A stretch of DNA of 64,000 nt from Leptospiraceae bacterium. Its GTDB lineage: Bacteria > Spirochaetota > Leptospiria > Leptospirales > Leptonemataceae. The notes under the pieces were generated by a model. That model saw only the letters and a program-made list of their open reading frames with translations, had not been told where the DNA came from and did not search any database. A program made the position numbers and the translations under genes. The stretch lies in assembly GCA_040217195.1 (NCBI GenBank), contig JAVJNR010000006.1, positions 128,001 to 192,000 on the forward strand. Reading direction: 5' to 3'. Positions within the stretch are counted from its first letter, which is position 1. Each line of letters begins with the position of its first letter. Shown piece after piece: positions 1 to 64,000 of this stretch.

Positions 1-924
1 TGCTCTGTCTGCCTGGTCCAGAATACCATTTCGATTTGTATCTTCGCGCACCACGCCGTAATAGAGAGTCTGTCCATCTGCAGAAAGGGATGGGCGAAAA
101 TACAGATAAGGATTTCGCTGCGGGCCGGGCTCCAGGGGTACTCTATGTCGCATACCGGAAGTACGGTCCAGGATTTCAATGTGGGGTATTCCATCGGATG
201 CGCGAATCAGGTAGGTAATGAATTTTCCATCGGCAGATACACTGGGCTGTAGTGAGTTTTCTTCTGTAATAGGCACCGGAAGTGCTTCGCTTTCCTGCTC
301 TTCCAATTCCAGAGACCAGATTCTATATACCCCCGGATTGCAGCGATCGCTGACAAAGTAGATGGTATCGCCGTTTGGGGAAAGTACCGGATCCTTTTCT
401 GCAAAACTACCTTTGCATCCAGGTCCGAGCTTTTCGCCTACACTGTCCAGATACCTGGACAGGTTAATGGATGAAGTCCAGAGGTTTGGTGGATCTTCGC
501 CGTCCAGGGCCGCTTCTACTATGTATTCCGGCTCCAGGGCAACTATGCGAATATCTCCTCCTGCATCCAGTTCAAAGGATACATATGCCAGAATCGTTCC
601 ATCTGGAGTAATGTAGGGGTCAGTTTGCTCAGCTGGATGTCTTACTACCGGAACGTTGACTGTGCTGCTAAGGTCGCGCATCCAGATGTCGGATGAGCCG
701 TCCACATCAGAGGCATAGAAAAGATATCCGTTGGAGGAGGCAGCCGGGTCCGTATTGTTTCCCCGCTGCACAGTGAGCGGAAAGTGCCCCTCTGGATTGT
801 TTTCCAGAAATTTGCTGATTAATCGATTGTAATCAAAACGTGGGGGCTGTATTGTCCTGACCGATGCACATTGCCCGAGCAGGATCAGTGCAGTTAGTAG
901 CGTAATACAGCGAAATGGAATCAT
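1..924 (-). CDS. TolB-like (PD40 beta-propeller) exported protein/lipoprotein, runs off the window start
   Basis: Not in the ORF track because there is no stop in the window. Manual translation from ATG 924 gives MIPFRCITLLTALILLGQC (signal/lipobox), then PD40-like segments (LFYASDVDGSSDIWMRDL; TDPYITPDGTILAYVS) and DTNRNGILD near base 1. The ATG overlaps the upstream TGA. Confidence 0.75.
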   Translation of the reverse strand, partial: MIPFRCITLLTALILLGQCASVRTIQPPRFDYNRLISKFLENNPEGHFPLTVQRGNNTDPAASSNGYLFYASDVDGSSDIWMRDLSSTVNVPVVRHPAEQTDPYITPDGTILAYVSFELDAGGDIRIVALEPEYIVEAALDGEDPPNLWTSSINLSRYLDSVGEKLGPGCKGSFAEKDPVLSPNGDTIYFVSDRCNPGVYRIWSLELEEQESEALPVPITEENSLQPSVSADGKFITYLIRASDGIPHIEILDRTSGMRHRVPLEPGPQRNPYLYFRPSLSADGQTLYYGVVREDTNRNGILDQADRA

Positions 925-1556
925 CACTTGCGAACCCAGGCTCCTACAGGGTTCCTTATCCATTCACCGCTTCTTGTGCGATAGTAGAATGAACGTAAGA
1001 AAGCTTCTGCCTCACGGGGCTGAATTCGGGAAAGATACGCATAGATGGCCCGTCTGGACTGGTTCGTATGCTGCGCTGCGACAATAGCCTTTTGCAGGTT
1101 TTCTGCTGAAATGGCCTGCCTGTAAGCGATTGGAGTTCGCATAACTCGGCCGTCGTAGGATTCGCCCAGAATACCCATATTTCTATACCGATGCACTATA
1201 TCTGAATAGAATTCCAGAATTCGATATTCATGGCGCACTTCGGAAGAATAGCCCGCAAGCTCCTCTGTGCCCGCCGGAAGGGCTGAGGAAGAGGCCACAA
1301 GCCATCCATCCTGAACTAGCTCTTTTTCTTCACCGATTAGCTGTCGCTCCGCTGCCGTTCTTGCAGGCGTTAGCGTAATCGGTGGTAGATCCACGCTAAC
1401 TACGGTGCATTTTCCCAGCTGGTCGGTGAGGAAATCAGTGGCCGGGGATAATACCCTGGGAGTGGTAGTGGAAGAACAGGACAACAGTCCCAGGATTAGA
1501 CCGATCATCAGAATTGGCCTGGCAAGGCTGGAGATGCGTATTTGAAAATATATCAT
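924..1556 (-). CDS. Lipoprotein with C-terminal DUF1318/YdbL-like domain
   Basis: Lipobox LLSC. GILGESYDGRV...NQSRRAIY...GEW resembles the YdbL/DUF1318 pattern. Lies directly downstream of an AsmA-like gene. Confidence 0.6.
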   Translation of the reverse strand: MIYFQIRISSLARPILMIGLILGLLSCSSTTTPRVLSPATDFLTDQLGKCTVVSVDLPPITLTPARTAAERQLIGEEKELVQDGWLVASSSALPAGTEELAGYSSEVRHEYRILEFYSDIVHRYRNMGILGESYDGRVMRTPIAYRQAISAENLQKAIVAAQHTNQSRRAIYAYLSRIQPREAEAFLRSFYYRTRSGEWIRNPVGAWVRK

Positions 1557-1560
1557 AGAA

Positions 1561-4500
1561 TCATTCCTGAGTATTGGCCGTCTCTCTGGTAAAACGACTG
1601 GACTCTGTACGGGCTCTTTCCAGAAACTCAGCCAGGGGAATTCTTTCCTGTCTAATCTCTTCTTCGGACGGTCGCACCAGCACCGAAAGAGAAAGCAATG
1701 ATGGCCTTTTTACCTTTACCGACGTGTAGATCAAGCCACCTTTCAACTCAACCTGGATGGCCGGGATCTCAAGGGTGTTATTCACGGCAAAAGCTATGGC
1801 ATCGTTGGGAATTAAAAGTCTCACTGCAAATCCGGTAAATTCTTCACTGATCCGGTACACTGACAATCGCATATTTGTGTTCCGAATGGGATCGGTCAGA
1901 TCTCTGCCAGAAAAGGAGAGGTCTCCACTGATAATTCCATCAAAGCTGGTATCCGAGTCCGGGAAGAAGGGAGCCAGGTTCAGGTTGTGTATCTGCAAAA
2001 AGCCAGCGTATTCCATATGGGCTGGCGCCAGATCCGCTGCATTGAAAAACAGTCTACGACCTTGAATGGTTCCATCTGGAGTCCAGAGTTCTCCGGAGGC
2101 TTCCCTGGGTTTGAATATCCTGGCATCAATCCAATCGATCATGAATACATTTCTTCTATAATCCATCCTCGCAGAAATACCGTATCCCTTTTTTGGATCC
2201 AGGGCCCCCAGATAGAAATGACTTTCAGGCTTATAGGTTCCCCCGGGTGTATGGCTGGAAGCTACGAACCTCACTGTAAAATTGGGATCCTGACGAAAGC
2301 CTGTATCGGTAAGGGCCAGGCCGCTGGAAGTATCTGAAAGCTGCACCGGATCTTTTAATGCCATGTTATGGCGGATGGGTAGATTCAGATTTAGTTTTTC
2401 GATTCTCATTCGGCGGCAGGCCGGGGATTGAGTATTCTGGCAGTTACCTGTGTTTATCTGAATATCCAGGTCGTTGATGTAGATTCCACCAGTGGCCATC
2501 TGCGGGTTTACATCCAGGTTGATTTGAACTCCTCCCTGAATGGAGATATTTTCATGCACTGGCAACATCTGCTCTCTGGCCAGGTTCAGTCTAAACTGTA
2601 AATACGGTTGAAGGGAGGGGCCGGTATTCAATGAACCGGTTAGAGTAGCATTTAAAGCGCCTCGTAGCCCGGCTATTTGAACCATAGGTATGGCTATTCG
2701 GTTCTCTGAAAGATTCGTATTTACAGTAAGTCGCAGAGCATCCTGACTGATGGCCGGTACTGTAAGGTTTCCATTCCCCTGAATGGAGGTACCCTCTTTG
2801 CTGGAATGAATGCTGGACTGCAAACTGAGGACCAGGCCATCCTTGAGATAGGCTCCGTAGGGAGCGATGGGGTATCGCAATCTGGCAGGGAGGGTGGTTA
2901 TCATGGGCGCATAATTAAGCGAAAGGCGGTTCACCGTAGACTCATAGGATTGTTTTCCATCAGCAAATACCAGTTCTGCCGATCCTGCCAGGTTTAGAAA
3001 TCCCAGCCCCGCACCATTTGTGCCATTAAGGTTTAAGTTCTGGATAGAAATTCTGTTGGCATCTTCTTTGAAGATCAGTTTGCCCTGTGTAATTAGAGTA
3101 AGGTTATTGATTCCTGAACGGGATCGGCCAATGGAATAACGGCCCCCATAAACGGTTATTGTTCCAGACACATCCAGTTCATCGAATGATTCGGTAGATT
3201 GAGCTTCAATGTCAGCGCCAGCAATACCGGTTACATGGGGTGCAAGGAATTGTCCCAGGTTCAGTCCATTAATGCGAATGTTTGCATCCACCCCCTCGCC
3301 TGGCTGTATATTTCCTCTGGCCTGTAGATTGGCTCCGTTGTACCCTCCGCTAAGATTCTTAAGATCCAGGCGATGCACCAGTCCGTAAGCCAGAGACTTC
3401 CGGGCTTCTTCGCTATTGTAATCATCTGGAGGTTGAAGAAAGGGAAGTGCTTCATATAGATTTATGGCACCATCTGCCTCAATGTTCAATTGTGGAACGT
3501 TATGATGCCCGGCAGCACCATGGAAATAAAGACCCTGGCCTTCCGCATTTAACCGGAACTCCAGTTTGTCCAGAGGTCCCTTCAGTGCTACCGGATAGAG
3601 CGATAAATACCCGCCCATCCGCACAGTACCGTTGGTGAGCATGGCCAGAAATTGGCCCGGCTCTTCCAGGGCAATCTCCGAGCGAAGCATGGAAAGATCC
3701 AGGTTTGGATTACCCTCTGTGAGCTCGGTTACCCTGGCTTCGAAGGCAAGCCATTGTCGTCCATTGTAGCTGACACTGAAATCTCTGTATAGCAAAGCAT
3801 CTTCGTCCTGATTATAGGAGGTTTGATACTGAGCGATTAATCCTGGAGTGACCGAGGCATAACCCGGTCGATTTAAAGTGAGGCTGGTTGCATCCAGGTT
3901 TAGCAGCGATGAGAAGACTCCCTGACCACCAATGGTCTGGCGAAAGAGGCGAAAGCTTAATGTGAGGTCACCCTCCAATTGGTTTCCATTGTTATATGTG
4001 ATTCGCACAGGGCCGTATGGATTGACAGCAATTACCAGGGTTTCGAACAGCTCCAGTAGTTCCGTGTTCAGCGGAATGGTATTGAACGTATCTGTGATAA
4101 AAGCCAGGCGAACATCCAGGCCGGACGCTTCGAAAGTCTGCTGTCTTGTTTCGCTATGATAATAGAATTGAAGGTTGCGAATGTCTATGTTGGCATAGAG
4201 CTTGAGCGGCAGAAAAGTATAGATTTCTTCCGGTATGGGTTCTGGTTCTCGTTTCGGTTTCTTCTTATTCGGGTCCAGAGATAGATAATCCAGGTTCCAG
4301 ATTCCATCTTTCTCTGTTACATAAATTTTAGCATCGTAAAGACCAAATTCTCGAATTCCTGCATGCCCGGCCAGTAAGCCAGGTAAAAACCAGGTTAGCT
4401 TCAAGGTCGGTATCTTGATAATGGGATCGCCTTCGTTTGTGTCAATAGATAGGTTTTCGAAGTGAAATCCATGCAGCAGACTGGATCGCCTAACATCCAG

Positions 4501-4668
4501 AGAGATCTGACTTCTTGTAACCGTGGAAAAGCCATTCTGGATCAGATACTGCACCACCGATGGATGAAGCAGTATCTGATAGGCCAGGATGAGACCAAAC
4601 AGTAGTCCTGCAATTTTTGCGAATCTCCGCCAGGCTGGTCTCATTCTTGAAGTTCGTCTCCGAAGCAT
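1561..4668 (-). CDS. AsmA/TamB/YdbH-like envelope bridge protein
   Basis: 1035 aa, single N-terminal TM anchor, AsmA-like N-terminus (DGIWNL), long amphipathic beta-strand-rich body. Confidence 0.65.
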   Translation of the reverse strand: MLRRRTSRMRPAWRRFAKIAGLLFGLILAYQILLHPSVVQYLIQNGFSTVTRSQISLDVRRSSLLHGFHFENLSIDTNEGDPIIKIPTLKLTWFLPGLLAGHAGIREFGLYDAKIYVTEKDGIWNLDYLSLDPNKKKPKREPEPIPEEIYTFLPLKLYANIDIRNLQFYYHSETRQQTFEASGLDVRLAFITDTFNTIPLNTELLELFETLVIAVNPYGPVRITYNNGNQLEGDLTLSFRLFRQTIGGQGVFSSLLNLDATSLTLNRPGYASVTPGLIAQYQTSYNQDEDALLYRDFSVSYNGRQWLAFEARVTELTEGNPNLDLSMLRSEIALEEPGQFLAMLTNGTVRMGGYLSLYPVALKGPLDKLEFRLNAEGQGLYFHGAAGHHNVPQLNIEADGAINLYEALPFLQPPDDYNSEEARKSLAYGLVHRLDLKNLSGGYNGANLQARGNIQPGEGVDANIRINGLNLGQFLAPHVTGIAGADIEAQSTESFDELDVSGTITVYGGRYSIGRSRSGINNLTLITQGKLIFKEDANRISIQNLNLNGTNGAGLGFLNLAGSAELVFADGKQSYESTVNRLSLNYAPMITTLPARLRYPIAPYGAYLKDGLVLSLQSSIHSSKEGTSIQGNGNLTVPAISQDALRLTVNTNLSENRIAIPMVQIAGLRGALNATLTGSLNTGPSLQPYLQFRLNLAREQMLPVHENISIQGGVQINLDVNPQMATGGIYINDLDIQINTGNCQNTQSPACRRMRIEKLNLNLPIRHNMALKDPVQLSDTSSGLALTDTGFRQDPNFTVRFVASSHTPGGTYKPESHFYLGALDPKKGYGISARMDYRRNVFMIDWIDARIFKPREASGELWTPDGTIQGRRLFFNAADLAPAHMEYAGFLQIHNLNLAPFFPDSDTSFDGIISGDLSFSGRDLTDPIRNTNMRLSVYRISEEFTGFAVRLLIPNDAIAFAVNNTLEIPAIQVELKGGLIYTSVKVKRPSLLSLSVLVRPSEEEIRQERIPLAEFLERARTESSRFTRETANTQE

Positions 4669-4673
4669 CCTTT

Positions 4674-5909
4674 TCAGGACTGCCTTCTTTTTTCCGGGTC
4701 CTGCATCAGAAGGAAACTAAAAAAAACAAGGCAGTGGACTACCAGAGAGGCCAGAAATACCGGCCCGTATTGCAGACTTCCGGCACTGTTAAATCCGGAA
4801 TCATCCGTTGCAGAATAAAACTGCAGTAGAAGCCCGGCCAGATAGGATCCGATCAATGCTCCGGACGCAGTGGCCATAACCATGAACAAACCCTGTCCGG
4901 TGCCATATAGATGGTCCGGAAAGAAATGTCTGAGTCTGAAGATAGTACCCATGTAATAACCGGTGAAATGAATTCCATGTAGTAGTTGAGTCAAGATGAG
5001 CCCCGGAAGGGGATCCAGGGAATCCCAGTAGAATAGACCGAATCTAAGTATGCCAGCTCCCGTTCCTACAAGAAACAACGGGGTGGACCCGAACCGGGCA
5101 TGAATTCTGGCGCATAGAGGAAGGAAAGGCAGTTCCAGCAAAGTGGCAAGACACCATCCTGCATAAACTCCTGCCATTCCATATCTCTGGTCCAGGTATC
5201 CTCCCAGGTAATAGTCTACGGTCTGGTAACCAGAAAAATAGATAAAGGAAATAGCAAAGAACAGAAACACCGGACGATGTCGCAGGGTGTTCAGGGCTTC
5301 CATGAAGTAATATTTCTGGGCCGCCCGTCGCTCTTTCTGGACAAATAGACAGGCAAAAGCGAAAACCAGAAGAAATGCAGATCCTGCCCGGCCACCGGTT
5401 CCACTGGCCGAGACTTCGGTAGAAAGCAATCCAGGAAAACTCACCTCCAGAACATACAGTACAACATGGACCAGAAAGAACCCAAAGGTTCCGGCGCTTC
5501 GACTTATGGAAAATCCGCGAAGTTCCAGGGACTCCAGAGTTGCAATAGTAAGCAGTTGCATATTGGCTGCGAAAAAGAATCTGGTGATCCCACCCAGCAC
5601 CGTGGCTGATGCCAGGTCCAGCTCTGGCCAGTACAGAAAAAACTGACAGGGAGCATGCAGGAGAACCATGGGAACCAGTAAGCCTCGTATGGCGCGAAAG
5701 CGATCCGATAGATAGCCTGCTATGAAATAGCCGGCCGGGAAGGCAAGTTGACCGGCCAGAAATACAAAACGAGCGTCGCTGCCAAAGCGTTCGAGCATAT
5801 AGGGGCTGAGAGTGGAAAAATACGATCCATGTCCCAGAAAATACAGAAAGTAGAGCAGGCCGTAGATCAAGTGTCCCTGCCTGGAGGAATGCCAGCTGCT
5901 TTCTGGCAT
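4674..5909 (-). CDS. MFS transporter (HcaT/nucleoside-permease-like)
   Basis: About 12 hydrophobic segments, GYLSDRF motif A, QLLHGIHF motif. Confidence 0.8.
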   Translation of the reverse strand: MPESSWHSSRQGHLIYGLLYFLYFLGHGSYFSTLSPYMLERFGSDARFVFLAGQLAFPAGYFIAGYLSDRFRAIRGLLVPMVLLHAPCQFFLYWPELDLASATVLGGITRFFFAANMQLLTIATLESLELRGFSISRSAGTFGFFLVHVVLYVLEVSFPGLLSTEVSASGTGGRAGSAFLLVFAFACLFVQKERRAAQKYYFMEALNTLRHRPVFLFFAISFIYFSGYQTVDYYLGGYLDQRYGMAGVYAGWCLATLLELPFLPLCARIHARFGSTPLFLVGTGAGILRFGLFYWDSLDPLPGLILTQLLHGIHFTGYYMGTIFRLRHFFPDHLYGTGQGLFMVMATASGALIGSYLAGLLLQFYSATDDSGFNSAGSLQYGPVFLASLVVHCLVFFSFLLMQDPEKRRQS

Positions 5910-6556
5910 CGATGCATATTTTCCATCATTCGACTCTGTATCCTATCTTTGATGCCTGCGAATTCGTCCGCATCCAGGGAGCGAACGAAGATTGGATCTC
6001 CATAACTTAAATAGACGGTGCTTAAGGGGCCCGGTATCCTGTGTTTATCCCAGGCTTTTCGCGCCACCCATTGATGGTTCGCTTCATAATGGAAAGGAAT
6101 GATTGGCACACCTGTGGATCGAGCCAGGGCTATGAGTCCAGGCTTCAGTTCGAAGGCAGGGCCCAGTGGTCCATCCGGAACAATACAGGTTGGATGCCCC
6201 TCTTTTAGAAGTTTCAGCAATTCTCGCAATGCTCTGGCGCCACCCTGTCGGCTGCTACCTCGAACACTGTAATTTCCGGACCACTCCACAACTCTTGCTA
6301 TCAGCTCTCCATCTCGGGAAGGCGAAACCAGGGCCTGTATTCCATGCTTTCGGTGAAAAAAAGGGGTCCAGAGGACGCATGCATGCCAGACTGCCAGTAT
6401 GTAAGGTTGATCTTGATTCTTAATATTCAGAAAAGCTTCCTGGTTCAAATACCTTTTACGTATAGTTATAGTAAACAGACGTTGCATCCCGGCAATCAGA
6501 GTCGGAACAATTGCAGTTAGTATATTCGAAAGTAATGTCCCGTCTCGCACATGCAT
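5867..6556 (-). CDS. DUF374 lysophospholipid acyltransferase-family protein
   Basis: AVWH, SPSRDGE, VRGSSRQGG, PDGPLGP and WDK motifs. Confidence 0.85.
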   Translation of the reverse strand: MHVRDGTLLSNILTAIVPTLIAGMQRLFTITIRKRYLNQEAFLNIKNQDQPYILAVWHACVLWTPFFHRKHGIQALVSPSRDGELIARVVEWSGNYSVRGSSRQGGARALRELLKLLKEGHPTCIVPDGPLGPAFELKPGLIALARSTGVPIIPFHYEANHQWVARKAWDKHRIPGPLSTVYLSYGDPIFVRSLDADEFAGIKDRIQSRMMENMHRCQKAAGIPPGRDT

Positions 6557-6615
6557 GGGCTGATCACATCATACTCTTATCTTTCTTTTGTGGCGATGCT
6601 TCACCTGCATTGTTT

Positions 6616-6981
6616 TCAAATCTGTTGCTCTGGACCCGTGGGCAGAAAAATAAAGAAAGCCGCTAGTACCAGAAAAGCAAATCCAATGAGGTGATTCCAC
6701 CGAAAAGATTCGCCCAGGTAAAATACTGCGAAAAAGGAAAATACAACCAGAGTGATTATCTCCTGTATAGTTTTTAGCTGGGCCGCTGAGAATTGTCCAT
6801 GACCGATTCGATTGGCAGGTACCTGAAAGCAGTATTCAAAAAATGCAATGCCCCAGCTAATTACAATAACCTGCAATAGAGGAGCCTCCTTGAATTTTAG
6901 ATGACCGTACCAGGCAAAGGTCATAAATACATTGGATAGAATTAAAAGAAAGACAGTGGCCATATTGCGATGCAGGCTCAA
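6616..6981 (-). CDS. DMT-superfamily small membrane protein (DUF486)
   Basis: SNVFMTFAWYGHLK, SWGIAFFEYCFQVPANRIG, QLKTIQE. Confidence 0.9.
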   Translation of the reverse strand: MSLHRNMATVFLLILSNVFMTFAWYGHLKFKEAPLLQVIVISWGIAFFEYCFQVPANRIGHGQFSAAQLKTIQEIITLVVFSFFAVFYLGESFRWNHLIGFAFLVLAAFFIFLPTGPEQQI

Positions 6982-7044
6982 GCTGATGGGCCGTCAGCTT
7001 TTTTTCGCTTGCAGCGATGAAGGCAGCCTCGCTATTTCCTTCTC

Positions 7045-7974
7045 ATGCGCATTTCTACTAGAATTTCCGATATGCTGGGCATTGATCTGCCCATTCTGGG
7101 CGCTCCAATGTTTCTGGTCTCCTATCCTGACCTGGTGGTCGCAGTTTCCGAAGCTGGCGGCATTGGTTGCTTCCCGGCGTTGAACTACAGATCCACCGAG
7201 GAGCTACGGGATGGGCTGCAGGAGATCCGGTCCAGAACAAGCAAGCCCATAGGCGTTAACCTGATTCTCTATAAAGATCATAATCCCAACTGGCCCCGTC
7301 AGTTCGAGGTATGCCTGGAAGAGAAAGTAGAGTTGATCATTACATCTCTGGGTTCTCCCAGAACGGTGGTTCAGGAAGCCAAAGCCATCGGGGCTAAAGT
7401 GTTCTGTGATGTGACCACTTTGCGTCATGCAAAGGTGGTGGCCAAGGCTGGAGCCGATGCACTTATCGCAGTAGCCCAGGGAGCCGGTGGTCATGCAGGA
7501 AATATTTCTCCCTATGCATTGATCCCTCAGCTTAAAGCAGAGCTGGATTTGCCTGTTATAGCTGCCGGAGCAATTTCAGACGGAAAGCAAATGGCTGCCT
7601 CTTTATCCCTGGGCGCCGATGCCGTATATCTGGGAACCAGACTCATTGCCACTCCGGAAGCTCAGGCTGCGGAAGGGTATAAAAACATGATTGTGGACTC
7701 CACAGCCGATGATATAGTGTATACTGCGGAAATTTCCGGAATTCCTGCAAACTGGCTGAAAAAGAGCGTAGAAAAAGCAGATGCCCCCTCAAGTATAGCG
7801 GGCGACGAGGACGAATACAAAAGGTGGAGAGATATCTGGTCTGCGGGCCATGGTGTTTCCCAGATTGGAGCAGTTCAGCCAGCTGGTGAAATTATTCGTT
7901 CCATGGCCGAAGAGTATGATGCCATCAGGCAATCTTTGCCCGCACTGGAAGGCGCTGCGGTTCAGTCCAGCTGA
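7045..7974 (+). CDS. Nitronate monooxygenase / FabK-like flavin oxidoreductase
   Basis: APM, AGGIG, GVNL, AGGHAG, IAAGAISDG, LGADAVYLGTR. Confidence 0.9.
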   Translation: MRISTRISDMLGIDLPILGAPMFLVSYPDLVVAVSEAGGIGCFPALNYRSTEELRDGLQEIRSRTSKPIGVNLILYKDHNPNWPRQFEVCLEEKVELIITSLGSPRTVVQEAKAIGAKVFCDVTTLRHAKVVAKAGADALIAVAQGAGGHAGNISPYALIPQLKAELDLPVIAAGAISDGKQMAASLSLGADAVYLGTRLIATPEAQAAEGYKNMIVDSTADDIVYTAEISGIPANWLKKSVEKADAPSSIAGDEDEYKRWRDIWSAGHGVSQIGAVQPAGEIIRSMAEEYDAIRQSLPALEGAAVQSS

Positions 7975-7988
7975 AGGAGTTTTTTGAA

Positions 7989-8381
7989 ATGCATTCAACC
8001 CATCCTGCCTATGGAAACACTGATTACGGCTATAGCGTGAGCCCAATTGCCATGATGATCAAAAACGCGGAGAATGGAGCCAAATGGGCCAAGTTCTGTG
8101 GCGTGCTAACCATCATCGGTGGCTGTCTCTACTGTCTTGGAATCATTACTGCAACTGTGGGAATTCCAATGATCTTTATGGGACTGCGAGCCATGAAGGC
8201 TTCGGACCGAGTGTTGCACTATCTGCATACAAAGAATCATGAGGATGCACTGGCAAGCCTCACGGAATACGGCAGTTACTTTAAGATTCAGGGAATTCTG
8301 TCACTGGTGGGCATTGCGCTTACTATCGTGGCTTCCTTTATCTATCTAGTAATCGCAATCGTATTGATTGTTAATTCCTGA
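7989..8381 (+). CDS. Small membrane protein (DUF5362-like)
   Basis: WAKFCGV...YFKIQGIL pattern with 3 TM segments; AAGGAG RBS upstream. Confidence 0.6.
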   Translation: MHSTHPAYGNTDYGYSVSPIAMMIKNAENGAKWAKFCGVLTIIGGCLYCLGIITATVGIPMIFMGLRAMKASDRVLHYLHTKNHEDALASLTEYGSYFKIQGILSLVGIALTIVASFIYLVIAIVLIVNS

Positions 8382-8420
8382 TTCTGGTTTCAGACCGAAT
8401 CAGGGAGCCATGGCAGCCAT

Positions 8421-8798
8421 ATGGAGTCCTTAGTTCATAAATCAGCCGTTGCTGTTTCTCTGGTTTTTCTTTTCGTTCTGTCAGGATGTCTTACCGGTCC
8501 CGCGGAGCTGCCAGAAGAATCCGGGGAGGGGCCCTGTTCCTATGAGCTCCTCGTGGATGATCAGCGACGGAACTTGAAAGGAGCCTGTCCTCCGCTTAGA
8601 ATTTCTGCTCTCTGGAAATCCTTTCCTGCATGGTTTCAGGATCGATTTCGCTTTTATCCTGATGAAGTCCTACGGAATAAATTGAGACTCTATTCAGGGC
8701 CAGGGATTTCCAGAACCCTGATTATTGATGGCAAACGCTACGATCTTGTGTCACCTGATTTGATAGTTCGATCAGAAACCCAGATCATGATTGAATAA
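8421..8798 (+). CDS. Hypothetical lipoprotein
   Basis: Lipobox LSGC after a hydrophobic stretch. Confidence 0.55.
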   Translation: MESLVHKSAVAVSLVFLFVLSGCLTGPAELPEESGEGPCSYELLVDDQRRNLKGACPPLRISALWKSFPAWFQDRFRFYPDEVLRNKLRLYSGPGISRTLIIDGKRYDLVSPDLIVRSETQIMIE

Positions 8799-8903
8799 AT
8801 GATCTATATCCTGTAGTATTCTCATGTCTATGCTACCCAGGGGCACCGTGAGAATTGTAAGAAACTTCAATACTCCCATCTTTCACTAACCCTGTGCATC
8901 CCC

Positions 8904-9323
8904 TTGTTTCTGCTCGGGCAATGTGTCCTGGGCGTCTCCGGAGATGATACCATAAAGGCTGGAAAGGCGGCATCTCAGATGAACAAAGCCATTACTCTGG
9001 CATTACTTCGCTGCCAGGAAGAGAATGGTTCTCAACGGAGCCTTATTGGTACTCCCCCGCAACCGTGTATTGGAGCCACTGAGAAGCAGAAACTCCTCAG
9101 GAGAGACGATGTTGAAAAATGCATTAATACAATTCTATTCTGGCAGTGCAGCGGTGATATTACTCTTGATTCTTTTGCAATGAATCAGGTAGGGATTGGC
9201 TGTCCCGCGCGAAGTGATGCTTTCCTGTTTAACAATCTGGGGCCTCCATGGCAGGGGCACATTCTCTCTATCTCTTCGGGAGATAACGGAACCGGGGGTA
9301 CATTCTATTTCGCCTGTTTTTAG
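8904..9323 (+). CDS. Cys-rich small lipoprotein, start codon unclear
   Basis: LGQC lipobox and several Cys. The in-frame upstream sequence KKLQYSHLSLTLCIP looks like a signal peptide but has no ATG/GTG. Confidence 0.5.
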   Translation: MFLLGQCVLGVSGDDTIKAGKAASQMNKAITLALLRCQEENGSQRSLIGTPPQPCIGATEKQKLLRRDDVEKCINTILFWQCSGDITLDSFAMNQVGIGCPARSDAFLFNNLGPPWQGHILSISSGDNGTGGTFYFACF

Positions 9324-9709
9324 ATACTGGCGATGACAGTCATTGATTCCGGGATCTCCTCCTGGATTTCATCAATCGGAGGATCCACGATTTCCGGGTC
9401 TCTTATGCGAAAGCACCTGGTAGAGGTATCAGTCTGGGACCGTTGACTTTGAACCTGATATACAAAAACGTAAAGGTCTTCTGAACCTTCCTGTTTCAGG
9501 AGTTGTGCATTATTGGAAATACTGACGTCGTTGGCACTATGATAGGGATGTGCACTGATGGTTCCATGCATCCAGCGAACAATTGGCAGTTTACTCCGGC
9601 CTCTTCCGCGACTAAGGAATAGCCAGGTCTCATACTGATTTTCTGGGTGCCTGTCGAGGGTTAACTCTAAATTTTCCATGAATGATTGCTGCCAATCGAC
9701 AAAGAGCAA
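9320..9709 (-). CDS. Hypothetical protein
   Basis: 129 aa ORF filling the gap, no recognisable motif. Confidence 0.5.
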   Translation of the reverse strand: MLFVDWQQSFMENLELTLDRHPENQYETWLFLSRGRGRSKLPIVRWMHGTISAHPYHSANDVSISNNAQLLKQEGSEDLYVFVYQVQSQRSQTDTSTRCFRIRDPEIVDPPIDEIQEEIPESMTVIASI

Positions 9710-9739
9710 TAAGGGGAGTTGTCTTCTGGAAGGCTAGGC

Positions 9740-9961
9740 TTAAGAAACCATCGAGAATATAGGTTGCGGCTGGACTCCGTTCAAAGCTCCAGAGCTCACT
9801 ACTTGTCCGGTTAAAGAAAAAGGCCCGTGCTGGTTTTGTTCCAGACGGGCCCTGTGTTTGGCATTCCTTTTATAAGTCTTGCCCGATGGTTTTACTTTGT
9901 TGGGTGGTAGGGTCTGTTTTCGCGCCTGTGCGCGAATGACCTTCAAGGTTTCACGCTTCAT
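9740..9961 (-). CDS. Small basic protein, candidate ArfA-like alternative ribosome-rescue factor
   Basis: First 37 aa are K/R-rich and end in KVKPSGKTYKRNAKHR (compare ArfA KGKGSYxRKxKH). An intrinsic terminator lies inside the ORF. Confidence 0.55.
   Translation of the reverse strand: MKRETLKVIRAQARKQTLPPNKVKPSGKTYKRNAKHRARLEQNQHGPFSLTGQVVSSGALNGVQPQPIFSMVS
9813..9851 (-). terminator. Intrinsic terminator inside the ArfA-like ORF
   Basis: Minus strand GGCCCGT-CTGG/AACAAAA/CCAG-C-ACGGGCC followed by TTTTTCTTT. Confidence 0.75.
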
Positions 9962-10481
9962 ATAATAATAGACGGACCTGCGCCGGGAAATTGCAAGATT
10001 TTTTCAACGAATTGCATTATCATGATCGATCATCGAAGATCGAAAATCGATGATCCTTGACCTCTGACTCTGAATCATACCTGCCAGGGATCATTACCTG
10101 CAGCATTCCTGTGTATGTTCGGAAGGAAGTTGGATTCATGGTCTCCTATTGCCGGGGTTTTGGGCCAGCTGAAAACGGAATAACGAACGTCCGACTAATT
10201 GAAATGGCCAGCCCGTAGATTGGGAGTTTTGGCCGGCGATGGGCCCATATCCAGATTCCACCGCTCCAGGCTGAATTTGAATCTATTTTTGCTATTTGTC
10301 CTGGCATGTGTAGATTCGCTTTTTCTTTGTCAGAATGACCTGGATTTTGCATCTGGTTTGAGTTAGTTCCTCGGGGCTCCGGGCGATTTTCTTAGCCGAT
10401 TGATTGTGCAAGTATTGAATCCTTAGTTGTTAATAGGCTACCCGGGGCTGGCATTTCCGTAGTCTTCAGGTCTCACAGCGA

Positions 10482-13400
10482 ATGGTTTCTCCAAAAACAA
10501 AAATTCTCGGAATAGCTCTGGCAGCCATTCTGCTTGGCCCTTCCTCCTCCTGCGTAAATGACTATCCGGACGAGCCGTTCTTACTGTTCAGCCCTCAGCT
10601 TGCCTTCACTCTGGGCGGTGAGGTCCTGGGATTGAATGGTAGTTTGACTCTATCGAATAATGGCACAGATTCTCTGGAAATCAGTTCAGACGGAGAGTTT
10701 CAATTCCCGAATCAGTACGCTTCCGGCAGTCCTTACAACGTTCAAATTACAGACTCTCCCATGAACCAGCAGTGTACTGTTAGCTCTGGAGACGGAGTGA
10801 TGCACGGCAATGTCACCACAGTCTTTGTTGAGTGCGAGGACACCGCAGTAACCATCGACAATATTCAGCGCCCCTATTTAAGCTCCCAGGGTGGAGCGCA
10901 CAATACATCCACTTTTGACTGGACTCCGGAATACACAGAGAATTTCGAGATTCGCATTGGAGCCGATTGTAGTACCGGCGCCCTCAGTACCTGGACAAAC
11001 AACTCCGGAACTACAACTACAGGAGTTCAGCAGACCAGTGGAATTAATCAGACAGATCTTGTGCCGGGCCCAAATACAATTCATGTTTGTATTCTGGACG
11101 GTTTTTCCAATGTAATCGATTCCAACAGCTTTACAATTGTGCGCGATGATGTAAGCCCCACCGTTACGCTTTCAGCGACCACCGGTAGTTTTGATTCTGC
11201 GCAGTCCATCAGTGTTACATGCACCGATTCTCCCAGCGGTTGTAATGCCACTGTATTCACTATTCAAGATGTGGCCCTTCCTGGAACGGCCAATCCGGCC
11301 GATCCAGCTGTTACTACGAATGGAACTCCTACCACAGGTGCCCTTTATTCAGTGCCTCTCAATGCGGCGAATCTTAGAAATACTCAGTTGGAAGTTATAG
11401 CAATTGATCGTGCCGGGAATCGATCTGCCATACAGATCGGGAATTACACCGTTGATACAACCTTGCCTGCTCTGACGATAACAGGGCTTACCAGAGACTT
11501 TATCAGCAACACAGCCGGCGCTCCGTACAACAGTTCGGATATCAGCTGGACTTCCAATCGGTCTAACCTGGATTACTTCATCTGGTACGGTGCCACCGAT
11601 TGCCAGGGTTCCGGAGGGACCTTGATTACAAATGGCACAACAGCCGGTGCAGGCGATACAATTACCATTAATGCGGCAGCCATTCCGGTGGGAGCCCAGA
11701 CCATCACTGTAGCCGAGAGAAACTTTGCGGGTTTTTACGGATGTCAGACCACCAGCCTGACGAGAGACGATACTCCGCCAACGGTGGTGGCCGGAGGAAC
11801 ATCGAACGGAGGGGCAATTGCGTATAATGGTGACATAGATATTCGGCTGAGTGAGCAGATCGACCCTGGCTCCATCTCGGTGGGTGGAGGAGACATGGAT
11901 GCTGAGGCCAGTCTGCCGCCAGTGATTGGCACTACCTCCAACCCGGATGATACAATTCAAATCTATCCCATGTCCAACTGGACAGCTGGCCTGGGTCGCA
12001 CTGTGGATGTTGATGTACGCGATCGGGCGGGAAATCTACTGACCTTGAATTGGAGCCTGGATCTGCCGGATGGAACGGTGGAACCCATGTATGCTGCAGC
12101 ACCTGACTGGAATCAACACATTAGAAATGATGGAAGCTTTATATATGATGCTGCAGGCACAGCCTGCGACGGTAGCGAAACTGGATTCATAACAGCCTGC
12201 CTGCATGGCGGAGAACTTAGAAAAGTGCAGGTTCTTAATGAAACCAGCTGCGCCGGGCTTACGGCCACCGATACCAATGGATGGTTTGAATGGGCCTGTT
12301 ACGATCCTCCCGGGCCGGGGCCTGTGGAAATGTATACAATTCGCAGAAGTAGTTCACTGCGTCAGTATATCAACTTTGGTACCCAGGTCTGGCTGACCAA
12401 TGACGTTAACGTAAGTAATGGATTTAGCACTCCGGCCACGGCCTGGTGGGGAAATCCAATTCAAGCTGTGCCTTCCACCGGGATTAGCATGAATACATCG
12501 GGTGCCATATATGTTACGACTGGTAATGTGACTATGACCGGCGCTATTTCTGCGCTAAGCGACAATGTGTCCTTTGTATCTGCGCCGGGAACATCCATTC
12601 TGACAAATGTGGCGGCTCATCAAATCAGCGTGAACAATCAACGATTTGTCTGGCTCGAGGCTACCATGAATCATATAGATGGTACCGGTTCTTCTTCGGG
12701 CATTTTTATCCGGGATTCTGCCTTTATTACTGTAGAAAACTCTAAATTGGCCAATTACCGTGGCTTCAGCAACACAGGTCAAATTCGCATAATCCATAGC
12801 CGGGCTCTATTGCTACGTAACCTCATCGTGGCCAACAATCCAGGCGAACACGGCATCAGTTTTTATGCAGATACTTCAGACAGTCACCATGTTTGGATCG
12901 ATCGGTCTCGAATCTTCAATAACGCCGCTCATGGGCTCTATTACCGGTCCCAGGGTGCCAATGTAGTTCGCGACATGCTGGTTACGCGCTCCATGATTCA
13001 CAACAACGACGGCGGCGGTCTCTACGCAAACCGGGGGATTGCCAATTCCCTGATTATGAACTCCCTATTTGCCAACAATGGCGGTACCGGCGTAAATCTA
13101 TTTGGCACCGGGCCTTCGGGCGGAAATAATACCATGGTCAACATAGTATCGATCAACAATGCCGGTGGTGGCATAGTGCCCGGCGACAACAGTCAGTTTA
13201 TCAATCTCGGGCTTTCTGACAATGGTGGCGCTGACGTGATGGCACCGGCGGGAACCGGTAATTATTATTCCGGGGAGCTTTATTCAGGTACTACCGGAAT
13301 TGGCGACAATGCGGATGGTCGATGTATCTCCTCCGGAGCCGGTTCAGGCATGGCTAACGATGATGATTGTTCACCGGAAGGGCCTTCCGACCATACTGTA

Positions 13401-13919
13401 GTTAGCGCTTTCGATCTTGCAGATCAGTTTGTGGGTCCGAACGGTGGGGCCGGGCTCTATAATATTGGAAATAACTGGTTTGCTGTGGCCAATGATTATT
13501 CCGGAATCGGCAACTCTTCCACACTTGTGCCGGCATATCCGGCCAATAGCTACCGGGAACGATGCGATGGCACATTGTTGACCGGATGTCGCGAGTTTGA
13601 TTGGCACCTCGTGAATTCAGCTCCTTCTCCTGGATTTCGTAACGCTTTAAGCTGTCCGGATGGACTTTCGGTGCAGGATGTTACTCATACTTTTTCATCT
13701 GGTAGCTATACTTTTTTGAGAAACTCTTATGCTCTGGAAACAGATGCCCAGTGGGATCTACCTATGTGCATGGGAAATGAAGCCTGTCTATATACTCCCA
13801 ATCTTGGTCCCTACCAGGGCCATGCAGGGCTTACAGATTCCGGCTGTCCGGACCTGGCCGGTCACCCCACCTTTGGTAACGTGGATCTCCAGGAATTCGG
13901 AACCAACGGTGTGCCCTGA
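10482..13919 (+). CDS. Large surface lipoprotein with Ig-like stalk and right-handed beta-helix C-terminal domain
   Basis: Signal/lipobox SSSC; Thr/Gly/Asn-rich Ig-like modules (DRAGN repeats); parallel beta-helix repeats (IFNN, IHNN, FANN); Cys-rich C-terminus. Confidence 0.75.
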   Translation: MVSPKTKILGIALAAILLGPSSSCVNDYPDEPFLLFSPQLAFTLGGEVLGLNGSLTLSNNGTDSLEISSDGEFQFPNQYASGSPYNVQITDSPMNQQCTVSSGDGVMHGNVTTVFVECEDTAVTIDNIQRPYLSSQGGAHNTSTFDWTPEYTENFEIRIGADCSTGALSTWTNNSGTTTTGVQQTSGINQTDLVPGPNTIHVCILDGFSNVIDSNSFTIVRDDVSPTVTLSATTGSFDSAQSISVTCTDSPSGCNATVFTIQDVALPGTANPADPAVTTNGTPTTGALYSVPLNAANLRNTQLEVIAIDRAGNRSAIQIGNYTVDTTLPALTITGLTRDFISNTAGAPYNSSDISWTSNRSNLDYFIWYGATDCQGSGGTLITNGTTAGAGDTITINAAAIPVGAQTITVAERNFAGFYGCQTTSLTRDDTPPTVVAGGTSNGGAIAYNGDIDIRLSEQIDPGSISVGGGDMDAEASLPPVIGTTSNPDDTIQIYPMSNWTAGLGRTVDVDVRDRAGNLLTLNWSLDLPDGTVEPMYAAAPDWNQHIRNDGSFIYDAAGTACDGSETGFITACLHGGELRKVQVLNETSCAGLTATDTNGWFEWACYDPPGPGPVEMYTIRRSSSLRQYINFGTQVWLTNDVNVSNGFSTPATAWWGNPIQAVPSTGISMNTSGAIYVTTGNVTMTGAISALSDNVSFVSAPGTSILTNVAAHQISVNNQRFVWLEATMNHIDGTGSSSGIFIRDSAFITVENSKLANYRGFSNTGQIRIIHSRALLLRNLIVANNPGEHGISFYADTSDSHHVWIDRSRIFNNAAHGLYYRSQGANVVRDMLVTRSMIHNNDGGGLYANRGIANSLIMNSLFANNGGTGVNLFGTGPSGGNNTMVNIVSINNAGGGIVPGDNSQFINLGLSDNGGADVMAPAGTGNYYSGELYSGTTGIGDNADGRCISSGAGSGMANDDDCSPEGPSDHTVVSAFDLADQFVGPNGGAGLYNIGNNWFAVANDYSGIGNSSTLVPAYPANSYRERCDGTLLTGCREFDWHLVNSAPSPGFRNALSCPDGLSVQDVTHTFSSGSYTFLRNSYALETDAQWDLPMCMGNEACLYTPNLGPYQGHAGLTDSGCPDLAGHPTFGNVDLQEFGTNGVP

Positions 13920-13943
13920 TTAAAGCCAATCGTCGCGCCTAAC

Positions 13944-16589
13944 CTAACCGGCCGGCATTCGATTCACCAGATTGCGCAACCTCTGCACTTCCGGACTATG
14001 TTCCAGTTCTTCCAGAATAGTGAGCAACCGCATGGATTGGTCGGTCTGTCCTCTTAGCCTATAGATATCAGCAAGATTTACCAGGTTTCGGACATGCTGC
14101 GGATTTCGCAGTCTACATCGCTCCGCCAGATCTGTTGCATGGATCAAATGCCCGGATCGCTTGAGCTTCAATGCAGCGCGAAAAAGTAAATCCTCATCCA
14201 CAGGATTGAATCTGTGGATCTGCGCGATAGAAAAGGAAGAGTGATGCCCATTGCTGATCGTCTGGCCTGGCAGGGAGTCCACGTTCGCAGGCGATTTCTC
14301 CCAATCCATTGGAGCTTCATCTATTTGATTCGGGTCCGAACCTCTGGAAACCGGCAAATCAGGGTCGAATCGAATAGAAAGAAGACTGAGATCATCCGTG
14401 ATTTCTCCATTGCTGCGAATCCTTGTTTCTATTTCAGGCAAATCCGCCTGCGTATGCTCTACGAATTTCAAAAACTGAAGTTCATCTTCATTCATCAATG
14501 GATCGGTCCGTCCTTCGGTAATATAGAGCCAGTCATCTCTACCGTCGGAGCCTGCAACCAGGGTATCCCCGGGTTGCAGCGCCAGACAGGAAATCTGAAT
14601 GTCACCGAAACCATCCACCATGCCAATCTTGGGATGGATGGGCTCTTCCGTGAATGAAGCGGCGCCCTGACGAAATAATACCGGTCGTGGATGCTCAAAG
14701 TTCGCATAGTAGAGCAGACCGGATTCATTGTCCACCAGGCCAATCACCGCAGAAATCATCATACTTCCATCGAAAGATACAAAGACGCTCTGAAGCTCAA
14801 GAAAGCATTGCTTCAGCCATTGCTCTGGATAATGATTTCTTGCAGCCGCTGCATTTCGGGTTCTCTGCACCAGGGCGCGAAATACTGTTCCCATAACCAG
14901 GCCGCCGCCCGCACCCTGCATGGATTTTCCCATGGCATCTCCGTTTGCAAAAAGAGTGTAATCTCGACCCAGCAGACTAATTGTATGCACCGAACAGTAA
15001 TCGCCCCCTATTTCACCGGTCCATTTTCGAAACTCAAATTTCTTCTTCTGTCGAATCAGCATCTCTGCAGATACAGAGCTACCTTCCTGGATTTCATTTT
15101 TCCAGAGTGGAGTGAGCAATAGCGAGGTCAGGAAGTAGTCCCCATCCTGTCTTTCTTTTATGAGCCTCAACTTGTCGTATGATTGATTCAGCTGCTCGGT
15201 TCTTTCTTCAACCCGGGCTTCCAGGGTTTCATTCAATTGTTCTACGCGATTGTGCAGTCCCATAAACCGACTGGCCAGCATGATGGCAATACCCAGAATA
15301 AAACTGGCGAAGGCATAGGGTGCCAGATCGATTCCAGTTTCTATAAGTCGAACCTCTAGAAAAATATCATGCAGTGCTCCGGCTGTAAGTAATAGAGTAC
15401 CCAGGGATAGATATTTCGCATCCAGGTTACCTTCCCTTGCCGCTCGCACAATATAGTAGCCCAGATAGATTAAGAAGGGCAATGCCAGGATCATCCAGAT
15501 TTCCAGGCTCAGCCTTACTACGGGGAACTGACCGAGCAAGGTAGAGATTCCCAGTAATCCGCCCAGTCCGGCCATGGCCAGTGCAGATCGACTATATTTG
15601 CGATAGAACAAATGTGAAAGAAACAGCAATAGCAAAGGGAGCAAACTGAAGAGTAATAAATGCTCTACTCTGTTTCTCCAGATTGGTACGGCAAAATCGC
15701 GTATAAATCCTGTCTGGCTTAGCCACATGCCTGCAGCTGCAATGCAGAATAATCCGAAGAACAGATTATGCTTCTCTGATCTTCGTCTGGAGAATAGTAA
15801 CAGATGGTAGAAGCCCACCAGGAAATAAGAAGAGAGTAGAAGCAGATGGATGATTTCATCCGTGTAGAATCGTCTTAGAATTTCGCCTGCCGGTCCCAGG
15901 GCCATTTCTGTTTCTCTAACTCGAAGAGGGTAGTTCCCATTGGTATACAGCGCAATCGTAACGTACTTTGGCCCCCGGGATTCCTGGAGGTCTTCTGCAT
16001 TGAAGACAGCGGGGCTGAGATTAAGCACTTTTAACAGCGGAATACGATCGCCGGAGGAGTAGGGATCTACAGTACCGGTCTGGCCAATCTTCTGCTGACC
16101 AACATAAAAAATAGCTACGTCCGTGACTTCGCCGCTGTAGAATGCCACAGGCTCTCCGCTGGAAAGCAAGGTCCTTATCTCCTCAGAGAGGGGTTTTCGA
16201 ATGGTGACCCAGCCTTCGTAGAATTGAAGTAAGGATTCTCGCTCCGTGATATTTCCAGGAAGATGAATCTCCTTCCAGCCATCAGCAGCCTCGGATGCAA
16301 GCCAGGCCGGATCCCAGCCTTTTTTGTATTCCCAGATTCCGGTTAATGAAAATGGATCGGACTTTTCGTTTCCATTTTCGGAGTAGATTTGATTGGGCTC
16401 TCCTGGACTTTCGCTGGAGCCCTCCGGTCCGGTCCGTCTGGAGTCTTCGCTCAGGGGGGGAGCTTCTGCAGAAACAGGAAGTCCGGGAATTAGCATAATA
16501 CAGCAAAAGGCAGCCAGGAGAAGCTGCCTTAGAGGAAAGCGGGCCAAATAAATGGTTGGTAAGAATGGATGGAATCGGCCACGGCGCAT
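13944..16589 (-). CDS. 7TM-DISM sensor with SpoIIE/PP2C phosphatase domain and TPR-like tail
   Basis: Periplasmic domain, 7 TM, coiled coil, IGGD, GDAMGK, SDG and DDLS PP2C motifs. Start moved from 16691 to ATG 16589 because a terminator-like hairpin lies at 16631-16657; the start remains uncertain. Confidence 0.85.
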   Translation of the reverse strand: MRRGRFHPFLPTIYLARFPLRQLLLAAFCCIMLIPGLPVSAEAPPLSEDSRRTGPEGSSESPGEPNQIYSENGNEKSDPFSLTGIWEYKKGWDPAWLASEAADGWKEIHLPGNITERESLLQFYEGWVTIRKPLSEEIRTLLSSGEPVAFYSGEVTDVAIFYVGQQKIGQTGTVDPYSSGDRIPLLKVLNLSPAVFNAEDLQESRGPKYVTIALYTNGNYPLRVRETEMALGPAGEILRRFYTDEIIHLLLLSSYFLVGFYHLLLFSRRRSEKHNLFFGLFCIAAAGMWLSQTGFIRDFAVPIWRNRVEHLLLFSLLPLLLLFLSHLFYRKYSRSALAMAGLGGLLGISTLLGQFPVVRLSLEIWMILALPFLIYLGYYIVRAAREGNLDAKYLSLGTLLLTAGALHDIFLEVRLIETGIDLAPYAFASFILGIAIMLASRFMGLHNRVEQLNETLEARVEERTEQLNQSYDKLRLIKERQDGDYFLTSLLLTPLWKNEIQEGSSVSAEMLIRQKKKFEFRKWTGEIGGDYCSVHTISLLGRDYTLFANGDAMGKSMQGAGGGLVMGTVFRALVQRTRNAAAARNHYPEQWLKQCFLELQSVFVSFDGSMMISAVIGLVDNESGLLYYANFEHPRPVLFRQGAASFTEEPIHPKIGMVDGFGDIQISCLALQPGDTLVAGSDGRDDWLYITEGRTDPLMNEDELQFLKFVEHTQADLPEIETRIRSNGEITDDLSLLSIRFDPDLPVSRGSDPNQIDEAPMDWEKSPANVDSLPGQTISNGHHSSFSIAQIHRFNPVDEDLLFRAALKLKRSGHLIHATDLAERCRLRNPQHVRNLVNLADIYRLRGQTDQSMRLLTILEELEHSPEVQRLRNLVNRMPAG

Positions 16590-16621
16590 TTCTCTATGAG
16601 GCCTTCTGCGAATCCATCCGT

Positions 16622-16657
16622 CAATAAATTGCCTCCCCATAGTAACTATGGGGAGGC
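16622..16657 (-). terminator. Hairpin, probable terminator after the amidohydrolase gene
   Basis: Perfect inverted repeat GCCTCCCCATAG/CTATGGGGAGGC about 15 nt after the stop at 16673; weak U-tail (AATTTATT). Confidence 0.6.
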
Positions 16658-16672
16658 CAGTTTTGGAGTGCC

Positions 16673-18922
16673 TCATGGGCTGTAGGAGCACCCGGAACAG
16701 CTGGAGTGCTGCTCATATCCAGTCTGAGACATACACATGGATCGTTCCCACATGCACAGATAATGATCAGCAGAGTTCCGAAGAGCATCCGTGTAAGGTG
16801 TAAAGTTAGGAATATTGTTCTCCATATCCTGCAAGAAGTAGCCTACCAGACCAACGTGTGCAAAGCCATAGACATCAAAGTACTGATTGCCCGAGGACTG
16901 TTGCGCAGGCGCATTCTGACCCATACATCGATCCTGTTCAAACTCATCTTTGAAGTTCAATCCATAGGTGCCCACTGAGAATCGAGGAGCCGCCTGCTTT
17001 GCAGGAGTATTGAAATCGGTGCCAAGTCCTACCGGTATTCCATGGTCTACGGCATCGGCCAGTCCCTGGGCAAACATGGAAGAGGAGCCTTCGCAACTAA
17101 CCGGTCCGGCGGGAGTATTACCCTGGTCATCCACATACTGGGTCATTTGATCGGGTCCAGTTCTCAGGCCTACCATGCCCTGGATTTCCTTTAGTTTGGC
17201 CAGTTGAGTATCTGTCAGACCTCTTTCATGCCCTTTATGGTTGGCCGCATGGGAACCGTTGCCCTGCATTCTGCGATGTAACCATCCATGGCTTACATGG
17301 ACCGGATACTTCTGCTGTGAATTGGCGCGAATTCGGCTGCCTCCATCCAGCGGTGCATTTGAGCCTACCAGTGCATCATTCCAGGCTGCTCGACTGATAT
17401 GGGCAAAGTCGATGAGCATCCCTTTTTCTTGCAGCGAATGTAGAAGTTCCCGGCCATCGTTTGTAAGACCGATTGGATTGGGACATACAGTTTCTGTGCC
17501 ATCATTGTAGCAGGCATGGGGATCCAGAGCTCCTCCAGATTTGGCCAGTTCAAACCATTTTTGCAGCCTGATTAAACTGATATCTCCATCTCTCCAGTTA
17601 CCGTTGTTGATTCGGACATAGTCATTGGAGAATAAACTATCGCACCATTTACCAGACTGCACCAGTTTGTACTTATTGGAAATCTTATCGCATCGATTCT
17701 TGCGACAGAGGCATAGATCCTTTCCTTTTTCAAATGCAGTGTTCACGTTATAGAGAAAGTTATAGGCTGCCTGGAAATTCGCCTCCCCGGAAAACCGATT
17801 GGGTGCATGAGCCACCATTTGAAAAGATCTTACCCCTTCCTGGTGCAGTTTATCCAGGCCCCATTGCCAGTCATATCTTGCTTTAAAAGCAGCGCACTCT
17901 GACCTTACATCTGGATCAGATGTGCAACTGGCCAGACCTGGATCAATTCCATAGATGGCTTTAATTTGTTTGTGATAGTTCACCAGGTCGGTGTAGGTGG
18001 ATGGACCATGTCCGTTCTGATAGTCCAGATGTGTTCCCAGGGCTTCATTCAGCTCAACTGCAAGTAATATCGCATGGCCTCCATTTTCGATCACCTGACG
18101 AGCCTGAGCCGGTGAAGTTACTACCTGAATTTGATTGCTCAATGCAGCCAGTGCCTTAATCCCATCCAACTGACGAATGAGTGAAAGCCATTCGTGCTCT
18201 TTGCGATTGCATGTTAGGCTGGGATCCTTGTTGTCCGGATCCAGTACCATGCAGAATGGAAAGTATTCTACAGCGGAGGCTACCTGAAGTTTGTACCCAT
18301 CCTGTATGGCATTTTCCAGCCATGGTAGATACATTTGCTGATGAGCCATTCCATGCCAGATAGGCCAATCCTGGCTACGAACCTGTGGATGATTGCCGGT
18401 ATCGGTATCCTTAAAGAAAAGTGGCCAATCGCCTTGAAAAATTCCGCTAAGATCGTCAGCGTTACCCACTACATTTTCGCCACTAAGATTTTTGATCGCA
18501 CCGAACATACCAGACACTATAGCCTGGTGGATATCCGTTAGATCCAGGTATCCGTGGTTTCCTCCACAGTTGGTCTGACCTGGGCCATGGAAGTGCGCAG
18601 GATCGCCAAAAAGCCAGGCGCCTCCACCTAGATGATGACCCATCAGGTGAGTATGGAGGTCTACCATACCATAATTTTGAGTACTGGTAACGGATTTCTG
18701 GATAGCGACATCAGGCGCTTCCTTTACAGACTCACTGGATTCTGTGGATTCCTTTTCGTCTGAACTGTCGGCCGTTGCAGGCTTCATTCCGTTTCGGTCT
18801 TGTTCTTCAGCAGAAGGTGCCAGTACGCTTAACAGGGCTGCATCTTCCGTTGAGTTGGATTTATTGCAGGCTGCCATTAGAGCAATACTCATAATCGCAG
18901 CCAGCTTCCAGATTTGTTTCAT
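16673..18922 (-). CDS. Lipoprotein amidohydrolase, membrane dipeptidase (M19)-like
   Basis: Start MKQIWK at 18922 with GGAG RBS and lipobox MAAC. Motifs DLHTH, HQQMY..WL, GMLIDFAH, VSH, GLGTDFN, GFAHVGL. Confidence 0.8.
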   Translation of the reverse strand: MKQIWKLAAIMSIALMAACNKSNSTEDAALLSVLAPSAEEQDRNGMKPATADSSDEKESTESSESVKEAPDVAIQKSVTSTQNYGMVDLHTHLMGHHLGGGAWLFGDPAHFHGPGQTNCGGNHGYLDLTDIHQAIVSGMFGAIKNLSGENVVGNADDLSGIFQGDWPLFFKDTDTGNHPQVRSQDWPIWHGMAHQQMYLPWLENAIQDGYKLQVASAVEYFPFCMVLDPDNKDPSLTCNRKEHEWLSLIRQLDGIKALAALSNQIQVVTSPAQARQVIENGGHAILLAVELNEALGTHLDYQNGHGPSTYTDLVNYHKQIKAIYGIDPGLASCTSDPDVRSECAAFKARYDWQWGLDKLHQEGVRSFQMVAHAPNRFSGEANFQAAYNFLYNVNTAFEKGKDLCLCRKNRCDKISNKYKLVQSGKWCDSLFSNDYVRINNGNWRDGDISLIRLQKWFELAKSGGALDPHACYNDGTETVCPNPIGLTNDGRELLHSLQEKGMLIDFAHISRAAWNDALVGSNAPLDGGSRIRANSQQKYPVHVSHGWLHRRMQGNGSHAANHKGHERGLTDTQLAKLKEIQGMVGLRTGPDQMTQYVDDQGNTPAGPVSCEGSSSMFAQGLADAVDHGIPVGLGTDFNTPAKQAAPRFSVGTYGLNFKDEFEQDRCMGQNAPAQQSSGNQYFDVYGFAHVGLVGYFLQDMENNIPNFTPYTDALRNSADHYLCMWERSMCMSQTGYEQHSSCSGCSYSP

Positions 18923-19042
18923 CGTCTCCCCCCGGAGCTCAAAGGCTCCTTTTTCTCTATGACCGCGTCGGTCAGTTTCGCATGATTCCGGTTTTACCGG
19001 TTTATATCTGGCCACTGAACTCAGAGGCACTGAGCCTTATAA

Positions 19043-19058
19043 TGCAACCATCGTACCT
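19043..19058 (-). promoter_or_regulatory. sigma54 (-24/-12) promoter for the amidohydrolase
   Basis: Minus strand AGGTACGATGGTTGCA gives exact GG-N10-GC spacing, close to TGGCACG-N4-TTGCW, about 120 nt upstream of the start. Confidence 0.7.
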
Positions 19059-19293
19059 GCCCCGGGTCATTTTTTCAGTCAGGATCCGGCTGAGCCGGGG
19101 AGGGCCCATACCAGCCCTGACGGAATGGGAGGTGGACCTGAGAACTGCCTCTATAAGGCTGTACAGCCCAGAATTGCAGGGTTGGAAAAGGATGACCCGG
19201 ACTGGACAGAGGTTCAACGCCTCAAATGCAGCAGCGACTCAGGCTCCGAAGCGGAGCCGATCCGCAGGTTAGCGCTCGATACAGGTCCTTACC

Positions 19294-19345
19294 GTCAGAA
19301 TATTTGGCGTCAGCAAACCTGACCTGTCAGAAATACTGACAGGTC
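19294..19345. promoter_or_regulatory. Three tandem GTCAG-N5-CTGAC palindromes, candidate enhancer (UAS)
   Basis: GTCAG-aatat-TTGGC, GTCAG-caaac-CTGAC, and GACCTGTCAG-aaata-CTGACAGGTC (perfect 10-bp arms). Confidence 0.65.
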
Positions 19346-19479
19346 TTTTGACGGGTAATGCCCCCTGGAAAATTGACTTGGGCCGGGCCTTCATAACGCT
19401 ACAATTGTCTTGTCAGAATCAGGGGCGGATTTACACCCAGGTATAGTGTTTCTGCGAATTTTCCAGAATAGGGGGGAGA

Positions 19480-22002
19480 ATGTTCTGGATTCATACCATG
19501 ATGGCGGCGCACGCTCTGGCCTGCGCTGTGTTAATACCGGTGCTGGTGCTTCTTGCCAGAAAGATCGGTAAGAATAAGACCGAGTGGGCCTTCATGGCTA
19601 TGCTCATCTGCCTCATTGTTTGGCTACTTTGCAATGCCATATCTAAATGGCTCATTTTCTTCTATGGTATCGAAATACCAGTTATTCCATCCATTGGTGG
19701 GCTGGCCAGCCTTGGCCTGGGATTGGCATTCTATCTGGTATGCGAGTTCCTGCATGAACCTCGGCCTCCCCGTCACAGGCTCTACCGTCTGGTTGCGGCT
19801 TCCATCGGTTCGGTAATAGTTGCTCCCACCTTCTTTCTGAAGCAATGGATTCATCACCGTGAGGTAGTGGATGATTTAATTGTATTTCATTATGGGCCTC
19901 TTTTTCCGGTGACCAGTGGATGGATCATGCTTCTGGTACTCGGTGGAATTTCTCTGCTGCTATATCGGTACAAATATATTATTCGTAATGAGCGTCAGAA
20001 AACCCATATTCGATTGCTAATCCTGGGAACTTTCATATCTCTTCTCTTTGTATATGTGTGCTCCGTCTTTCTTCCATTGATGGATAACTTCATCCTGGAT
20101 AACATTGGTCCGCCCGCTACTCTGGTTTTACTTTCGCTACTGATCTATTCAATTCTATTTCACGGCTTATTCGATCTTCGCACATTCTGGCTCAGATTGA
20201 GCTTATCTGGATCGGTGGTTGTGGCAGGGGCTGTATTTCTCGGGCTTGCAGTGGGCTATCTTTTGAAGACCCTGGGGTCCAATGGCTCCGAATTTCACAC
20301 TACGATCCTGATCGTGCTTTCTGCTCTGGGTATCGCTTATGGCCGATTCGTAGAGCCAGGAATCAGGCAACGTCTATTTCCTTCACCTCCTGGAGTGGAA
20401 GATGTAATCTCTTCTCTTTTTCATGCGGAACGGGAGCTTTCCAGGGAAAATCTACATCCAGCATTGGAACGAATTCTTAGAGCATTAAATCGCGCTATTG
20501 ATTTTAGAAATGGATTTATTCTATGCGTGGATAGGAATGCCTCCTTGCGCCTTTTCCATCGAGGCCCGGTTTCCAGCTCCGCAAGGCGTATTCTTGAACA
20601 ACTGTTTCGTAGATTTAGAGGTCCGCAGCCCACGGATGCAGCCGCACTTACCTACCTTGACCGTACCATAGTTCTGGAGCGCGGGCTGGATGTTCCAGCA
20701 CTGGCAGACTCTGAGTTTCGAAAACGCTATCCCCGGTTAGCGTCGCGGATGGACCAGGCGTTTCAATTTCTACTTGAGGAACGATTTAAGCTACTCATAC
20801 CATTGCTTTATGACGGTCGATGGGTGGGGCTCATTGCACTGGGACAGAAAAGGGATGAATCCCCCTATTTCCAGCAAGAAGTATCTCTCATTGAAGCGTT
20901 ACGATTGTCTCTGGCTCTATTTCTTCACAATCAAGTCTACTACCTGGATCTGGAACAGCGCCGAAAAAGAGCAGAATCAGAAGCAGAAAGGTTATCGGAA
21001 TTTCTGGCAGATACTAGAGTACATCGAAAGAAGCTTCCAGAACATACATTGATATATCGCAGTCCTTTGATGCATGCGGCCATTGACAGTGTGCAGCGGG
21101 CCTCCGGCAGCAATCGGCCGGTGCTGGTAACTGGAGAAACAGGCACCGGTAAGGAATTGATGGCAAGACTGATTCACGATACGGATAGATCGGACCGTCC
21201 ATTCGTAGTTGTGAATTGCGCTGCCATTCCTGCTCATTTACTGGAGGATGAGATTTTTGGACACGTCAAGGGAGCTTTCACCGATGCCCGTTCTGACCGG
21301 GTGGGAAAAGCTCAGCAGGCAGCCGATGGAACTCTGTTTTTCGATGAAATTGGCGAAATGCCTATGGAACTGCAGGCAAAACTGCTGCGGCTCCTTCAAG
21401 ATGGGTCCTACAGTCCACTGGGAGACAACAGTACCGTTCGAGCGAATTGTCGCTTCATATTTGCTACGAACCGTGATCTTACAGAAAGCATAGAAGAAGG
21501 CATTTTTCGCGAAGATCTATATTACCGGATCAATGCATTTTCTATTGATCTGCCTCCCTTGCGACAAAGAAAAGAGGACATTCCGGTGCTCATCGATCAC
21601 TTGCGTGTTGAAATGTCTGCGGAGCTGGGTAGAAACGTTCCCGATATTGACGGTCCGGCCATGCAGGCATTAAGTGCATTTCCCTGGCCTGGAAATATAA
21701 GACAGCTTGAAAATGTCCTGCTTCGCACACTGGCCGCCACCGATGGATCCCTGATTGAACTTTCCGATCTGCCTACAGATCTGGTTTCCACTGCGGAGGC
21801 AATGACCCGGGGAGCTCCGGAAGCCGCTTCCCATGAAGAGTTCCTGTTTGATCGTCCTCTGGGTGAGATGATCGAAGACTTTACTCGCAGGGTGATTCAG
21901 GCAGCCCTGGATCAGACCAATGGAAATCGAACCAGGGCTGCAGAGGTTCTGGGAATGGGACGCACGGCGCTTCTTTACAGGATGAAGCAACTTGGACTCT
22001 AG
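19480..22002 (+). CDS. Membrane-anchored sigma54-dependent enhancer-binding protein (multi-TM, GAF-like, AAA+, Fis HTH)
   Basis: About 9 N-terminal TMs, GAF-like LIALGQK segment, GETGTGKE, GAFTDA, FFDEIGE, WPGNIRQL, C-terminal HTH (NRTRAAEVLG). Confidence 0.92.
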   Translation: MFWIHTMMAAHALACAVLIPVLVLLARKIGKNKTEWAFMAMLICLIVWLLCNAISKWLIFFYGIEIPVIPSIGGLASLGLGLAFYLVCEFLHEPRPPRHRLYRLVAASIGSVIVAPTFFLKQWIHHREVVDDLIVFHYGPLFPVTSGWIMLLVLGGISLLLYRYKYIIRNERQKTHIRLLILGTFISLLFVYVCSVFLPLMDNFILDNIGPPATLVLLSLLIYSILFHGLFDLRTFWLRLSLSGSVVVAGAVFLGLAVGYLLKTLGSNGSEFHTTILIVLSALGIAYGRFVEPGIRQRLFPSPPGVEDVISSLFHAERELSRENLHPALERILRALNRAIDFRNGFILCVDRNASLRLFHRGPVSSSARRILEQLFRRFRGPQPTDAAALTYLDRTIVLERGLDVPALADSEFRKRYPRLASRMDQAFQFLLEERFKLLIPLLYDGRWVGLIALGQKRDESPYFQQEVSLIEALRLSLALFLHNQVYYLDLEQRRKRAESEAERLSEFLADTRVHRKKLPEHTLIYRSPLMHAAIDSVQRASGSNRPVLVTGETGTGKELMARLIHDTDRSDRPFVVVNCAAIPAHLLEDEIFGHVKGAFTDARSDRVGKAQQAADGTLFFDEIGEMPMELQAKLLRLLQDGSYSPLGDNSTVRANCRFIFATNRDLTESIEEGIFREDLYYRINAFSIDLPPLRQRKEDIPVLIDHLRVEMSAELGRNVPDIDGPAMQALSAFPWPGNIRQLENVLLRTLAATDGSLIELSDLPTDLVSTAEAMTRGAPEAASHEEFLFDRPLGEMIEDFTRRVIQAALDQTNGNRTRAAEVLGMGRTALLYRMKQLGL

Positions 22003-22020
22003 CCCGCGTCTATCCCTGGC

Positions 22021-23883
22021 TTAATAATTGAATGTATTGGTTAGGCGGCCGTCTTTGTCATACAATTTGGCACGATAGAAGCGACCTTCTTCGTAAAATC
22101 GTTCCGTTCGATGGGTTCCCAGGCCATTTTCGGCTGGATTTCCGTCTCGGTCAAAGAAGGCTTCTTCGCTCGTGGCCCCAAACGGAGTGTACTCAATTCT
22201 TATTTCATGGACCGAAACCTGTCCTACGTGCATCGGTTTTCCCTCTTTGTCGAAGTACTTGATGTTGGTAATATATCCACGGTCATCCCAGGAGAACTTG
22301 TGTTTGTGGTAATTGATCCTGGGGTAAGTCACCGGTTTATGTTTTTCATCGAGCAGATAAAACTCTTCCGGCCATCCCTGGGCATTCTGTACAATTTTTT
22401 CGCAACTCGCACCGTTTGTGCCAGAGTGCGGCTTTTCTTTTTGATCCAGGTGACAACTAATTCTGATCCCGGGCTCAGGATACTCAAAAGTTTGTATATA
22501 ATGGTCCGAATCCGTATCTGGATGGCTGCCCGGTTCCTCTCTGGCATTCAAAAACCGCACCTGTACTAATTGACCATTACTGTACTCTGATATTTCGACC
22601 GGGGCAAACAGATTCGGTTTTCCTGCAAGCTCATCATTTGCATTGTGGGAGCGAACTTCGATTACCCGGTGCTCTTTGTCTTGCTTCCAGGTGCGACGGG
22701 CGAAACCTTTATTCTCATCTTCGAATAGATTGCCATCGGTAGCGATAAAAGCGGCCTCCACTATATAACCATTCTCATATTTCCTGGTATGTTTGTGCCA
22801 CCCCTGCTCACAGGCCGTGGCCTTCTCATTGTTCCAGCAGGAGTACTCTAGAAGTTCCCCGAAACCGCCGGTGGATGTTTCGATTCTGTTTACATCGGGT
22901 AGTGTATTCCCTTTGCGATTCAAGAATTCCAATGTCATTGATTTCTGGGCCGGCAGACCTGTTCTCTTTAGATCAGTATAATTCTCCTCTTCGGTAGCAA
23001 AGGCCGGCTTACCTTCTTCGTCCAGGTACTGAACCAATACATAGTTCTCTCCATAGGTATATTTGATCTGAAAGTAGGGACTGGATTTTCCAAATGGAAC
23101 GGCTTTGCCATCCTTGTCGAAGCACTTTTCGAGAGAAATGCTCTCATTGGTGTACTCGGAACGAATTTCATGGCAATCCCTCGCAGAGAGGGATGCCGGC
23201 TTGCCTTCTTTGTCGAATGCTTTGCGGGATACCTCCTTTCCAGCTTCGTAACTGTATTCAATTCTATGGGGAAAAAGGAAGTAAGGATCAAAGGGCTCAC
23301 CAGTTGCGTCGAATCTGCTTTCCGCCTTTACTTTGCCATTCTGCAGTTCCTCTATTATTGCATGGGTTCCGCGAAATCTATCCGCTATTGGAGTCCCCTC
23401 CAGGCCCTGATATTTGAAAGACCGCACCTCTGAAGTGTTCGCATAGAAGCTTGCCAGAGTGGCTTCCCTTGGATTGTTCTGCACGACTCCAGTGGAAGTG
23501 GTGTAGTAAACCAGTACACCTGTAGGACCCGGGCGGCCATGCACCATCGACACAGAGTTAGGATCTACGGCCGGGACACCCGAAGTTAATAAAAGTTGAT
23601 AGCTGATCAGGCCTTCTTTGAAGGGTTCAATGGGCTTCCAGCCTCGAATGGCAAAGGGATCTTCGGAAGGATGGGCCATCCGGATTTCTTGAATTTCTTC
23701 GACTGATCCAAAAAAGCTGCGTTTGAACAGATAGTAATGGGTCTCCCTGGTGGTTTCTTCCAATTCATCCACGCCGACAATTCCTTCATCACTCCATGTG
23801 ATACCTTTGTAGGCCTGGTCTGAGCAGGAGAGAATTGTAAAAGAGAATAGAACAAGGGTAGCTAAGAAAGTCCATCGGATCAT
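22021..23883 (-). CDS. Lipoprotein with YD/RHS-like beta-hairpin repeats
   Basis: Lipobox ILSC; recurring units such as FDKEGKP, FDKDGKA, LDEEGKP, FDRDGNP roughly every 50 aa. Confidence 0.65.
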   Translation of the reverse strand: MIRWTFLATLVLFSFTILSCSDQAYKGITWSDEGIVGVDELEETTRETHYYLFKRSFFGSVEEIQEIRMAHPSEDPFAIRGWKPIEPFKEGLISYQLLLTSGVPAVDPNSVSMVHGRPGPTGVLVYYTTSTGVVQNNPREATLASFYANTSEVRSFKYQGLEGTPIADRFRGTHAIIEELQNGKVKAESRFDATGEPFDPYFLFPHRIEYSYEAGKEVSRKAFDKEGKPASLSARDCHEIRSEYTNESISLEKCFDKDGKAVPFGKSSPYFQIKYTYGENYVLVQYLDEEGKPAFATEEENYTDLKRTGLPAQKSMTLEFLNRKGNTLPDVNRIETSTGGFGELLEYSCWNNEKATACEQGWHKHTRKYENGYIVEAAFIATDGNLFEDENKGFARRTWKQDKEHRVIEVRSHNANDELAGKPNLFAPVEISEYSNGQLVQVRFLNAREEPGSHPDTDSDHYIQTFEYPEPGIRISCHLDQKEKPHSGTNGASCEKIVQNAQGWPEEFYLLDEKHKPVTYPRINYHKHKFSWDDRGYITNIKYFDKEGKPMHVGQVSVHEIRIEYTPFGATSEEAFFDRDGNPAENGLGTHRTERFYEEGRFYRAKLYDKDGRLTNTFNY

Positions 23884-23976
23884 AAGTATATTTAGATTTT
23901 ATCAATTGGTCTGTAAACGAATTTATATATATGCGATTGGATTAGATAGCGGAGGATTGTAGGCTCGAATATCTAC

Positions 23977-24003
23977 AAAAAAGCCCGACGGATGCCGGGC
24001 TTT
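23977..24003 (-). terminator. Intrinsic terminator after fbaB
   Basis: Plus strand AAAAAAGCCCG...CGGGCTTT: GC stem with U-run on the minus strand. Confidence 0.75.
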
Positions 24004-24080
24004 CAGGAGGGATACGCTGAAGTGTCTGTTACCAGTGTATCGAGTATCCAATTTGAATTGTACTAAATCCAATCTTTCTA

Positions 24081-25133
24081 TCAGGCCACTGTAATGTCTT
24101 TATTTAGATACACATCCTGGATGGAGTTCAGAAGCTCCACGCCCTCTTTCATAGGACGCTGAAAAGCCTTTCGGCCGGAAATCAAACCGGTTCCGCCAGC
24201 GCGCTTATTGATGACTGCGGTTCGCACTGCATCGGCCAGGTCGCTAGCACCTTTGGACTCTCCACCAGAATTGATAAGACCGGCTCGGCCTGCGTAGCAA
24301 TTCATTACCTGATAGCGGCAAAGATCGATTGGATGGTCGGAAGAAAGTTCGGAATAGACCTTTTCATGAGTCTTCCCGAATTTAACTGCATTGTATCCGC
24401 CATTATTGGTAGCGAGCTTCTGCTTTATGATATCGGCCTGGATGGTCACTCCCAGGTGATTCGCCTGACCGGTGAGGTCCGCTGCAGTATGGTAATCCTT
24501 GTCCTTCTTGAACTCGTTGTTTCGCAGATAGCACCATAGGACTGTAGCCATGCCCAGTTCATGAGCATGCTGAAACGCCTCTGCAACTTCTATGATCTGA
24601 CGGCTGGATTCTTCAGAGCCAAAGTAGATGGTTGCCCCTACTGCAGTGGCTCCCAGATTCCAGGCTTCCTCAACGTTACCGAACATGATCTGATCGTACT
24701 GGTTGGGGTATCGTAACAGATCATTGTGATTGATTTTTACCAGGAATGGAATCCTGTGCGCATACTTTCGCGCAACACTTCCCAGTACCCCATAGGTAGT
24801 TGCCACCGCATTGCATCCGCCTTCAATGGCCAACTTGATAATATTTTCCGGGTCAAAGTAATCTGGATTGGGTGCGAAGGAGGCTCCTGCTGAGTGCTCG
24901 ATTCCCTGGTCTACAGGAAGGATGGAAACGTATCCTGTGCCAGCCAGTCGGCCATGATTGAATAGCTGTCCCAGGGATCGAATGACCTGAGGGTTACGAT
25001 CTGAGCCTACCCAGACTCGATCCATGAAATCTGGACCTGGCACATGCAGGCTTTCTTTTTTTATCCTGGGAGTATGATTCAGGATGCTATCTGCATCACC
25101 TCCGAGCATTTCTTTGATTTTTGCTGTATCCAT
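24081..25133 (-). CDS. fbaB: Class I fructose-bisphosphate aldolase (DhnA type)
   Basis: [37 protein letters not shown]. Confidence 0.95.
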
Positions 25134-25217
25134 ATTGCTTTCCTTTTTCCTGGTCTCCTCGAGACGTTAATCGAGACTAAATCTGGCTCAGGGCCCGCCT
25201 GAGAGAGCACAGGCTGC

Positions 25218-25835
25218 TTATTTCAGGGCTTCTGCGCTAATTCCTTCATTTTGAGACTTTGGGTAGATCTCCAATTCTACCTGATCGTTTAATCCGCCTT
25301 TCATTTTTTCTTCAGCGGCTTCAATGGTGGTGCGATTGAGTTTCAGAACATATTCGCCGGATTCAAAGATTTTCTGACTGGTGGTGATTCTATTTCCGGC
25401 TTCAGTGGTTTCGCTTTCAGGGCCTGCGTTTACTGCAGGTTCGGCCAGGTTAAAGCTGGTTTTGATATCAGCAACAAAGGTATCTACTGCTTCGGTTGTA
25501 TCCCTGCGTTGAACCCGGGCAATGGCCAGTTTTCCTTTGTTTAGATACAATCGCAGAGTGTAGGGCTCTTCTGGCATTTCTGCATCCGCAAAAAGGTCCG
25601 AAGCCTCGATTTCGGGATCATTGGATACCGGATAAGAAAGTACTACCTGATCTTCAGAGTCGCTTATCAGAGTCCATCCATCCGCAGTTAACCTTGATAT
25701 GGCTACATCGCCCTGGTCTCCCCAGGCAAAAGCAGCCGGTCCTGGCACAGGTGGCGAGATCTTGGTTTCAGTACAGCTGAACAGTAGGGCAGAGAAGGCC
25801 AGTGGCAGAATTCTCCATTTGGTAAGGTCTATCAT
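25218..25835 (-). CDS. Hypothetical lipoprotein
   Basis: Lipobox LFSC, 205 aa. Confidence 0.6.
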   Translation of the reverse strand: MIDLTKWRILPLAFSALLFSCTETKISPPVPGPAAFAWGDQGDVAISRLTADGWTLISDSEDQVVLSYPVSNDPEIEASDLFADAEMPEEPYTLRLYLNKGKLAIARVQRRDTTEAVDTFVADIKTSFNLAEPAVNAGPESETTEAGNRITTSQKIFESGEYVLKLNRTTIEAAEEKMKGGLNDQVELEIYPKSQNEGISAEALK

Positions 25836-26078
25836 TGCATCCTACATCCATGCGAATCCGGGCTCCTTCAAGCCTTTTTCAATTCCGTCTTTCTAATCGT
25901 CTGCCGACCAGGAATTTTGGAGAGTCGCTGCAGGCTTCGCCTATGGCGGATTTGCCAGGGCGGGGCCCATGGGCCAAAAACCGCCGGGTTTTCCGGGAAA
26001 AACCGTCCTTATATAGTAAAAAAGGAATTGCATCCACACAATCTTAATGAGACATAATCCATTTGCAGAGGATTCATC

Positions 26079-27854
26079 ATGCAATATGGAACATTGAGAG
26101 GCGAGTCGGTACAGAAGTGCCTCATGCAACTGCGCAGCCAGTATGGGTCCGATGTTTTTGTCATCGATACCCGCGAGATCGCCGAATCCGGTTTTCTGGG
26201 CACCGGTCTGTTTAAGAAAAAAATATTCGAAGTGGATTATATGATCAAGGAGCATAACGCTCCCTATCATCAAAAAAAGTCCCCGGAAAGAAAAGCCTCT
26301 GGAAAAAGAAAAACAGCAGAGCAGGCAGCGCTTTCATTTCTGGCGGGCGGTTCCGGATCCACGGGAGAGGATTCCTGGCCTTCCAACGAGAAGAAGTCCA
26401 GGTCCTCCGAGTATCCTGTTGCGCGCAAAAGGCCGGTATTGAGCCAACCCGGGGAAGCAGAAACTCCAGCCGGGAATGCATCGGCGGCTCGCTCAGATGA
26501 GTTCAAAGTAAGCCCCAGAGAGGACGCTGATTTACCAGAATTGGATCAGCTAATTGCATCTCTGAAAGCCCTGAAAGAGGAGACCGGAAAGGACCTGGAT
26601 CGTAAATCCTCCAATGCAAAAAGCGAGGATGAGTCCGATGCTCGTATGGAGCGGCTCTTAAAGAAGATGGATTCCATGGCCCGGGCCGAAGCATTATCAA
26701 GCACCTCCAGCACCAGATCCGAACCAACATCTGGACAGATGAACGGAGGCAGCAAGCAGCAACTAATCAAGGTAGCCGAGCCGCCCAGCGCGGAAGAAAT
26801 AGATGCTCTATGGTCAGATAAGTACGATCAAGGCAGCTCTGCAGTGGATATGCCCGCTGAAGCTGAAATGAGCGATGAGGAATTGATGGCTGCTGTGGAT
26901 CGAATATCTGCCGGACAGCAGAATTCCGAAAATGGGGCCCCGGTTCGAAAACTGGAAATAAACACCGGTCGGGGATGGCCTGTGGCTGCTCTGGGTGTTT
27001 CCGAAGAGCAAGCCCCGAATCCTCCTTCCAGTGCTGCGGAAAATGTGAATAATCTATCGGCCGCACAGGATCCTACTGCTCGCAAATTCATGCAGATTAG
27101 ACAGAGATTACTGAATTCCAGTCTGTCCAGCGAACTGGCCGATCGAATCATTCGAAGTGTAGATGATAGCCTTTCCAGAAATGACCGACAGCTTCCAGGC
27201 CGAATTGAAGAAGTGACTCTTAGCAAACTTAGCAATATGATTCGAATGGTACCGGACATTGCTCCACCCAGAGGGGAATGTAGAGCTGTAATGCTGGTAG
27301 GCCCCACAGGAAGCGGTAAGACTTCCAGCATAGCCAAGCTGGCTACCCGTTATCTTTTGCACGAAAAAAGGGATGTTTCTATCTATAATCTGGATCTGTA
27401 CAGGCTGGGAGCCACGGAAATGCTCAAGGTTCATGCAGAGATCATTGGAGCTCCTTTCCATGCACCGTTAAGTGTGGATGAGTTCAAAAAGCAAATGGAT
27501 GAAGATCCAGCGGAGATAATGCTAATCGATACTGCGGGTATTAGTGGTCCAGATGGACGTCTGAATGACATCCAGGCCTTTCGGGATGCCTGCCCGGTGA
27601 AGCTGGATGTGCATCTTACAGTGGCTGCTGGCACAGATAGTCGGATGATAGACCGTGTATTTGAGACCTTTGACAACTTCGGATTCGATAAAATTCTGCT
27701 CACAAAGCTAGATGAAACAGATTTTTTTGGCGCATTCATCGAGCATGCCGATAAATTTAACAGGCCGTTCTCATTTTTGATGGATGGTCCAGGTGTGCCC
27801 GGCAATATCATGGATGCCAGACCAGATGACCTTGCCCGGATGCTCCTGGATTGA
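26079..27854 (+). CDS. flhF: Flagellar biosynthesis SRP-family GTPase FlhF
   Basis: FlhF-type N-terminus, GPTGSGKT, DLYRLGA, DTAG, TKLDE; directly upstream of flhG and fliA. Confidence 0.88.
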   Translation: MQYGTLRGESVQKCLMQLRSQYGSDVFVIDTREIAESGFLGTGLFKKKIFEVDYMIKEHNAPYHQKKSPERKASGKRKTAEQAALSFLAGGSGSTGEDSWPSNEKKSRSSEYPVARKRPVLSQPGEAETPAGNASAARSDEFKVSPREDADLPELDQLIASLKALKEETGKDLDRKSSNAKSEDESDARMERLLKKMDSMARAEALSSTSSTRSEPTSGQMNGGSKQQLIKVAEPPSAEEIDALWSDKYDQGSSAVDMPAEAEMSDEELMAAVDRISAGQQNSENGAPVRKLEINTGRGWPVAALGVSEEQAPNPPSSAAENVNNLSAAQDPTARKFMQIRQRLLNSSLSSELADRIIRSVDDSLSRNDRQLPGRIEEVTLSKLSNMIRMVPDIAPPRGECRAVMLVGPTGSGKTSSIAKLATRYLLHEKRDVSIYNLDLYRLGATEMLKVHAEIIGAPFHAPLSVDEFKKQMDEDPAEIMLIDTAGISGPDGRLNDIQAFRDACPVKLDVHLTVAAGTDSRMIDRVFETFDNFGFDKILLTKLDETDFFGAFIEHADKFNRPFSFLMDGPGVPGNIMDARPDDLARMLLD

Positions 27855-27898
27855 AACAGAAAAGCGGTCTAAAATTTCGTTGAAGAGAGACCGGAAAA

Positions 27899-28852
27899 AT
27901 GGAACGATTCGAAAAGGTCAGAAATGCTCGAACGCAAATGGCGGAGGTTCTGGCTGGAGTCGGTCCGGCCACCGTGCTGGAGCGTGATACATCTATGGAA
28001 AGCATCGCTGAGCAAAGCCCGTCGGGACCCGGAACCGAAAAAACTACCCGAATCATTTCTGTGACATCTGGCAAGGGTGGAGTGGGCAAAACTACAGTAT
28101 CCGTGAATCTGGCCATTAGCATGGCTCAGCTGGGCAAGAAAGTCCTGCTGTTCGACGGAGATCTGGGACTGGCAAACATTAATGTTCTGCTGGGAATCAT
28201 ACCCGAACACAATATCTATGAGGTGATGAAGGGACGTCGAAACCTCAAAGACATCATCATCCCTACAAACTATGGAATAGACATAATCGCAGGTGCCAAT
28301 GGGATTAGCCAGCTGGCCAATCTTAGCGACGATCAACGAGAACATTTCCTTACCGGCCTTGAAGATCTCCCGGGATACGATGTAATGATCATCGATACAG
28401 GAGCTGGCGTAGGGTCCAATGTCATAGGTCTGGTCATGCCGGCCGATGATGTGGTAGTAGTGACCACTCCAGAGCCCACCGCCATCACCGATGCTTATGG
28501 AATGATCAAAAGCATAGTGGCCAACCGGCAGGAAAAGACCATTAAACTGGTAGTGAATCGAGTGCCCACAGCTGTGGAAGCCAAAAGAGTGGCCGATCGA
28601 TTGATTACGATTTCGTCCCAATTCTTAAAGACAAACGTGGAGAATCTGGGCTTTATTTTTGAGGAGAATTTGGTCCAAAAAAGCATTCGGAGTCAACGTC
28701 CTCACGTAATTCTATACCCTGGAGCTAAAAGCTCGGCCTGCATGCAACATGTGGCCGCTCGCCTTCTAAATCGCGAGGTTACAGAAGGGGGAGAGGGCAT
28801 TTCCGGATTCTTTTCCAAAATATTTCAGATGGTAGGGATCGGAAACGACTGA
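27899..28852 (+). CDS. flhG: MinD-like flagellar number regulator FlhG/FleN
   Basis: SGKGGVGKT, DGDLGLAN, DTGAG, TPEPTAITDAY. The true start may be downstream. Confidence 0.9.
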   Translation: MERFEKVRNARTQMAEVLAGVGPATVLERDTSMESIAEQSPSGPGTEKTTRIISVTSGKGGVGKTTVSVNLAISMAQLGKKVLLFDGDLGLANINVLLGIIPEHNIYEVMKGRRNLKDIIIPTNYGIDIIAGANGISQLANLSDDQREHFLTGLEDLPGYDVMIIDTGAGVGSNVIGLVMPADDVVVVTTPEPTAITDAYGMIKSIVANRQEKTIKLVVNRVPTAVEAKRVADRLITISSQFLKTNVENLGFIFEENLVQKSIRSQRPHVILYPGAKSSACMQHVAARLLNREVTEGGEGISGFFSKIFQMVGIGND

Positions 28853-28866
28853 TCCCGGGCATCTGA

Positions 28867-29304
28867 ATGTCCCTGCAGATTAAATTCATCGCTGTATTTG
28901 CCCTGCTGGGGCTTGCTGTTTCCCTTGTATTCGGGCTTATGTCTGGAAACAGCTTGACGCACGTACTAATCACTGCTTTGATCTGCACAGTTCTCTCCGC
29001 AGCCCTGGGCGTAGGGGTCTATCAGGTACTGAGGAATCGGGTACCTGAGTTTCTTGACCTGTTAAGTGGCAGCGGGGATGCGTCGGAACTGGCAGACGAA
29101 GATCTGGGCGCGCTGGACGATGCCCTGAATGTGTCCGGGGACGAGGGTCTGCCGGATGGGGACGGAGAAGCTCCGTTCGCCGATGGTGCGGAGCCAGAGA
29201 GAAAGGAATTCGGGGATCATATCCTGGTAGACAAAGTAAAAGTCAAAAACAACCCGCGCCTCATGGCTTCGGCCATTCGCACCATGTTGTCCCGGGATGA
29301 ATAG
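28867..29304 (+). CDS. Two-TM membrane protein in the flhF-fliA operon
   Basis: Two hydrophobic helices, acidic linker, C-terminal MASAIRTML; tightly packed in the operon. Confidence 0.7.
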
Positions 29305-29312
29305 CCTGTCGA

Positions 29313-30110
29313 ATGTCAAAGACCTACGAGAAATATAAAGACGACGATGAACAATCCCTCTGGCAGCGATATCGCAAAGAAGGTCTGCCAGAGCTACGGG
29401 ATTTCTTCGCGGAAAAATACGCACCTCTGGTGAAATACGTGGCCGGCAAAGTGGCCATCGGTATGCCCCAGAATGTTGAGTTCGATGATCTGGTAAGCTA
29501 CGGTTCCTTCGGACTACTGGATGCCATCGAGAAATTTGATCCCAATCGCGATATTAAATTCAAGACTTATGCTATGACCCGTATTCGCGGAGCCATTTTT
29601 GATGAGCTTCGCAGTATTGACTGGATACCTCGAAGTATCCGTCAGAAGGCTCGTCAGGTAGAAGAGATCATTTCCCAGCTTGAAAACAAACTGGGTCATA
29701 CCGTAGAAGATGAAGACATTGCCAAGGAGATGGGTATTTCCGTAGATGAGCTTCAGAGTCTACTTACCAAAATTTCCGGTACTTCCATTATTTCACTTAA
29801 TGACATCTGGTACATGGGTGATGATAACGATGAAGTATCATTCATGGAGACCCTGGAAAGTCCTCAGAACCTGAATCCAGACTCCCTGATTGAAAAAGAA
29901 GAAATCAAAAGCGTTATTGTAGAAGCGATTAAGACTCTGCCAGATAAAGAGAAGAAGGTCATTGTACTCTACTACTACGAAGACCTGACTTTGAAAGAGA
30001 TTGGCGAAGTGCTTGAAGTCACTGAGTCCAGGATTTCGCAGCTACATACAAAGGCCATTATGAGGCTTCGCGGTAAACTTGTGCGTATGAAAAATGCGCT
30101 GAAGAAATAA
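29313..30110 (+). CDS. fliA: RNA polymerase sigma28 factor FliA/WhiG
   Basis: [47 protein letters not shown]. Confidence 0.95.
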
Positions 30111-30193
30111 TTTCTGAAGCCTCCTCACAGCTGCCATTTCTATCTTCCATTCGATTATGGATACCCTTGATGCATTCTGATTGAATGCTAATT

Positions 30194-33037
30194 CTAATTC
30201 TTCGCCAGTACCTTTAGGATTTCTTTGCGTAAACCCTCTTTTGTGAAAGGCTTGGTTAGATACGAATCGAAGACTCCGTTGGCCAGGAATTCACCAAGCG
30301 TTTCGTATTCATGGGCTGTTAGGGCTATCACCTTTGGGCTCTGCCCGTTGTTCTGCTGCTTCCATTCTTGTATTAGTGCAGCTCCGTTCTCTCCGTCCAA
30401 TTCGATATCGGAAAGAATGACATCGTATTGATTCTCCTGAAGCTTCTGTACTGCCTGGTCTCCATCGCTGGCTCTATCTAAATGAAAGCTCTCTGCATCA
30501 AGGAAACGTTCCACCAATTTTGCCAGGAGATCTGAATCCTCAATATGTAGCACTCGCACTGGTTCGGCGCTTAAAGCTGTTTCAGAATCACTTTCCAGAA
30601 TCTGTTCCCCTGAAGAATCCAACTGCAGTTGCTCAGACTCTATGGTGGGGGCAGAAGCCAGCGGTAAATTTACAGCGAATCGGGTTCCTACCGGTCTTTC
30701 CGTATCTACTGTGATGTATCCTCCAGCCGTTGTTAATAGTAGTTGTGAGAGATACATTCCCAGACCTGCACCTTTTTCCCCTTCTGTACCCGACCTGGGC
30801 TGCAGTCTTCGACTGGGATCCAGAAGCTCCCTTGCACGGTCTGCCTCCATGCCAATGCCGGTATCATCGATCATGATTATTATTGTATCTACCTGGTGAG
30901 AAGTGTGTATTCTAACCTCCCCTCCCTTTGCTGTGTACTTGATTGCATTCATGGCAATGTTTCGCACCACAACTTCCAGAGAATTGGAATCAATGGAGAC
31001 CAGGCACTCTTCAGCCGGAGGGTCCAGTAGCAATCTGACTCCTTTTTGCTCACTGCGAAAATGAATATCTTTGAATACTCTTTCCAGGCTACGTCGAACA
31101 TTGCTTTGCAGATTCTCACTTCGGTCGGATGCGGAAGCTCTGGCCCATTCCAGTAGTCTTTGCAATAGATCCAATGCATCCTGAATACTGCCACGCAGTA
31201 AATCCAGCTCTGTACCGCGCAGGGCTTCATTACTTCTGGATACATGATCCAGGAGAGTGTAGCCAGTAGCCAGCGGTCCTCTCAGATCGTGGCTGAGAAC
31301 AGAAAGGACGATTCTCTGAAACTCCTGGTTTCTGTAAGATTTCTGATTTGCCTCGATAAGATCTGTTACGGTGCTTGCGTTGCGAAGTGCCAGGACAACG
31401 TAGGGGCTTATACTCAACAGGATCTCTCTTGTATTGCTACCAAATGGGTAGTTGCCTGCTCTTTGGAAGAAGATCAGGGCCCGCAACCTATCGCCTTCTC
31501 GAACCGGAATGCAGATAGAGGACGGAAGATCGTACGGATGTGGCCAGTTTTGCAGATCCGAATCCACGTCCTGCGGACTACAGTCTCTATATAGAGATTT
31601 AATTTCGCTTATCTCCGGCGTATAGTTCTTGATATCGCTCTGGGAAAAGGGAGCGGAATACAGGGCTTGCTGTTCTGGAATGTAGATGGAGAGCCGCTCC
31701 AGGTGAAATGTTCCCTTCAAGGACTGAAAAAGATTCAATGCAATGGTGCCAGCGGAATCGCATCCAATCAGGGACCGGGCAACGTTACTTAGAATCTCTG
31801 CTGATCTGAGGGATGCACCAATTCGGGCCTGTTCCTGCGTGGCTCTGGCAGCGCCATGTGCCAGGGCTGCAACATGACCCAGAAGAAAGAATAGAAGCCC
31901 CAGAGATACCAGGTAAGGACTCTGAAGAAGGTTCAGCTCTACGAGAATATCGTGAATCACGAAAACTGAAAGTGCCAGGAAACCGACGCCCATCAGGATT
32001 GAAGTTGTACGCTGCTCTCTTCGGCCGAGGTATATAGCCCGCCCAGCAATGATCAGCGTTGCCAGCAGGAACAGATGATTCGTAGGAGTGATGTGCGAAA
32101 AGGAAGCAGGGGGTAAAAACAGAACTGCAGTAGCGAAGATAAGAAAAATGCCCGTAAGAATGCGCAGTAATATGGTATTGATTTTTCCGGGAAATAAATG
32201 ATCGAGCGAATGCAGGAAGGCTGCAGGTGACAGAAGCACGCCCAGATACTCGAAGCGATAGTAAACTTCAAATGGTAGATTCGGAAATATCAGTAGTACC
32301 GGATGCGAATTGGCGCTTATTTGCCGTAACATTGCGAAAAGCGCAAAGATTCCGAAGTAGAGAGAGGCCCGGTCTTCTCGATTCAAAGCAAACAATACAA
32401 AGGAAAAGCTGGTTGCCAGAAGTAGCATACCTGCCATAAGGCTGTCGATCAGTAGGCCGCGATGAAGGTAATCTTCTGTGCTTTCAATTCTTCCTATTCT
32501 CGGGGCGTTCCACATTCCCCCTGACTTGTCATGGCTATTGGAGATTCGTACAAGCAGATGGACTTCTGAGGATTCAGGAAGGGGTACTACCACCGGCTCC
32601 ATGGCTGCCTTCCTTTTTCCAGGATCCCTGGAAACGGTGCCATTGGAAGCAATGTATTTTCCGTTAATCCAGAGATCGAAGGCAGTCCCCTGGTAGGGCA
32701 TGTACAGCCCGGCCTCCCGGACATCCGCCGGCATCAAAATCTTAAGTCTGTAAGTGGCGATTCCATCCCCACTCAATCGGGAGCCGGGTAATTTGTATGA
32801 GGTCCAGGATGCGGGGATTTCCTGGATGGAGCAATTCAGTTCGCCAGGAGTCTGAAAGTCCGACTCCTGAAGCAACTCTCCGGGACAAAAGGTCCAGCCT
32901 CCGGCCAGGGGAATCGTGGTATTTGATTTAAAGGATAAAGCTCTAAGATCTGCCCGGCCATTTTCGATGCGAGGCGATTCAAAGGTGCCAACGCATGATA
33001 GTGTGAGCACGAAAAGAGTGATTGCAAATCTGTGCAT
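30194..33037 (-). CDS. Hybrid sensor histidine kinase (7TM-DISM, GAF, HisKA, HATPase, REC)
   Basis: LSHDLRGPL H-box, NAIKYT, DTGIG, GAGLG, C-terminal receiver (IED, SD, LTA, KP). Confidence 0.9.
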   Translation of the reverse strand: MHRFAITLFVLTLSCVGTFESPRIENGRADLRALSFKSNTTIPLAGGWTFCPGELLQESDFQTPGELNCSIQEIPASWTSYKLPGSRLSGDGIATYRLKILMPADVREAGLYMPYQGTAFDLWINGKYIASNGTVSRDPGKRKAAMEPVVVPLPESSEVHLLVRISNSHDKSGGMWNAPRIGRIESTEDYLHRGLLIDSLMAGMLLLATSFSFVLFALNREDRASLYFGIFALFAMLRQISANSHPVLLIFPNLPFEVYYRFEYLGVLLSPAAFLHSLDHLFPGKINTILLRILTGIFLIFATAVLFLPPASFSHITPTNHLFLLATLIIAGRAIYLGRREQRTTSILMGVGFLALSVFVIHDILVELNLLQSPYLVSLGLLFFLLGHVAALAHGAARATQEQARIGASLRSAEILSNVARSLIGCDSAGTIALNLFQSLKGTFHLERLSIYIPEQQALYSAPFSQSDIKNYTPEISEIKSLYRDCSPQDVDSDLQNWPHPYDLPSSICIPVREGDRLRALIFFQRAGNYPFGSNTREILLSISPYVVLALRNASTVTDLIEANQKSYRNQEFQRIVLSVLSHDLRGPLATGYTLLDHVSRSNEALRGTELDLLRGSIQDALDLLQRLLEWARASASDRSENLQSNVRRSLERVFKDIHFRSEQKGVRLLLDPPAEECLVSIDSNSLEVVVRNIAMNAIKYTAKGGEVRIHTSHQVDTIIIMIDDTGIGMEADRARELLDPSRRLQPRSGTEGEKGAGLGMYLSQLLLTTAGGYITVDTERPVGTRFAVNLPLASAPTIESEQLQLDSSGEQILESDSETALSAEPVRVLHIEDSDLLAKLVERFLDAESFHLDRASDGDQAVQKLQENQYDVILSDIELDGENGAALIQEWKQQNNGQSPKVIALTAHEYETLGEFLANGVFDSYLTKPFTKEGLRKEILKVLAKN

Positions 33038-33360
33038 GACCGGATGGCCCCATTTTCATAGTCTGGAAAAGAAAAAGTCAATGAATTGTATGAATCCCGA
33101 ATAGGCCGCCCAATCAGGACAATGGCATTCTTCCGTCTCTTTTTGCTATTTTTTATGTTTTTTGTCTTCTGGACGTTCCCTTCAAGTGTGACCGTTTCCT
33201 CCTCTCAGAAGCCATCTCCACCAGGGGTCTGCCAGAAAAATCTCTACTTCTCAAGTTTTAAGGCCAGACGATAAAAACCTGAGTTCCCGGTGCCCGCAAA
33301 CCGCAGCCAAAACGGCCAATATACTGTCAATATTTGCCTCTTAATTAATTGCTCAGCCAT

Positions 33361-33387
33361 TAAGTAGGGGTTACCAATTGCCGAATG
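33361..33387 (+). promoter_or_regulatory. sigma28 promoter of flaG
   Basis: TAAG-N15-GCCGAATG versus consensus TAAA-N15-GCCGATAA, 20 nt before the ATG. Confidence 0.65.
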
Positions 33388-33407
33388 CTATTAATGAGGT
33401 ATAGGCT

Positions 33408-33773
33408 ATGGACACCATACAGGTAAATGGCATTAACCAGGCAAATGGATCGGGCAAACAGCAGGCTTTTCAAGTCTCTCGTACCGAATTGGCCAGGAAA
33501 TTGCAGGCAGGAAATCATCAGGATGTTGCTGATACTCCCGAGAATCGGCAAAATGTACAGAAGGCAATTGATGCGTTAGATATGTTTTCTAACGATAAAA
33601 ACACCAATACACGCTTTCAATATGCAGTTCACGATGAAACCGGAACGATTCAGGTAAAACTGTACAACTATCTCACCGGGGAAGTTGTTCAGGAGATTCC
33701 ATCTTCCAAACTTCTGGAATTTGCTTCTCATATGCAAGAAATCTCCGGATTGTTGCTGAACGAGCAGGCCTGA
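33408..33773 (+). CDS. flaG: FlaG-family protein
   Basis: FQYAVHDETG.IQVKL....TGEVVQEIPS...SGLLLNEQA FlaG signature. Confidence 0.85.
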   Translation: MDTIQVNGINQANGSGKQQAFQVSRTELARKLQAGNHQDVADTPENRQNVQKAIDALDMFSNDKNTNTRFQYAVHDETGTIQVKLYNYLTGEVVQEIPSSKLLEFASHMQEISGLLLNEQA

Positions 33774-33775
33774 TA

Positions 33776-33810
33776 CCCCTCCCTCCCGGGGGGAGGGGCC
33801 AGGATTTTTG
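33776..33810 (+). terminator. Hairpin after flaG
   Basis: CCCCTCCC/GGGAGGGG stem with a T-rich tail a few nt downstream. Confidence 0.5.
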
Positions 33811-33846
33811 TTTGCCAGGTATTGATGGTACTGCCATCCTCTCTGG

Positions 33847-34803
33847 ATGCGCATAAGTGTAATTATTCCTACGTTAAATGAGCAGGAGGATCTCCCGATC
33901 CTTCTGGATTCTCTTTCTAAACAAACACTTCAAGACTTTGAAGTCATTGTGGCCGATGCAGGCTCCACCGATGATACGGTAAAGATCGCAAAAAAGAATA
34001 AAGCGAAAGTGGTGCCGGGGGGGATGCCTGGTGTAGGCAGAAATCGCGGTGCTGAAGTAGCCTCGGGAGATTTTCTGTTTTTCTTTGATGCAGATGTTTC
34101 CTTGCCTCCAGATTTTCTGGATAAAGCAATTAAGGAGATGCAGGATCGGTTTCTAGATCTGGCTACCTGCGAGTTTCGTCCGGATTCAGAGCTTAAACTG
34201 GATGAAATCATGTTTCGCTTTGCCAATCTTTCCGTGAAACTGAATCAGGATATGAATCCCAGGGCCGCCGGATTTTGCATTTTTATAGCGCGAAGATTGT
34301 TTGAAAGAGTCGGCGGATTCGACGAAAGCTTGAAGCTTGCGGAGGACCATGATCTGGTGCAGCGGGCCTCCAGGTATCGTCCATTGAGAGTACTGGAAAG
34401 CACTCATTTGAATGTTAGCGTTCGACGGCTCGAGAAAGAAGGCCGGTTTTCTTTAATCCAGAAATATTTCAAAGTGGAAATGCATCTTTTATTTAAAGGT
34501 AACGTTAAAGATGACATTGTAGACTATGAATTTGGAAACTTCGCCAAGAAGTCCGAGAATACTAAATGGCTGGATGATCTGGAAAAGAAGATCATTCAGA
34601 TGGAGAAGGCCTACAGCAAGCTTTCGGGACCCAGGGATCAGCCAGATGCAGACGGTAAGAAACCCAGCAAGGAAAAGAACGATCTGTTTGAAAAAATGAA
34701 GATGGGCCTGGACACTCTGGTAGATGCATTCACAAAGTCGCCGGAAGATAGTCTGGCCTCGGACCAGAAATCAAAGGCAAACTCGGGCAAGGACAAGAAG
34801 TAG
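33847..34803 (+). CDS. Glycosyltransferase family 2
   Basis: SVIIPTLNE, VADAGSTD, RNRGA, FFDAD, GGFDE...ED. Confidence 0.9.
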   Translation: MRISVIIPTLNEQEDLPILLDSLSKQTLQDFEVIVADAGSTDDTVKIAKKNKAKVVPGGMPGVGRNRGAEVASGDFLFFFDADVSLPPDFLDKAIKEMQDRFLDLATCEFRPDSELKLDEIMFRFANLSVKLNQDMNPRAAGFCIFIARRLFERVGGFDESLKLAEDHDLVQRASRYRPLRVLESTHLNVSVRRLEKEGRFSLIQKYFKVEMHLLFKGNVKDDIVDYEFGNFAKKSENTKWLDDLEKKIIQMEKAYSKLSGPRDQPDADGKKPSKEKNDLFEKMKMGLDTLVDAFTKSPEDSLASDQKSKANSGKDKK

Positions 34804-34917
34804 CCCTGGTGGCCCCTGATTTTCCTCGAAGTCCGCCATTGATTTTAGCGGGCACTGGTAAAGGAAAGGCGGCCCAAAAAGACTTTTCTGTATCGTTTTC
34901 GCACAGTGTTAGACCGG

Positions 34918-36027
34918 TTATTTGCGCAGTAGAAAGGCCCTCAAAGCTTGCACCATTTGAGTGCGGCCGGGCTCTTCATAGGGTAGATGACCGGCTCCTT
35001 CCAATACGACCAGAGATTTTCTGCCGGGTATTCGATCGTAGAAATTCTGGCTAAGCTCCCGAGGAGTCCAGGGATCCAGGCCAGGATGGACCATCAGTAC
35101 CGGGCAGATATCAAACTCTTCGGGTTCAAGGTTCGGTTCATAATCCATAAACGTTCTTAGGAATCGTAAAGAAACGTAGGTCCCCCCCGCATGTGGATCA
35201 GCAGCAAAGATTCCCGAGAAGGCCGGATCGTTTGTGATTAGTTCCATCTTGCTCAGGGAGGCTATGGGTAGATAGATGCCATCAGTGAACCATCGAAAAA
35301 ATGAGCCCAGAGGAATACCTACACGACTTAGAAACAGATTCGCAGACACTGCGTCTCTAACGTCCTGTTTTCGGACATCGGCAAAGGTAGTTACAATCAA
35401 TCCATCTGCATTGCCATTCCGGGCTACGGCCTGGTAAGCAAGCATCCCACCTATACTTAAGCCAAAAACGAACAGTTTTTGACCTGGCTTTCGCTCTCGG
35501 TCCATCAAGGTGCTGGCTAATTCAACCCATACATCATAGTGCAGATCCTTAACAGGATCGGGCACGGTTAATCCATAGCCAGGCATATCTGGTGCAACCA
35601 CAGTGCAACCCAGGTCTAGCAATAGAACAGCAATGGGACCCAGTACCCGCCCATTACCTCCGCCTCCATGGAGCAAGATCACTTTGCACTCTTCATTTCC
35701 TGTTCCGTACCGGTCCAGGTGCACTCTATGATTCTTGAAGTTCCAGTACTCCTCCCGGGGCAGAGTTTCTGCCGTGAATCGCATGCTCTGTGGTAAGAAT
35801 CTTTGATATGAGTGCCAGTGAGTGGTCTTTAGATACGATTCGCCTCTGTGATCCGGATTAGAATAGCAAACCGATATCAGAAAAACAGAAATTGCAAAGA
35901 CCAGGAAATTTTCCAGCTTCAGCCAATGCCGTCTCGGGGCTTTAATAGAGGCAGTGAGCGCTGAGGCGGAGTCTTTCGGTAGGAAAAAGTTTGATGCGTA
36001 GGCATTGCTGGATCTAACGTGGTTCAT
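34918..36027 (-). CDS. Alpha/beta hydrolase (lysophospholipase-like)
   Basis: HGGGG oxyanion motif, DMPGYG, GLSIG nucleophile, DPW and GAGH. Start uncertain; ATG 36027 chosen to avoid overlap with tetR. Confidence 0.85.
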   Translation of the reverse strand: MNHVRSSNAYASNFFLPKDSASALTASIKAPRRHWLKLENFLVFAISVFLISVCYSNPDHRGESYLKTTHWHSYQRFLPQSMRFTAETLPREEYWNFKNHRVHLDRYGTGNEECKVILLHGGGGNGRVLGPIAVLLLDLGCTVVAPDMPGYGLTVPDPVKDLHYDVWVELASTLMDRERKPGQKLFVFGLSIGGMLAYQAVARNGNADGLIVTTFADVRKQDVRDAVSANLFLSRVGIPLGSFFRWFTDGIYLPIASLSKMELITNDPAFSGIFAADPHAGGTYVSLRFLRTFMDYEPNLEPEEFDICPVLMVHPGLDPWTPRELSQNFYDRIPGRKSLVVLEGAGHLPYEEPGRTQMVQALRAFLLRK

Positions 36028-36125
36028 GGTTCTAGCGAAAGCATTGAACCGTGAAGGGCAACAGAAATGATGTGCGAAGCACCGGATCCGGGTTAACAGG
36101 TGTAAATCATCAGAGGAGATTGGTA

Positions 36126-36707
36126 TTGAACCGCATCGAAGCAACCTACAATAAGACTATTTCTGCATTACTGGAGCTTATGGAGGAGAAGCCTTTTGTT
36201 GATATATCGGTGGAAGCAATTGCACGGGTATCTGGTATTTCCAGGGTTACCTTCTACAAATATTTCGTAGATAAGGAAGATCTGCTCTGGAAGTCCTTCC
36301 AGAAGGTTTATCTAGAAGTTACAGAACAGGTGCAGCGAGTGGATCCTGTTACCCTGCTATCGGATGGTCGGCCATTGACCTACTATGTATTCGAAAATGC
36401 CAGAGTGCACAGGTCTTTCTACAGAAATCTATTCGTATATGGAATGCCCTATGAATTTCAATGCAGATTCCTGAATCACATAGTGGGCGAATCTTTCCGA
36501 ACTCATGCCAGGTTGCGCGAATCTTACTCTGGCACGGTTCCCTATATTCGCATTAATCAGTATCTTACGGGCGCTTTATTCAACCTACTGCGATCCCTGA
36601 TGGAAGATGATGAAGACTGGGATTCCATGGAAATGGCCCAATTTTTCACTAAATTGGCAGCCCCGGGTATTCTACAAATGTGCAATTCAATGGACCAGTC
36701 TGGATAG
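36126..36707 (+). CDS. TetR/AcrR-family regulator, divergent from the hydrolase
   Basis: ISVEAIARVSGISRVTFYKYFVDKEDL HTH; GAGGAG RBS 7 nt before in-frame TTG 36126. Confidence 0.9.
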   Translation: MNRIEATYNKTISALLELMEEKPFVDISVEAIARVSGISRVTFYKYFVDKEDLLWKSFQKVYLEVTEQVQRVDPVTLLSDGRPLTYYVFENARVHRSFYRNLFVYGMPYEFQCRFLNHIVGESFRTHARLRESYSGTVPYIRINQYLTGALFNLLRSLMEDDEDWDSMEMAQFFTKLAAPGILQMCNSMDQSG

Positions 36708-36840
36708 TTTCCGGTGCAATAACACCTTCGGATTTAGTTCCGGAAAAGGGCCTTGTATTGCAGATGCCTGCTGGCGGCCCGGCTGTATATGTATAGATTA
36801 ATGGAACGAATTTGAATCCTGGTGGTCCAGTTTTCGAATA

Positions 36841-38193
36841 TTAACTCTGCAGAAAATTGCGATACCAGAGCCCCGAGTCCTTGATGGTCCTTTTCTGAGT
36901 TTTAAAATCCACATGTACAATTCCAAAGGTCTTATCGTAGCCTTCTTTCCATTCAAGGTTGTCCAACAAGCTCCAAACAAAGTACCCTTTCAGATTGATT
37001 CCTTCTTTTACAGCCCTCAAGCATTGTTCCAGGTATTCATTTATGTATTTCCTGCGTCTTTCATCATGGATTCGTCCGCCCTCCAGTTTATCATTATAGG
37101 CAGCGCCGTTTTCTGTAATATATAATGAAGGTATCTCCGGGTATTCGCCAAATTTCTTGAGTATTTGATAGATCCCGGCCGGATGCACTTCCCAGCCCAT
37201 ACTTGTGATTTCTACATCCTTGAGGGGTTTATGTTCCCAGAATTTTAGATAGGGCATCCACCAGGCAGATCGAACGGTCTTTCTGGAGTAGTGGTTGATT
37301 CCCAGAAAATCGAATGGGTATTGAACCAGGTCCATGTCATCAGGATGCATGATGGGCTCCATCTTACGGAGAAAGGGTAATTCCCGGAATGGATAGCCCC
37401 GGCCAACGATTGGATCCACATACAATCGGTTAAAAAATGCATCATGTCGCTCCAGAGCTGCCAGATGTCGCGGTGCGTTGGAAGCAGCCTCACCGGCCAA
37501 CGTGGACACGGTTGTGCCAATTTGAATATCCGATCTTGCAGCAGCCATGGCCCGGGCTGCTTTACCCTGAGCTACCATTGTAAGATGGGAGGCTCTGGCA
37601 AATCTGGTGGCTCCGCGCTTCTGGGGCGGAAAATAACCGACTCCATATCCCAGTAATAGAAATACAAAGGGTTCATTCAGGATAATCCATTTCTTTACCC
37701 GATCGCCCAGGGAGTCCACCATGAGTCTGGCGTAACCGGAGAAATGATCGACTATATCGCGGCTGAGCCATCCGCCCTGATATTCGAGAGCCAGAGGCAG
37801 GTCCCAGTGGAATAGAGTTACATATGGCTCAATATCGTTTGCCAGAAGTTCATCCACCAGCCTGTTGTAGAAATCCATGCCTGACTGATTCACTCCACCG
37901 GCTAGAGTTCCGTCCGGCAATACCCGGGGCCAACTCACAGAGAAGCGATAAGCCTTCAGGCCCATGTACTTCATCAGCGCCACATCTTCTTTCATTCTAT
38001 GATAATGATCACAGGCAACGTTACCGGTTTCTTTTCTTTTGATCTTCCCTCGGGCCGCGAAGTCATCCCAGATCGAAGGTCCCTTACCATCGGCATCATG
38101 GCCTCCCTCGATCTGGTAGGCCGCGGTGGCTGCACCCCATACAAAATCTCCAAAATCGGATGCTCTAAGTATTTGCGCACTGGAATCCTGCAT
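36841..38193 (-). CDS. GH1 beta-glucosidase
   Basis: WGAATAAYQIEG, TLFHWDLP, NEP (acid/base), ITENG (nucleophile), DNLEW. Confidence 0.95.
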   Translation of the reverse strand: MQDSSAQILRASDFGDFVWGAATAAYQIEGGHDADGKGPSIWDDFAARGKIKRKETGNVACDHYHRMKEDVALMKYMGLKAYRFSVSWPRVLPDGTLAGGVNQSGMDFYNRLVDELLANDIEPYVTLFHWDLPLALEYQGGWLSRDIVDHFSGYARLMVDSLGDRVKKWIILNEPFVFLLLGYGVGYFPPQKRGATRFARASHLTMVAQGKAARAMAAARSDIQIGTTVSTLAGEAASNAPRHLAALERHDAFFNRLYVDPIVGRGYPFRELPFLRKMEPIMHPDDMDLVQYPFDFLGINHYSRKTVRSAWWMPYLKFWEHKPLKDVEITSMGWEVHPAGIYQILKKFGEYPEIPSLYITENGAAYNDKLEGGRIHDERRRKYINEYLEQCLRAVKEGINLKGYFVWSLLDNLEWKEGYDKTFGIVHVDFKTQKRTIKDSGLWYRNFLQS

Positions 38194-38337
38194 GGGGACA
38201 TTTAGAACTCTCCTGCCTGGCTGGCAATCTGTTCGGCAGGCGAAGGATCAAACCTGATATGCTTCTCGGACCTCTGAATGGTGATAATAGTCCGAAAATT
38301 GCATTGTCTTTTGCTGCGCAGCAAACCATTCATTGCT

Positions 38338-38667
38338 ATGAGTAAAAACGGTAGATTGTGGTTACGCAGCTGGTTCTGGCGATTGATTCTTGCTGCTGTA
38401 ATTCTAATTGTGCCGCCATTTCTAATAAGTGGTACTCTTGTGGCCCTGGTTGTGCTATCCGATTACAACGGTATCTGTCCGGGGATCATGGATATTCCCG
38501 CTTACGAATGCAGCGTCTGGGAATTTGCAGCGAGAAATAGTATCAGCCCTTTTGCTTTACCATTGCACATCTTGATTTTCATGGCATACTGGGCCATATC
38601 TATTCCTGGAGTCGTCGCTGTTCTGGTGTGGAAATGGTTCAGTGAGTCCAGAGGCATGGCACCGTAA
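38338..38667 (+). CDS. Small membrane protein with Cys pair
   Basis: Hydrophobic segments flanking CPGIMDIPAYEC; start uncertain (38278 or 38338). Confidence 0.5.
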   Translation: MSKNGRLWLRSWFWRLILAAVILIVPPFLISGTLVALVVLSDYNGICPGIMDIPAYECSVWEFAARNSISPFALPLHILIFMAYWAISIPGVVAVLVWKWFSESRGMAP

Positions 38668-38698
38668 CCTGCGCAGCAATTCGATACCCATTGATAAT

Positions 38699-38722
38699 AA
38701 AAAAGGCGACCCGAGGGCCGCC
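38699..38722 (-). terminator. Intrinsic terminator after rpsD
   Basis: Minus strand GGCGGCCC-TC-GGGTCGCC-TTTTTT. Confidence 0.75.
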
Positions 38723-38758
38723 CTTTGACCAGCAGATGCTGGATTGAGTTTCGATTCC

Positions 38759-39376
38759 TTACTTGGAGTAGAATTCGATGATTTTCTGAATGTTAATTCT
38801 GGTAACTGGAACATCGTCAGGGTTTGTAATTCCCATGAATTTTCCCGAGATACCGTCTTCCTGCAACTCCAGATACTGAGTGGGATTGTTTCCAGCAGGT
38901 CTGGCTTCCAGAGCGAATTTCACTCGATCCAGTTCCCTGGAAGCAGGGTGCACTCCGACCACATCGCCCACCTTTACCTGAAAGCTGGGGATATCAACAC
39001 TCTGATCGTTCACAGTTACATGACCGTGGTTAATGAGCTGTCGAGCATCAAAGATGCTACGAGCCAGTCCAAGACGGTAAACCAGAGTCATCAGTCGGGA
39101 CTCCAGCATGAACAGGAAGTTATCCGCTTTGTTACCCTGAAGCTTGGATGAACGCTCAAAGGTTTTGAAGAATTGCTTTTCCATCATACCGTAGGTTAAG
39201 CGAAGCTTCTGCTTTTCCAGGAGCTGCTCACCGTAAGGTGATCTTTTTCTTCTTCGTGAACCGGGTCGGTGTCCGGGAGCGTAAGGTCGCTTGATAGAAG
39301 GACACTTTGGATGATTGTAAAGGCAATAACCTACCGTGCGGCAGATCTTATGCTTTGGTTTTCTAATTGTAGCCAT
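38759..39376 (-). CDS. rpsD: 30S ribosomal protein S4
   Basis: YGEQLLEKQKLR, LESRL, ARQLINHGH, VDIPSFQV, IIEFYSK. Confidence 0.97.
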   Translation of the reverse strand: MATIRKPKHKICRTVGYCLYNHPKCPSIKRPYAPGHRPGSRRRKRSPYGEQLLEKQKLRLTYGMMEKQFFKTFERSSKLQGNKADNFLFMLESRLMTLVYRLGLARSIFDARQLINHGHVTVNDQSVDIPSFQVKVGDVVGVHPASRELDRVKFALEARPAGNNPTQYLELQEDGISGKFMGITNPDDVPVTRINIQKIIEFYSK

Positions 39377-39623
39377 TTTCCTCTAAACCCAAATACCATA
39401 ATACCGGAATGGATAACCGATGCTTGCTTTGGGGGCAGCCGCTAATTTTGTCAGATGACGCGGTATTTCAGCTCAAATAAATTGAGCCTGCCAGAGGTCA
39501 GAGCGCCAGAGAAGCCCCATGTGTAAACTGAAAAAGACTACCGGAGTCCGTTAATGGGCCGCATTGGCAGACTGGGCCTGCCGTAGGTTCTAACTTCAGA
39601 TGATCCGAAGCAGATCTTGTGTA

Positions 39624-39749
39624 GCAATGTGACATAATCCGGGCCCTTAATCCGGCCGCGCAATGTGACATAATCCCGCTCCTTAACTCAGCCAGGCAAT
39701 GCGACATAATCCCGCTCCTTAACTCAGCCGGGCAATGTGACATAATCCC
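39624..39749. repeat. 36-bp tandem repeat, about 3.5 copies
   Basis: Units start at 39624, 39660, 39696, 39732; consensus GCAATGTGACATAATCCCGCTCCTTAACTCAGCCGG. Confidence 0.9.
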
Positions 39750-39946
39750 AAAGACCCTCGGCATTACGCAGTTAGAATTGATCTGGCACTGAGTGGTATA
39801 AAGCCTGGTGCAGAGCGCGAATTCCCGCCTCAGGTAATTCTATTTATGATAAGAAATCGAATCTGGCCGGAAGATCAGCAATAGGATCCCCAGTACGATT
39901 TGCAATCCTGCTTGCCCGTGCTGGCCGAACTGCGGACCTGTTCGGG

Positions 39947-41287
39947 ATGTCTTCTACTTCTTCCAATGATCCGCTACCTGGGGTTGAGCCGCTGCAGCCA
40001 AGTTTACAGGAGGCCACTCGGTCCGGCCTTCTTCTGATCAATATTTCCGGATTGGATCGTCCGGGCATTACTAGAGCTATTACGGAGATTCTGGCTCATT
40101 ATAACGTTCAAATCCTGGACATGGGGCAGTCGGTAATTCATGAAACCCTATCTCTTGGTATTCTAATCCGCATTCCTCCTGAGCAGCAGGGAGCACCGGT
40201 GCTCAAGGATTTGCTCTTTAGAGCCCATGACTTTGGCATACCAATAAATTTTACTCCGGTGGATCAGCAGTCCTATGATCGATGGGTAGGTCATGGAGGT
40301 TTGCCCAGATACATTGTGACATTGCTTGGTCGAGATCTGCGTGCCAGCCATGTACATCAAGTAACTCGAATCATTGCCGAGCAAGGATTGAACATAAACT
40401 CTATCCGCCGTCTATCCAGACGAATACCCGGACCTGAACTGGCAGACCTGGATCGCTCCCTGGAGCCGGAAAAGCCGGTGGAGGGAAGCAAGAGACGACC
40501 TCCAGTATGTCTGGAGTTTCAGGTAAGTGGAAACGATGTAAACTTTGGCCGACTCAAAGAGACTCTGCTTATGGCTACTTCGGATCTGGGAGTGGACATT
40601 GCATTCCAGAAGGATGATCTATACCGACGAAATCGCCGTTTGATTGCATTCGATATGGACTCCACACTAATTCAGGCAGAGGTCATCGATGAGCTGGCAA
40701 AGGAAGCCGGTGTCGGTGAAGAGGTGGCCCGGATTACGGAAAGCGCCATGCGAGGCGAAATCGATTTCAACGAAAGCTTCAAGCGAAGGGTAGGACTTCT
40801 TAAAGGAATGTCCACCGAGTTTCTTGAGGGCATTTATGAAAGACTTCCGGTCACAGAGGGCGCTCCTCATTTGATCAAAGTACTAAAATCTATGGGATAT
40901 ACTACAGTGATTCTGTCTGGAGGATTTACTTTCTTCGCAGAGCGATTGCGTCAAAAACTTGGAATGGATTATATCTTTGCCAATGAGCTGGTAATCAAGG
41001 ATGGTATTGTTACAGGAGAGGTTCAGGAGCCCATCGTCAATGGGGCACGAAAAGCTGAACTACTGGCCGGAATTGCTGAAAAGAAGGGAGTGCGAAAGGA
41101 GCAGGTAATCGCAGTTGGCGATGGAGCCAACGATCTACCCATGCTGGGAATGGCCGGCCTTGGAATCGCCTTTCGTGCAAAGCCCGTAGTGCGCAAAGAG
41201 GCAGATCAATCTATCAGTAATCTGGGACTGGATGCCATCCTGTACTTACTTGGTTACAGACATGAAGATTTCCCCAATGAACTTTAG
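39947..41287 (+). CDS. serB: Phosphoserine phosphatase with two ACT domains
   Basis: GLDRPGI ACT motif, FDMDSTLI HAD motif I, SGGF, GDGAND. Confidence 0.95.
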   Translation: MSSTSSNDPLPGVEPLQPSLQEATRSGLLLINISGLDRPGITRAITEILAHYNVQILDMGQSVIHETLSLGILIRIPPEQQGAPVLKDLLFRAHDFGIPINFTPVDQQSYDRWVGHGGLPRYIVTLLGRDLRASHVHQVTRIIAEQGLNINSIRRLSRRIPGPELADLDRSLEPEKPVEGSKRRPPVCLEFQVSGNDVNFGRLKETLLMATSDLGVDIAFQKDDLYRRNRRLIAFDMDSTLIQAEVIDELAKEAGVGEEVARITESAMRGEIDFNESFKRRVGLLKGMSTEFLEGIYERLPVTEGAPHLIKVLKSMGYTTVILSGGFTFFAERLRQKLGMDYIFANELVIKDGIVTGEVQEPIVNGARKAELLAGIAEKKGVRKEQVIAVGDGANDLPMLGMAGLGIAFRAKPVVRKEADQSISNLGLDAILYLLGYRHEDFPNEL

Positions 41288-41380
41288 CCTGGATGGATCC
41301 TCGGTATTCGGGTCCAGGAGTCCCACTGGAAAATGTCAGGAAATGAATAAGGCCGGCATATTAAGATTTTCTCCAATCAT

Positions 41381-41776
41381 CTAGCTTCTCTCGTTTAAGA
41401 GTTCCAGAATTATGGAGCGAATCTTTTGCAATCGAACCTGGCCTTCCAGAGTATCATAGAAATCCGTGGAAGCACGGGCCAGGGCTTTGAGCAGTGGTTC
41501 AATTTGACTTTCATCATCTCCGCCCCATCTGTTACGGATGAGCAGGCCCGCCATATCTCCTTCTACCAGAAGAATTAGATCATCCAGGGTATGACTCTCC
41601 GGCGGAAAGTTCGTAGGCTGGGCCCTCCCTAGATTCACAAGGAATTGTGCTATACGCCCGGGTGGAATGTCTCGGATCAGATTTCTAACTATTTTTTGGA
41701 TGTCCAGTTGGACGATCCGGATAGAGACAGCTGTTTCATCCGCAGCAGGTTGTAATTTATATCTCTCCTTTCTCAT
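41381..41776 (-). CDS. Hypothetical protein
   Basis: 131 aa ORF filling the gap, no motif recognised. Confidence 0.55.
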   Translation of the reverse strand: MRKERYKLQPAADETAVSIRIVQLDIQKIVRNLIRDIPPGRIAQFLVNLGRAQPTNFPPESHTLDDLILLVEGDMAGLLIRNRWGGDDESQIEPLLKALARASTDFYDTLEGQVRLQKIRSIILELLNERS

Positions 41777-41860
41777 CTTGCGATTTTAGACGGTAGCTGT
41801 GACAGAAAAGTTTTAGCATCATCATTCGGGCCTGGATTTGCCCGGTGGGACCTGATACCG

Positions 41861-43387
41861 GTGGGATCTGAAAATAGTAAGAAGGATTTGATTTCACCCA
41901 ATGATGGAAAAATGGCCGATCGGAGGGGCTATCCTTGCTTAATTGTCCCTGTGAGCGAGAAACCCTACCCGGATTCCGAATCTGAACCGGAAAAAGCCGG
42001 AGTCGAATCTAAACCGAAAACAGAATCATTGAACAAGAAATCTACTGAAGGACCCAGATCAGGAATGGCCAGAAGTAGCTCTCTGGGAAGCCTGGTGGGT
42101 GGCCTGGGAGCTTCCCTGGTGGGAGCGTTCTTACGAAAACCCTTTCAGAATGAACAGAAGCGAGCTGGCTTTCTCGAGGAAATGTGGCTCAAGGAAGCCC
42201 GGCGGATGGTGGGAAAGCTTGGAGAATTGAAAGGGGCTGCGATGAAGCTGGGGCAGATGCTCAGTCTGCATGAGCATATTCTGCCACCGGAAGCTGCCCG
42301 AATTCTGAGTCAGCTACAGAAGGCCGCGCCACCCATAGGATTTGATACTATTAATCAGGTCTTAGAAGATGAATTGGGCGAAAACCTGGCTCTTGTTGAA
42401 TTCATTGACCCGGAGCCTTTCGCATCCGCCAGCATAGGTCAGGTGCACCGAGGAAAACTAAGAGATGGAAGCGAGGTAGTATTCAAGGTTCAGTATCCGG
42501 GTGTGGATCGTGCAGTCCGGCAGGACATTAAGCAGCTTCGCTGGATGGCCGGTCCTATGGTGAACTTCATGACCGGTGGATCTGCCGGCCCGATTTTCGA
42601 TGAACTGGAAGAAGTAATGCTCCAGGAGCTGGACTATATTCAGGAGTTACAGAATCTCGAAGAAATGCAGGATCTACTGACCAATGATCCGCATAGAATC
42701 GTTCCCCGTGGTTTTTCTGAATTGAGCTCCCGCAGAGTGCTGACCATGGAATTGGCTGATGGTATGAGTTTTGATCAAGTGCTGCAATCCGATGTAGATC
42801 AAAGTCTGCGAGATCAGTGGGCCCAGGCTTTTGCACGAACATTCGCGCAAGGTGTCTTTTCTCACAGATTCCTGCATGCAGATCCGAACGCCGGGAATTT
42901 CGCATTTCGCAGGGATGGAAGCCTGGTACTGTTCGATTTTGGCTGTATGAAGCGAGTACCGTTTCGTATCTCTCGTGGATATGGCGATCTACTAAGGGCT
43001 GTCTTTTCCGAGGAAGATGAACAGATTCCTGAGATTCTACAAAGGGTAGGTATTCATCGTGCGGATGGAAGGCCTCTGGAGGTATCCCTTTTAAAACCCC
43101 ATGCAGATATCATTCGTCAGGTGTTTGGCCAGGATGGATACACATTCGGCGAGGATCGGGTTCTGTACGACAGGATTCTTGATCTGAGCAGGCAGCAATG
43201 GTTCGATTCTCTGGGCATTAAATTTCCAAGGGAAATTCTATTTATTCATCGCACACTTGTGGGCTATTTTGGCAACTTCAGCCGATTAAAAGCCACCGGG
43301 CCCTGGCGAACGATTCTATTGGAAGCCCTGGAGGATGCTGACCTGGCCGATGGGATTGAAAGGGAGTCTGTCACTGCCTTGAAATAA
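41861..43387 (+). CDS. ABC1/UbiB-family atypical kinase
   Basis: MKLGQ, FASASIGQVH, KVQYPG, ELDY..E, HADPNAGN, DFG. The true start is probably downstream. Confidence 0.9.
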   Translation: MGSENSKKDLISPNDGKMADRRGYPCLIVPVSEKPYPDSESEPEKAGVESKPKTESLNKKSTEGPRSGMARSSSLGSLVGGLGASLVGAFLRKPFQNEQKRAGFLEEMWLKEARRMVGKLGELKGAAMKLGQMLSLHEHILPPEAARILSQLQKAAPPIGFDTINQVLEDELGENLALVEFIDPEPFASASIGQVHRGKLRDGSEVVFKVQYPGVDRAVRQDIKQLRWMAGPMVNFMTGGSAGPIFDELEEVMLQELDYIQELQNLEEMQDLLTNDPHRIVPRGFSELSSRRVLTMELADGMSFDQVLQSDVDQSLRDQWAQAFARTFAQGVFSHRFLHADPNAGNFAFRRDGSLVLFDFGCMKRVPFRISRGYGDLLRAVFSEEDEQIPEILQRVGIHRADGRPLEVSLLKPHADIIRQVFGQDGYTFGEDRVLYDRILDLSRQQWFDSLGIKFPREILFIHRTLVGYFGNFSRLKATGPWRTILLEALEDADLADGIERESVTALK

Positions 43388-43410
43388 AAGAAAAGGGGCC
43401 TTTCGGCCCC
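43386..43410 (-). terminator. Intrinsic terminator after dps
   Basis: Minus strand GGGGCC-GAAA-GGCCCC-TTTTCTTTT. Confidence 0.85.
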
Positions 43411-43478
43411 AGCACCCTTTCAGATCTCTCGCCCTGTTTTTCTTTTTTCAGGCAATTTCAATTATTTGTTATTGTTTA

Positions 43479-43955
43479 TCAGGCCAGTAAGCTGCGCAAC
43501 ATCCAGGCAGTCTTTTCATGTATATGAAGACGCTGGGTCAGTAAATCCACAGTGGCCTCGTCGTTTCCATTTTCCGCTGCAGGGAAGGCCTCACGCAATG
43601 TCCGAATCGTGCTTTCCTGTGCTTCCACCAGGTTGGCCAGCATATCTTTTGCCGGTGGAACTTCGCTGTCTTCTTTTATGCTGGTCAGCGCTGCAAAGTC
43701 CTTGTAGCTTCCTGGTGCGTAATGGCCCAGAGCTCGAATTCGTTCCGCGATTTCGTCTACCGAGGTCCAGAGTTCATTGTACTGATCCATGAACATGCGA
43801 TGCAGAGTATCGAACATTGGCCCGGTTACATTCCAGTGATAATTATGAGTCTTTAGATAGAGTGTATAGGTGTCTGCCAGAACCTTCTTCAGTCCCTCCA
43901 CAATCCGGGCTCGATCGGCTTCCGGTATGCCAGTATTCATTGCAGTTACATTCAT
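43479..43955 (-). CDS. dps: Dps DNA-protecting ferritin-like protein
   Basis: [36 protein letters not shown] before ATG 43955. Confidence 0.95.
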
Positions 43956-44006
43956 CGAAGTTCTCCTTTGCCGCAAAGCGTCTTAATGGGTTTTAGTAAT
44001 TCTAGA

Positions 44007-44023
44007 TTTAGAATAATTCTAAA
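44007..44023. promoter_or_regulatory. Fur-family (PerR/Irr-type) operator upstream of dps
   Basis: Perfect palindrome TTTAGAAT-A-ATTCTAAA about 50 nt upstream of dps. Confidence 0.7.
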
Positions 44024-44131
44024 CACCTCTGCCGACAACCATTTTTTGTCCTGGCTTGCCCATAGGACGACACTTTTCTCTGGTTCATTTCAGTGACGGA
44101 AAAACCCTAAAACTCTCTGGATCGTTAAGAG

Positions 44132-47101
44132 GTGCAGTGCTGGTCTGCTACCATGCTGGCTTACGGAGAGCAGGAAAGTCTGCCTGTGGAAATTTTGAGG
44201 GATGAAACTACAGGATTTCCCCTGCTGTCTGAGGCGGATGGTATACTTCAGCTAATTCTGGCCTATCTTGAATTACCCTATTCCGTAACCGAACATGGAT
44301 GCGGTAAGAAGGCCAGTTTGATTATTGATTATCTTCTGAAGTTGGGAATTCCGGCCCATGGTCTGGCCCGCGGTATGATCCTGGAAGCGGACATGTCGCC
44401 GGAAGCGATGGTGGAGACTGACTTTCGCAAGCGTCCTCATGCTCTCGTGGCCTCCAATCCGCTCAATTCTCTTTGTGACCTGGATGATCAACGCCTGGTC
44501 TCGCTGCTTATGGAGACTTGCCGTAGAGTGGATGCCGCAGAGGGAATCATTCAAACCGGTCCTTACATTTTACGCCATGATTCGGAAGTTCAGTTTGTGC
44601 AGGCAAGAAGCCACATTTATCCAATTCTATGGTTCTGGGATCCGGATTCCCGGAAAGCCCGGCGGCTGGTGATCGATCCCAGTCTGGACCGAAGTCAATT
44701 GCTACATCCCGGACGGATGCGTGAATTGCTAAATGCCCGCGAGGCTTTGATGTTTCAGGCCCCTCTGCTTGGCTATTTCCGGCTTGAGACTTTTGCACTT
44801 ACAGAAAAGCAGCAATCCTTCCTGAATTCCCGGTTCAGTCAAGGAGCCACCGATCTAAGCGAATCAGAAGTCCACCAGATTGTTGAGAGCCTTTCGCAGG
44901 ATGAGCATGCAAGTCTCATTCGGGAGATGACCGGAGCACAGGAGAGTTCCCTGGGAGATCCGGCTACCTAGACCTATGCGAATAACCTTCAGGGCTGGGA
45001 TCGCTCCCGGGATAGTGAGCAGGACCGAAACACTGGACGTGCCGATGCTATACGAAACCTGCGAAGAAAACTAATTAAATCAAGAGAGGAGCGTCAGGGG
45101 GATGCCCCCGATTTACGAGCCCAGATTCGTGAGACGGTGGACCATGCTGAAGTCCATAGAGTCTGTGCCGAAGATGCTGCCTGGTCGGCCAGGGCCCTGG
45201 CTCCGCTGGCTGATGTGACAATGACGGCTGTTTACTTCAGTTCCCTGCTGAAACTCGATGCTGCTCTGGAGCGACAGTCAAATCTTCCCGAATACATAAT
45301 CGACCCACAGCATTTGCATCAGATGCGTGGTCTGGGTGTGCGACTGAGGCGAAGAGTGGACTGGCTGGCAGACGCCTCAATGAATTCCGACGGGGAGATC
45401 GATGCCCGCGCATTAAGCGAGCCCTATTTTGACGCTGCCTTTGAGACTATTCGTCAGATGAACTCAGCCGGCCTTTTTGTGGCCATCGATTCAGCGGGCA
45501 ACATCCATGGACTGTACTTGCTCGATGAGGAAGCCTATCGGATTCGCAAATCCGGTGAACTGGGAGACCTGCTACGGGAATCCATCCACCATATTTCGCA
45601 CATTGATTCCGTTAAGAATGCTGGACGATTTGATGGTAGGCTTGGTGTTACAGGAGGTATCGAGGTAGCACATATACTCAGGGATCTGGAGAAATTCTGT
45701 CAGCGTAAAGTTCTAGCCCCGGACAGTGAATCTTCTGTTCGAACTCATGTAAGCGCCCTTCTGGGAGAAGAGATGACATTTACAGGCGAAGGAGTGTCTA
45801 TGCCCGGAAGCTCGGCGCTGACCGGCCAGGCTTCTGTAGAATCGATCTATAAGATGAAAAACCATGAGGGTCAGCTCTTTAAGGATCGTTTTCTGGTGTT
45901 CCTTCGATGGCTGGCAGCCAGACAGGAATCCGGTCAGGTTGTGCTTCTGAACCAATTTTCTGTGGGCGGAAGCGATGAGGAGTTATTAGAATCCTGCTTT
46001 AAGCCCGGAGGGTTTTTCACCAGGCATACTTTCGAGCGTCACATCGAACAGGGCCCTATACTGGACAGGCATTCCGTGCCTATGACTCTAGTTTCCGGGA
46101 TCATGGGGATTCATCAGGAGGATTTTCATTTCCGGGGAGAGAATGCTGAGGCCGCCGCTCTGGACTTTAATAGAAGGTTACGGGAACTGAATCTCCAGAG
46201 TGAATTTACGGAAGCGCGTATTACCGTAGGAATTACCAGAGGAGAGTCGGACTATATATGTCATGAAGATACCCTGGCCATGCGATGGACTCTGGACGGG
46301 GAGCTCAATCATGCCGGTGCCACCGATGTTTATGACAGGAAGGATCCGGGGGTCGCATTAGCCAGATTGGCTCAGGAATTCTACCGACTTGTAGATCGGA
46401 GAAAAGCGAAACAGGATTCCTTGAAACCCCTGGCAGGTAATGTTCGTTTCAATCCAGGAATTAATCGAAATGTTATTCCCGGTTCCGCAAGCATAACTCT
46501 AGCCGTGCGGGGAAGTCTTTCTCGGGATGATGCAGATAGCCTGGCGCAGGAGCTTCAGGGTTTTACAATAGGAACACTGGCCAAGCGAGTCTCTGCTGGA
46601 GGGGAAGGTATAAGGCTTTCGCGTATGGAATCCATGAGTTATATCAATGTGCACGATGGGGCCATGGTCTCGATTGATCTACGAACTGCCACGGAAGAAC
46701 TGACCAACCGAATTCGCAAAGAAATCGACTCCCTGATTTCTAAGCTTCAGAAGGAATTTTCTGTCCGGGCGCAATCGTTGGTCCAGCAGCAGGTTAAGCC
46801 TTTTCGCCTAAAAAAATCGGGACAGGTATTGCTTATGGAAAGAAGTTATGGAGGCAGCCATAATCCTAACGAAGCCGAATTGCAAACAGATCTTACAAGG
46901 GGCACAATTCTTCAATTTCAGGTGGTCTACGAATTACTTCAGAAAAAGAATCTTCCCTCTGGCTTCAATCTTTATAGTTTCACAGAGGAACGGATTCCAG
47001 AAGTATACAGGAAGAATCTCTCGGAGTTCATTTCCGGGGCATTGCACGATACATGTAACATTGCCGCATCTGCAGCGGAGCCCACCCGAACCGGGAATTA
47101 A
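44132..47101 (+). pseudogene. Protein-glutaminase-like / M20 amidohydrolase fusion interrupted by one in-frame TAG (44969-44971)
   Basis: ORFs 44132-44971 and 45137-47101 share a frame and the gap is open (GDPAT*TYANNLQGW...). N part: HGC, SHIYP, VIDPSL. C part: SHIDS, GRFDG, EE, ERHIEQG, NHAG, SHNPNE, SGALHD. Confidence 0.75.
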
Positions 47102-47622
47102 TCCGGGCTGCTGGTTTTTAGTAAATACTCCATGATGTCCCTTAGATGCAGGGAACCGGCCAGCGTACCATCGGGATTCATTACAGGCAGAATCTTAATT
47201 ATTTCTCCATCCATCATCTGATGAATGGCATGCGAAAGCGCATCATCGGGCTGACAGAATCGAATGTGCTTTTTCATGATTTCTCCTGCGGTGTCTGCGG
47301 TAACATGATGCAATATTTCTCTGCCCGAATATCGAGCTAACTCACCACGGTATGGGGCACGCTTCATCGGCGGCTGGCTATGGAGATAAAAATCAGAACG
47401 TCTTGTATGCTTCAAATGTCTGGCCAGGTCTCCCAGACTGATCAGCCCTTGGATGCGATGATCGATATCCTCCACGAGTATGATACGATCTTCAGAGAGG
47501 TTGGTCATCTGTTCCACCAGAGACGGTATTGGCAGGTCCTCAGGAACTACAAGCAGCGGCTCCTGCGATCTCCCGGGACCCAGGAGAAAATCTCTGACAG
47601 TTGGTTTTCCATCAATTGTCAT
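47098..47622 (-). CDS. CBS-pair protein
   Basis: Two CBS motifs (GLISLGDL; LPVM..DGTLAGSL..RDI); overlaps the antiporter gene. Confidence 0.8.
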   Translation of the reverse strand: MTIDGKPTVRDFLLGPGRSQEPLLVVPEDLPIPSLVEQMTNLSEDRIILVEDIDHRIQGLISLGDLARHLKHTRRSDFYLHSQPPMKRAPYRGELARYSGREILHHVTADTAGEIMKKHIRFCQPDDALSHAIHQMMDGEIIKILPVMNPDGTLAGSLHLRDIMEYLLKTSSPD

Positions 47623-48856
47623 TTTCCGTAACCTTTGCTGTATTGGATAGATCCGCTCGCACCGAATGGGCTTCCCCGGAAAGAATCAATGCTTTGCGAG
47701 TGAAGATCGGACCTACAAGCTCATTTACTGTAGTAGTAGCAATAACTACGCTCAAGAGAATTTCGCTAATGGACTCTGGAAAATCTGCGCGAGCATGGGC
47801 CTGAAGAGCCAGGCCTAGCGCCACACCGGCCTGGGGCATAAGAGCCATGCCTGTGTATTTTCGAATTGCCGGAGAGGCGTTGGAAATTCGACCAGCTAAA
47901 TAAGTCCCGGAAATCTTTCCTGAAATTCGTGCCACAAAGTATACCGCCGCAAGTACCCATGCTGTACCAAGGATGTCCCACTTTATATGAATACCAGATA
48001 GGATAAAAAAGAGGGTAAAGATGATGCTTTCAAAGGAGTCCGATAGGATTGAATACAGCGAATCAAAATGTTTGTAGGTATTAACCAGCATCATACCGAG
48101 CACCATGCAGGCCAGCAGTCCTCCCGACTCCATATAGGTGGCCGCGCCGGAACAAATTAAGATCATGGTAAAGGCAGGAAGTAACATGCTTTTTCGATTC
48201 TGGATTCGCTTGAGTATCAACTGAAGTAGTAGAGCACAACCCACGCCGATCAATACAGAGAGGCCTACTTCACGGAAAGCAGCCCAGACAGATGTAGCCA
48301 GGGAAGATTCATTTCCAAGAAGCATTCCGGCACCCGCTGTTGCTACTGCAAATGTAATGAGTGCAAGACCGTCATCGGCTGCGACGACGGACAGAATAAC
48401 TGTTGTAAGAGGGCCGCGGGCACGTTGCTCATGTACTACAGATAGCGTGGCGGCCGGGGCTGTTGCGCCTGCAATGGTTCCAAGCACCAACCCCAGGGCC
48501 AGAGAAATCTCTAATCCGAGACCCATTTGCCAGGCCACCAGGAAGCTTGCAAGGGACACCAGGAGGACAGCACTGTAGAATTCCCAGAACAGAACTGTTA
48601 TTACCAGTTTACCAAGCTTTCGCAGCCTGCTCCATTGAAGGCTCCCTCCAATTAGAAATCCAATAATGGCCAGCGCTAGATCTACAACTACGGCACTTTG
48701 CTCCAGGAATCCATCCGGTAGTATTCCCAGAGCACCAATGAGAGCGCCGGTTAGAATAAACAGACTTACCCCTGGCAGGCCCAGGCGTTCGGCCAGAAAT
48801 TCGCTTCCAAATCCGGCCAGAAGCAGGATTCCTACCCACAATAGCGGAGTTTCCAT
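47612..48856 (-). CDS. Cation:proton antiporter
   Basis: ATAPAAT, VAADD, FFILSG, PQAGVALG, NELVGP; about 12 TM. Confidence 0.85.
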   Translation of the reverse strand: METPLLWVGILLLAGFGSEFLAERLGLPGVSLFILTGALIGALGILPDGFLEQSAVVVDLALAIIGFLIGGSLQWSRLRKLGKLVITVLFWEFYSAVLLVSLASFLVAWQMGLGLEISLALGLVLGTIAGATAPAATLSVVHEQRARGPLTTVILSVVAADDGLALITFAVATAGAGMLLGNESSLATSVWAAFREVGLSVLIGVGCALLLQLILKRIQNRKSMLLPAFTMILICSGAATYMESGGLLACMVLGMMLVNTYKHFDSLYSILSDSFESIIFTLFFILSGIHIKWDILGTAWVLAAVYFVARISGKISGTYLAGRISNASPAIRKYTGMALMPQAGVALGLALQAHARADFPESISEILLSVVIATTTVNELVGPIFTRKALILSGEAHSVRADLSNTAKVTENDN

Positions 48857-48919
48857 CAGTTGTACAGCTGCTCCCGCCTTACGGTAGATTCGATAAATTC
48901 ATAATACGAGCTCAAATTC

Positions 48920-50335
48920 ATGTCCGACCTAAAATATACACGCATTATCGCAACCCTTGGACCTGCCAGTCAAGAAGAGCAGCAAATTAGAGATTTGATA
49001 CGCGCTGGAGCCGATTGCTTTCGATTGAACTTTTCCCATGGGGACGGTCCATCCATGGAGCCCTATCTGCAAAAGATACGCAAAGTGAGTAAAGAGGAGG
49101 GAAAACATATTCCGGTTCTCGCAGATATTCAGGGCCCCAAGTTAAGAGTGGGTCAGATGGCTGAAGGAGTGGAACTAAGGGATGGGTCAATGTTTACGAT
49201 TACGAATCGAAATGTTGAAGGAAGCGAAAAGGAAGTGCATTCGCCATACGATAAACTTTCGCAGGATTTGAAACCAGGACATAGAGTACTTCTGGCAGAT
49301 GGAAGCATAGAGCTCACCGTTGAAGCCATCGAAAAACAGGATGTGCTCTGTCGTGTAGTGCACGGTGGCGCGTTGTCTTCAAATAAAGGAATGAATTTGC
49401 CGGATACGGAAGTCAGCGCCAGCACACTTACAGATAAAGATCGCACCGATCTAAATTTTGTTGGCAAATCTGATATTGATCTGGTGGCCATTTCTTTTGT
49501 TCGTCGTCCTGAAGATATCCAGGATGCCCGAAAAGCTCTTGGCGGATCCAGGATACCTGTGCTTGCAAAACTGGAGCGTCCAGAAGCACTAAATCAACTT
49601 AACGAAATCCTGGAAGAAGCGGATGGAGTCATGGTGGCACGGGGCGACCTGGGCGTTGAAATTGAATTCGAAAGAGTTCCTTTTGTGCAAAAACAGATCC
49701 TTCAAAGAGCTTCGGTTCGGGGAAAGTGGGCCATAGTGGCTACCGAAATGCTGCGAAGCATGGTTGATCATAGCAGACCAACAAGAGCCGAAGTGACTGA
49801 CGTGGCCAACGCAGTTCTGGATGGCGCCGACTGCGTTATGCTATCCGAAGAAACTGCCATGGGAAAGCATCCATCCATAGCCATTCAGGCGATGATGCGA
49901 ATCTTAAAGGCCGCTGACTCAGCGGATGCAGTTGATCGAGAAAGATTTGAAGCAGACATTATAAGTTTTGCTGCAGGAGCCGCGGGCGCCGCCGTCAGTG
50001 CGGCTGAAAGACTGGGTGCTCGAGCCATTGTAGTTCTGGCCGGATCTAACGTTACCGCACTGCTTCTTTCCAAGTGGAGGTCCAGAGTGCCCATCCTGGC
50101 ACTATCTGGCGGCGAAAGTACGTTGCGAAGGCTCAATGTACTTCGAGGGGTTATTCCCGTAAAAATTGAAAATCATGCCGGCATGGAAGAGCAAATTCGA
50201 CATGCAGATGCGCGATTGATTGAGGAAAAATGGGCCAGCCCCGGCGATACTATCGTAATAGCAGGAGCTATTCCTCTGGGAGAAGGTAAGGAAACGAATT
50301 CCATACGATTTCACAGGGTTCGTTCTGTTACTTGA
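48920..50335 (+). CDS. pyk: Pyruvate kinase
   Basis: ATLGPAS, RLNFSHG, DIQGPKLR, MVARGDLGVE, PTRAEVTDVANA, MLSEETA. Confidence 0.97.
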   Translation: MSDLKYTRIIATLGPASQEEQQIRDLIRAGADCFRLNFSHGDGPSMEPYLQKIRKVSKEEGKHIPVLADIQGPKLRVGQMAEGVELRDGSMFTITNRNVEGSEKEVHSPYDKLSQDLKPGHRVLLADGSIELTVEAIEKQDVLCRVVHGGALSSNKGMNLPDTEVSASTLTDKDRTDLNFVGKSDIDLVAISFVRRPEDIQDARKALGGSRIPVLAKLERPEALNQLNEILEEADGVMVARGDLGVEIEFERVPFVQKQILQRASVRGKWAIVATEMLRSMVDHSRPTRAEVTDVANAVLDGADCVMLSEETAMGKHPSIAIQAMMRILKAADSADAVDRERFEADIISFAAGAAGAAVSAAERLGARAIVVLAGSNVTALLLSKWRSRVPILALSGGESTLRRLNVLRGVIPVKIENHAGMEEQIRHADARLIEEKWASPGDTIVIAGAIPLGEGKETNSIRFHRVRSVT

Positions 50336-50502
50336 GCTGAACTTGAGTCAGCCGACAGCAAAGCGCTGCTTTCAATAGGCTTCATAGTTGCCCGATGATT
50401 GCATCCTGAATCGGGTTAACCAGGATCTCGTACGGCGGTATTCCAGAGTTTTCAGGGCCGACTCAAAGCGCCGACCCATAACCCTGGCATCCGAGGCCGG
50501 AA

Positions 50503-50712
50503 TCAGTTATTGCTTGCTCGGCCCATGATCATTCCAATGCCACCAACAATAAGTCCACCTACTAGAATCAAAGCAGCGATCCAGGGATTGTCAGTAAGGT
50601 CCATATTTCTATACTGAAGATGAAGATCCCAGATGGAATTGGCCATACTGGCGCCGCCCAGAAAAATACCTACTCCGCCCAGACCGCGGACGATTGATGT
50701 GATGAAGTTCAT
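50503..50712 (-). CDS. Small two-TM membrane protein
   Basis: 69 aa, two Gly-rich hydrophobic helices, AAGGGG upstream. Confidence 0.55.
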   Translation of the reverse strand: MNFITSIVRGLGGVGIFLGGASMANSIWDLHLQYRNMDLTDNPWIAALILVGGLIVGGIGMIMGRASNN

Positions 50713-51078
50713 TGAATTACCCCTTGAAGATTATCGAAGTCCAGAGGTTGATATTACTAAACTAATGGGAAAGCGTTTTTTGATTTGAATTAGTGAAAAT
50801 TGTGCGGTCATAGCAAAAAGATCAATTTGCGCAGGGGACTGGGTATGCGATGGTTTGCACCAGAGCCTGGGCTTCTGCGATGGTATCGCTCCTGGACCCG
50901 GCACCTTCGGCAAATCGCATGAGGCAGACCGAAGAGGGGCCATAGCCTGGAAGGAAGATACACTCCCTGGCAAGGCACGATGTGGCAGTAGTTTTTCTAA
51001 ATGGCCTCCTGGCCTGAGAGAACAAAAGGGCCGAAGTTTACAGAATTGGGGGGTCTTGCGCTCAATGGAGTATCCAAT

Positions 51079-51405
51079 TTATTGATTGTCCATTCTTGGG
51101 AACTTTCCATGAAAATCATCAGCCGCGAATTGTTCAAAGTTTACCAGAAGGTTTCTGATACTCGGCTCAGGAGTTTCGGACGATGACTTGTAGCTTTTTA
51201 ATGACCGCAAAGCCAGGGCCCGGGCTCCGTTCATGTTCTTTCTCTTCACGTGCTCCAGAGAGGCGGCCAACTGAATCAATGCCAGATGAAGCGAAGGCCG
51301 GGGCCTACCATGCTCAATCCAGATTTCTTCCATCAGTTCATGGGCATCATAGAATTCTTGCGAATTGATCAATTCCTGAAAACCAATGAATTGTTCCGAT
51401 AGCAT
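51079..51405 (-). CDS. DUF309-family protein
   Basis: FYDAHELMEEIW...LIQLAA..EH....N..GA. Confidence 0.8.
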   Translation of the reverse strand: MLSEQFIGFQELINSQEFYDAHELMEEIWIEHGRPRPSLHLALIQLAASLEHVKRKNMNGARALALRSLKSYKSSSETPEPSIRNLLVNFEQFAADDFHGKFPRMDNQ

Positions 51406-51490
51406 ATAGGTCTATGACATCGAGGATAGCAGCATTTAGCAAAGAATTTTCTTTTGCGAACCAGGATGAAATGGAGTCGCTTACGGCTTT

Positions 51491-53047
51491 CTAGAACCAG
51501 CTACTCTTCCTTCGCCGACTTTTTTTAAGCCCTATGGCACCCATGAGCCCCCGGGTAATCTCTCGAGCAACCGTTCGACCTACATCCCGGACAATCTTAC
51601 TATCGAACACTTTTTCCATCAAGGACTCTTCCTCTTCGGTTTTTCTTTGCGATTTCCGTGTGCTCCCTTTTTTATCGTCGTTCGAATCTTCCAGGCGTTT
51701 CTCTGCCTTTTCGTTCAGGATTTCATAGGCGCTTTTGCGATCCACGGATTCATTGTATTTCTGTGCAAATTCAGAGGCCTTTACCAGATCATTTACTTCT
51801 GCAGTGCTCAGCACATCCATTCTGGAGCAAGGGGCGCACATAAGACTGTGCACAAGGGGGGTAGGCTTTCCTTTCTCTGTCAGGCCGGTAATCATGGCTT
51901 CGCCGATTCCCAGTTCAGTGAGAAGACGGTCAGTCTTATAATCATCGCTCAAAGGGAAGTTTTCTGCAGCGGTCTTGATGGCCTTTCTATCTTTGGCGGT
52001 AACCGCTCGTAGTGCATGCTGCACTCTGGTTCCAAGTTGCGAAAGCACGGCAGCCGGAACATCCTGTGGATTCTGAGTTACGAAAAAAAGACCCACTCCC
52101 TTGGAACGAATTAGCTTGGTCATGGTTTCTATTTGTTCCAGAAGAGTTTTGCTTGCACGATCGAATATTAGGTGGGCTTCGTCTAGAAAGATTACAAGCT
52201 CAGGTTTATCCGGATCGCCCAGTTCTGGCATCTCTTGATAGATTTCGGCCAATAGCTGCAGCATAAACGTAGAAAACAGAGCAGGCTTGCTTTGCATGTC
52301 CATGAGTCGGACTATGGAAATGACTCCCTGTCCGTTTCTCTTTTGAAGTAGGTCCTTAACTTCAAAGGAACGTTCGCCAAAAAATTCATCCGCCCCTTGC
52401 TGTTCCAGGGCTACTATTTTGCGAAGAATAGTGCCGGTGGATGCGCCGGAAACCTTTCCGTAGTCTTCCTCGAAGGATTCTTTACCGTCCTCCATTACGA
52501 AGGTTAGGGCCTTCTTTAGGTCTTTAAGGTCCAGAAGTAGCAGTCCTTTATCGTCGCAGAACTGCATAATAACGGTGAGTACGGAAGACTGGGTATCATT
52601 CAGATCAAGTATTCTAGACAGAAGAAGAGGACCAAACTCAGTAACCGTGGCTCTTAGAGTTCCGCCTTTTGATTTCTTGCTCAGACTGTAGAGCTCGCAG
52701 GGCAGGGCCATGGGCTTGTAATCTGCTCCGATGGTTTTCATCCTCTTTAGGATGCCATCGCTTTTTTCTCCCGGAGCGGCCAGTCCTGAAAGGTCACCCT
52801 TAATATCCATGACCAGGCAGGGCACGCCCTGCAGGGATAGTTCGCCTGCCATATGTTGCAGAGATTTCGTTTTTCCTGTACCGGTTGCCCCTGCGATAAG
52901 ACCATGCCTGTTTAAAGTCTTAAGGGGGAGTCGAATTTGACAGCCTTTCTGCGGCTCCCCATCCTTCATGGCCAGTCCAAGAAGGATGCTTTTGTCCGGG
53001 TCCAGTTCGTATGCTTTGTTGATTCTAGATGCGAAATCAGTGGCCAT
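51491..53047 (-). CDS. DUF853/YjgR HerA-like ATPase
   Basis: NRHGLIAGATGTGKT, DIKGDLSG, DEAH, IRSKGVG, TQNP, QHALRA. Confidence 0.9.
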   Translation of the reverse strand: MATDFASRINKAYELDPDKSILLGLAMKDGEPQKGCQIRLPLKTLNRHGLIAGATGTGKTKSLQHMAGELSLQGVPCLVMDIKGDLSGLAAPGEKSDGILKRMKTIGADYKPMALPCELYSLSKKSKGGTLRATVTEFGPLLLSRILDLNDTQSSVLTVIMQFCDDKGLLLLDLKDLKKALTFVMEDGKESFEEDYGKVSGASTGTILRKIVALEQQGADEFFGERSFEVKDLLQKRNGQGVISIVRLMDMQSKPALFSTFMLQLLAEIYQEMPELGDPDKPELVIFLDEAHLIFDRASKTLLEQIETMTKLIRSKGVGLFFVTQNPQDVPAAVLSQLGTRVQHALRAVTAKDRKAIKTAAENFPLSDDYKTDRLLTELGIGEAMITGLTEKGKPTPLVHSLMCAPCSRMDVLSTAEVNDLVKASEFAQKYNESVDRKSAYEILNEKAEKRLEDSNDDKKGSTRKSQRKTEEEESLMEKVFDSKIVRDVGRTVAREITRGLMGAIGLKKSRRRKSSWF

Positions 53048-53120
53048 GGACCAATATGAAAAAATTGGAAGGCCAGGTCAATCCAAACGCCGGCCCCAGG
53101 CGTTGAGCCTTAATCGCGTA

Positions 53121-53843
53121 TTAGTGAGACTCTTTCCAGTAATCTTTCAGAAATCCATCTCGGCCGGAACCGACTCGATAGCGGTTGTAATGTACCGGGT
53201 TCTTCTTGTAGTAATCTTGATGGTAATCCTCTGCAAGCCAGAACTTGCCGGAGAATGGCAGAATTCTAGTGACGATGGGCTTTTCGAATCGCCCGGACTG
53301 TGCGAGTTCCTGTTTACTTGATTCTGCCAGGCTTTTCTCCTCTGGCGTCTGGTAAAAGATGACTGTGCGATATTGCTCGCCTATGTCATAGAATTGACCA
53401 TTGTCCTGCATCGGATTAATATTTCTCCAAAAGATTTTTAAGAGTTCTGAGTAGGTAATCTCCTCTGGATCGTACAGAACGATAACAGACTCAATGTGCT
53501 TTGTGGAACCGGAGGCAACTTCTTTGTAGGAAGGGCCCTGCTTCTCTCCGCCGGTATATCCGGAATACACTTCTTTGACTCCGGGTACCTTTTCGAATGG
53601 ACCTTCCATGCACCAGAAACAACCGCCGGCAAAGATGGCTACGGAATACTCGGTGTTTTCCAGGTCGAAGGCCTTTGTAGAACCTGACTCTGCTCTTGCT
53701 TGATTTGCATCGCCGCAGGAGAATAGAAGTGAGGAAACTACCAGCAGGGCTCCCAGGCGACTGGTAGCACGGTTCTTGCGAATCCCATTTCTTGATCTGG
53801 TCGTCGCTTCGAGTGATGTCTTGCTTACTTCGCCTGGTTCCAT
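53121..53843 (-). CDS. msrA: Peptide methionine-(S)-sulfoxide reductase, probably exported lipoprotein
   Basis: AGGCFWC, GYTGG, AEDYHQDYY; lipobox LFSC; GGAG before ATG 53843. Confidence 0.92.
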   Translation of the reverse strand: MEPGEVSKTSLEATTRSRNGIRKNRATSRLGALLVVSSLLFSCGDANQARAESGSTKAFDLENTEYSVAIFAGGCFWCMEGPFEKVPGVKEVYSGYTGGEKQGPSYKEVASGSTKHIESVIVLYDPEEITYSELLKIFWRNINPMQDNGQFYDIGEQYRTVIFYQTPEEKSLAESSKQELAQSGRFEKPIVTRILPFSGKFWLAEDYHQDYYKKNPVHYNRYRVGSGRDGFLKDYWKESH

Positions 53844-53978
53844 TGTATTGCTCCAATTCGGAAAAAGATTCCTTCTGTACAGAGGAAATTTCGCCTGCGG
53901 AGCCCCGCAGGTTACAGCAAAGACTTTACCGGGTATCAAAACGATGTATAGTGGCCGGAAGCGATCCGGGAGACATAA

Positions 53979-56123
53979 ATGCGATTTGGAGAATTCTTGG
54001 TACAACAAGGGGCAATTACAACCTCAGAATTGCTATCTGCATTGGAAACCCAGCGGCAGAGTTCCCGAAATTTGGCCCTTCTGGAGATCACCGGGGACAC
54101 AATTACGGAAGGGGATCTGGTCCGGATCGACAGCCATCAGAAGTATGCAAGAAAAAGCTACGTTCAGTGCCTGCTGGAGCTGCGGATTCTTACAGAAGCT
54201 CAAGTAGATAATTATAAGGAATTAATCAATACTTACAGAATCCCTCTGGGCGAGATACTGCAGCGAATGGAGGTTCTTTCCCGGGGTGAAGTGCGTCACT
54301 GGCATGATCTGTATGAAGTAAGGAAGGAACGTACAGATGGGCTTGTTCGAATACTCTCCGGCGATGATTCATTTGCCCATTTCACTCAGGATGAATTGAT
54401 CACCCTCACTCGTAGCGCACATTTGATGCATGTTCAACCCGGAGAGTTGATTTACGCAGAGGATACTCCTGCTGATGCAGTATATATAATCGAAACAGGA
54501 ATGGTCTTTCTCAGTGCAGGTAGTGGTCAGGAAGCCATGGAGATTGGAGTACTCCAATCCGGCTCTATTTTCGGATTGCATGCGGCTGTCCTGGGAGAGG
54601 ATCGACTGGAGGCTGCTCGGGCAGTATATTCGGGCCACATCTGGAAAGTGGATTACTCTGAGATTCGCATGATTGTTGATAAGGCTCCTGAGCAATCTCT
54701 TGACCTGACAAAGAGCGCTGCCCGCAACATGTCCTACATACTTCGCAGCGTACGGGATCGCAAACGGGCTTTTGAAAGCAATGTGTTCACCATTTTCCAT
54801 GTGCGCTCAGACGCTTCCTCCTCTGTCGATTTTTCCGTTTCCTTATTGGCCGGACTGGAGAATCATATATCAGGAAAAACGCAGGTCATATTCAATCGCA
54901 CTCAAGACGAATTTCCTGAAGGAACTTCAGATTTCTCTTCTGGTTCTCTCAACCTCCTACATTTGCCAGGATTGAACGAATCAAAAGATTACCACCGACT
55001 CCTTGGATGGATTCATGAAGAGGCCAGGCATATAGAAAACCTTATATTTTTTGTTGAAATGGATCCTCACAGGGGAATTTCTCAGGAGTTGATGGGTCTC
55101 TTATCGGAGAGTAGTAGGCAGACCGTTACAGTGTGCGAAGACTCCCGAGTACCTGCGGGTCTGGAGTTCAACCCTCGAAAGGATCGAGTGTACTTGCAGC
55201 GAAGTCATGAACCAGACCAGGGGCATGACTTTGATTTATTGAAACAGAGAGTCGGCAAGGTGCTCGGGCCAGTACTCATTGATCTGTCCGACAAAACATC
55301 CATCGAATTGATCCAGAGACGCTTGTTTCGTAGGGAGGTTGGAGTTGTCTTTGGAGGCGGAGGAGCAAAATGTCCGGCCCACATAGGTGTTATGGCTGTC
55401 CTGGAAGAAGAAGGTATTCCGGTGCATATGGTTGCTGGAAGCAGCAGCGGAGCACTGATTGGTGGACTATGGTGCCATGGTTACGGTGCCACAGAGTTAG
55501 AAAAGATTTATCTGGACTTCTGGCAGTACAAGAAACAAAGATTTCCGGACTGGGTTCTTCCCTTTCGCGGCCATGTTGCTGGTGGAAAACCCGGGAGTCG
55601 ATTCTTGCTGAAGCACATGGGTGATTCGAAGACCTACGATTGTAAGATCCCCTTCTATCCGGTAGCTGTTGATTTTAAACGAGGCAAGGATATACCCCTT
55701 TATGGGATTACAATGGAAAGGGCGATTTTTGGCTGTCAGTCGATTCCTGGTTTTCTGCCTCTGGTGCCCTACGAAGACACTTACCTGGCCGACACAGCAC
55801 TTGCTAACAACGTTCCTTCTTCGGTATTGGCATCCGAAGGAGCCGCTGCCATTATCAGTGTTAATATCAGTCCATCCCCAGAGGGTACCTTTCGGGGACA
55901 TTCATCAGTTCCGGGCAATATATTAAGAAGTTCAGAAGTGATGATGCATCAGACCACGTCCAGACACGTAGAGTTTACCGATATCGAAATCAAACCAGAC
56001 GTAGGGATGTACGGAATGTTTGACTTTGATAAGAGCGATGTTTTTATCAAACTCGGCCGCGAAGCCACGCAAAAAAAGATACCCGAAATTCGCGCTCTGC
56101 TAGAGCAGCGAAACCTACTGTAG
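53979..56123 (+). CDS. Patatin-like phospholipase with N-terminal MshEN-like motif and cNMP-binding domain
   Basis: RFGEFLVQQGAIT...LETQ; cNMP domain (GELIY.E, YIIETG, FG); patatin GGGGAK, GSSSG, D-T-A. Confidence 0.85.
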   Translation: MRFGEFLVQQGAITTSELLSALETQRQSSRNLALLEITGDTITEGDLVRIDSHQKYARKSYVQCLLELRILTEAQVDNYKELINTYRIPLGEILQRMEVLSRGEVRHWHDLYEVRKERTDGLVRILSGDDSFAHFTQDELITLTRSAHLMHVQPGELIYAEDTPADAVYIIETGMVFLSAGSGQEAMEIGVLQSGSIFGLHAAVLGEDRLEAARAVYSGHIWKVDYSEIRMIVDKAPEQSLDLTKSAARNMSYILRSVRDRKRAFESNVFTIFHVRSDASSSVDFSVSLLAGLENHISGKTQVIFNRTQDEFPEGTSDFSSGSLNLLHLPGLNESKDYHRLLGWIHEEARHIENLIFFVEMDPHRGISQELMGLLSESSRQTVTVCEDSRVPAGLEFNPRKDRVYLQRSHEPDQGHDFDLLKQRVGKVLGPVLIDLSDKTSIELIQRRLFRREVGVVFGGGGAKCPAHIGVMAVLEEEGIPVHMVAGSSSGALIGGLWCHGYGATELEKIYLDFWQYKKQRFPDWVLPFRGHVAGGKPGSRFLLKHMGDSKTYDCKIPFYPVAVDFKRGKDIPLYGITMERAIFGCQSIPGFLPLVPYEDTYLADTALANNVPSSVLASEGAAAIISVNISPSPEGTFRGHSSVPGNILRSSEVMMHQTTSRHVEFTDIEIKPDVGMYGMFDFDKSDVFIKLGREATQKKIPEIRALLEQRNLL

Positions 56124-56125
56124 CT

Positions 56126-57457
56126 CTAATCAGAATTCGATTTGGTCCGTTTCTCTCGGTAGGCGGTTGCCAGAATCAGGAATGCAAGCAGGCACAGAAA
56201 TGCTCCGAAATAACAGCTTGCTCGAATACCCAGGTCATCGCCGCGATCTTTGCCAAGAATCAAAAAAGATGCAAAGAAAGCCGCTCCGATGGTAAGTCCC
56301 ATCTTAAAACTGAAATTTCTACCAGCCACATAGATTGCCTCGGATACCTGGCCATCCCTTTCTCGGGCTTCTTCTATTAAATCGGTAATGACTGCCATGA
56401 CAAGCACCGTCATAGCTCCCAGGGGAATGCCGCCCAGACCAAATAGAATGATACCCTGAAGCACCGGGCTGAATTCATAGCGCCCCAGGGATCCAGCATA
56501 TAAAAGCAATACAGACAAAAAGCCGATGGTAGCGAGCATTACCGCTTTTTTTCCCCAGATCCGGGCTGCGAAATTTGCCAGGGGCGCTGTCAGAATGGAC
56601 GATGGAACCATGAGCAAAACCAGAAAGGCGTACAGTGATTCTTCTTTCTCGAGTAGCACAGTTACGTAGTAAACACCTCCGTTCTGGATTAGCTCCACGC
56701 ATGCAAAGAAAATTGAATAGGCCGCAATAAAACCCAGAAAGGATCGATCCTTCAAAACCGCGCGAAACGATCCGGAGGCAATGTTTGGCTCTGTGATAGG
56801 GGTATCGGTTCCTCGAAGGGTGATCAATGGCACCAGCATAAACAGTGCGGCGATGAAAGCCAGGATACCGAATGAAATTTGGCGGGCCATAAGGGGAGTC
56901 TCACCCTGGTCCTCTAATAACGACCAGATTAGCGCGGACTGTGCTGCCAGGATAATTCCAGTGGATTCGCCCAGTCCCTGGGCCGTGGCCAGGTTGATTC
57001 GCTCGCTTTCCGTATGAGCAAGTGCGGACATATGAGCCAGGAAAGGAGTTACGTAAGCACTGAGAGCAACGAATACCAGTGTGTGGAAAACAGCAACCCA
57101 TATGATATTTAGAATTCCGGGCCCCGCTTCGGGCGGTAGATAAACCAGGGCTACGGCGATGGCCGCGACCAGGAATGCCTTCTCCATAAAGGGTAATCTT
57201 CGTCCTCGCGGGTTTGTTGACCGATCCGTCAGGTAGGCGATGTAGGGATCTGCAAGCAGGTCCACGATTCGGGCCCCTACTATTATGGCAGTAAGGGTGG
57301 AAAGAAACCCAAAGAATGCATAAGACGATATTAATTGAGGCAGGCCTTCATGCTCGGGCGGTGCATAGAAATTTACCCAGTAAAGAACAATCAAGAACAG
57401 AGGAACTGTATAGCCAGTGGCCCCCAGCCAGTAAGTTAGATAGTGAATTTTCTTCAT
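56126..57457 (-). CDS. MFS transporter, GPH/MelB family
   Basis: RIVDLLADP, DRS...GRRLPF, ERINL, GKK; about 12 TM. Confidence 0.85.
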   Translation of the reverse strand: MKKIHYLTYWLGATGYTVPLFLIVLYWVNFYAPPEHEGLPQLISSYAFFGFLSTLTAIIVGARIVDLLADPYIAYLTDRSTNPRGRRLPFMEKAFLVAAIAVALVYLPPEAGPGILNIIWVAVFHTLVFVALSAYVTPFLAHMSALAHTESERINLATAQGLGESTGIILAAQSALIWSLLEDQGETPLMARQISFGILAFIAALFMLVPLITLRGTDTPITEPNIASGSFRAVLKDRSFLGFIAAYSIFFACVELIQNGGVYYVTVLLEKEESLYAFLVLLMVPSSILTAPLANFAARIWGKKAVMLATIGFLSVLLLYAGSLGRYEFSPVLQGIILFGLGGIPLGAMTVLVMAVITDLIEEARERDGQVSEAIYVAGRNFSFKMGLTIGAAFFASFLILGKDRGDDLGIRASCYFGAFLCLLAFLILATAYREKRTKSNSD

Positions 57458-57570
57458 TATATATTAGTTTTAGTCCCTGAATATCCCATCTGGCATTTTT
57501 AAAGCAGAAGCGTCTGCAAACTTACTCCACCCGAGCGAATGCATTAAATGAACTGAGACTGTCTGCCTCC

Positions 57571-58293
57571 TCAGTTCTTACCACCCGAACTGTCAATCAT
57601 GACTGCCGGGCTGCCCGGTGCCGGGAAACTGTAAGAAAGATTGGATAACCTGGCGATTTCAACCATACAATCATGCAAGAATACTTCCGGCCGATCCTTC
57701 GCAGAGAAGCTTCGCGGCTCACTAAATCGTAGAATGGCTCTACCACGGGGGAATCCCTTCAAATATTCGATGCCTGCGCAGTATACAGTCAGTGGGCTGG
57801 ATTCTGGTGGTTTTCCGGCCAGAAAGCGAAAACCGGCAACCTTGCCTTCGCCCATGTTCTCTGGATATACGGTTTGTTCTGGAAAAAGGACCATCATATT
57901 TCCGGAACCTGGATTTAAGCCGCCCGGATTGCGCTCGAACAGAACCTTCCGTGCGAACTTCAAGTAATTGCGAGATTTTTCCGGCTTGTCCCGGTCCAGG
58001 GGAATACCACCTATTCGATAAAAGAAGCCCAGGTATCGTTTTCGGGCCAGGCTGGCCTTCATGATGCACCATGCATGTCTGCGAAAGGCCTTTAGCATCC
58101 CACGATATCCGAGAAGTATGTCCAGTTCTTGTCTGTGCTTTGCTAGAATCAGCACTGGACCGGTGGTCTGGGCTGAAGCCGGCAGACTATATTCTTGTCT
58201 GAACAGTATTCGCAGCAGGACAGCCCCTGCAAGAGATAACAGGGCCGATGCGATCCGAGTTTTTCCAGGATGCGTGGCGGTGGATGTGCTCAT
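57571..58293 (-). CDS. PlsC-like lysophospholipid acyltransferase
   Basis: KHRQELD (HX4D), GGIPLDR, LFPEQT. Confidence 0.8.
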   Translation of the reverse strand: MSTSTATHPGKTRIASALLSLAGAVLLRILFRQEYSLPASAQTTGPVLILAKHRQELDILLGYRGMLKAFRRHAWCIMKASLARKRYLGFFYRIGGIPLDRDKPEKSRNYLKFARKVLFERNPGGLNPGSGNMMVLFPEQTVYPENMGEGKVAGFRFLAGKPPESSPLTVYCAGIEYLKGFPRGRAILRFSEPRSFSAKDRPEVFLHDCMVEIARLSNLSYSFPAPGSPAVMIDSSGGKN

Positions 58294-58456
58294 TAATATT
58301 AGTCCATCTGAAACTTGTATTCAATTCCAGAGTGCGAAGATACTAAATACTGTGCAATCGATGGAAAGAGTTATTACACATCTGAACTGTTGCAGCGAAG
58401 TCAATTCTATTTATCTTCGAAGGGCCCATGGCCCGGCCATTTCTAATGCGTTGGGA

Positions 58457-59350
58457 CTATCGGTGGCCATGGGCGACAACACGATGATAGATCCACTGGA
58501 TAAGGGAGTTCTGTGAGTTGCTAACCTTCATGTTTCCTTCGGTAGAGGAACTTTGTTTGGATTTGCTGCGAAACCCTGTCAGGTGAACGATAAGCAGAAT
58601 CGCTGCAAGTGCCAGGGAGGCGATGGCCAGCCCATCGGCAAGGATGAAGCTATGCCAGTTTGCTGTTCGATATAAGAATGGCGGAGCCGGTAGCACCAGA
58701 ATCATTCCCATGAGTAAAAACAGTGAATAGGTGCGCATCTCTGCGAATAGCCTGCCTCCACTGCCCATGAGAATTGCGGCCACGGAAAGGTGAATCACCG
58801 CGAAGCCCGCATATTCGCCTGTGGGTCGTTCCGGAGGATTGGTGCCCAGAACAAATACAAAATTCCAGAGTATATAAGCGGCAATCCAGATCCTTCCCAG
58901 ATCGTATTCTACCCGACCGGCATTCCGTTGAATGCTCCCGGGACCCGTAAGAGTTAATATTAGTATCACACCTGCAACTGCATTCAAAAGGTTGCCACCC
59001 ATGGATCGTTCAGGACCTCCTGAAACAACATCCAGTATCTCAAAGGCCACAGCTTCCAGAATGTTGACTATGAAAATGATGTACAATGCAATTCGTGGCC
59101 AGTTTGGTTGACTGCCAGCGAATCTGTACCATCCCACGATCAGACAGGCAAGGCCAGTGGACAGAAACTTCAAATATGCGAATGCTCCATCGGTGTGCGA
59201 AAACTGAGACTGGAAAAGCGGAAAAGAAACTCCGCTGATGCAGAGTATAATGGCCAAAAAGAAAACAGATTTTGGCAGCCTGGATAATACAAAGGTCACC
59301 AGGGCAACGGTCAGGATCATTATTGCGATCCAGATTAATATCTCAATCAT
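58457..59350 (-). CDS. Multi-pass membrane protein of unknown function
   Basis: About 9 TM; VNILEAV, LNAVAG, AYILWNF motifs. Confidence 0.65.
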   Translation of the reverse strand: MIEILIWIAIMILTVALVTFVLSRLPKSVFFLAIILCISGVSFPLFQSQFSHTDGAFAYLKFLSTGLACLIVGWYRFAGSQPNWPRIALYIIFIVNILEAVAFEILDVVSGGPERSMGGNLLNAVAGVILILTLTGPGSIQRNAGRVEYDLGRIWIAAYILWNFVFVLGTNPPERPTGEYAGFAVIHLSVAAILMGSGGRLFAEMRTYSLFLLMGMILVLPAPPFLYRTANWHSFILADGLAIASLALAAILLIVHLTGFRSKSKQSSSTEGNMKVSNSQNSLIQWIYHRVVAHGHR

Positions 59351-59585
59351 CTGTTTCTCCAGATTGTGCAGAAATCAAAGATACCAATATACGGCAGGCA
59401 TGTTTCGAAGAGCACCGAATAGTTACAACTTTCCTGAAACTCTCTCTGGAACGCTTAAGCGCAAGAAGAATCGGAGAAATTGTTGTTTCGGGCCGGCATT
59501 TCCGGATCTCCGAATCGTTGAAGTCCCGGAGCGGAAGAAAGGAAAACTCATTGACCTGCTGGAAGAAAAAGCTGCATAGAATCCT

Positions 59586-60362
59586 ATGGAAATCGTATTT
59601 ACCTCCGATGCTCTGATTGCTCTTCTTACCCTGACGATACTGGAAATTGTTCTGGGTATAGACAACATTATCTTTATCTCAATCCTGGCCGGTAAACTCC
59701 CTGAGGAACAGCAGGCCAAAGCCAGACAGATTGGTCTTGCCCTGGCCATGATCATGCGAATCTTGCTGCTGCTTTCGCTAAGCTGGATCATGGGTCTTAC
59801 AAAGCCACTTTTTGTAGTAACTGATTTTCTTTCATTCTTGAGTCCTGCAGATTGGGCGGCCATATCCGGCCGGGACCTGATACTTCTGTTTGGTGGATTG
59901 TTCTTACTCGGAAAGGCTACTGTAGAGATTCATGGAAAACTGGAAGGGGATGAGGGGCATGGAGGAGCAAAGGCCCGAGGGAAGCTACTGGCAACTCTGT
60001 TCCAGATCATGCTACTGGACCTGGTATTCTCTCTGGATTCTGTAATAACCGCTGTAGGGATGGCGGACCAGCTCTGGGTGATGATCACAGCGGTTGTAAT
60101 TGCTGTGGGCGTCATGATGATTTCTGCCAGTGCAATCAGCAATTTTGTGAATCAACATCCGACGGTGAAGATTCTGGCTTTGAGTTTTCTACTTCTGATT
60201 GGTTTTTCCCTGGTAATCGAAAGTATGGAGTATCATGTACCAAAAGGTTACATCTACTTTGCCATGGGGTTTTCGGTTTTCGTAGAGCTGCTTAATATGA
60301 AGTTTCGTACCAAGCGAGCGGAACCTGTGCAACTCCATAGCGCTTACAAAGAAGAGAACTAG
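59586..60362 (+). CDS. TerC-family membrane protein
   Basis: LEIVLGIDNIIFI, DLVFSLDSVITAVG, KGYIYFAM. Confidence 0.93.
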   Translation: MEIVFTSDALIALLTLTILEIVLGIDNIIFISILAGKLPEEQQAKARQIGLALAMIMRILLLLSLSWIMGLTKPLFVVTDFLSFLSPADWAAISGRDLILLFGGLFLLGKATVEIHGKLEGDEGHGGAKARGKLLATLFQIMLLDLVFSLDSVITAVGMADQLWVMITAVVIAVGVMMISASAISNFVNQHPTVKILALSFLLLIGFSLVIESMEYHVPKGYIYFAMGFSVFVELLNMKFRTKRAEPVQLHSAYKEEN

Positions 60363-60379
60363 AAATACAAACCCGATCC

Positions 60380-60419
60380 CTAATGGGGTTCTGATTCCCA
60401 ATTATCAGGACCCCATTAG
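60380..60419. terminator. 16-bp stem-loop after the TerC-family gene
   Basis: CTAATGGGGTTCTGAT/ATCAGGACCCCATTAG (one G-U pair); no clear U-tail. Confidence 0.5.
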
Positions 60420-60500
60420 TCCGAACGGCATCTCTTACAGTCCAAGAAAAACAGGAAAAACTAGAGAGGAACGTCTCTGATTGATAGCTTAAGCTGAGTT

Positions 60501-60815
60501 TTTCGCACAATCGTTGGACTTTCCAAACTCAATGATTATTTCAATAAGTTGAATAAGAACCTGAACCAGGGTGGCTTTCGCTTTAAAGAGCTCCAGAGAG
60601 TAGAGGATGGCAGTTACTTTATGGAATGGGTTTTTGAAGCCCGATTGAAGAGGCCGGCCCGGAGTCTGCAGGCTTGCGGAGTATCCTAGCTCATTCTGGA
60701 CGAGAAGAAAGGCAGAATCCGCAGCCAGAGAGATTATTTTGATCCAGGAGAAATGTTCTACGAGAATGTACCGGTTCTGGGTCGCTTCATTCGGAAGCTA
60801 AAGGGATGGATCTAA
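60501..60815 (+). pseudogene. SnoaL/NTF2-like gene remnant
   Basis: Manual translation: FRTIVGLSKLNDYF...MEWVF...GVS*LILDEKKGRIRSQRDYFDPGEMFYENVPVLGRFIRKLKGWI*. 5' end missing; internal TAG at 60687. Confidence 0.75.
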
Positions 60816-61054
60816 TTAATGGTCCACCGATTGCGCCCATCAGGTCCGACCTGAGGTCGCATCTTCGTGCCGAGGATGCGCTCGCCATCCCATCATATAA
60901 TGCTGGATCAACCATCATCGGTTGATTGGCCCTCATCGCCCTGAATCATTGGGCAACACTGGGGGGCATGTGGATTTTTCGTCGAATACTGTTTTGTCCA
61001 GGCCTGCAGCAATATAACTATTGACCCGGACTCCATGATTTAGGTTCTTTAGGA

Positions 61055-62848
61055 GTGTCTTTCAGCTTAGAGCAATTCAAAGAAAAATTCCCGGTCCCTC
61101 CTGAGTGCTTGAACTCTGGAGAAGCTTTCGAATATTTCTGGACTTATGATTTAACTGTAGAGCCGGAGGACTTCTGGCCCTTCATCGCGGACTCCTCAAG
61201 AATGAATCGGGAGGTGGGTTACGAAGAAGTTCATTATGAAGAAAAAGATGGAGTTCTGCATGGTTGGTCCGGCGAAGGCCGACTCCGGCAAGAATGGATC
61301 GAATATCCGTTCGAATGGAATTATCCGGTATTTATCCGGCGACTTAGGAAGTATTCTGTAGGATTGCCTGATTATAATTTCATTCAGGGATACATTGAGC
61401 CTCTTGAACAAGGGTGTAGAGTCTACATCCACAATGTAGTCTATTCCAATCATCCTCTGGCGCGAAAGTTTCTGCCACGTTACCTGGCGCCCTTCGGCGA
61501 GCGCTACGGTGCCACTTTTGCTAAAGCGGTACAGGCCATAAATAATAACCATAGTCTGGATGTAGTGTATCCCCCGGTGCCTATACAGATCGGCGAAGAT
61601 GCTAAACGGAATCTGGAGGAAAGATTGCTTAAGCTCAGGCAGTCTGGATTCGAAGCAAATGAAGTTTCTGCGATGAAGGAATACATCCTCCGGACCGATT
61701 CCAATGAATTGTTTCGCATTCGTCCTCTGGCATTGAAAGCTCCAGTTACAGATCCGGATCGTCGAATTTCAGCTTTTTTGCATGGAGTGCTCTGTGGTCT
61801 ATTTACTATGAATTATGAGGTTATTTGCCCACATTGTAGGGGAAGTCGTGAAAGCCTTGCCTCCCTGGCACAGGTGCCGGTTCGTTCCGAGTGTCACATT
61901 TGCGAAATTGAATTTAACTCAGGGGGCAAAGAATCCATCGAGATTACTTTCCGGTTGCATCCTGCTATTGCAGAGACCTACCAACAATTCTATTGTGCAG
62001 CGGAGCCTTCGCGCAAGACTCATGTGCGAATTCAAAGAATTCTGGAGCCTGGAGAACAGAGCTTTCCGGTAAACCTTACCGCGGGTCGATATCGATTTCT
62101 ACTTCAAAGACAGCAATTGCCTCTGGCCGCTGACTTCAAGAAAGAGGAAACCGCTATTCCCGGATTGAATGGCAAATGCGAGCTGGAAAATCCATTTAAC
62201 AAGAGATCACTGCTTATGGTCGAAGAGCCCGGAGAATCAGTGGTCGCGCTACGTCCCTCCAGACTTTTCGGAATGCAAGAATTCAGAGATTTATTCACAG
62301 GCGAACAGCTATCTACAGATCTGCAGATAGACCTGGGAACTCAGACCATTACTTTTGTGGATATTGTAGGTTCTACCGGATTCTATGAAGACCAGGGAGA
62401 CGGACCAGCTTTTGAAGCGGTAAAGAAGCATTTTGAATTCTTTTTCGATATTGTCCAGAAGCATAAAGGAGCGGTCATCAAGACCATTGGTGATGGTGCC
62501 ATGTTTTGCTTTCCATCTTCTTCGCAGGCCTTGCGGGCAGGCCTGGAGGCCATGGAGCAGTTACGATCCAGACGCGATGAGCTGGGGTTGAGTTTTAGAT
62601 ATACAATGCATGAAGGTCCCTGTCTGGCCGTTAACTTTAACACCGGCATCGATTATTTCGGGAGCACTGTGAATCTTGCAGCCAAATTGCAGAATGTTAC
62701 CGGGGCCAATGAGATTGGACTGTCCGAGAAGCTGTTTCGCTCCGATGCCATTCAGGGAATTCTCACAGATCGAAAGCCATCTGTTCAGTCCGTGATTCTG
62801 GAATATGACAAAGGGGCCCGACGGCAAAATGCTTATGTGCTTAGCTGA
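61055..62848 (+). CDS. Class III adenylate/guanylate cyclase with DUF5939-like Zn-ribbon region
   Basis: CPHC/CHIC, FVDIVGST, KTIGDG, DYFGSTVNLAAKLQ; AGGA before GTG. Confidence 0.85.
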   Translation: MSFSLEQFKEKFPVPPECLNSGEAFEYFWTYDLTVEPEDFWPFIADSSRMNREVGYEEVHYEEKDGVLHGWSGEGRLRQEWIEYPFEWNYPVFIRRLRKYSVGLPDYNFIQGYIEPLEQGCRVYIHNVVYSNHPLARKFLPRYLAPFGERYGATFAKAVQAINNNHSLDVVYPPVPIQIGEDAKRNLEERLLKLRQSGFEANEVSAMKEYILRTDSNELFRIRPLALKAPVTDPDRRISAFLHGVLCGLFTMNYEVICPHCRGSRESLASLAQVPVRSECHICEIEFNSGGKESIEITFRLHPAIAETYQQFYCAAEPSRKTHVRIQRILEPGEQSFPVNLTAGRYRFLLQRQQLPLAADFKKEETAIPGLNGKCELENPFNKRSLLMVEEPGESVVALRPSRLFGMQEFRDLFTGEQLSTDLQIDLGTQTITFVDIVGSTGFYEDQGDGPAFEAVKKHFEFFFDIVQKHKGAVIKTIGDGAMFCFPSSSQALRAGLEAMEQLRSRRDELGLSFRYTMHEGPCLAVNFNTGIDYFGSTVNLAAKLQNVTGANEIGLSEKLFRSDAIQGILTDRKPSVQSVILEYDKGARRQNAYVLS

Positions 62849-63030
62849 TACTCTAAATAAGGAAAGGATCCACTAAAAGGAAGGGATCTACGAAGGCCGG
62901 ACCGTTTCAGTACCCCGATGGCTTGCCAATGAACTCCCGGTAATGTAGATTATTGCAGAATTACTCCTGTTAAAGGTCTTCTTTTTGACTTTCCACTGTG
63001 TGCGCCGCAAAAAAACTGACTCCAACCACA

Positions 63031-64000
63031 ATGGAAACCTCATTTCAATCCCTGGGCGTGGAGCAAGATATTCTTCATGCCCTGGAAACCAAGGGCTATA
63101 CCAGCCCAACCCCAATCCAGGCAGCCGTTATTCCCCAGCTTCTTAAGCCAGGCTCCGATGTAATGGGCCAGGCCCGTACTGGCACCGGAAAAACTGCAGC
63201 CTTTGGCATCCCCCTACTGCAGCGATGCGATCCTTCTATCAATTCTGTTCAGGCACTGGTGCTTGCTCCTACCAGGGAGCTGGCAATGCAGGTTTGCACG
63301 GAAATGCAATCCATGCAGGGGAATAAAAAGCTGAAGCTGGCTCTACTCTACGGCGGTGCCGGAATGACTACGCAGATTCAAGCCCTGCGAAAGGGAGCTC
63401 ACATTGCAGTGGGTACTCCGGGCCGAGTCCTGGATCATGTTCGTTCCGGTCGCTTAAAGCTGGACGATTTGCAGTTTCTGGTACTGGATGAAGCGGATCG
63501 AATGCTGGATATGGGCTTTCAGGATGAACTGGAAGCCATTGTAGAAAGTGCCGGACCGGATCGCCAGACTCTGATGTTTTCGGCTACCTTCACTCCTGAG
63601 ATTCGAAAAGCAGCTTCCACCTATATGAAGAAATTCGAAATGGTGAAGGCTGAAGAAAGCGGTGTGAAGCAGTCCAACACTCGCATGGTTGCCTACGAAG
63701 TGTACGGCCGCGATAAGCGTGAGGCCTTGCGCCGAATACTGCATGCATCAGAAGATTTCTACGGACTAATATTTTGCGCTCGAAAATCCGATGTGGATGA
63801 TCTATCTCAATTCCTGGACAAGAAGGGCTTCGATGCAGAGGGATTGCATGGAGATATGTCCCAGCCTGCTCGGGAAAAGGTCCTGGGCCGACTCAAGAAA
63901 AAGAAGCTTAGCATACTTGTGGCCACCGATGTTGCGGCTCGTGGTATTGATGTAAATGATCTTGGATATGTAGTTAACTACGATATTCCAGACAGTGCCG
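63031..64000 (+). CDS. DEAD-box RNA helicase (DeaD/CshA-like), runs off the window end
   Basis: Not in the ORF track. Manual translation METSFQSLG...PTPIQ, ARTGTGKT, PTRELA, GTPGR, DEAD, SAT, ATDVAARGID. Confidence 0.93.
   Translation, partial: METSFQSLGVEQDILHALETKGYTSPTPIQAAVIPQLLKPGSDVMGQARTGTGKTAAFGIPLLQRCDPSINSVQALVLAPTRELAMQVCTEMQSMQGNKKLKLALLYGGAGMTTQIQALRKGAHIAVGTPGRVLDHVRSGRLKLDDLQFLVLDEADRMLDMGFQDELEAIVESAGPDRQTLMFSATFTPEIRKAASTYMKKFEMVKAEESGVKQSNTRMVAYEVYGRDKREALRRILHASEDFYGLIFCARKSDVDDLSQFLDKKGFDAEGLHGDMSQPAREKVLGRLKKKKLSILVATDVAARGIDVNDLGYVVNYDIPDSA

Follow-up and report, generated by a model that had tools for sequence, protein, structure and literature searches.

The small open reading frame (ORF) on the minus strand at 9740..9961 of the window, the 64,000-nucleotide stretch of DNA from a Leptospiraceae bacterium that was analysed here, probably encodes a new alternative ribosome-rescue factor of the ArfA/BrfA type. 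By analogy with these two factors, its template would be a programmed non-stop mRNA, and trans-translation would keep its level low. The comparison of related genomes indicates that the non-stop architecture of the gene is very likely functional. The family to which the protein belongs would constitute the Spirochaetota analogue of ArfA and BrfA, and not a detectable homologue of either.

The ORF comprises 73 codons, with the product MKRETLKVIRAQARKQTLPPNKVKPSGKTYKRNAKHRARLEQNQHGPFSLTGQVVSSGALNGVQPQPIFSMVS, and was present in the ORF list and its translation as the first-pass annotation had described it. This annotation had also pointed to a strongly basic N-terminal part of about 37 residues and to a non-basic tail, and both descriptions agree with the composition of the product: residues 1-39 contain 14 Lys or Arg, those of the YKRNAKH motif included, and residues 51-73 contain none. 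The motif, Y30-K-R-N-A-K35-H36, lies at 9854..9874 (minus strand) and corresponds to the family signature Y-x-R-K-x-K-H. The conserved coding core is formed by codons 1-48 (9818..9961, minus strand), as supported by the ORF, its homologues, the pN/pS ratio and an AlphaFold2 model. Codons 51-73 with the stop (9740..9811, minus strand), which complete the ORF, are not conserved in sequence; the TAA stop codon is found at 9742-9740, 78 nt past the end of the stem described below. The predicted product has about 48-50 amino acids and a net charge of about +12, with an N-terminal helix followed by an extended basic tail. In the AlphaFold2 model of residues 1-48 (mean pLDDT 79), the helix spans residues 3-15, one helical turn is formed by residues 34-36, and the chain is otherwise extended.

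Selection along the gene was estimated from six same-genus sequences. Over codons 1-36, pS was 0.42 and pN 0.041 (pN/pS 0.10), a substitution pattern that places these codons under purifying selection at the protein level and bears out the coding-type conservation on which the first-pass proposal depended. Over codons 37-48, which hold the hairpin and the U-tract, pS was 0.085, about five-fold below that of codons 1-36, so that synonymous constraint is about five times stronger where the RNA structure lies. Ungapped DNA identity between same-genus loci amounts to 0.85-0.99 over nucleotides 1-147 and to 0.21-0.39 over nucleotides 154-253, dropping to random directly past the U-tract, and a metagenome contig of a relative aligns to the window over 9815-9963 only. 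A six-frame search recovered the protein in 6/6 other genomes of the genus, with matches that reach from residue 1 to residues 26-59 only, and the open frames in same-genus genomes have lengths of 28 to 228 codons. Four other genera of the window's family also carry the protein; among the relatives from this family that have a hairpin inside the ORF, the first stop in frame is reached between codons 49 and 87. Judged by its substitution pattern, the small ORF is a genuine translated gene of which only the first 48 codons are conserved, and on the same comparisons the stop codon is outside the conserved unit. Codons 51-73 most likely behave as intergenic DNA, outside translation from the terminated transcript.

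The distribution of the protein was examined by profile searches. A ten-row alignment (A1) was turned into a profile and searched against 1.84 billion proteins at E <= 1e-3, yielding 30 representative proteins. The consensus of the family over 43 rows reads MKKETLKxxKxxxRKxxxxPPxKVxxSKKxYxRKxKH. In A1, Y30, R32 and K35 never vary, and at least 90% of the rows have H36; in the 43-row alignment, the Tyr and the Arg of the motif are each present in at least 90%. All computational predictions of the first-pass annotation were borne out. Among them was the persistence of YxRxxKH in homologues: Y-x-R is kept and K-H mostly so, but KH is absent from the Leptospira branch and from two loci of another spirochaete family (f50).

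Homologues across Spirochaetia, which the first-pass annotation had proposed to look for, were indeed found. In an even sample of Spirochaetota, 67 of 401 genomes and 28 of 153 genera match. The broad profile matches 59 of 156 Leptospirales genomes; for the window's family the count is 14 of 41, and for Leptospiraceae it is 44 of 114. A profile based on Leptospira sequences matches all genomes of the genus-level group g24 (41/41) and 3/5 of g28, together with marginal matches only (E 0.017-0.05) in g22 (1/22) and g23 (2/24). Sequences of the g24 type occur in named saprophytic Leptospira, including L. vanthielii, L. yanagawae, L. abararensis, L. soteropolitanensis and others. Two Nitrospinales MAGs also carry relatives. 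A close homologue from a Leptospiraceae MAG is annotated only as 'hypothetical protein', and the look-alike clusters of the Atlas are all without a protein name. The sequence runs that contain the window stretch are marine metagenomes.

The predicted in-frame intrinsic terminator of the window's gene occupies 9813..9853 on the minus strand, as supported by RNAfold, by the synonymous constraint and by the same placement in other genera and families. A same-strand hairpin with a U-tract had been noted inside the ORF from the letters alone, and RNAfold recovers the stem in frame at codons 37-50 (9853-9813), where hairpin and U-tract encode R37...S49-L50. The stem has 13 bp and one bulged C, with the 5' arm at 9853-9841, a loop of 7 nt at 9840-9834 and the 3' arm at 9833-9820. 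The U-tract UUUUUCUUU lies at 9821-9813, and its first two U close the stem. The bulge in the stem causes a simple terminator scan to miss the site. The isolated hairpin has a dG of -20.7 to -21.9 kcal/mol; the fold in an 81-nt frame has a z-score of -1.61 and is equalled by 17 of 200 shuffles. As a single instance taken alone, the window hairpin is not statistically striking and may be due to chance. Among the long ORFs of the window, which served as controls, a terminator-like site 3-120 nt before the stop is found in 5 of 42 at dG <= -7 and in 1 of 42 at dG <= -13. The contigs of one RNA library (X7) lie on 9356-9660 only, none of them over the small gene, and are non-probative either way.

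The related loci place the window terminator beyond chance, since the layout of a hairpin plus U-tract before the first stop recurs in 31 of the 37 spirochaete loci examined. To be scored as a terminator, a single hairpin had to have 5 or more pairs and a dG <= -7, with 5 or more U among 8 nucleotides after it. Under this rule, it stands ahead of the first stop in 11/15 loci of the window's family (f1), in 13/15 loci of Leptospiraceae (f2) and in 7/7 loci of three other spirochaete families (f35, f50, f53). The stems themselves differ, with 26 distinct 5' arms in the 30 loci tabulated, such as GGGCCCGTCTGG, GGGTCGCTTTT, AAGACCGG..., AAGAGGAGG..., AAAGGGGTATGA and ACTCTATTCTCGAA. The end of the stem is located 11-18 codons past the motif Tyr in 29/30 loci, the exception being G283, whose homologous hairpin was also identified, and the stop lies between 3 and 275 nt beyond the stem. 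When 11 hairpin regions were aligned with MAFFT, stems of unequal length were misaligned and RNAalifold found no more than 6 outer pairs; per-sequence folds were used instead. Across these loci, the conserved feature is the presence and placement of the terminator, not the sequence of the stem, in agreement with the earlier proposal that homologues keep an in-ORF terminator while the tail varies.

Several loci depart from this layout. The hairpin of G021 (8 bp) is without a U-tract and fails the terminator rule, and at two Leptospira loci a hairpin is evident by eye with a tail that fails the U rule. Three genomes of the genus g4 have an ordinary stop and no in-ORF terminator, their protein ending in ...KHKKxE(S/T); in G034, the one of the three whose DNA was read, the stop codon and the beginning of the next gene overlap. 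The relatives from the two Nitrospinales MAGs likewise have ordinary stops and no in-ORF terminator. The ordinary stops of g4 and of the Nitrospinales MAGs, and the co-occurrence of an ArfB-like gene in Leptospira, are counterpoints to a simple picture of the family. In three further genera (G018, G013, G026), the stop lies only 3-9 nt past the stem, and some transcripts may include the stop codon; in saprophytic Leptospira, it is found about 20 nt past the stem.

Such normal-stop relatives and short distances, together with the weak terminator-like site near the end of 5/42 control ORFs, speak for an ordinary small basic protein, e.g., a ribosome- or nucleic-acid-associated one, with a terminator that merely overlaps the 3' end of its gene. 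The functional product would then end at the stop codon, or its exact C-terminus would be irrelevant, and tmRNA would have no regulatory part. This explanation is considered unlikely. It has to accommodate a stop that wanders over the whole range of 3 to 275 nt past the stem, with unconserved sequence in between, and a terminator that precedes the stop in the large share of loci given above. Under routine read-through, moreover, the 20-90 codons added would be entirely different from one sister species to the next.

Comparison with known families gave no assignment for the protein. In Pfam and NCBIfam, the window protein belongs to no family, its only match being a chance-level one to BcsF, and the RF-1/GGQ domain is absent from it. 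The Pfam model of ArfA (PF03889) matched neither the window protein at E <= 10 nor the 30 relatives at E <= 1. The profile of the family against the PDB returned nothing at E <= 10. Comparison of the broad family alignment A3 by hhalign gave E 0.013 and a probability of 3.4% against ArfA of E. coli (K-12), and E 0.0083 and a probability of 4.8% against 14 enterobacterial ArfA sequences. These alignments span 23-24 columns only and set PPxKVxx-SKKxYxRKxKH on the ArfA segment, with Y-x-R-K-x-K-H on SYMRKGKH. On these profile comparisons, the likeness to ArfA appears to be one of motif level, and homology is not demonstrated.

Searched against Pfam and NCBIfam, the 30 relatives also showed no family above threshold, only sub-threshold matches to DUF7230 (PF23876), a family of function unknown to Pfam. 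These matches concern 16/30 distant relatives (best 20.6 bits, cut-off 27) and lie over the K-K-x-Y-x-R-K-x-K-H stretch. One look-alike cluster of the Atlas has DUF7230 in 18% of its members. There was no match to DUF7230 in the window protein or in the window's genome at E <= 10, and no paper mentioning this family was found. The literature search, with subscription journals outside its coverage, also retrieved no paper on such a rescue factor in spirochaetes, which accords with the first-pass statement that none was known in this lineage.

The characterised factors offer several points of comparison, for which the available portions of the cited papers were used. ArfA and BrfA have only one notable sequence feature in common, the KH motif, which binds a pocket of the mRNA entry channel (PMC8012679). 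ArfA (YhdL), from E. coli and other beta- and gamma-proteobacteria, resembles the spirochaete gene in its ORF of about 72 codons, in the in-frame hairpin that yields a non-stop mRNA and in the lack of conservation of the C-terminal part of the full ORF; its active product has about 55 amino acids (PMC8012679). The N-terminus of ArfA is described as unstructured (PMC6881298), whereas a helix is predicted in the spirochaete protein. About 11-16 residues follow KH in ArfA, as in the window protein, but the window protein and its relatives fail the Pfam model of ArfA. Besides termination, RNase III cleavage acts on the arfA mRNA of E. coli.

BrfA (YqkK) is an RF2-dependent factor of Bacillus subtilis for which a cryo-EM model has been reported (PMC6881298). 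Like the spirochaete product, it is a small basic protein with KH in a positively charged C-terminal region (PMC6881298, PMC8012679). The brfA gene has an intrinsic terminator inside its ORF, at 62 of 71 codons compared with about 48-50 of 73 here, and is repressed by trans-translation (PMC6881298). Its N-terminal helix alpha1 comprises residues 4-17 (PMC6881298), similar to residues 3-15 of the AlphaFold2 model. The spirochaete product is nevertheless shorter and comes from another phylum, and no similarity to BrfA was detectable in the profile search of the PDB, a set in which inclusion of the BrfA chain is unconfirmed. BrfA is described as limited to part of Bacillaceae (PMC6881298), whereas the spirochaete family extends over 67 of the 401 sampled Spirochaetota genomes. 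ArfT, from Francisella tularensis, is also small, charged and release-factor-dependent, in a lineage that lacks ArfA and ArfB, but an origin from non-stop mRNA is absent from the ArfT descriptions in the available text (PMC8012679, PMC6514570).

The inventory of ribosome rescue in the window's genome, which is 93.7% complete, includes tmRNA (162 bits, tag ANNEHALAA) and SmpB. In the same genome, ArfA (PF03889) had no match at E <= 10 and no NFACT_N/RqcH was found. No ArfB-like gene was found either, the only two RF-1-domain genes being RF2 (SPF) and RF1 (PVT). No known back-up to trans-translation was thus found in this genome at its estimated completeness. RF-1-domain genes were counted because the NCBIfam ArfB model NF006718 fails to separate ArfB from RF1/RF2, all matches scoring 29-46 bits against a cut-off of 100. 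Within the window's family, a third RF-1-domain gene is present in 1 of the 14 carriers of the small gene versus 13 of 27 genomes without it (Fisher p 0.014, a value that overstates the significance, since related genomes are not independent). None of the six carrier genomes checked from other families has more than two RF-1 matches. In Leptospiraceae, three RF-1 matches are found in nearly all 114 genomes, including all but one g24 genome; in two Leptospiraceae genomes checked, the third match is an ORF of 132-157 codons with 40-46 bits on the ArfB model (cut-off 100). As the small gene and a short GGQ-domain gene co-occur in essentially all Leptospiraceae, complementarity with ArfB-like genes is seen only outside this family.

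A survey of more than 15,000 genomes provides a wider context. In the available part of its table, the Spirochaetota row lists 108 genomes, 107 with tmRNA and 16 with arfB, the latter column being inferred from the 58% of genomes stated in the paper, and 0 in the next two columns, taken as arfA and arfT-type with their headers unseen (PMC11633108). On that reading of the columns, most spirochaetes would be without a known back-up. A complex prediction of the genome's own RF2 with residues 1-48, controls being absent, gave a median score of 0.31 against a mark of 0.32 and says nothing either way.

The evidence from the architecture fits equally well a programmed non-stop gene that is gated by tmRNA and whose product acts as a signal or regulator of some other stress response, e.g., by binding RNA or the ribosome and slowing translation. 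The co-occurrence of an ArfB-like gene in Leptospiraceae and the lack of detectable homology to ArfA or BrfA would also be compatible with such a protein. It is a quite improbable alternative, though. The sole characterised proteins with this layout in the available text of the two papers are rescue factors (PMC6881298, PMC8012679), Y-x-R-K-x-K-H aligns with the channel-binding segment of ArfA, and the window's genome has no other back-up among those found.

The signals and genes around the small ORF bear on its expression. Promoter-like boxes were read from the sequence at 9967..9996 (minus strand), with TTGCAA at 9996-9991, a spacer of 18 nt, TCTATT at 9972-9967 and a gap of 5 nt up to the ATG. 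In loci of the same genus and of saprophytic Leptospira, a TTG box is retained, as is a (G)TCTAW box 4-5 nt ahead of the start codon. No Shine-Dalgarno sequence was found upstream of the small ORF in the window or in the genus, so the mRNA of the small gene may be leaderless in the window's genus; other genera have GGAG ahead of the same ATG. A second promoter-like site, a consensus match only, is located at 9756..9784 (minus strand; TTGAAC, 17 nt, TATATT), in the non-conserved tail and upstream of the next gene. This gene, on the same strand at 9320..9679, would encode 119 amino acids from the ATG at 9679 and has no Pfam family. The divergent upstream neighbour encodes an Ig-like protein of 1145 amino acids. 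By tblastx, synteny of the flanking genes is confined to the genus, and different genera do not share them. The suggestion that the small gene occupies differing contexts within the genus was discarded, as tblastx shows syntenic flanks and only the intergenic DNA differs.

The conserved same-strand gene that follows, syntenic within the genus, could suggest a leader peptide with a transcription attenuator, in which translation through the hairpin would set termination versus read-through into the gene at 9679-9320; a ribosome on the hairpin would block its folding. This arrangement is very improbable, given a peptide conserved across families with the pN/pS of 0.10 reported above, flanking genes that different genera do not have in common and a promoter-like site between the terminator and the next gene. 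An Rfam search of 9000-10600 at E <= 10 likewise gave only four chance-level eukaryotic or viral matches, none of them near the gathering score. A non-coding small RNA, or a chance ORF across a terminator, might be suspected from the shortness of the gene, from 'hypothetical protein' as its only name in the sources and from the missing Shine-Dalgarno sequence in the genus, but is barely credible in view of the coding-type substitution pattern and of a start codon and frame kept across the phylum, with GGAG before the same ATG in other genera.

For the preferred reading, in which an alternative rescue factor is translated from an mRNA programmed to lack its stop codon, the following mechanism can be proposed. 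Transcription would start at or just upstream of the ATG and, in vivo, end at the terminator at 9853-9813, ahead of any stop, so that every ribosome on the mRNA would stall at its 3' end. As long as tmRNA-SmpB is sufficient, the nascent peptide would be tagged (ANNEHALAA) and degraded; when trans-translation becomes limiting, the untagged protein would accumulate. Its basic Y-x-R-K-x-K-H segment would bind in the mRNA entry channel left empty in non-stop ribosomes, and the N-terminal part would recruit a class-1 release factor, by analogy RF2, leading to hydrolysis of the peptidyl-tRNA. A ribosome close behind RNA polymerase can suppress intragenic terminators, and some read-through is therefore possible.

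A more specific version of this proposal is about evenly poised. It holds that the protein is a Spirochaetota-specific, release-factor-dependent rescue factor of independent origin, convergent with ArfA and BrfA in its basic channel-binding Y-x-R-K-x-K-H/KH segment, its small size and its terminator-made non-stop mRNA, and that it serves as the sole back-up to trans-translation in many spirochaetes, including the marine genus of the window. Within this convergent scenario, translation would probably be leaderless in some lineages, and the variants that regained a stop would represent constitutive forms.

This idea can be tested directly, since the gene is present in 41/41 genomes of the saprophytic Leptospira group g24, with non-pathogenic, cultivable species among them. 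If it is correct, a search rule independent of sequence would become available, namely to look for small basic ORFs whose in-frame terminator is conserved while the tail is not. Trans-translation is a drug target, and the back-up of a lineage decides whether it is essential there. The spirochaete family would represent a third family of the arfA/brfA type in a third phylum, with no detectable homology to the others, and would indicate that this feedback design evolves repeatedly.

Immediately upstream of the small gene, on the minus strand, promoter-like boxes can be read in the sequence at window positions 9967-9996, and they were compared with loci L073, L074, and L076-L080. Across the window's genus and the saprophytic Leptospira, a (G)TCTAW box is conserved 4-5 nt 5' of the small-gene ATG, and a TTG box lies another 18-20 nt upstream; these upstream sequences lack a Shine-Dalgarno sequence before the ATG. 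A similar arrangement precedes the homologue in genome G021 (TTGACT, 17 nt, TATTTA, 6 nt, ATG). In other genera, by contrast, GGAG lies 6-9 nt 5' of the same ATG. These upstream layouts suggest that the small-gene mRNA may be leaderless in some lineages.

The 520-nt gap separating the small gene from the divergent gene for a 1145-aa Ig-like protein contains a GATC-rich, near-palindromic stretch (…gatcatcgattttcgatcttcgatgatcgatcatgat…; window 10020-10060). At this stretch, several short contigs from metagenomes break off or fold back. Genome G005 carries a second, diverged copy of the small gene (L039, 457-624, minus strand) about 4 kb away from the main copy, with 56% identity. In this second copy KP replaces KH, and the hairpin is weak (dG -9.4). 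It lies directly downstream of a gene that is oriented convergently to it, and the product of this gene has an end like that of the 1145-aa Ig-like protein of the window.

A third RF-1-domain match is present in almost every one of the 114 Leptospiraceae genomes searched, e.g., G045:C1:2418244-2418537 and G042:C1:1943877-1944182. In the two genomes checked, the gene is an ORF of 132-157 codons, whose product is classed from its sequence as a divergent ArfB-like protein because its score against the NCBIfam ArfB model is only 40-46 bits, where the cut-off is 100.

Distant relatives of the small protein (P0012-P0033, L093, and L094) were found partly in metagenomes of unknown taxa and partly in Nitrospinales MAGs. 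They are about 43-79 aa long and share the pattern ...PPNKV..SKKKYSRKxKHK..., and 16 of 30 relatives match Pfam DUF7230 below threshold. Both Nitrospinales MAG loci whose DNA was read have ordinary stops.

In the G021 homologue (L062), an 8-bp GC-rich hairpin (ACGGTCGG/CCGACCGT) lies within the ORF end and is not followed by a U-tract, an arrangement that recalls, by analogy, the hairpin that RNase III cuts in E. coli arfA. One family branch, comprising L063, L067, and L069 (genomes G034, G009, and G028, respectively), has an ordinary stop, the protein ending in ...KHKKxE(S/T)*, and no in-ORF terminator was found in these three loci. In G034, the stop codon of the small gene and the ATG that starts the following gene overlap as ATGA. 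The members of this branch may be constitutive forms.
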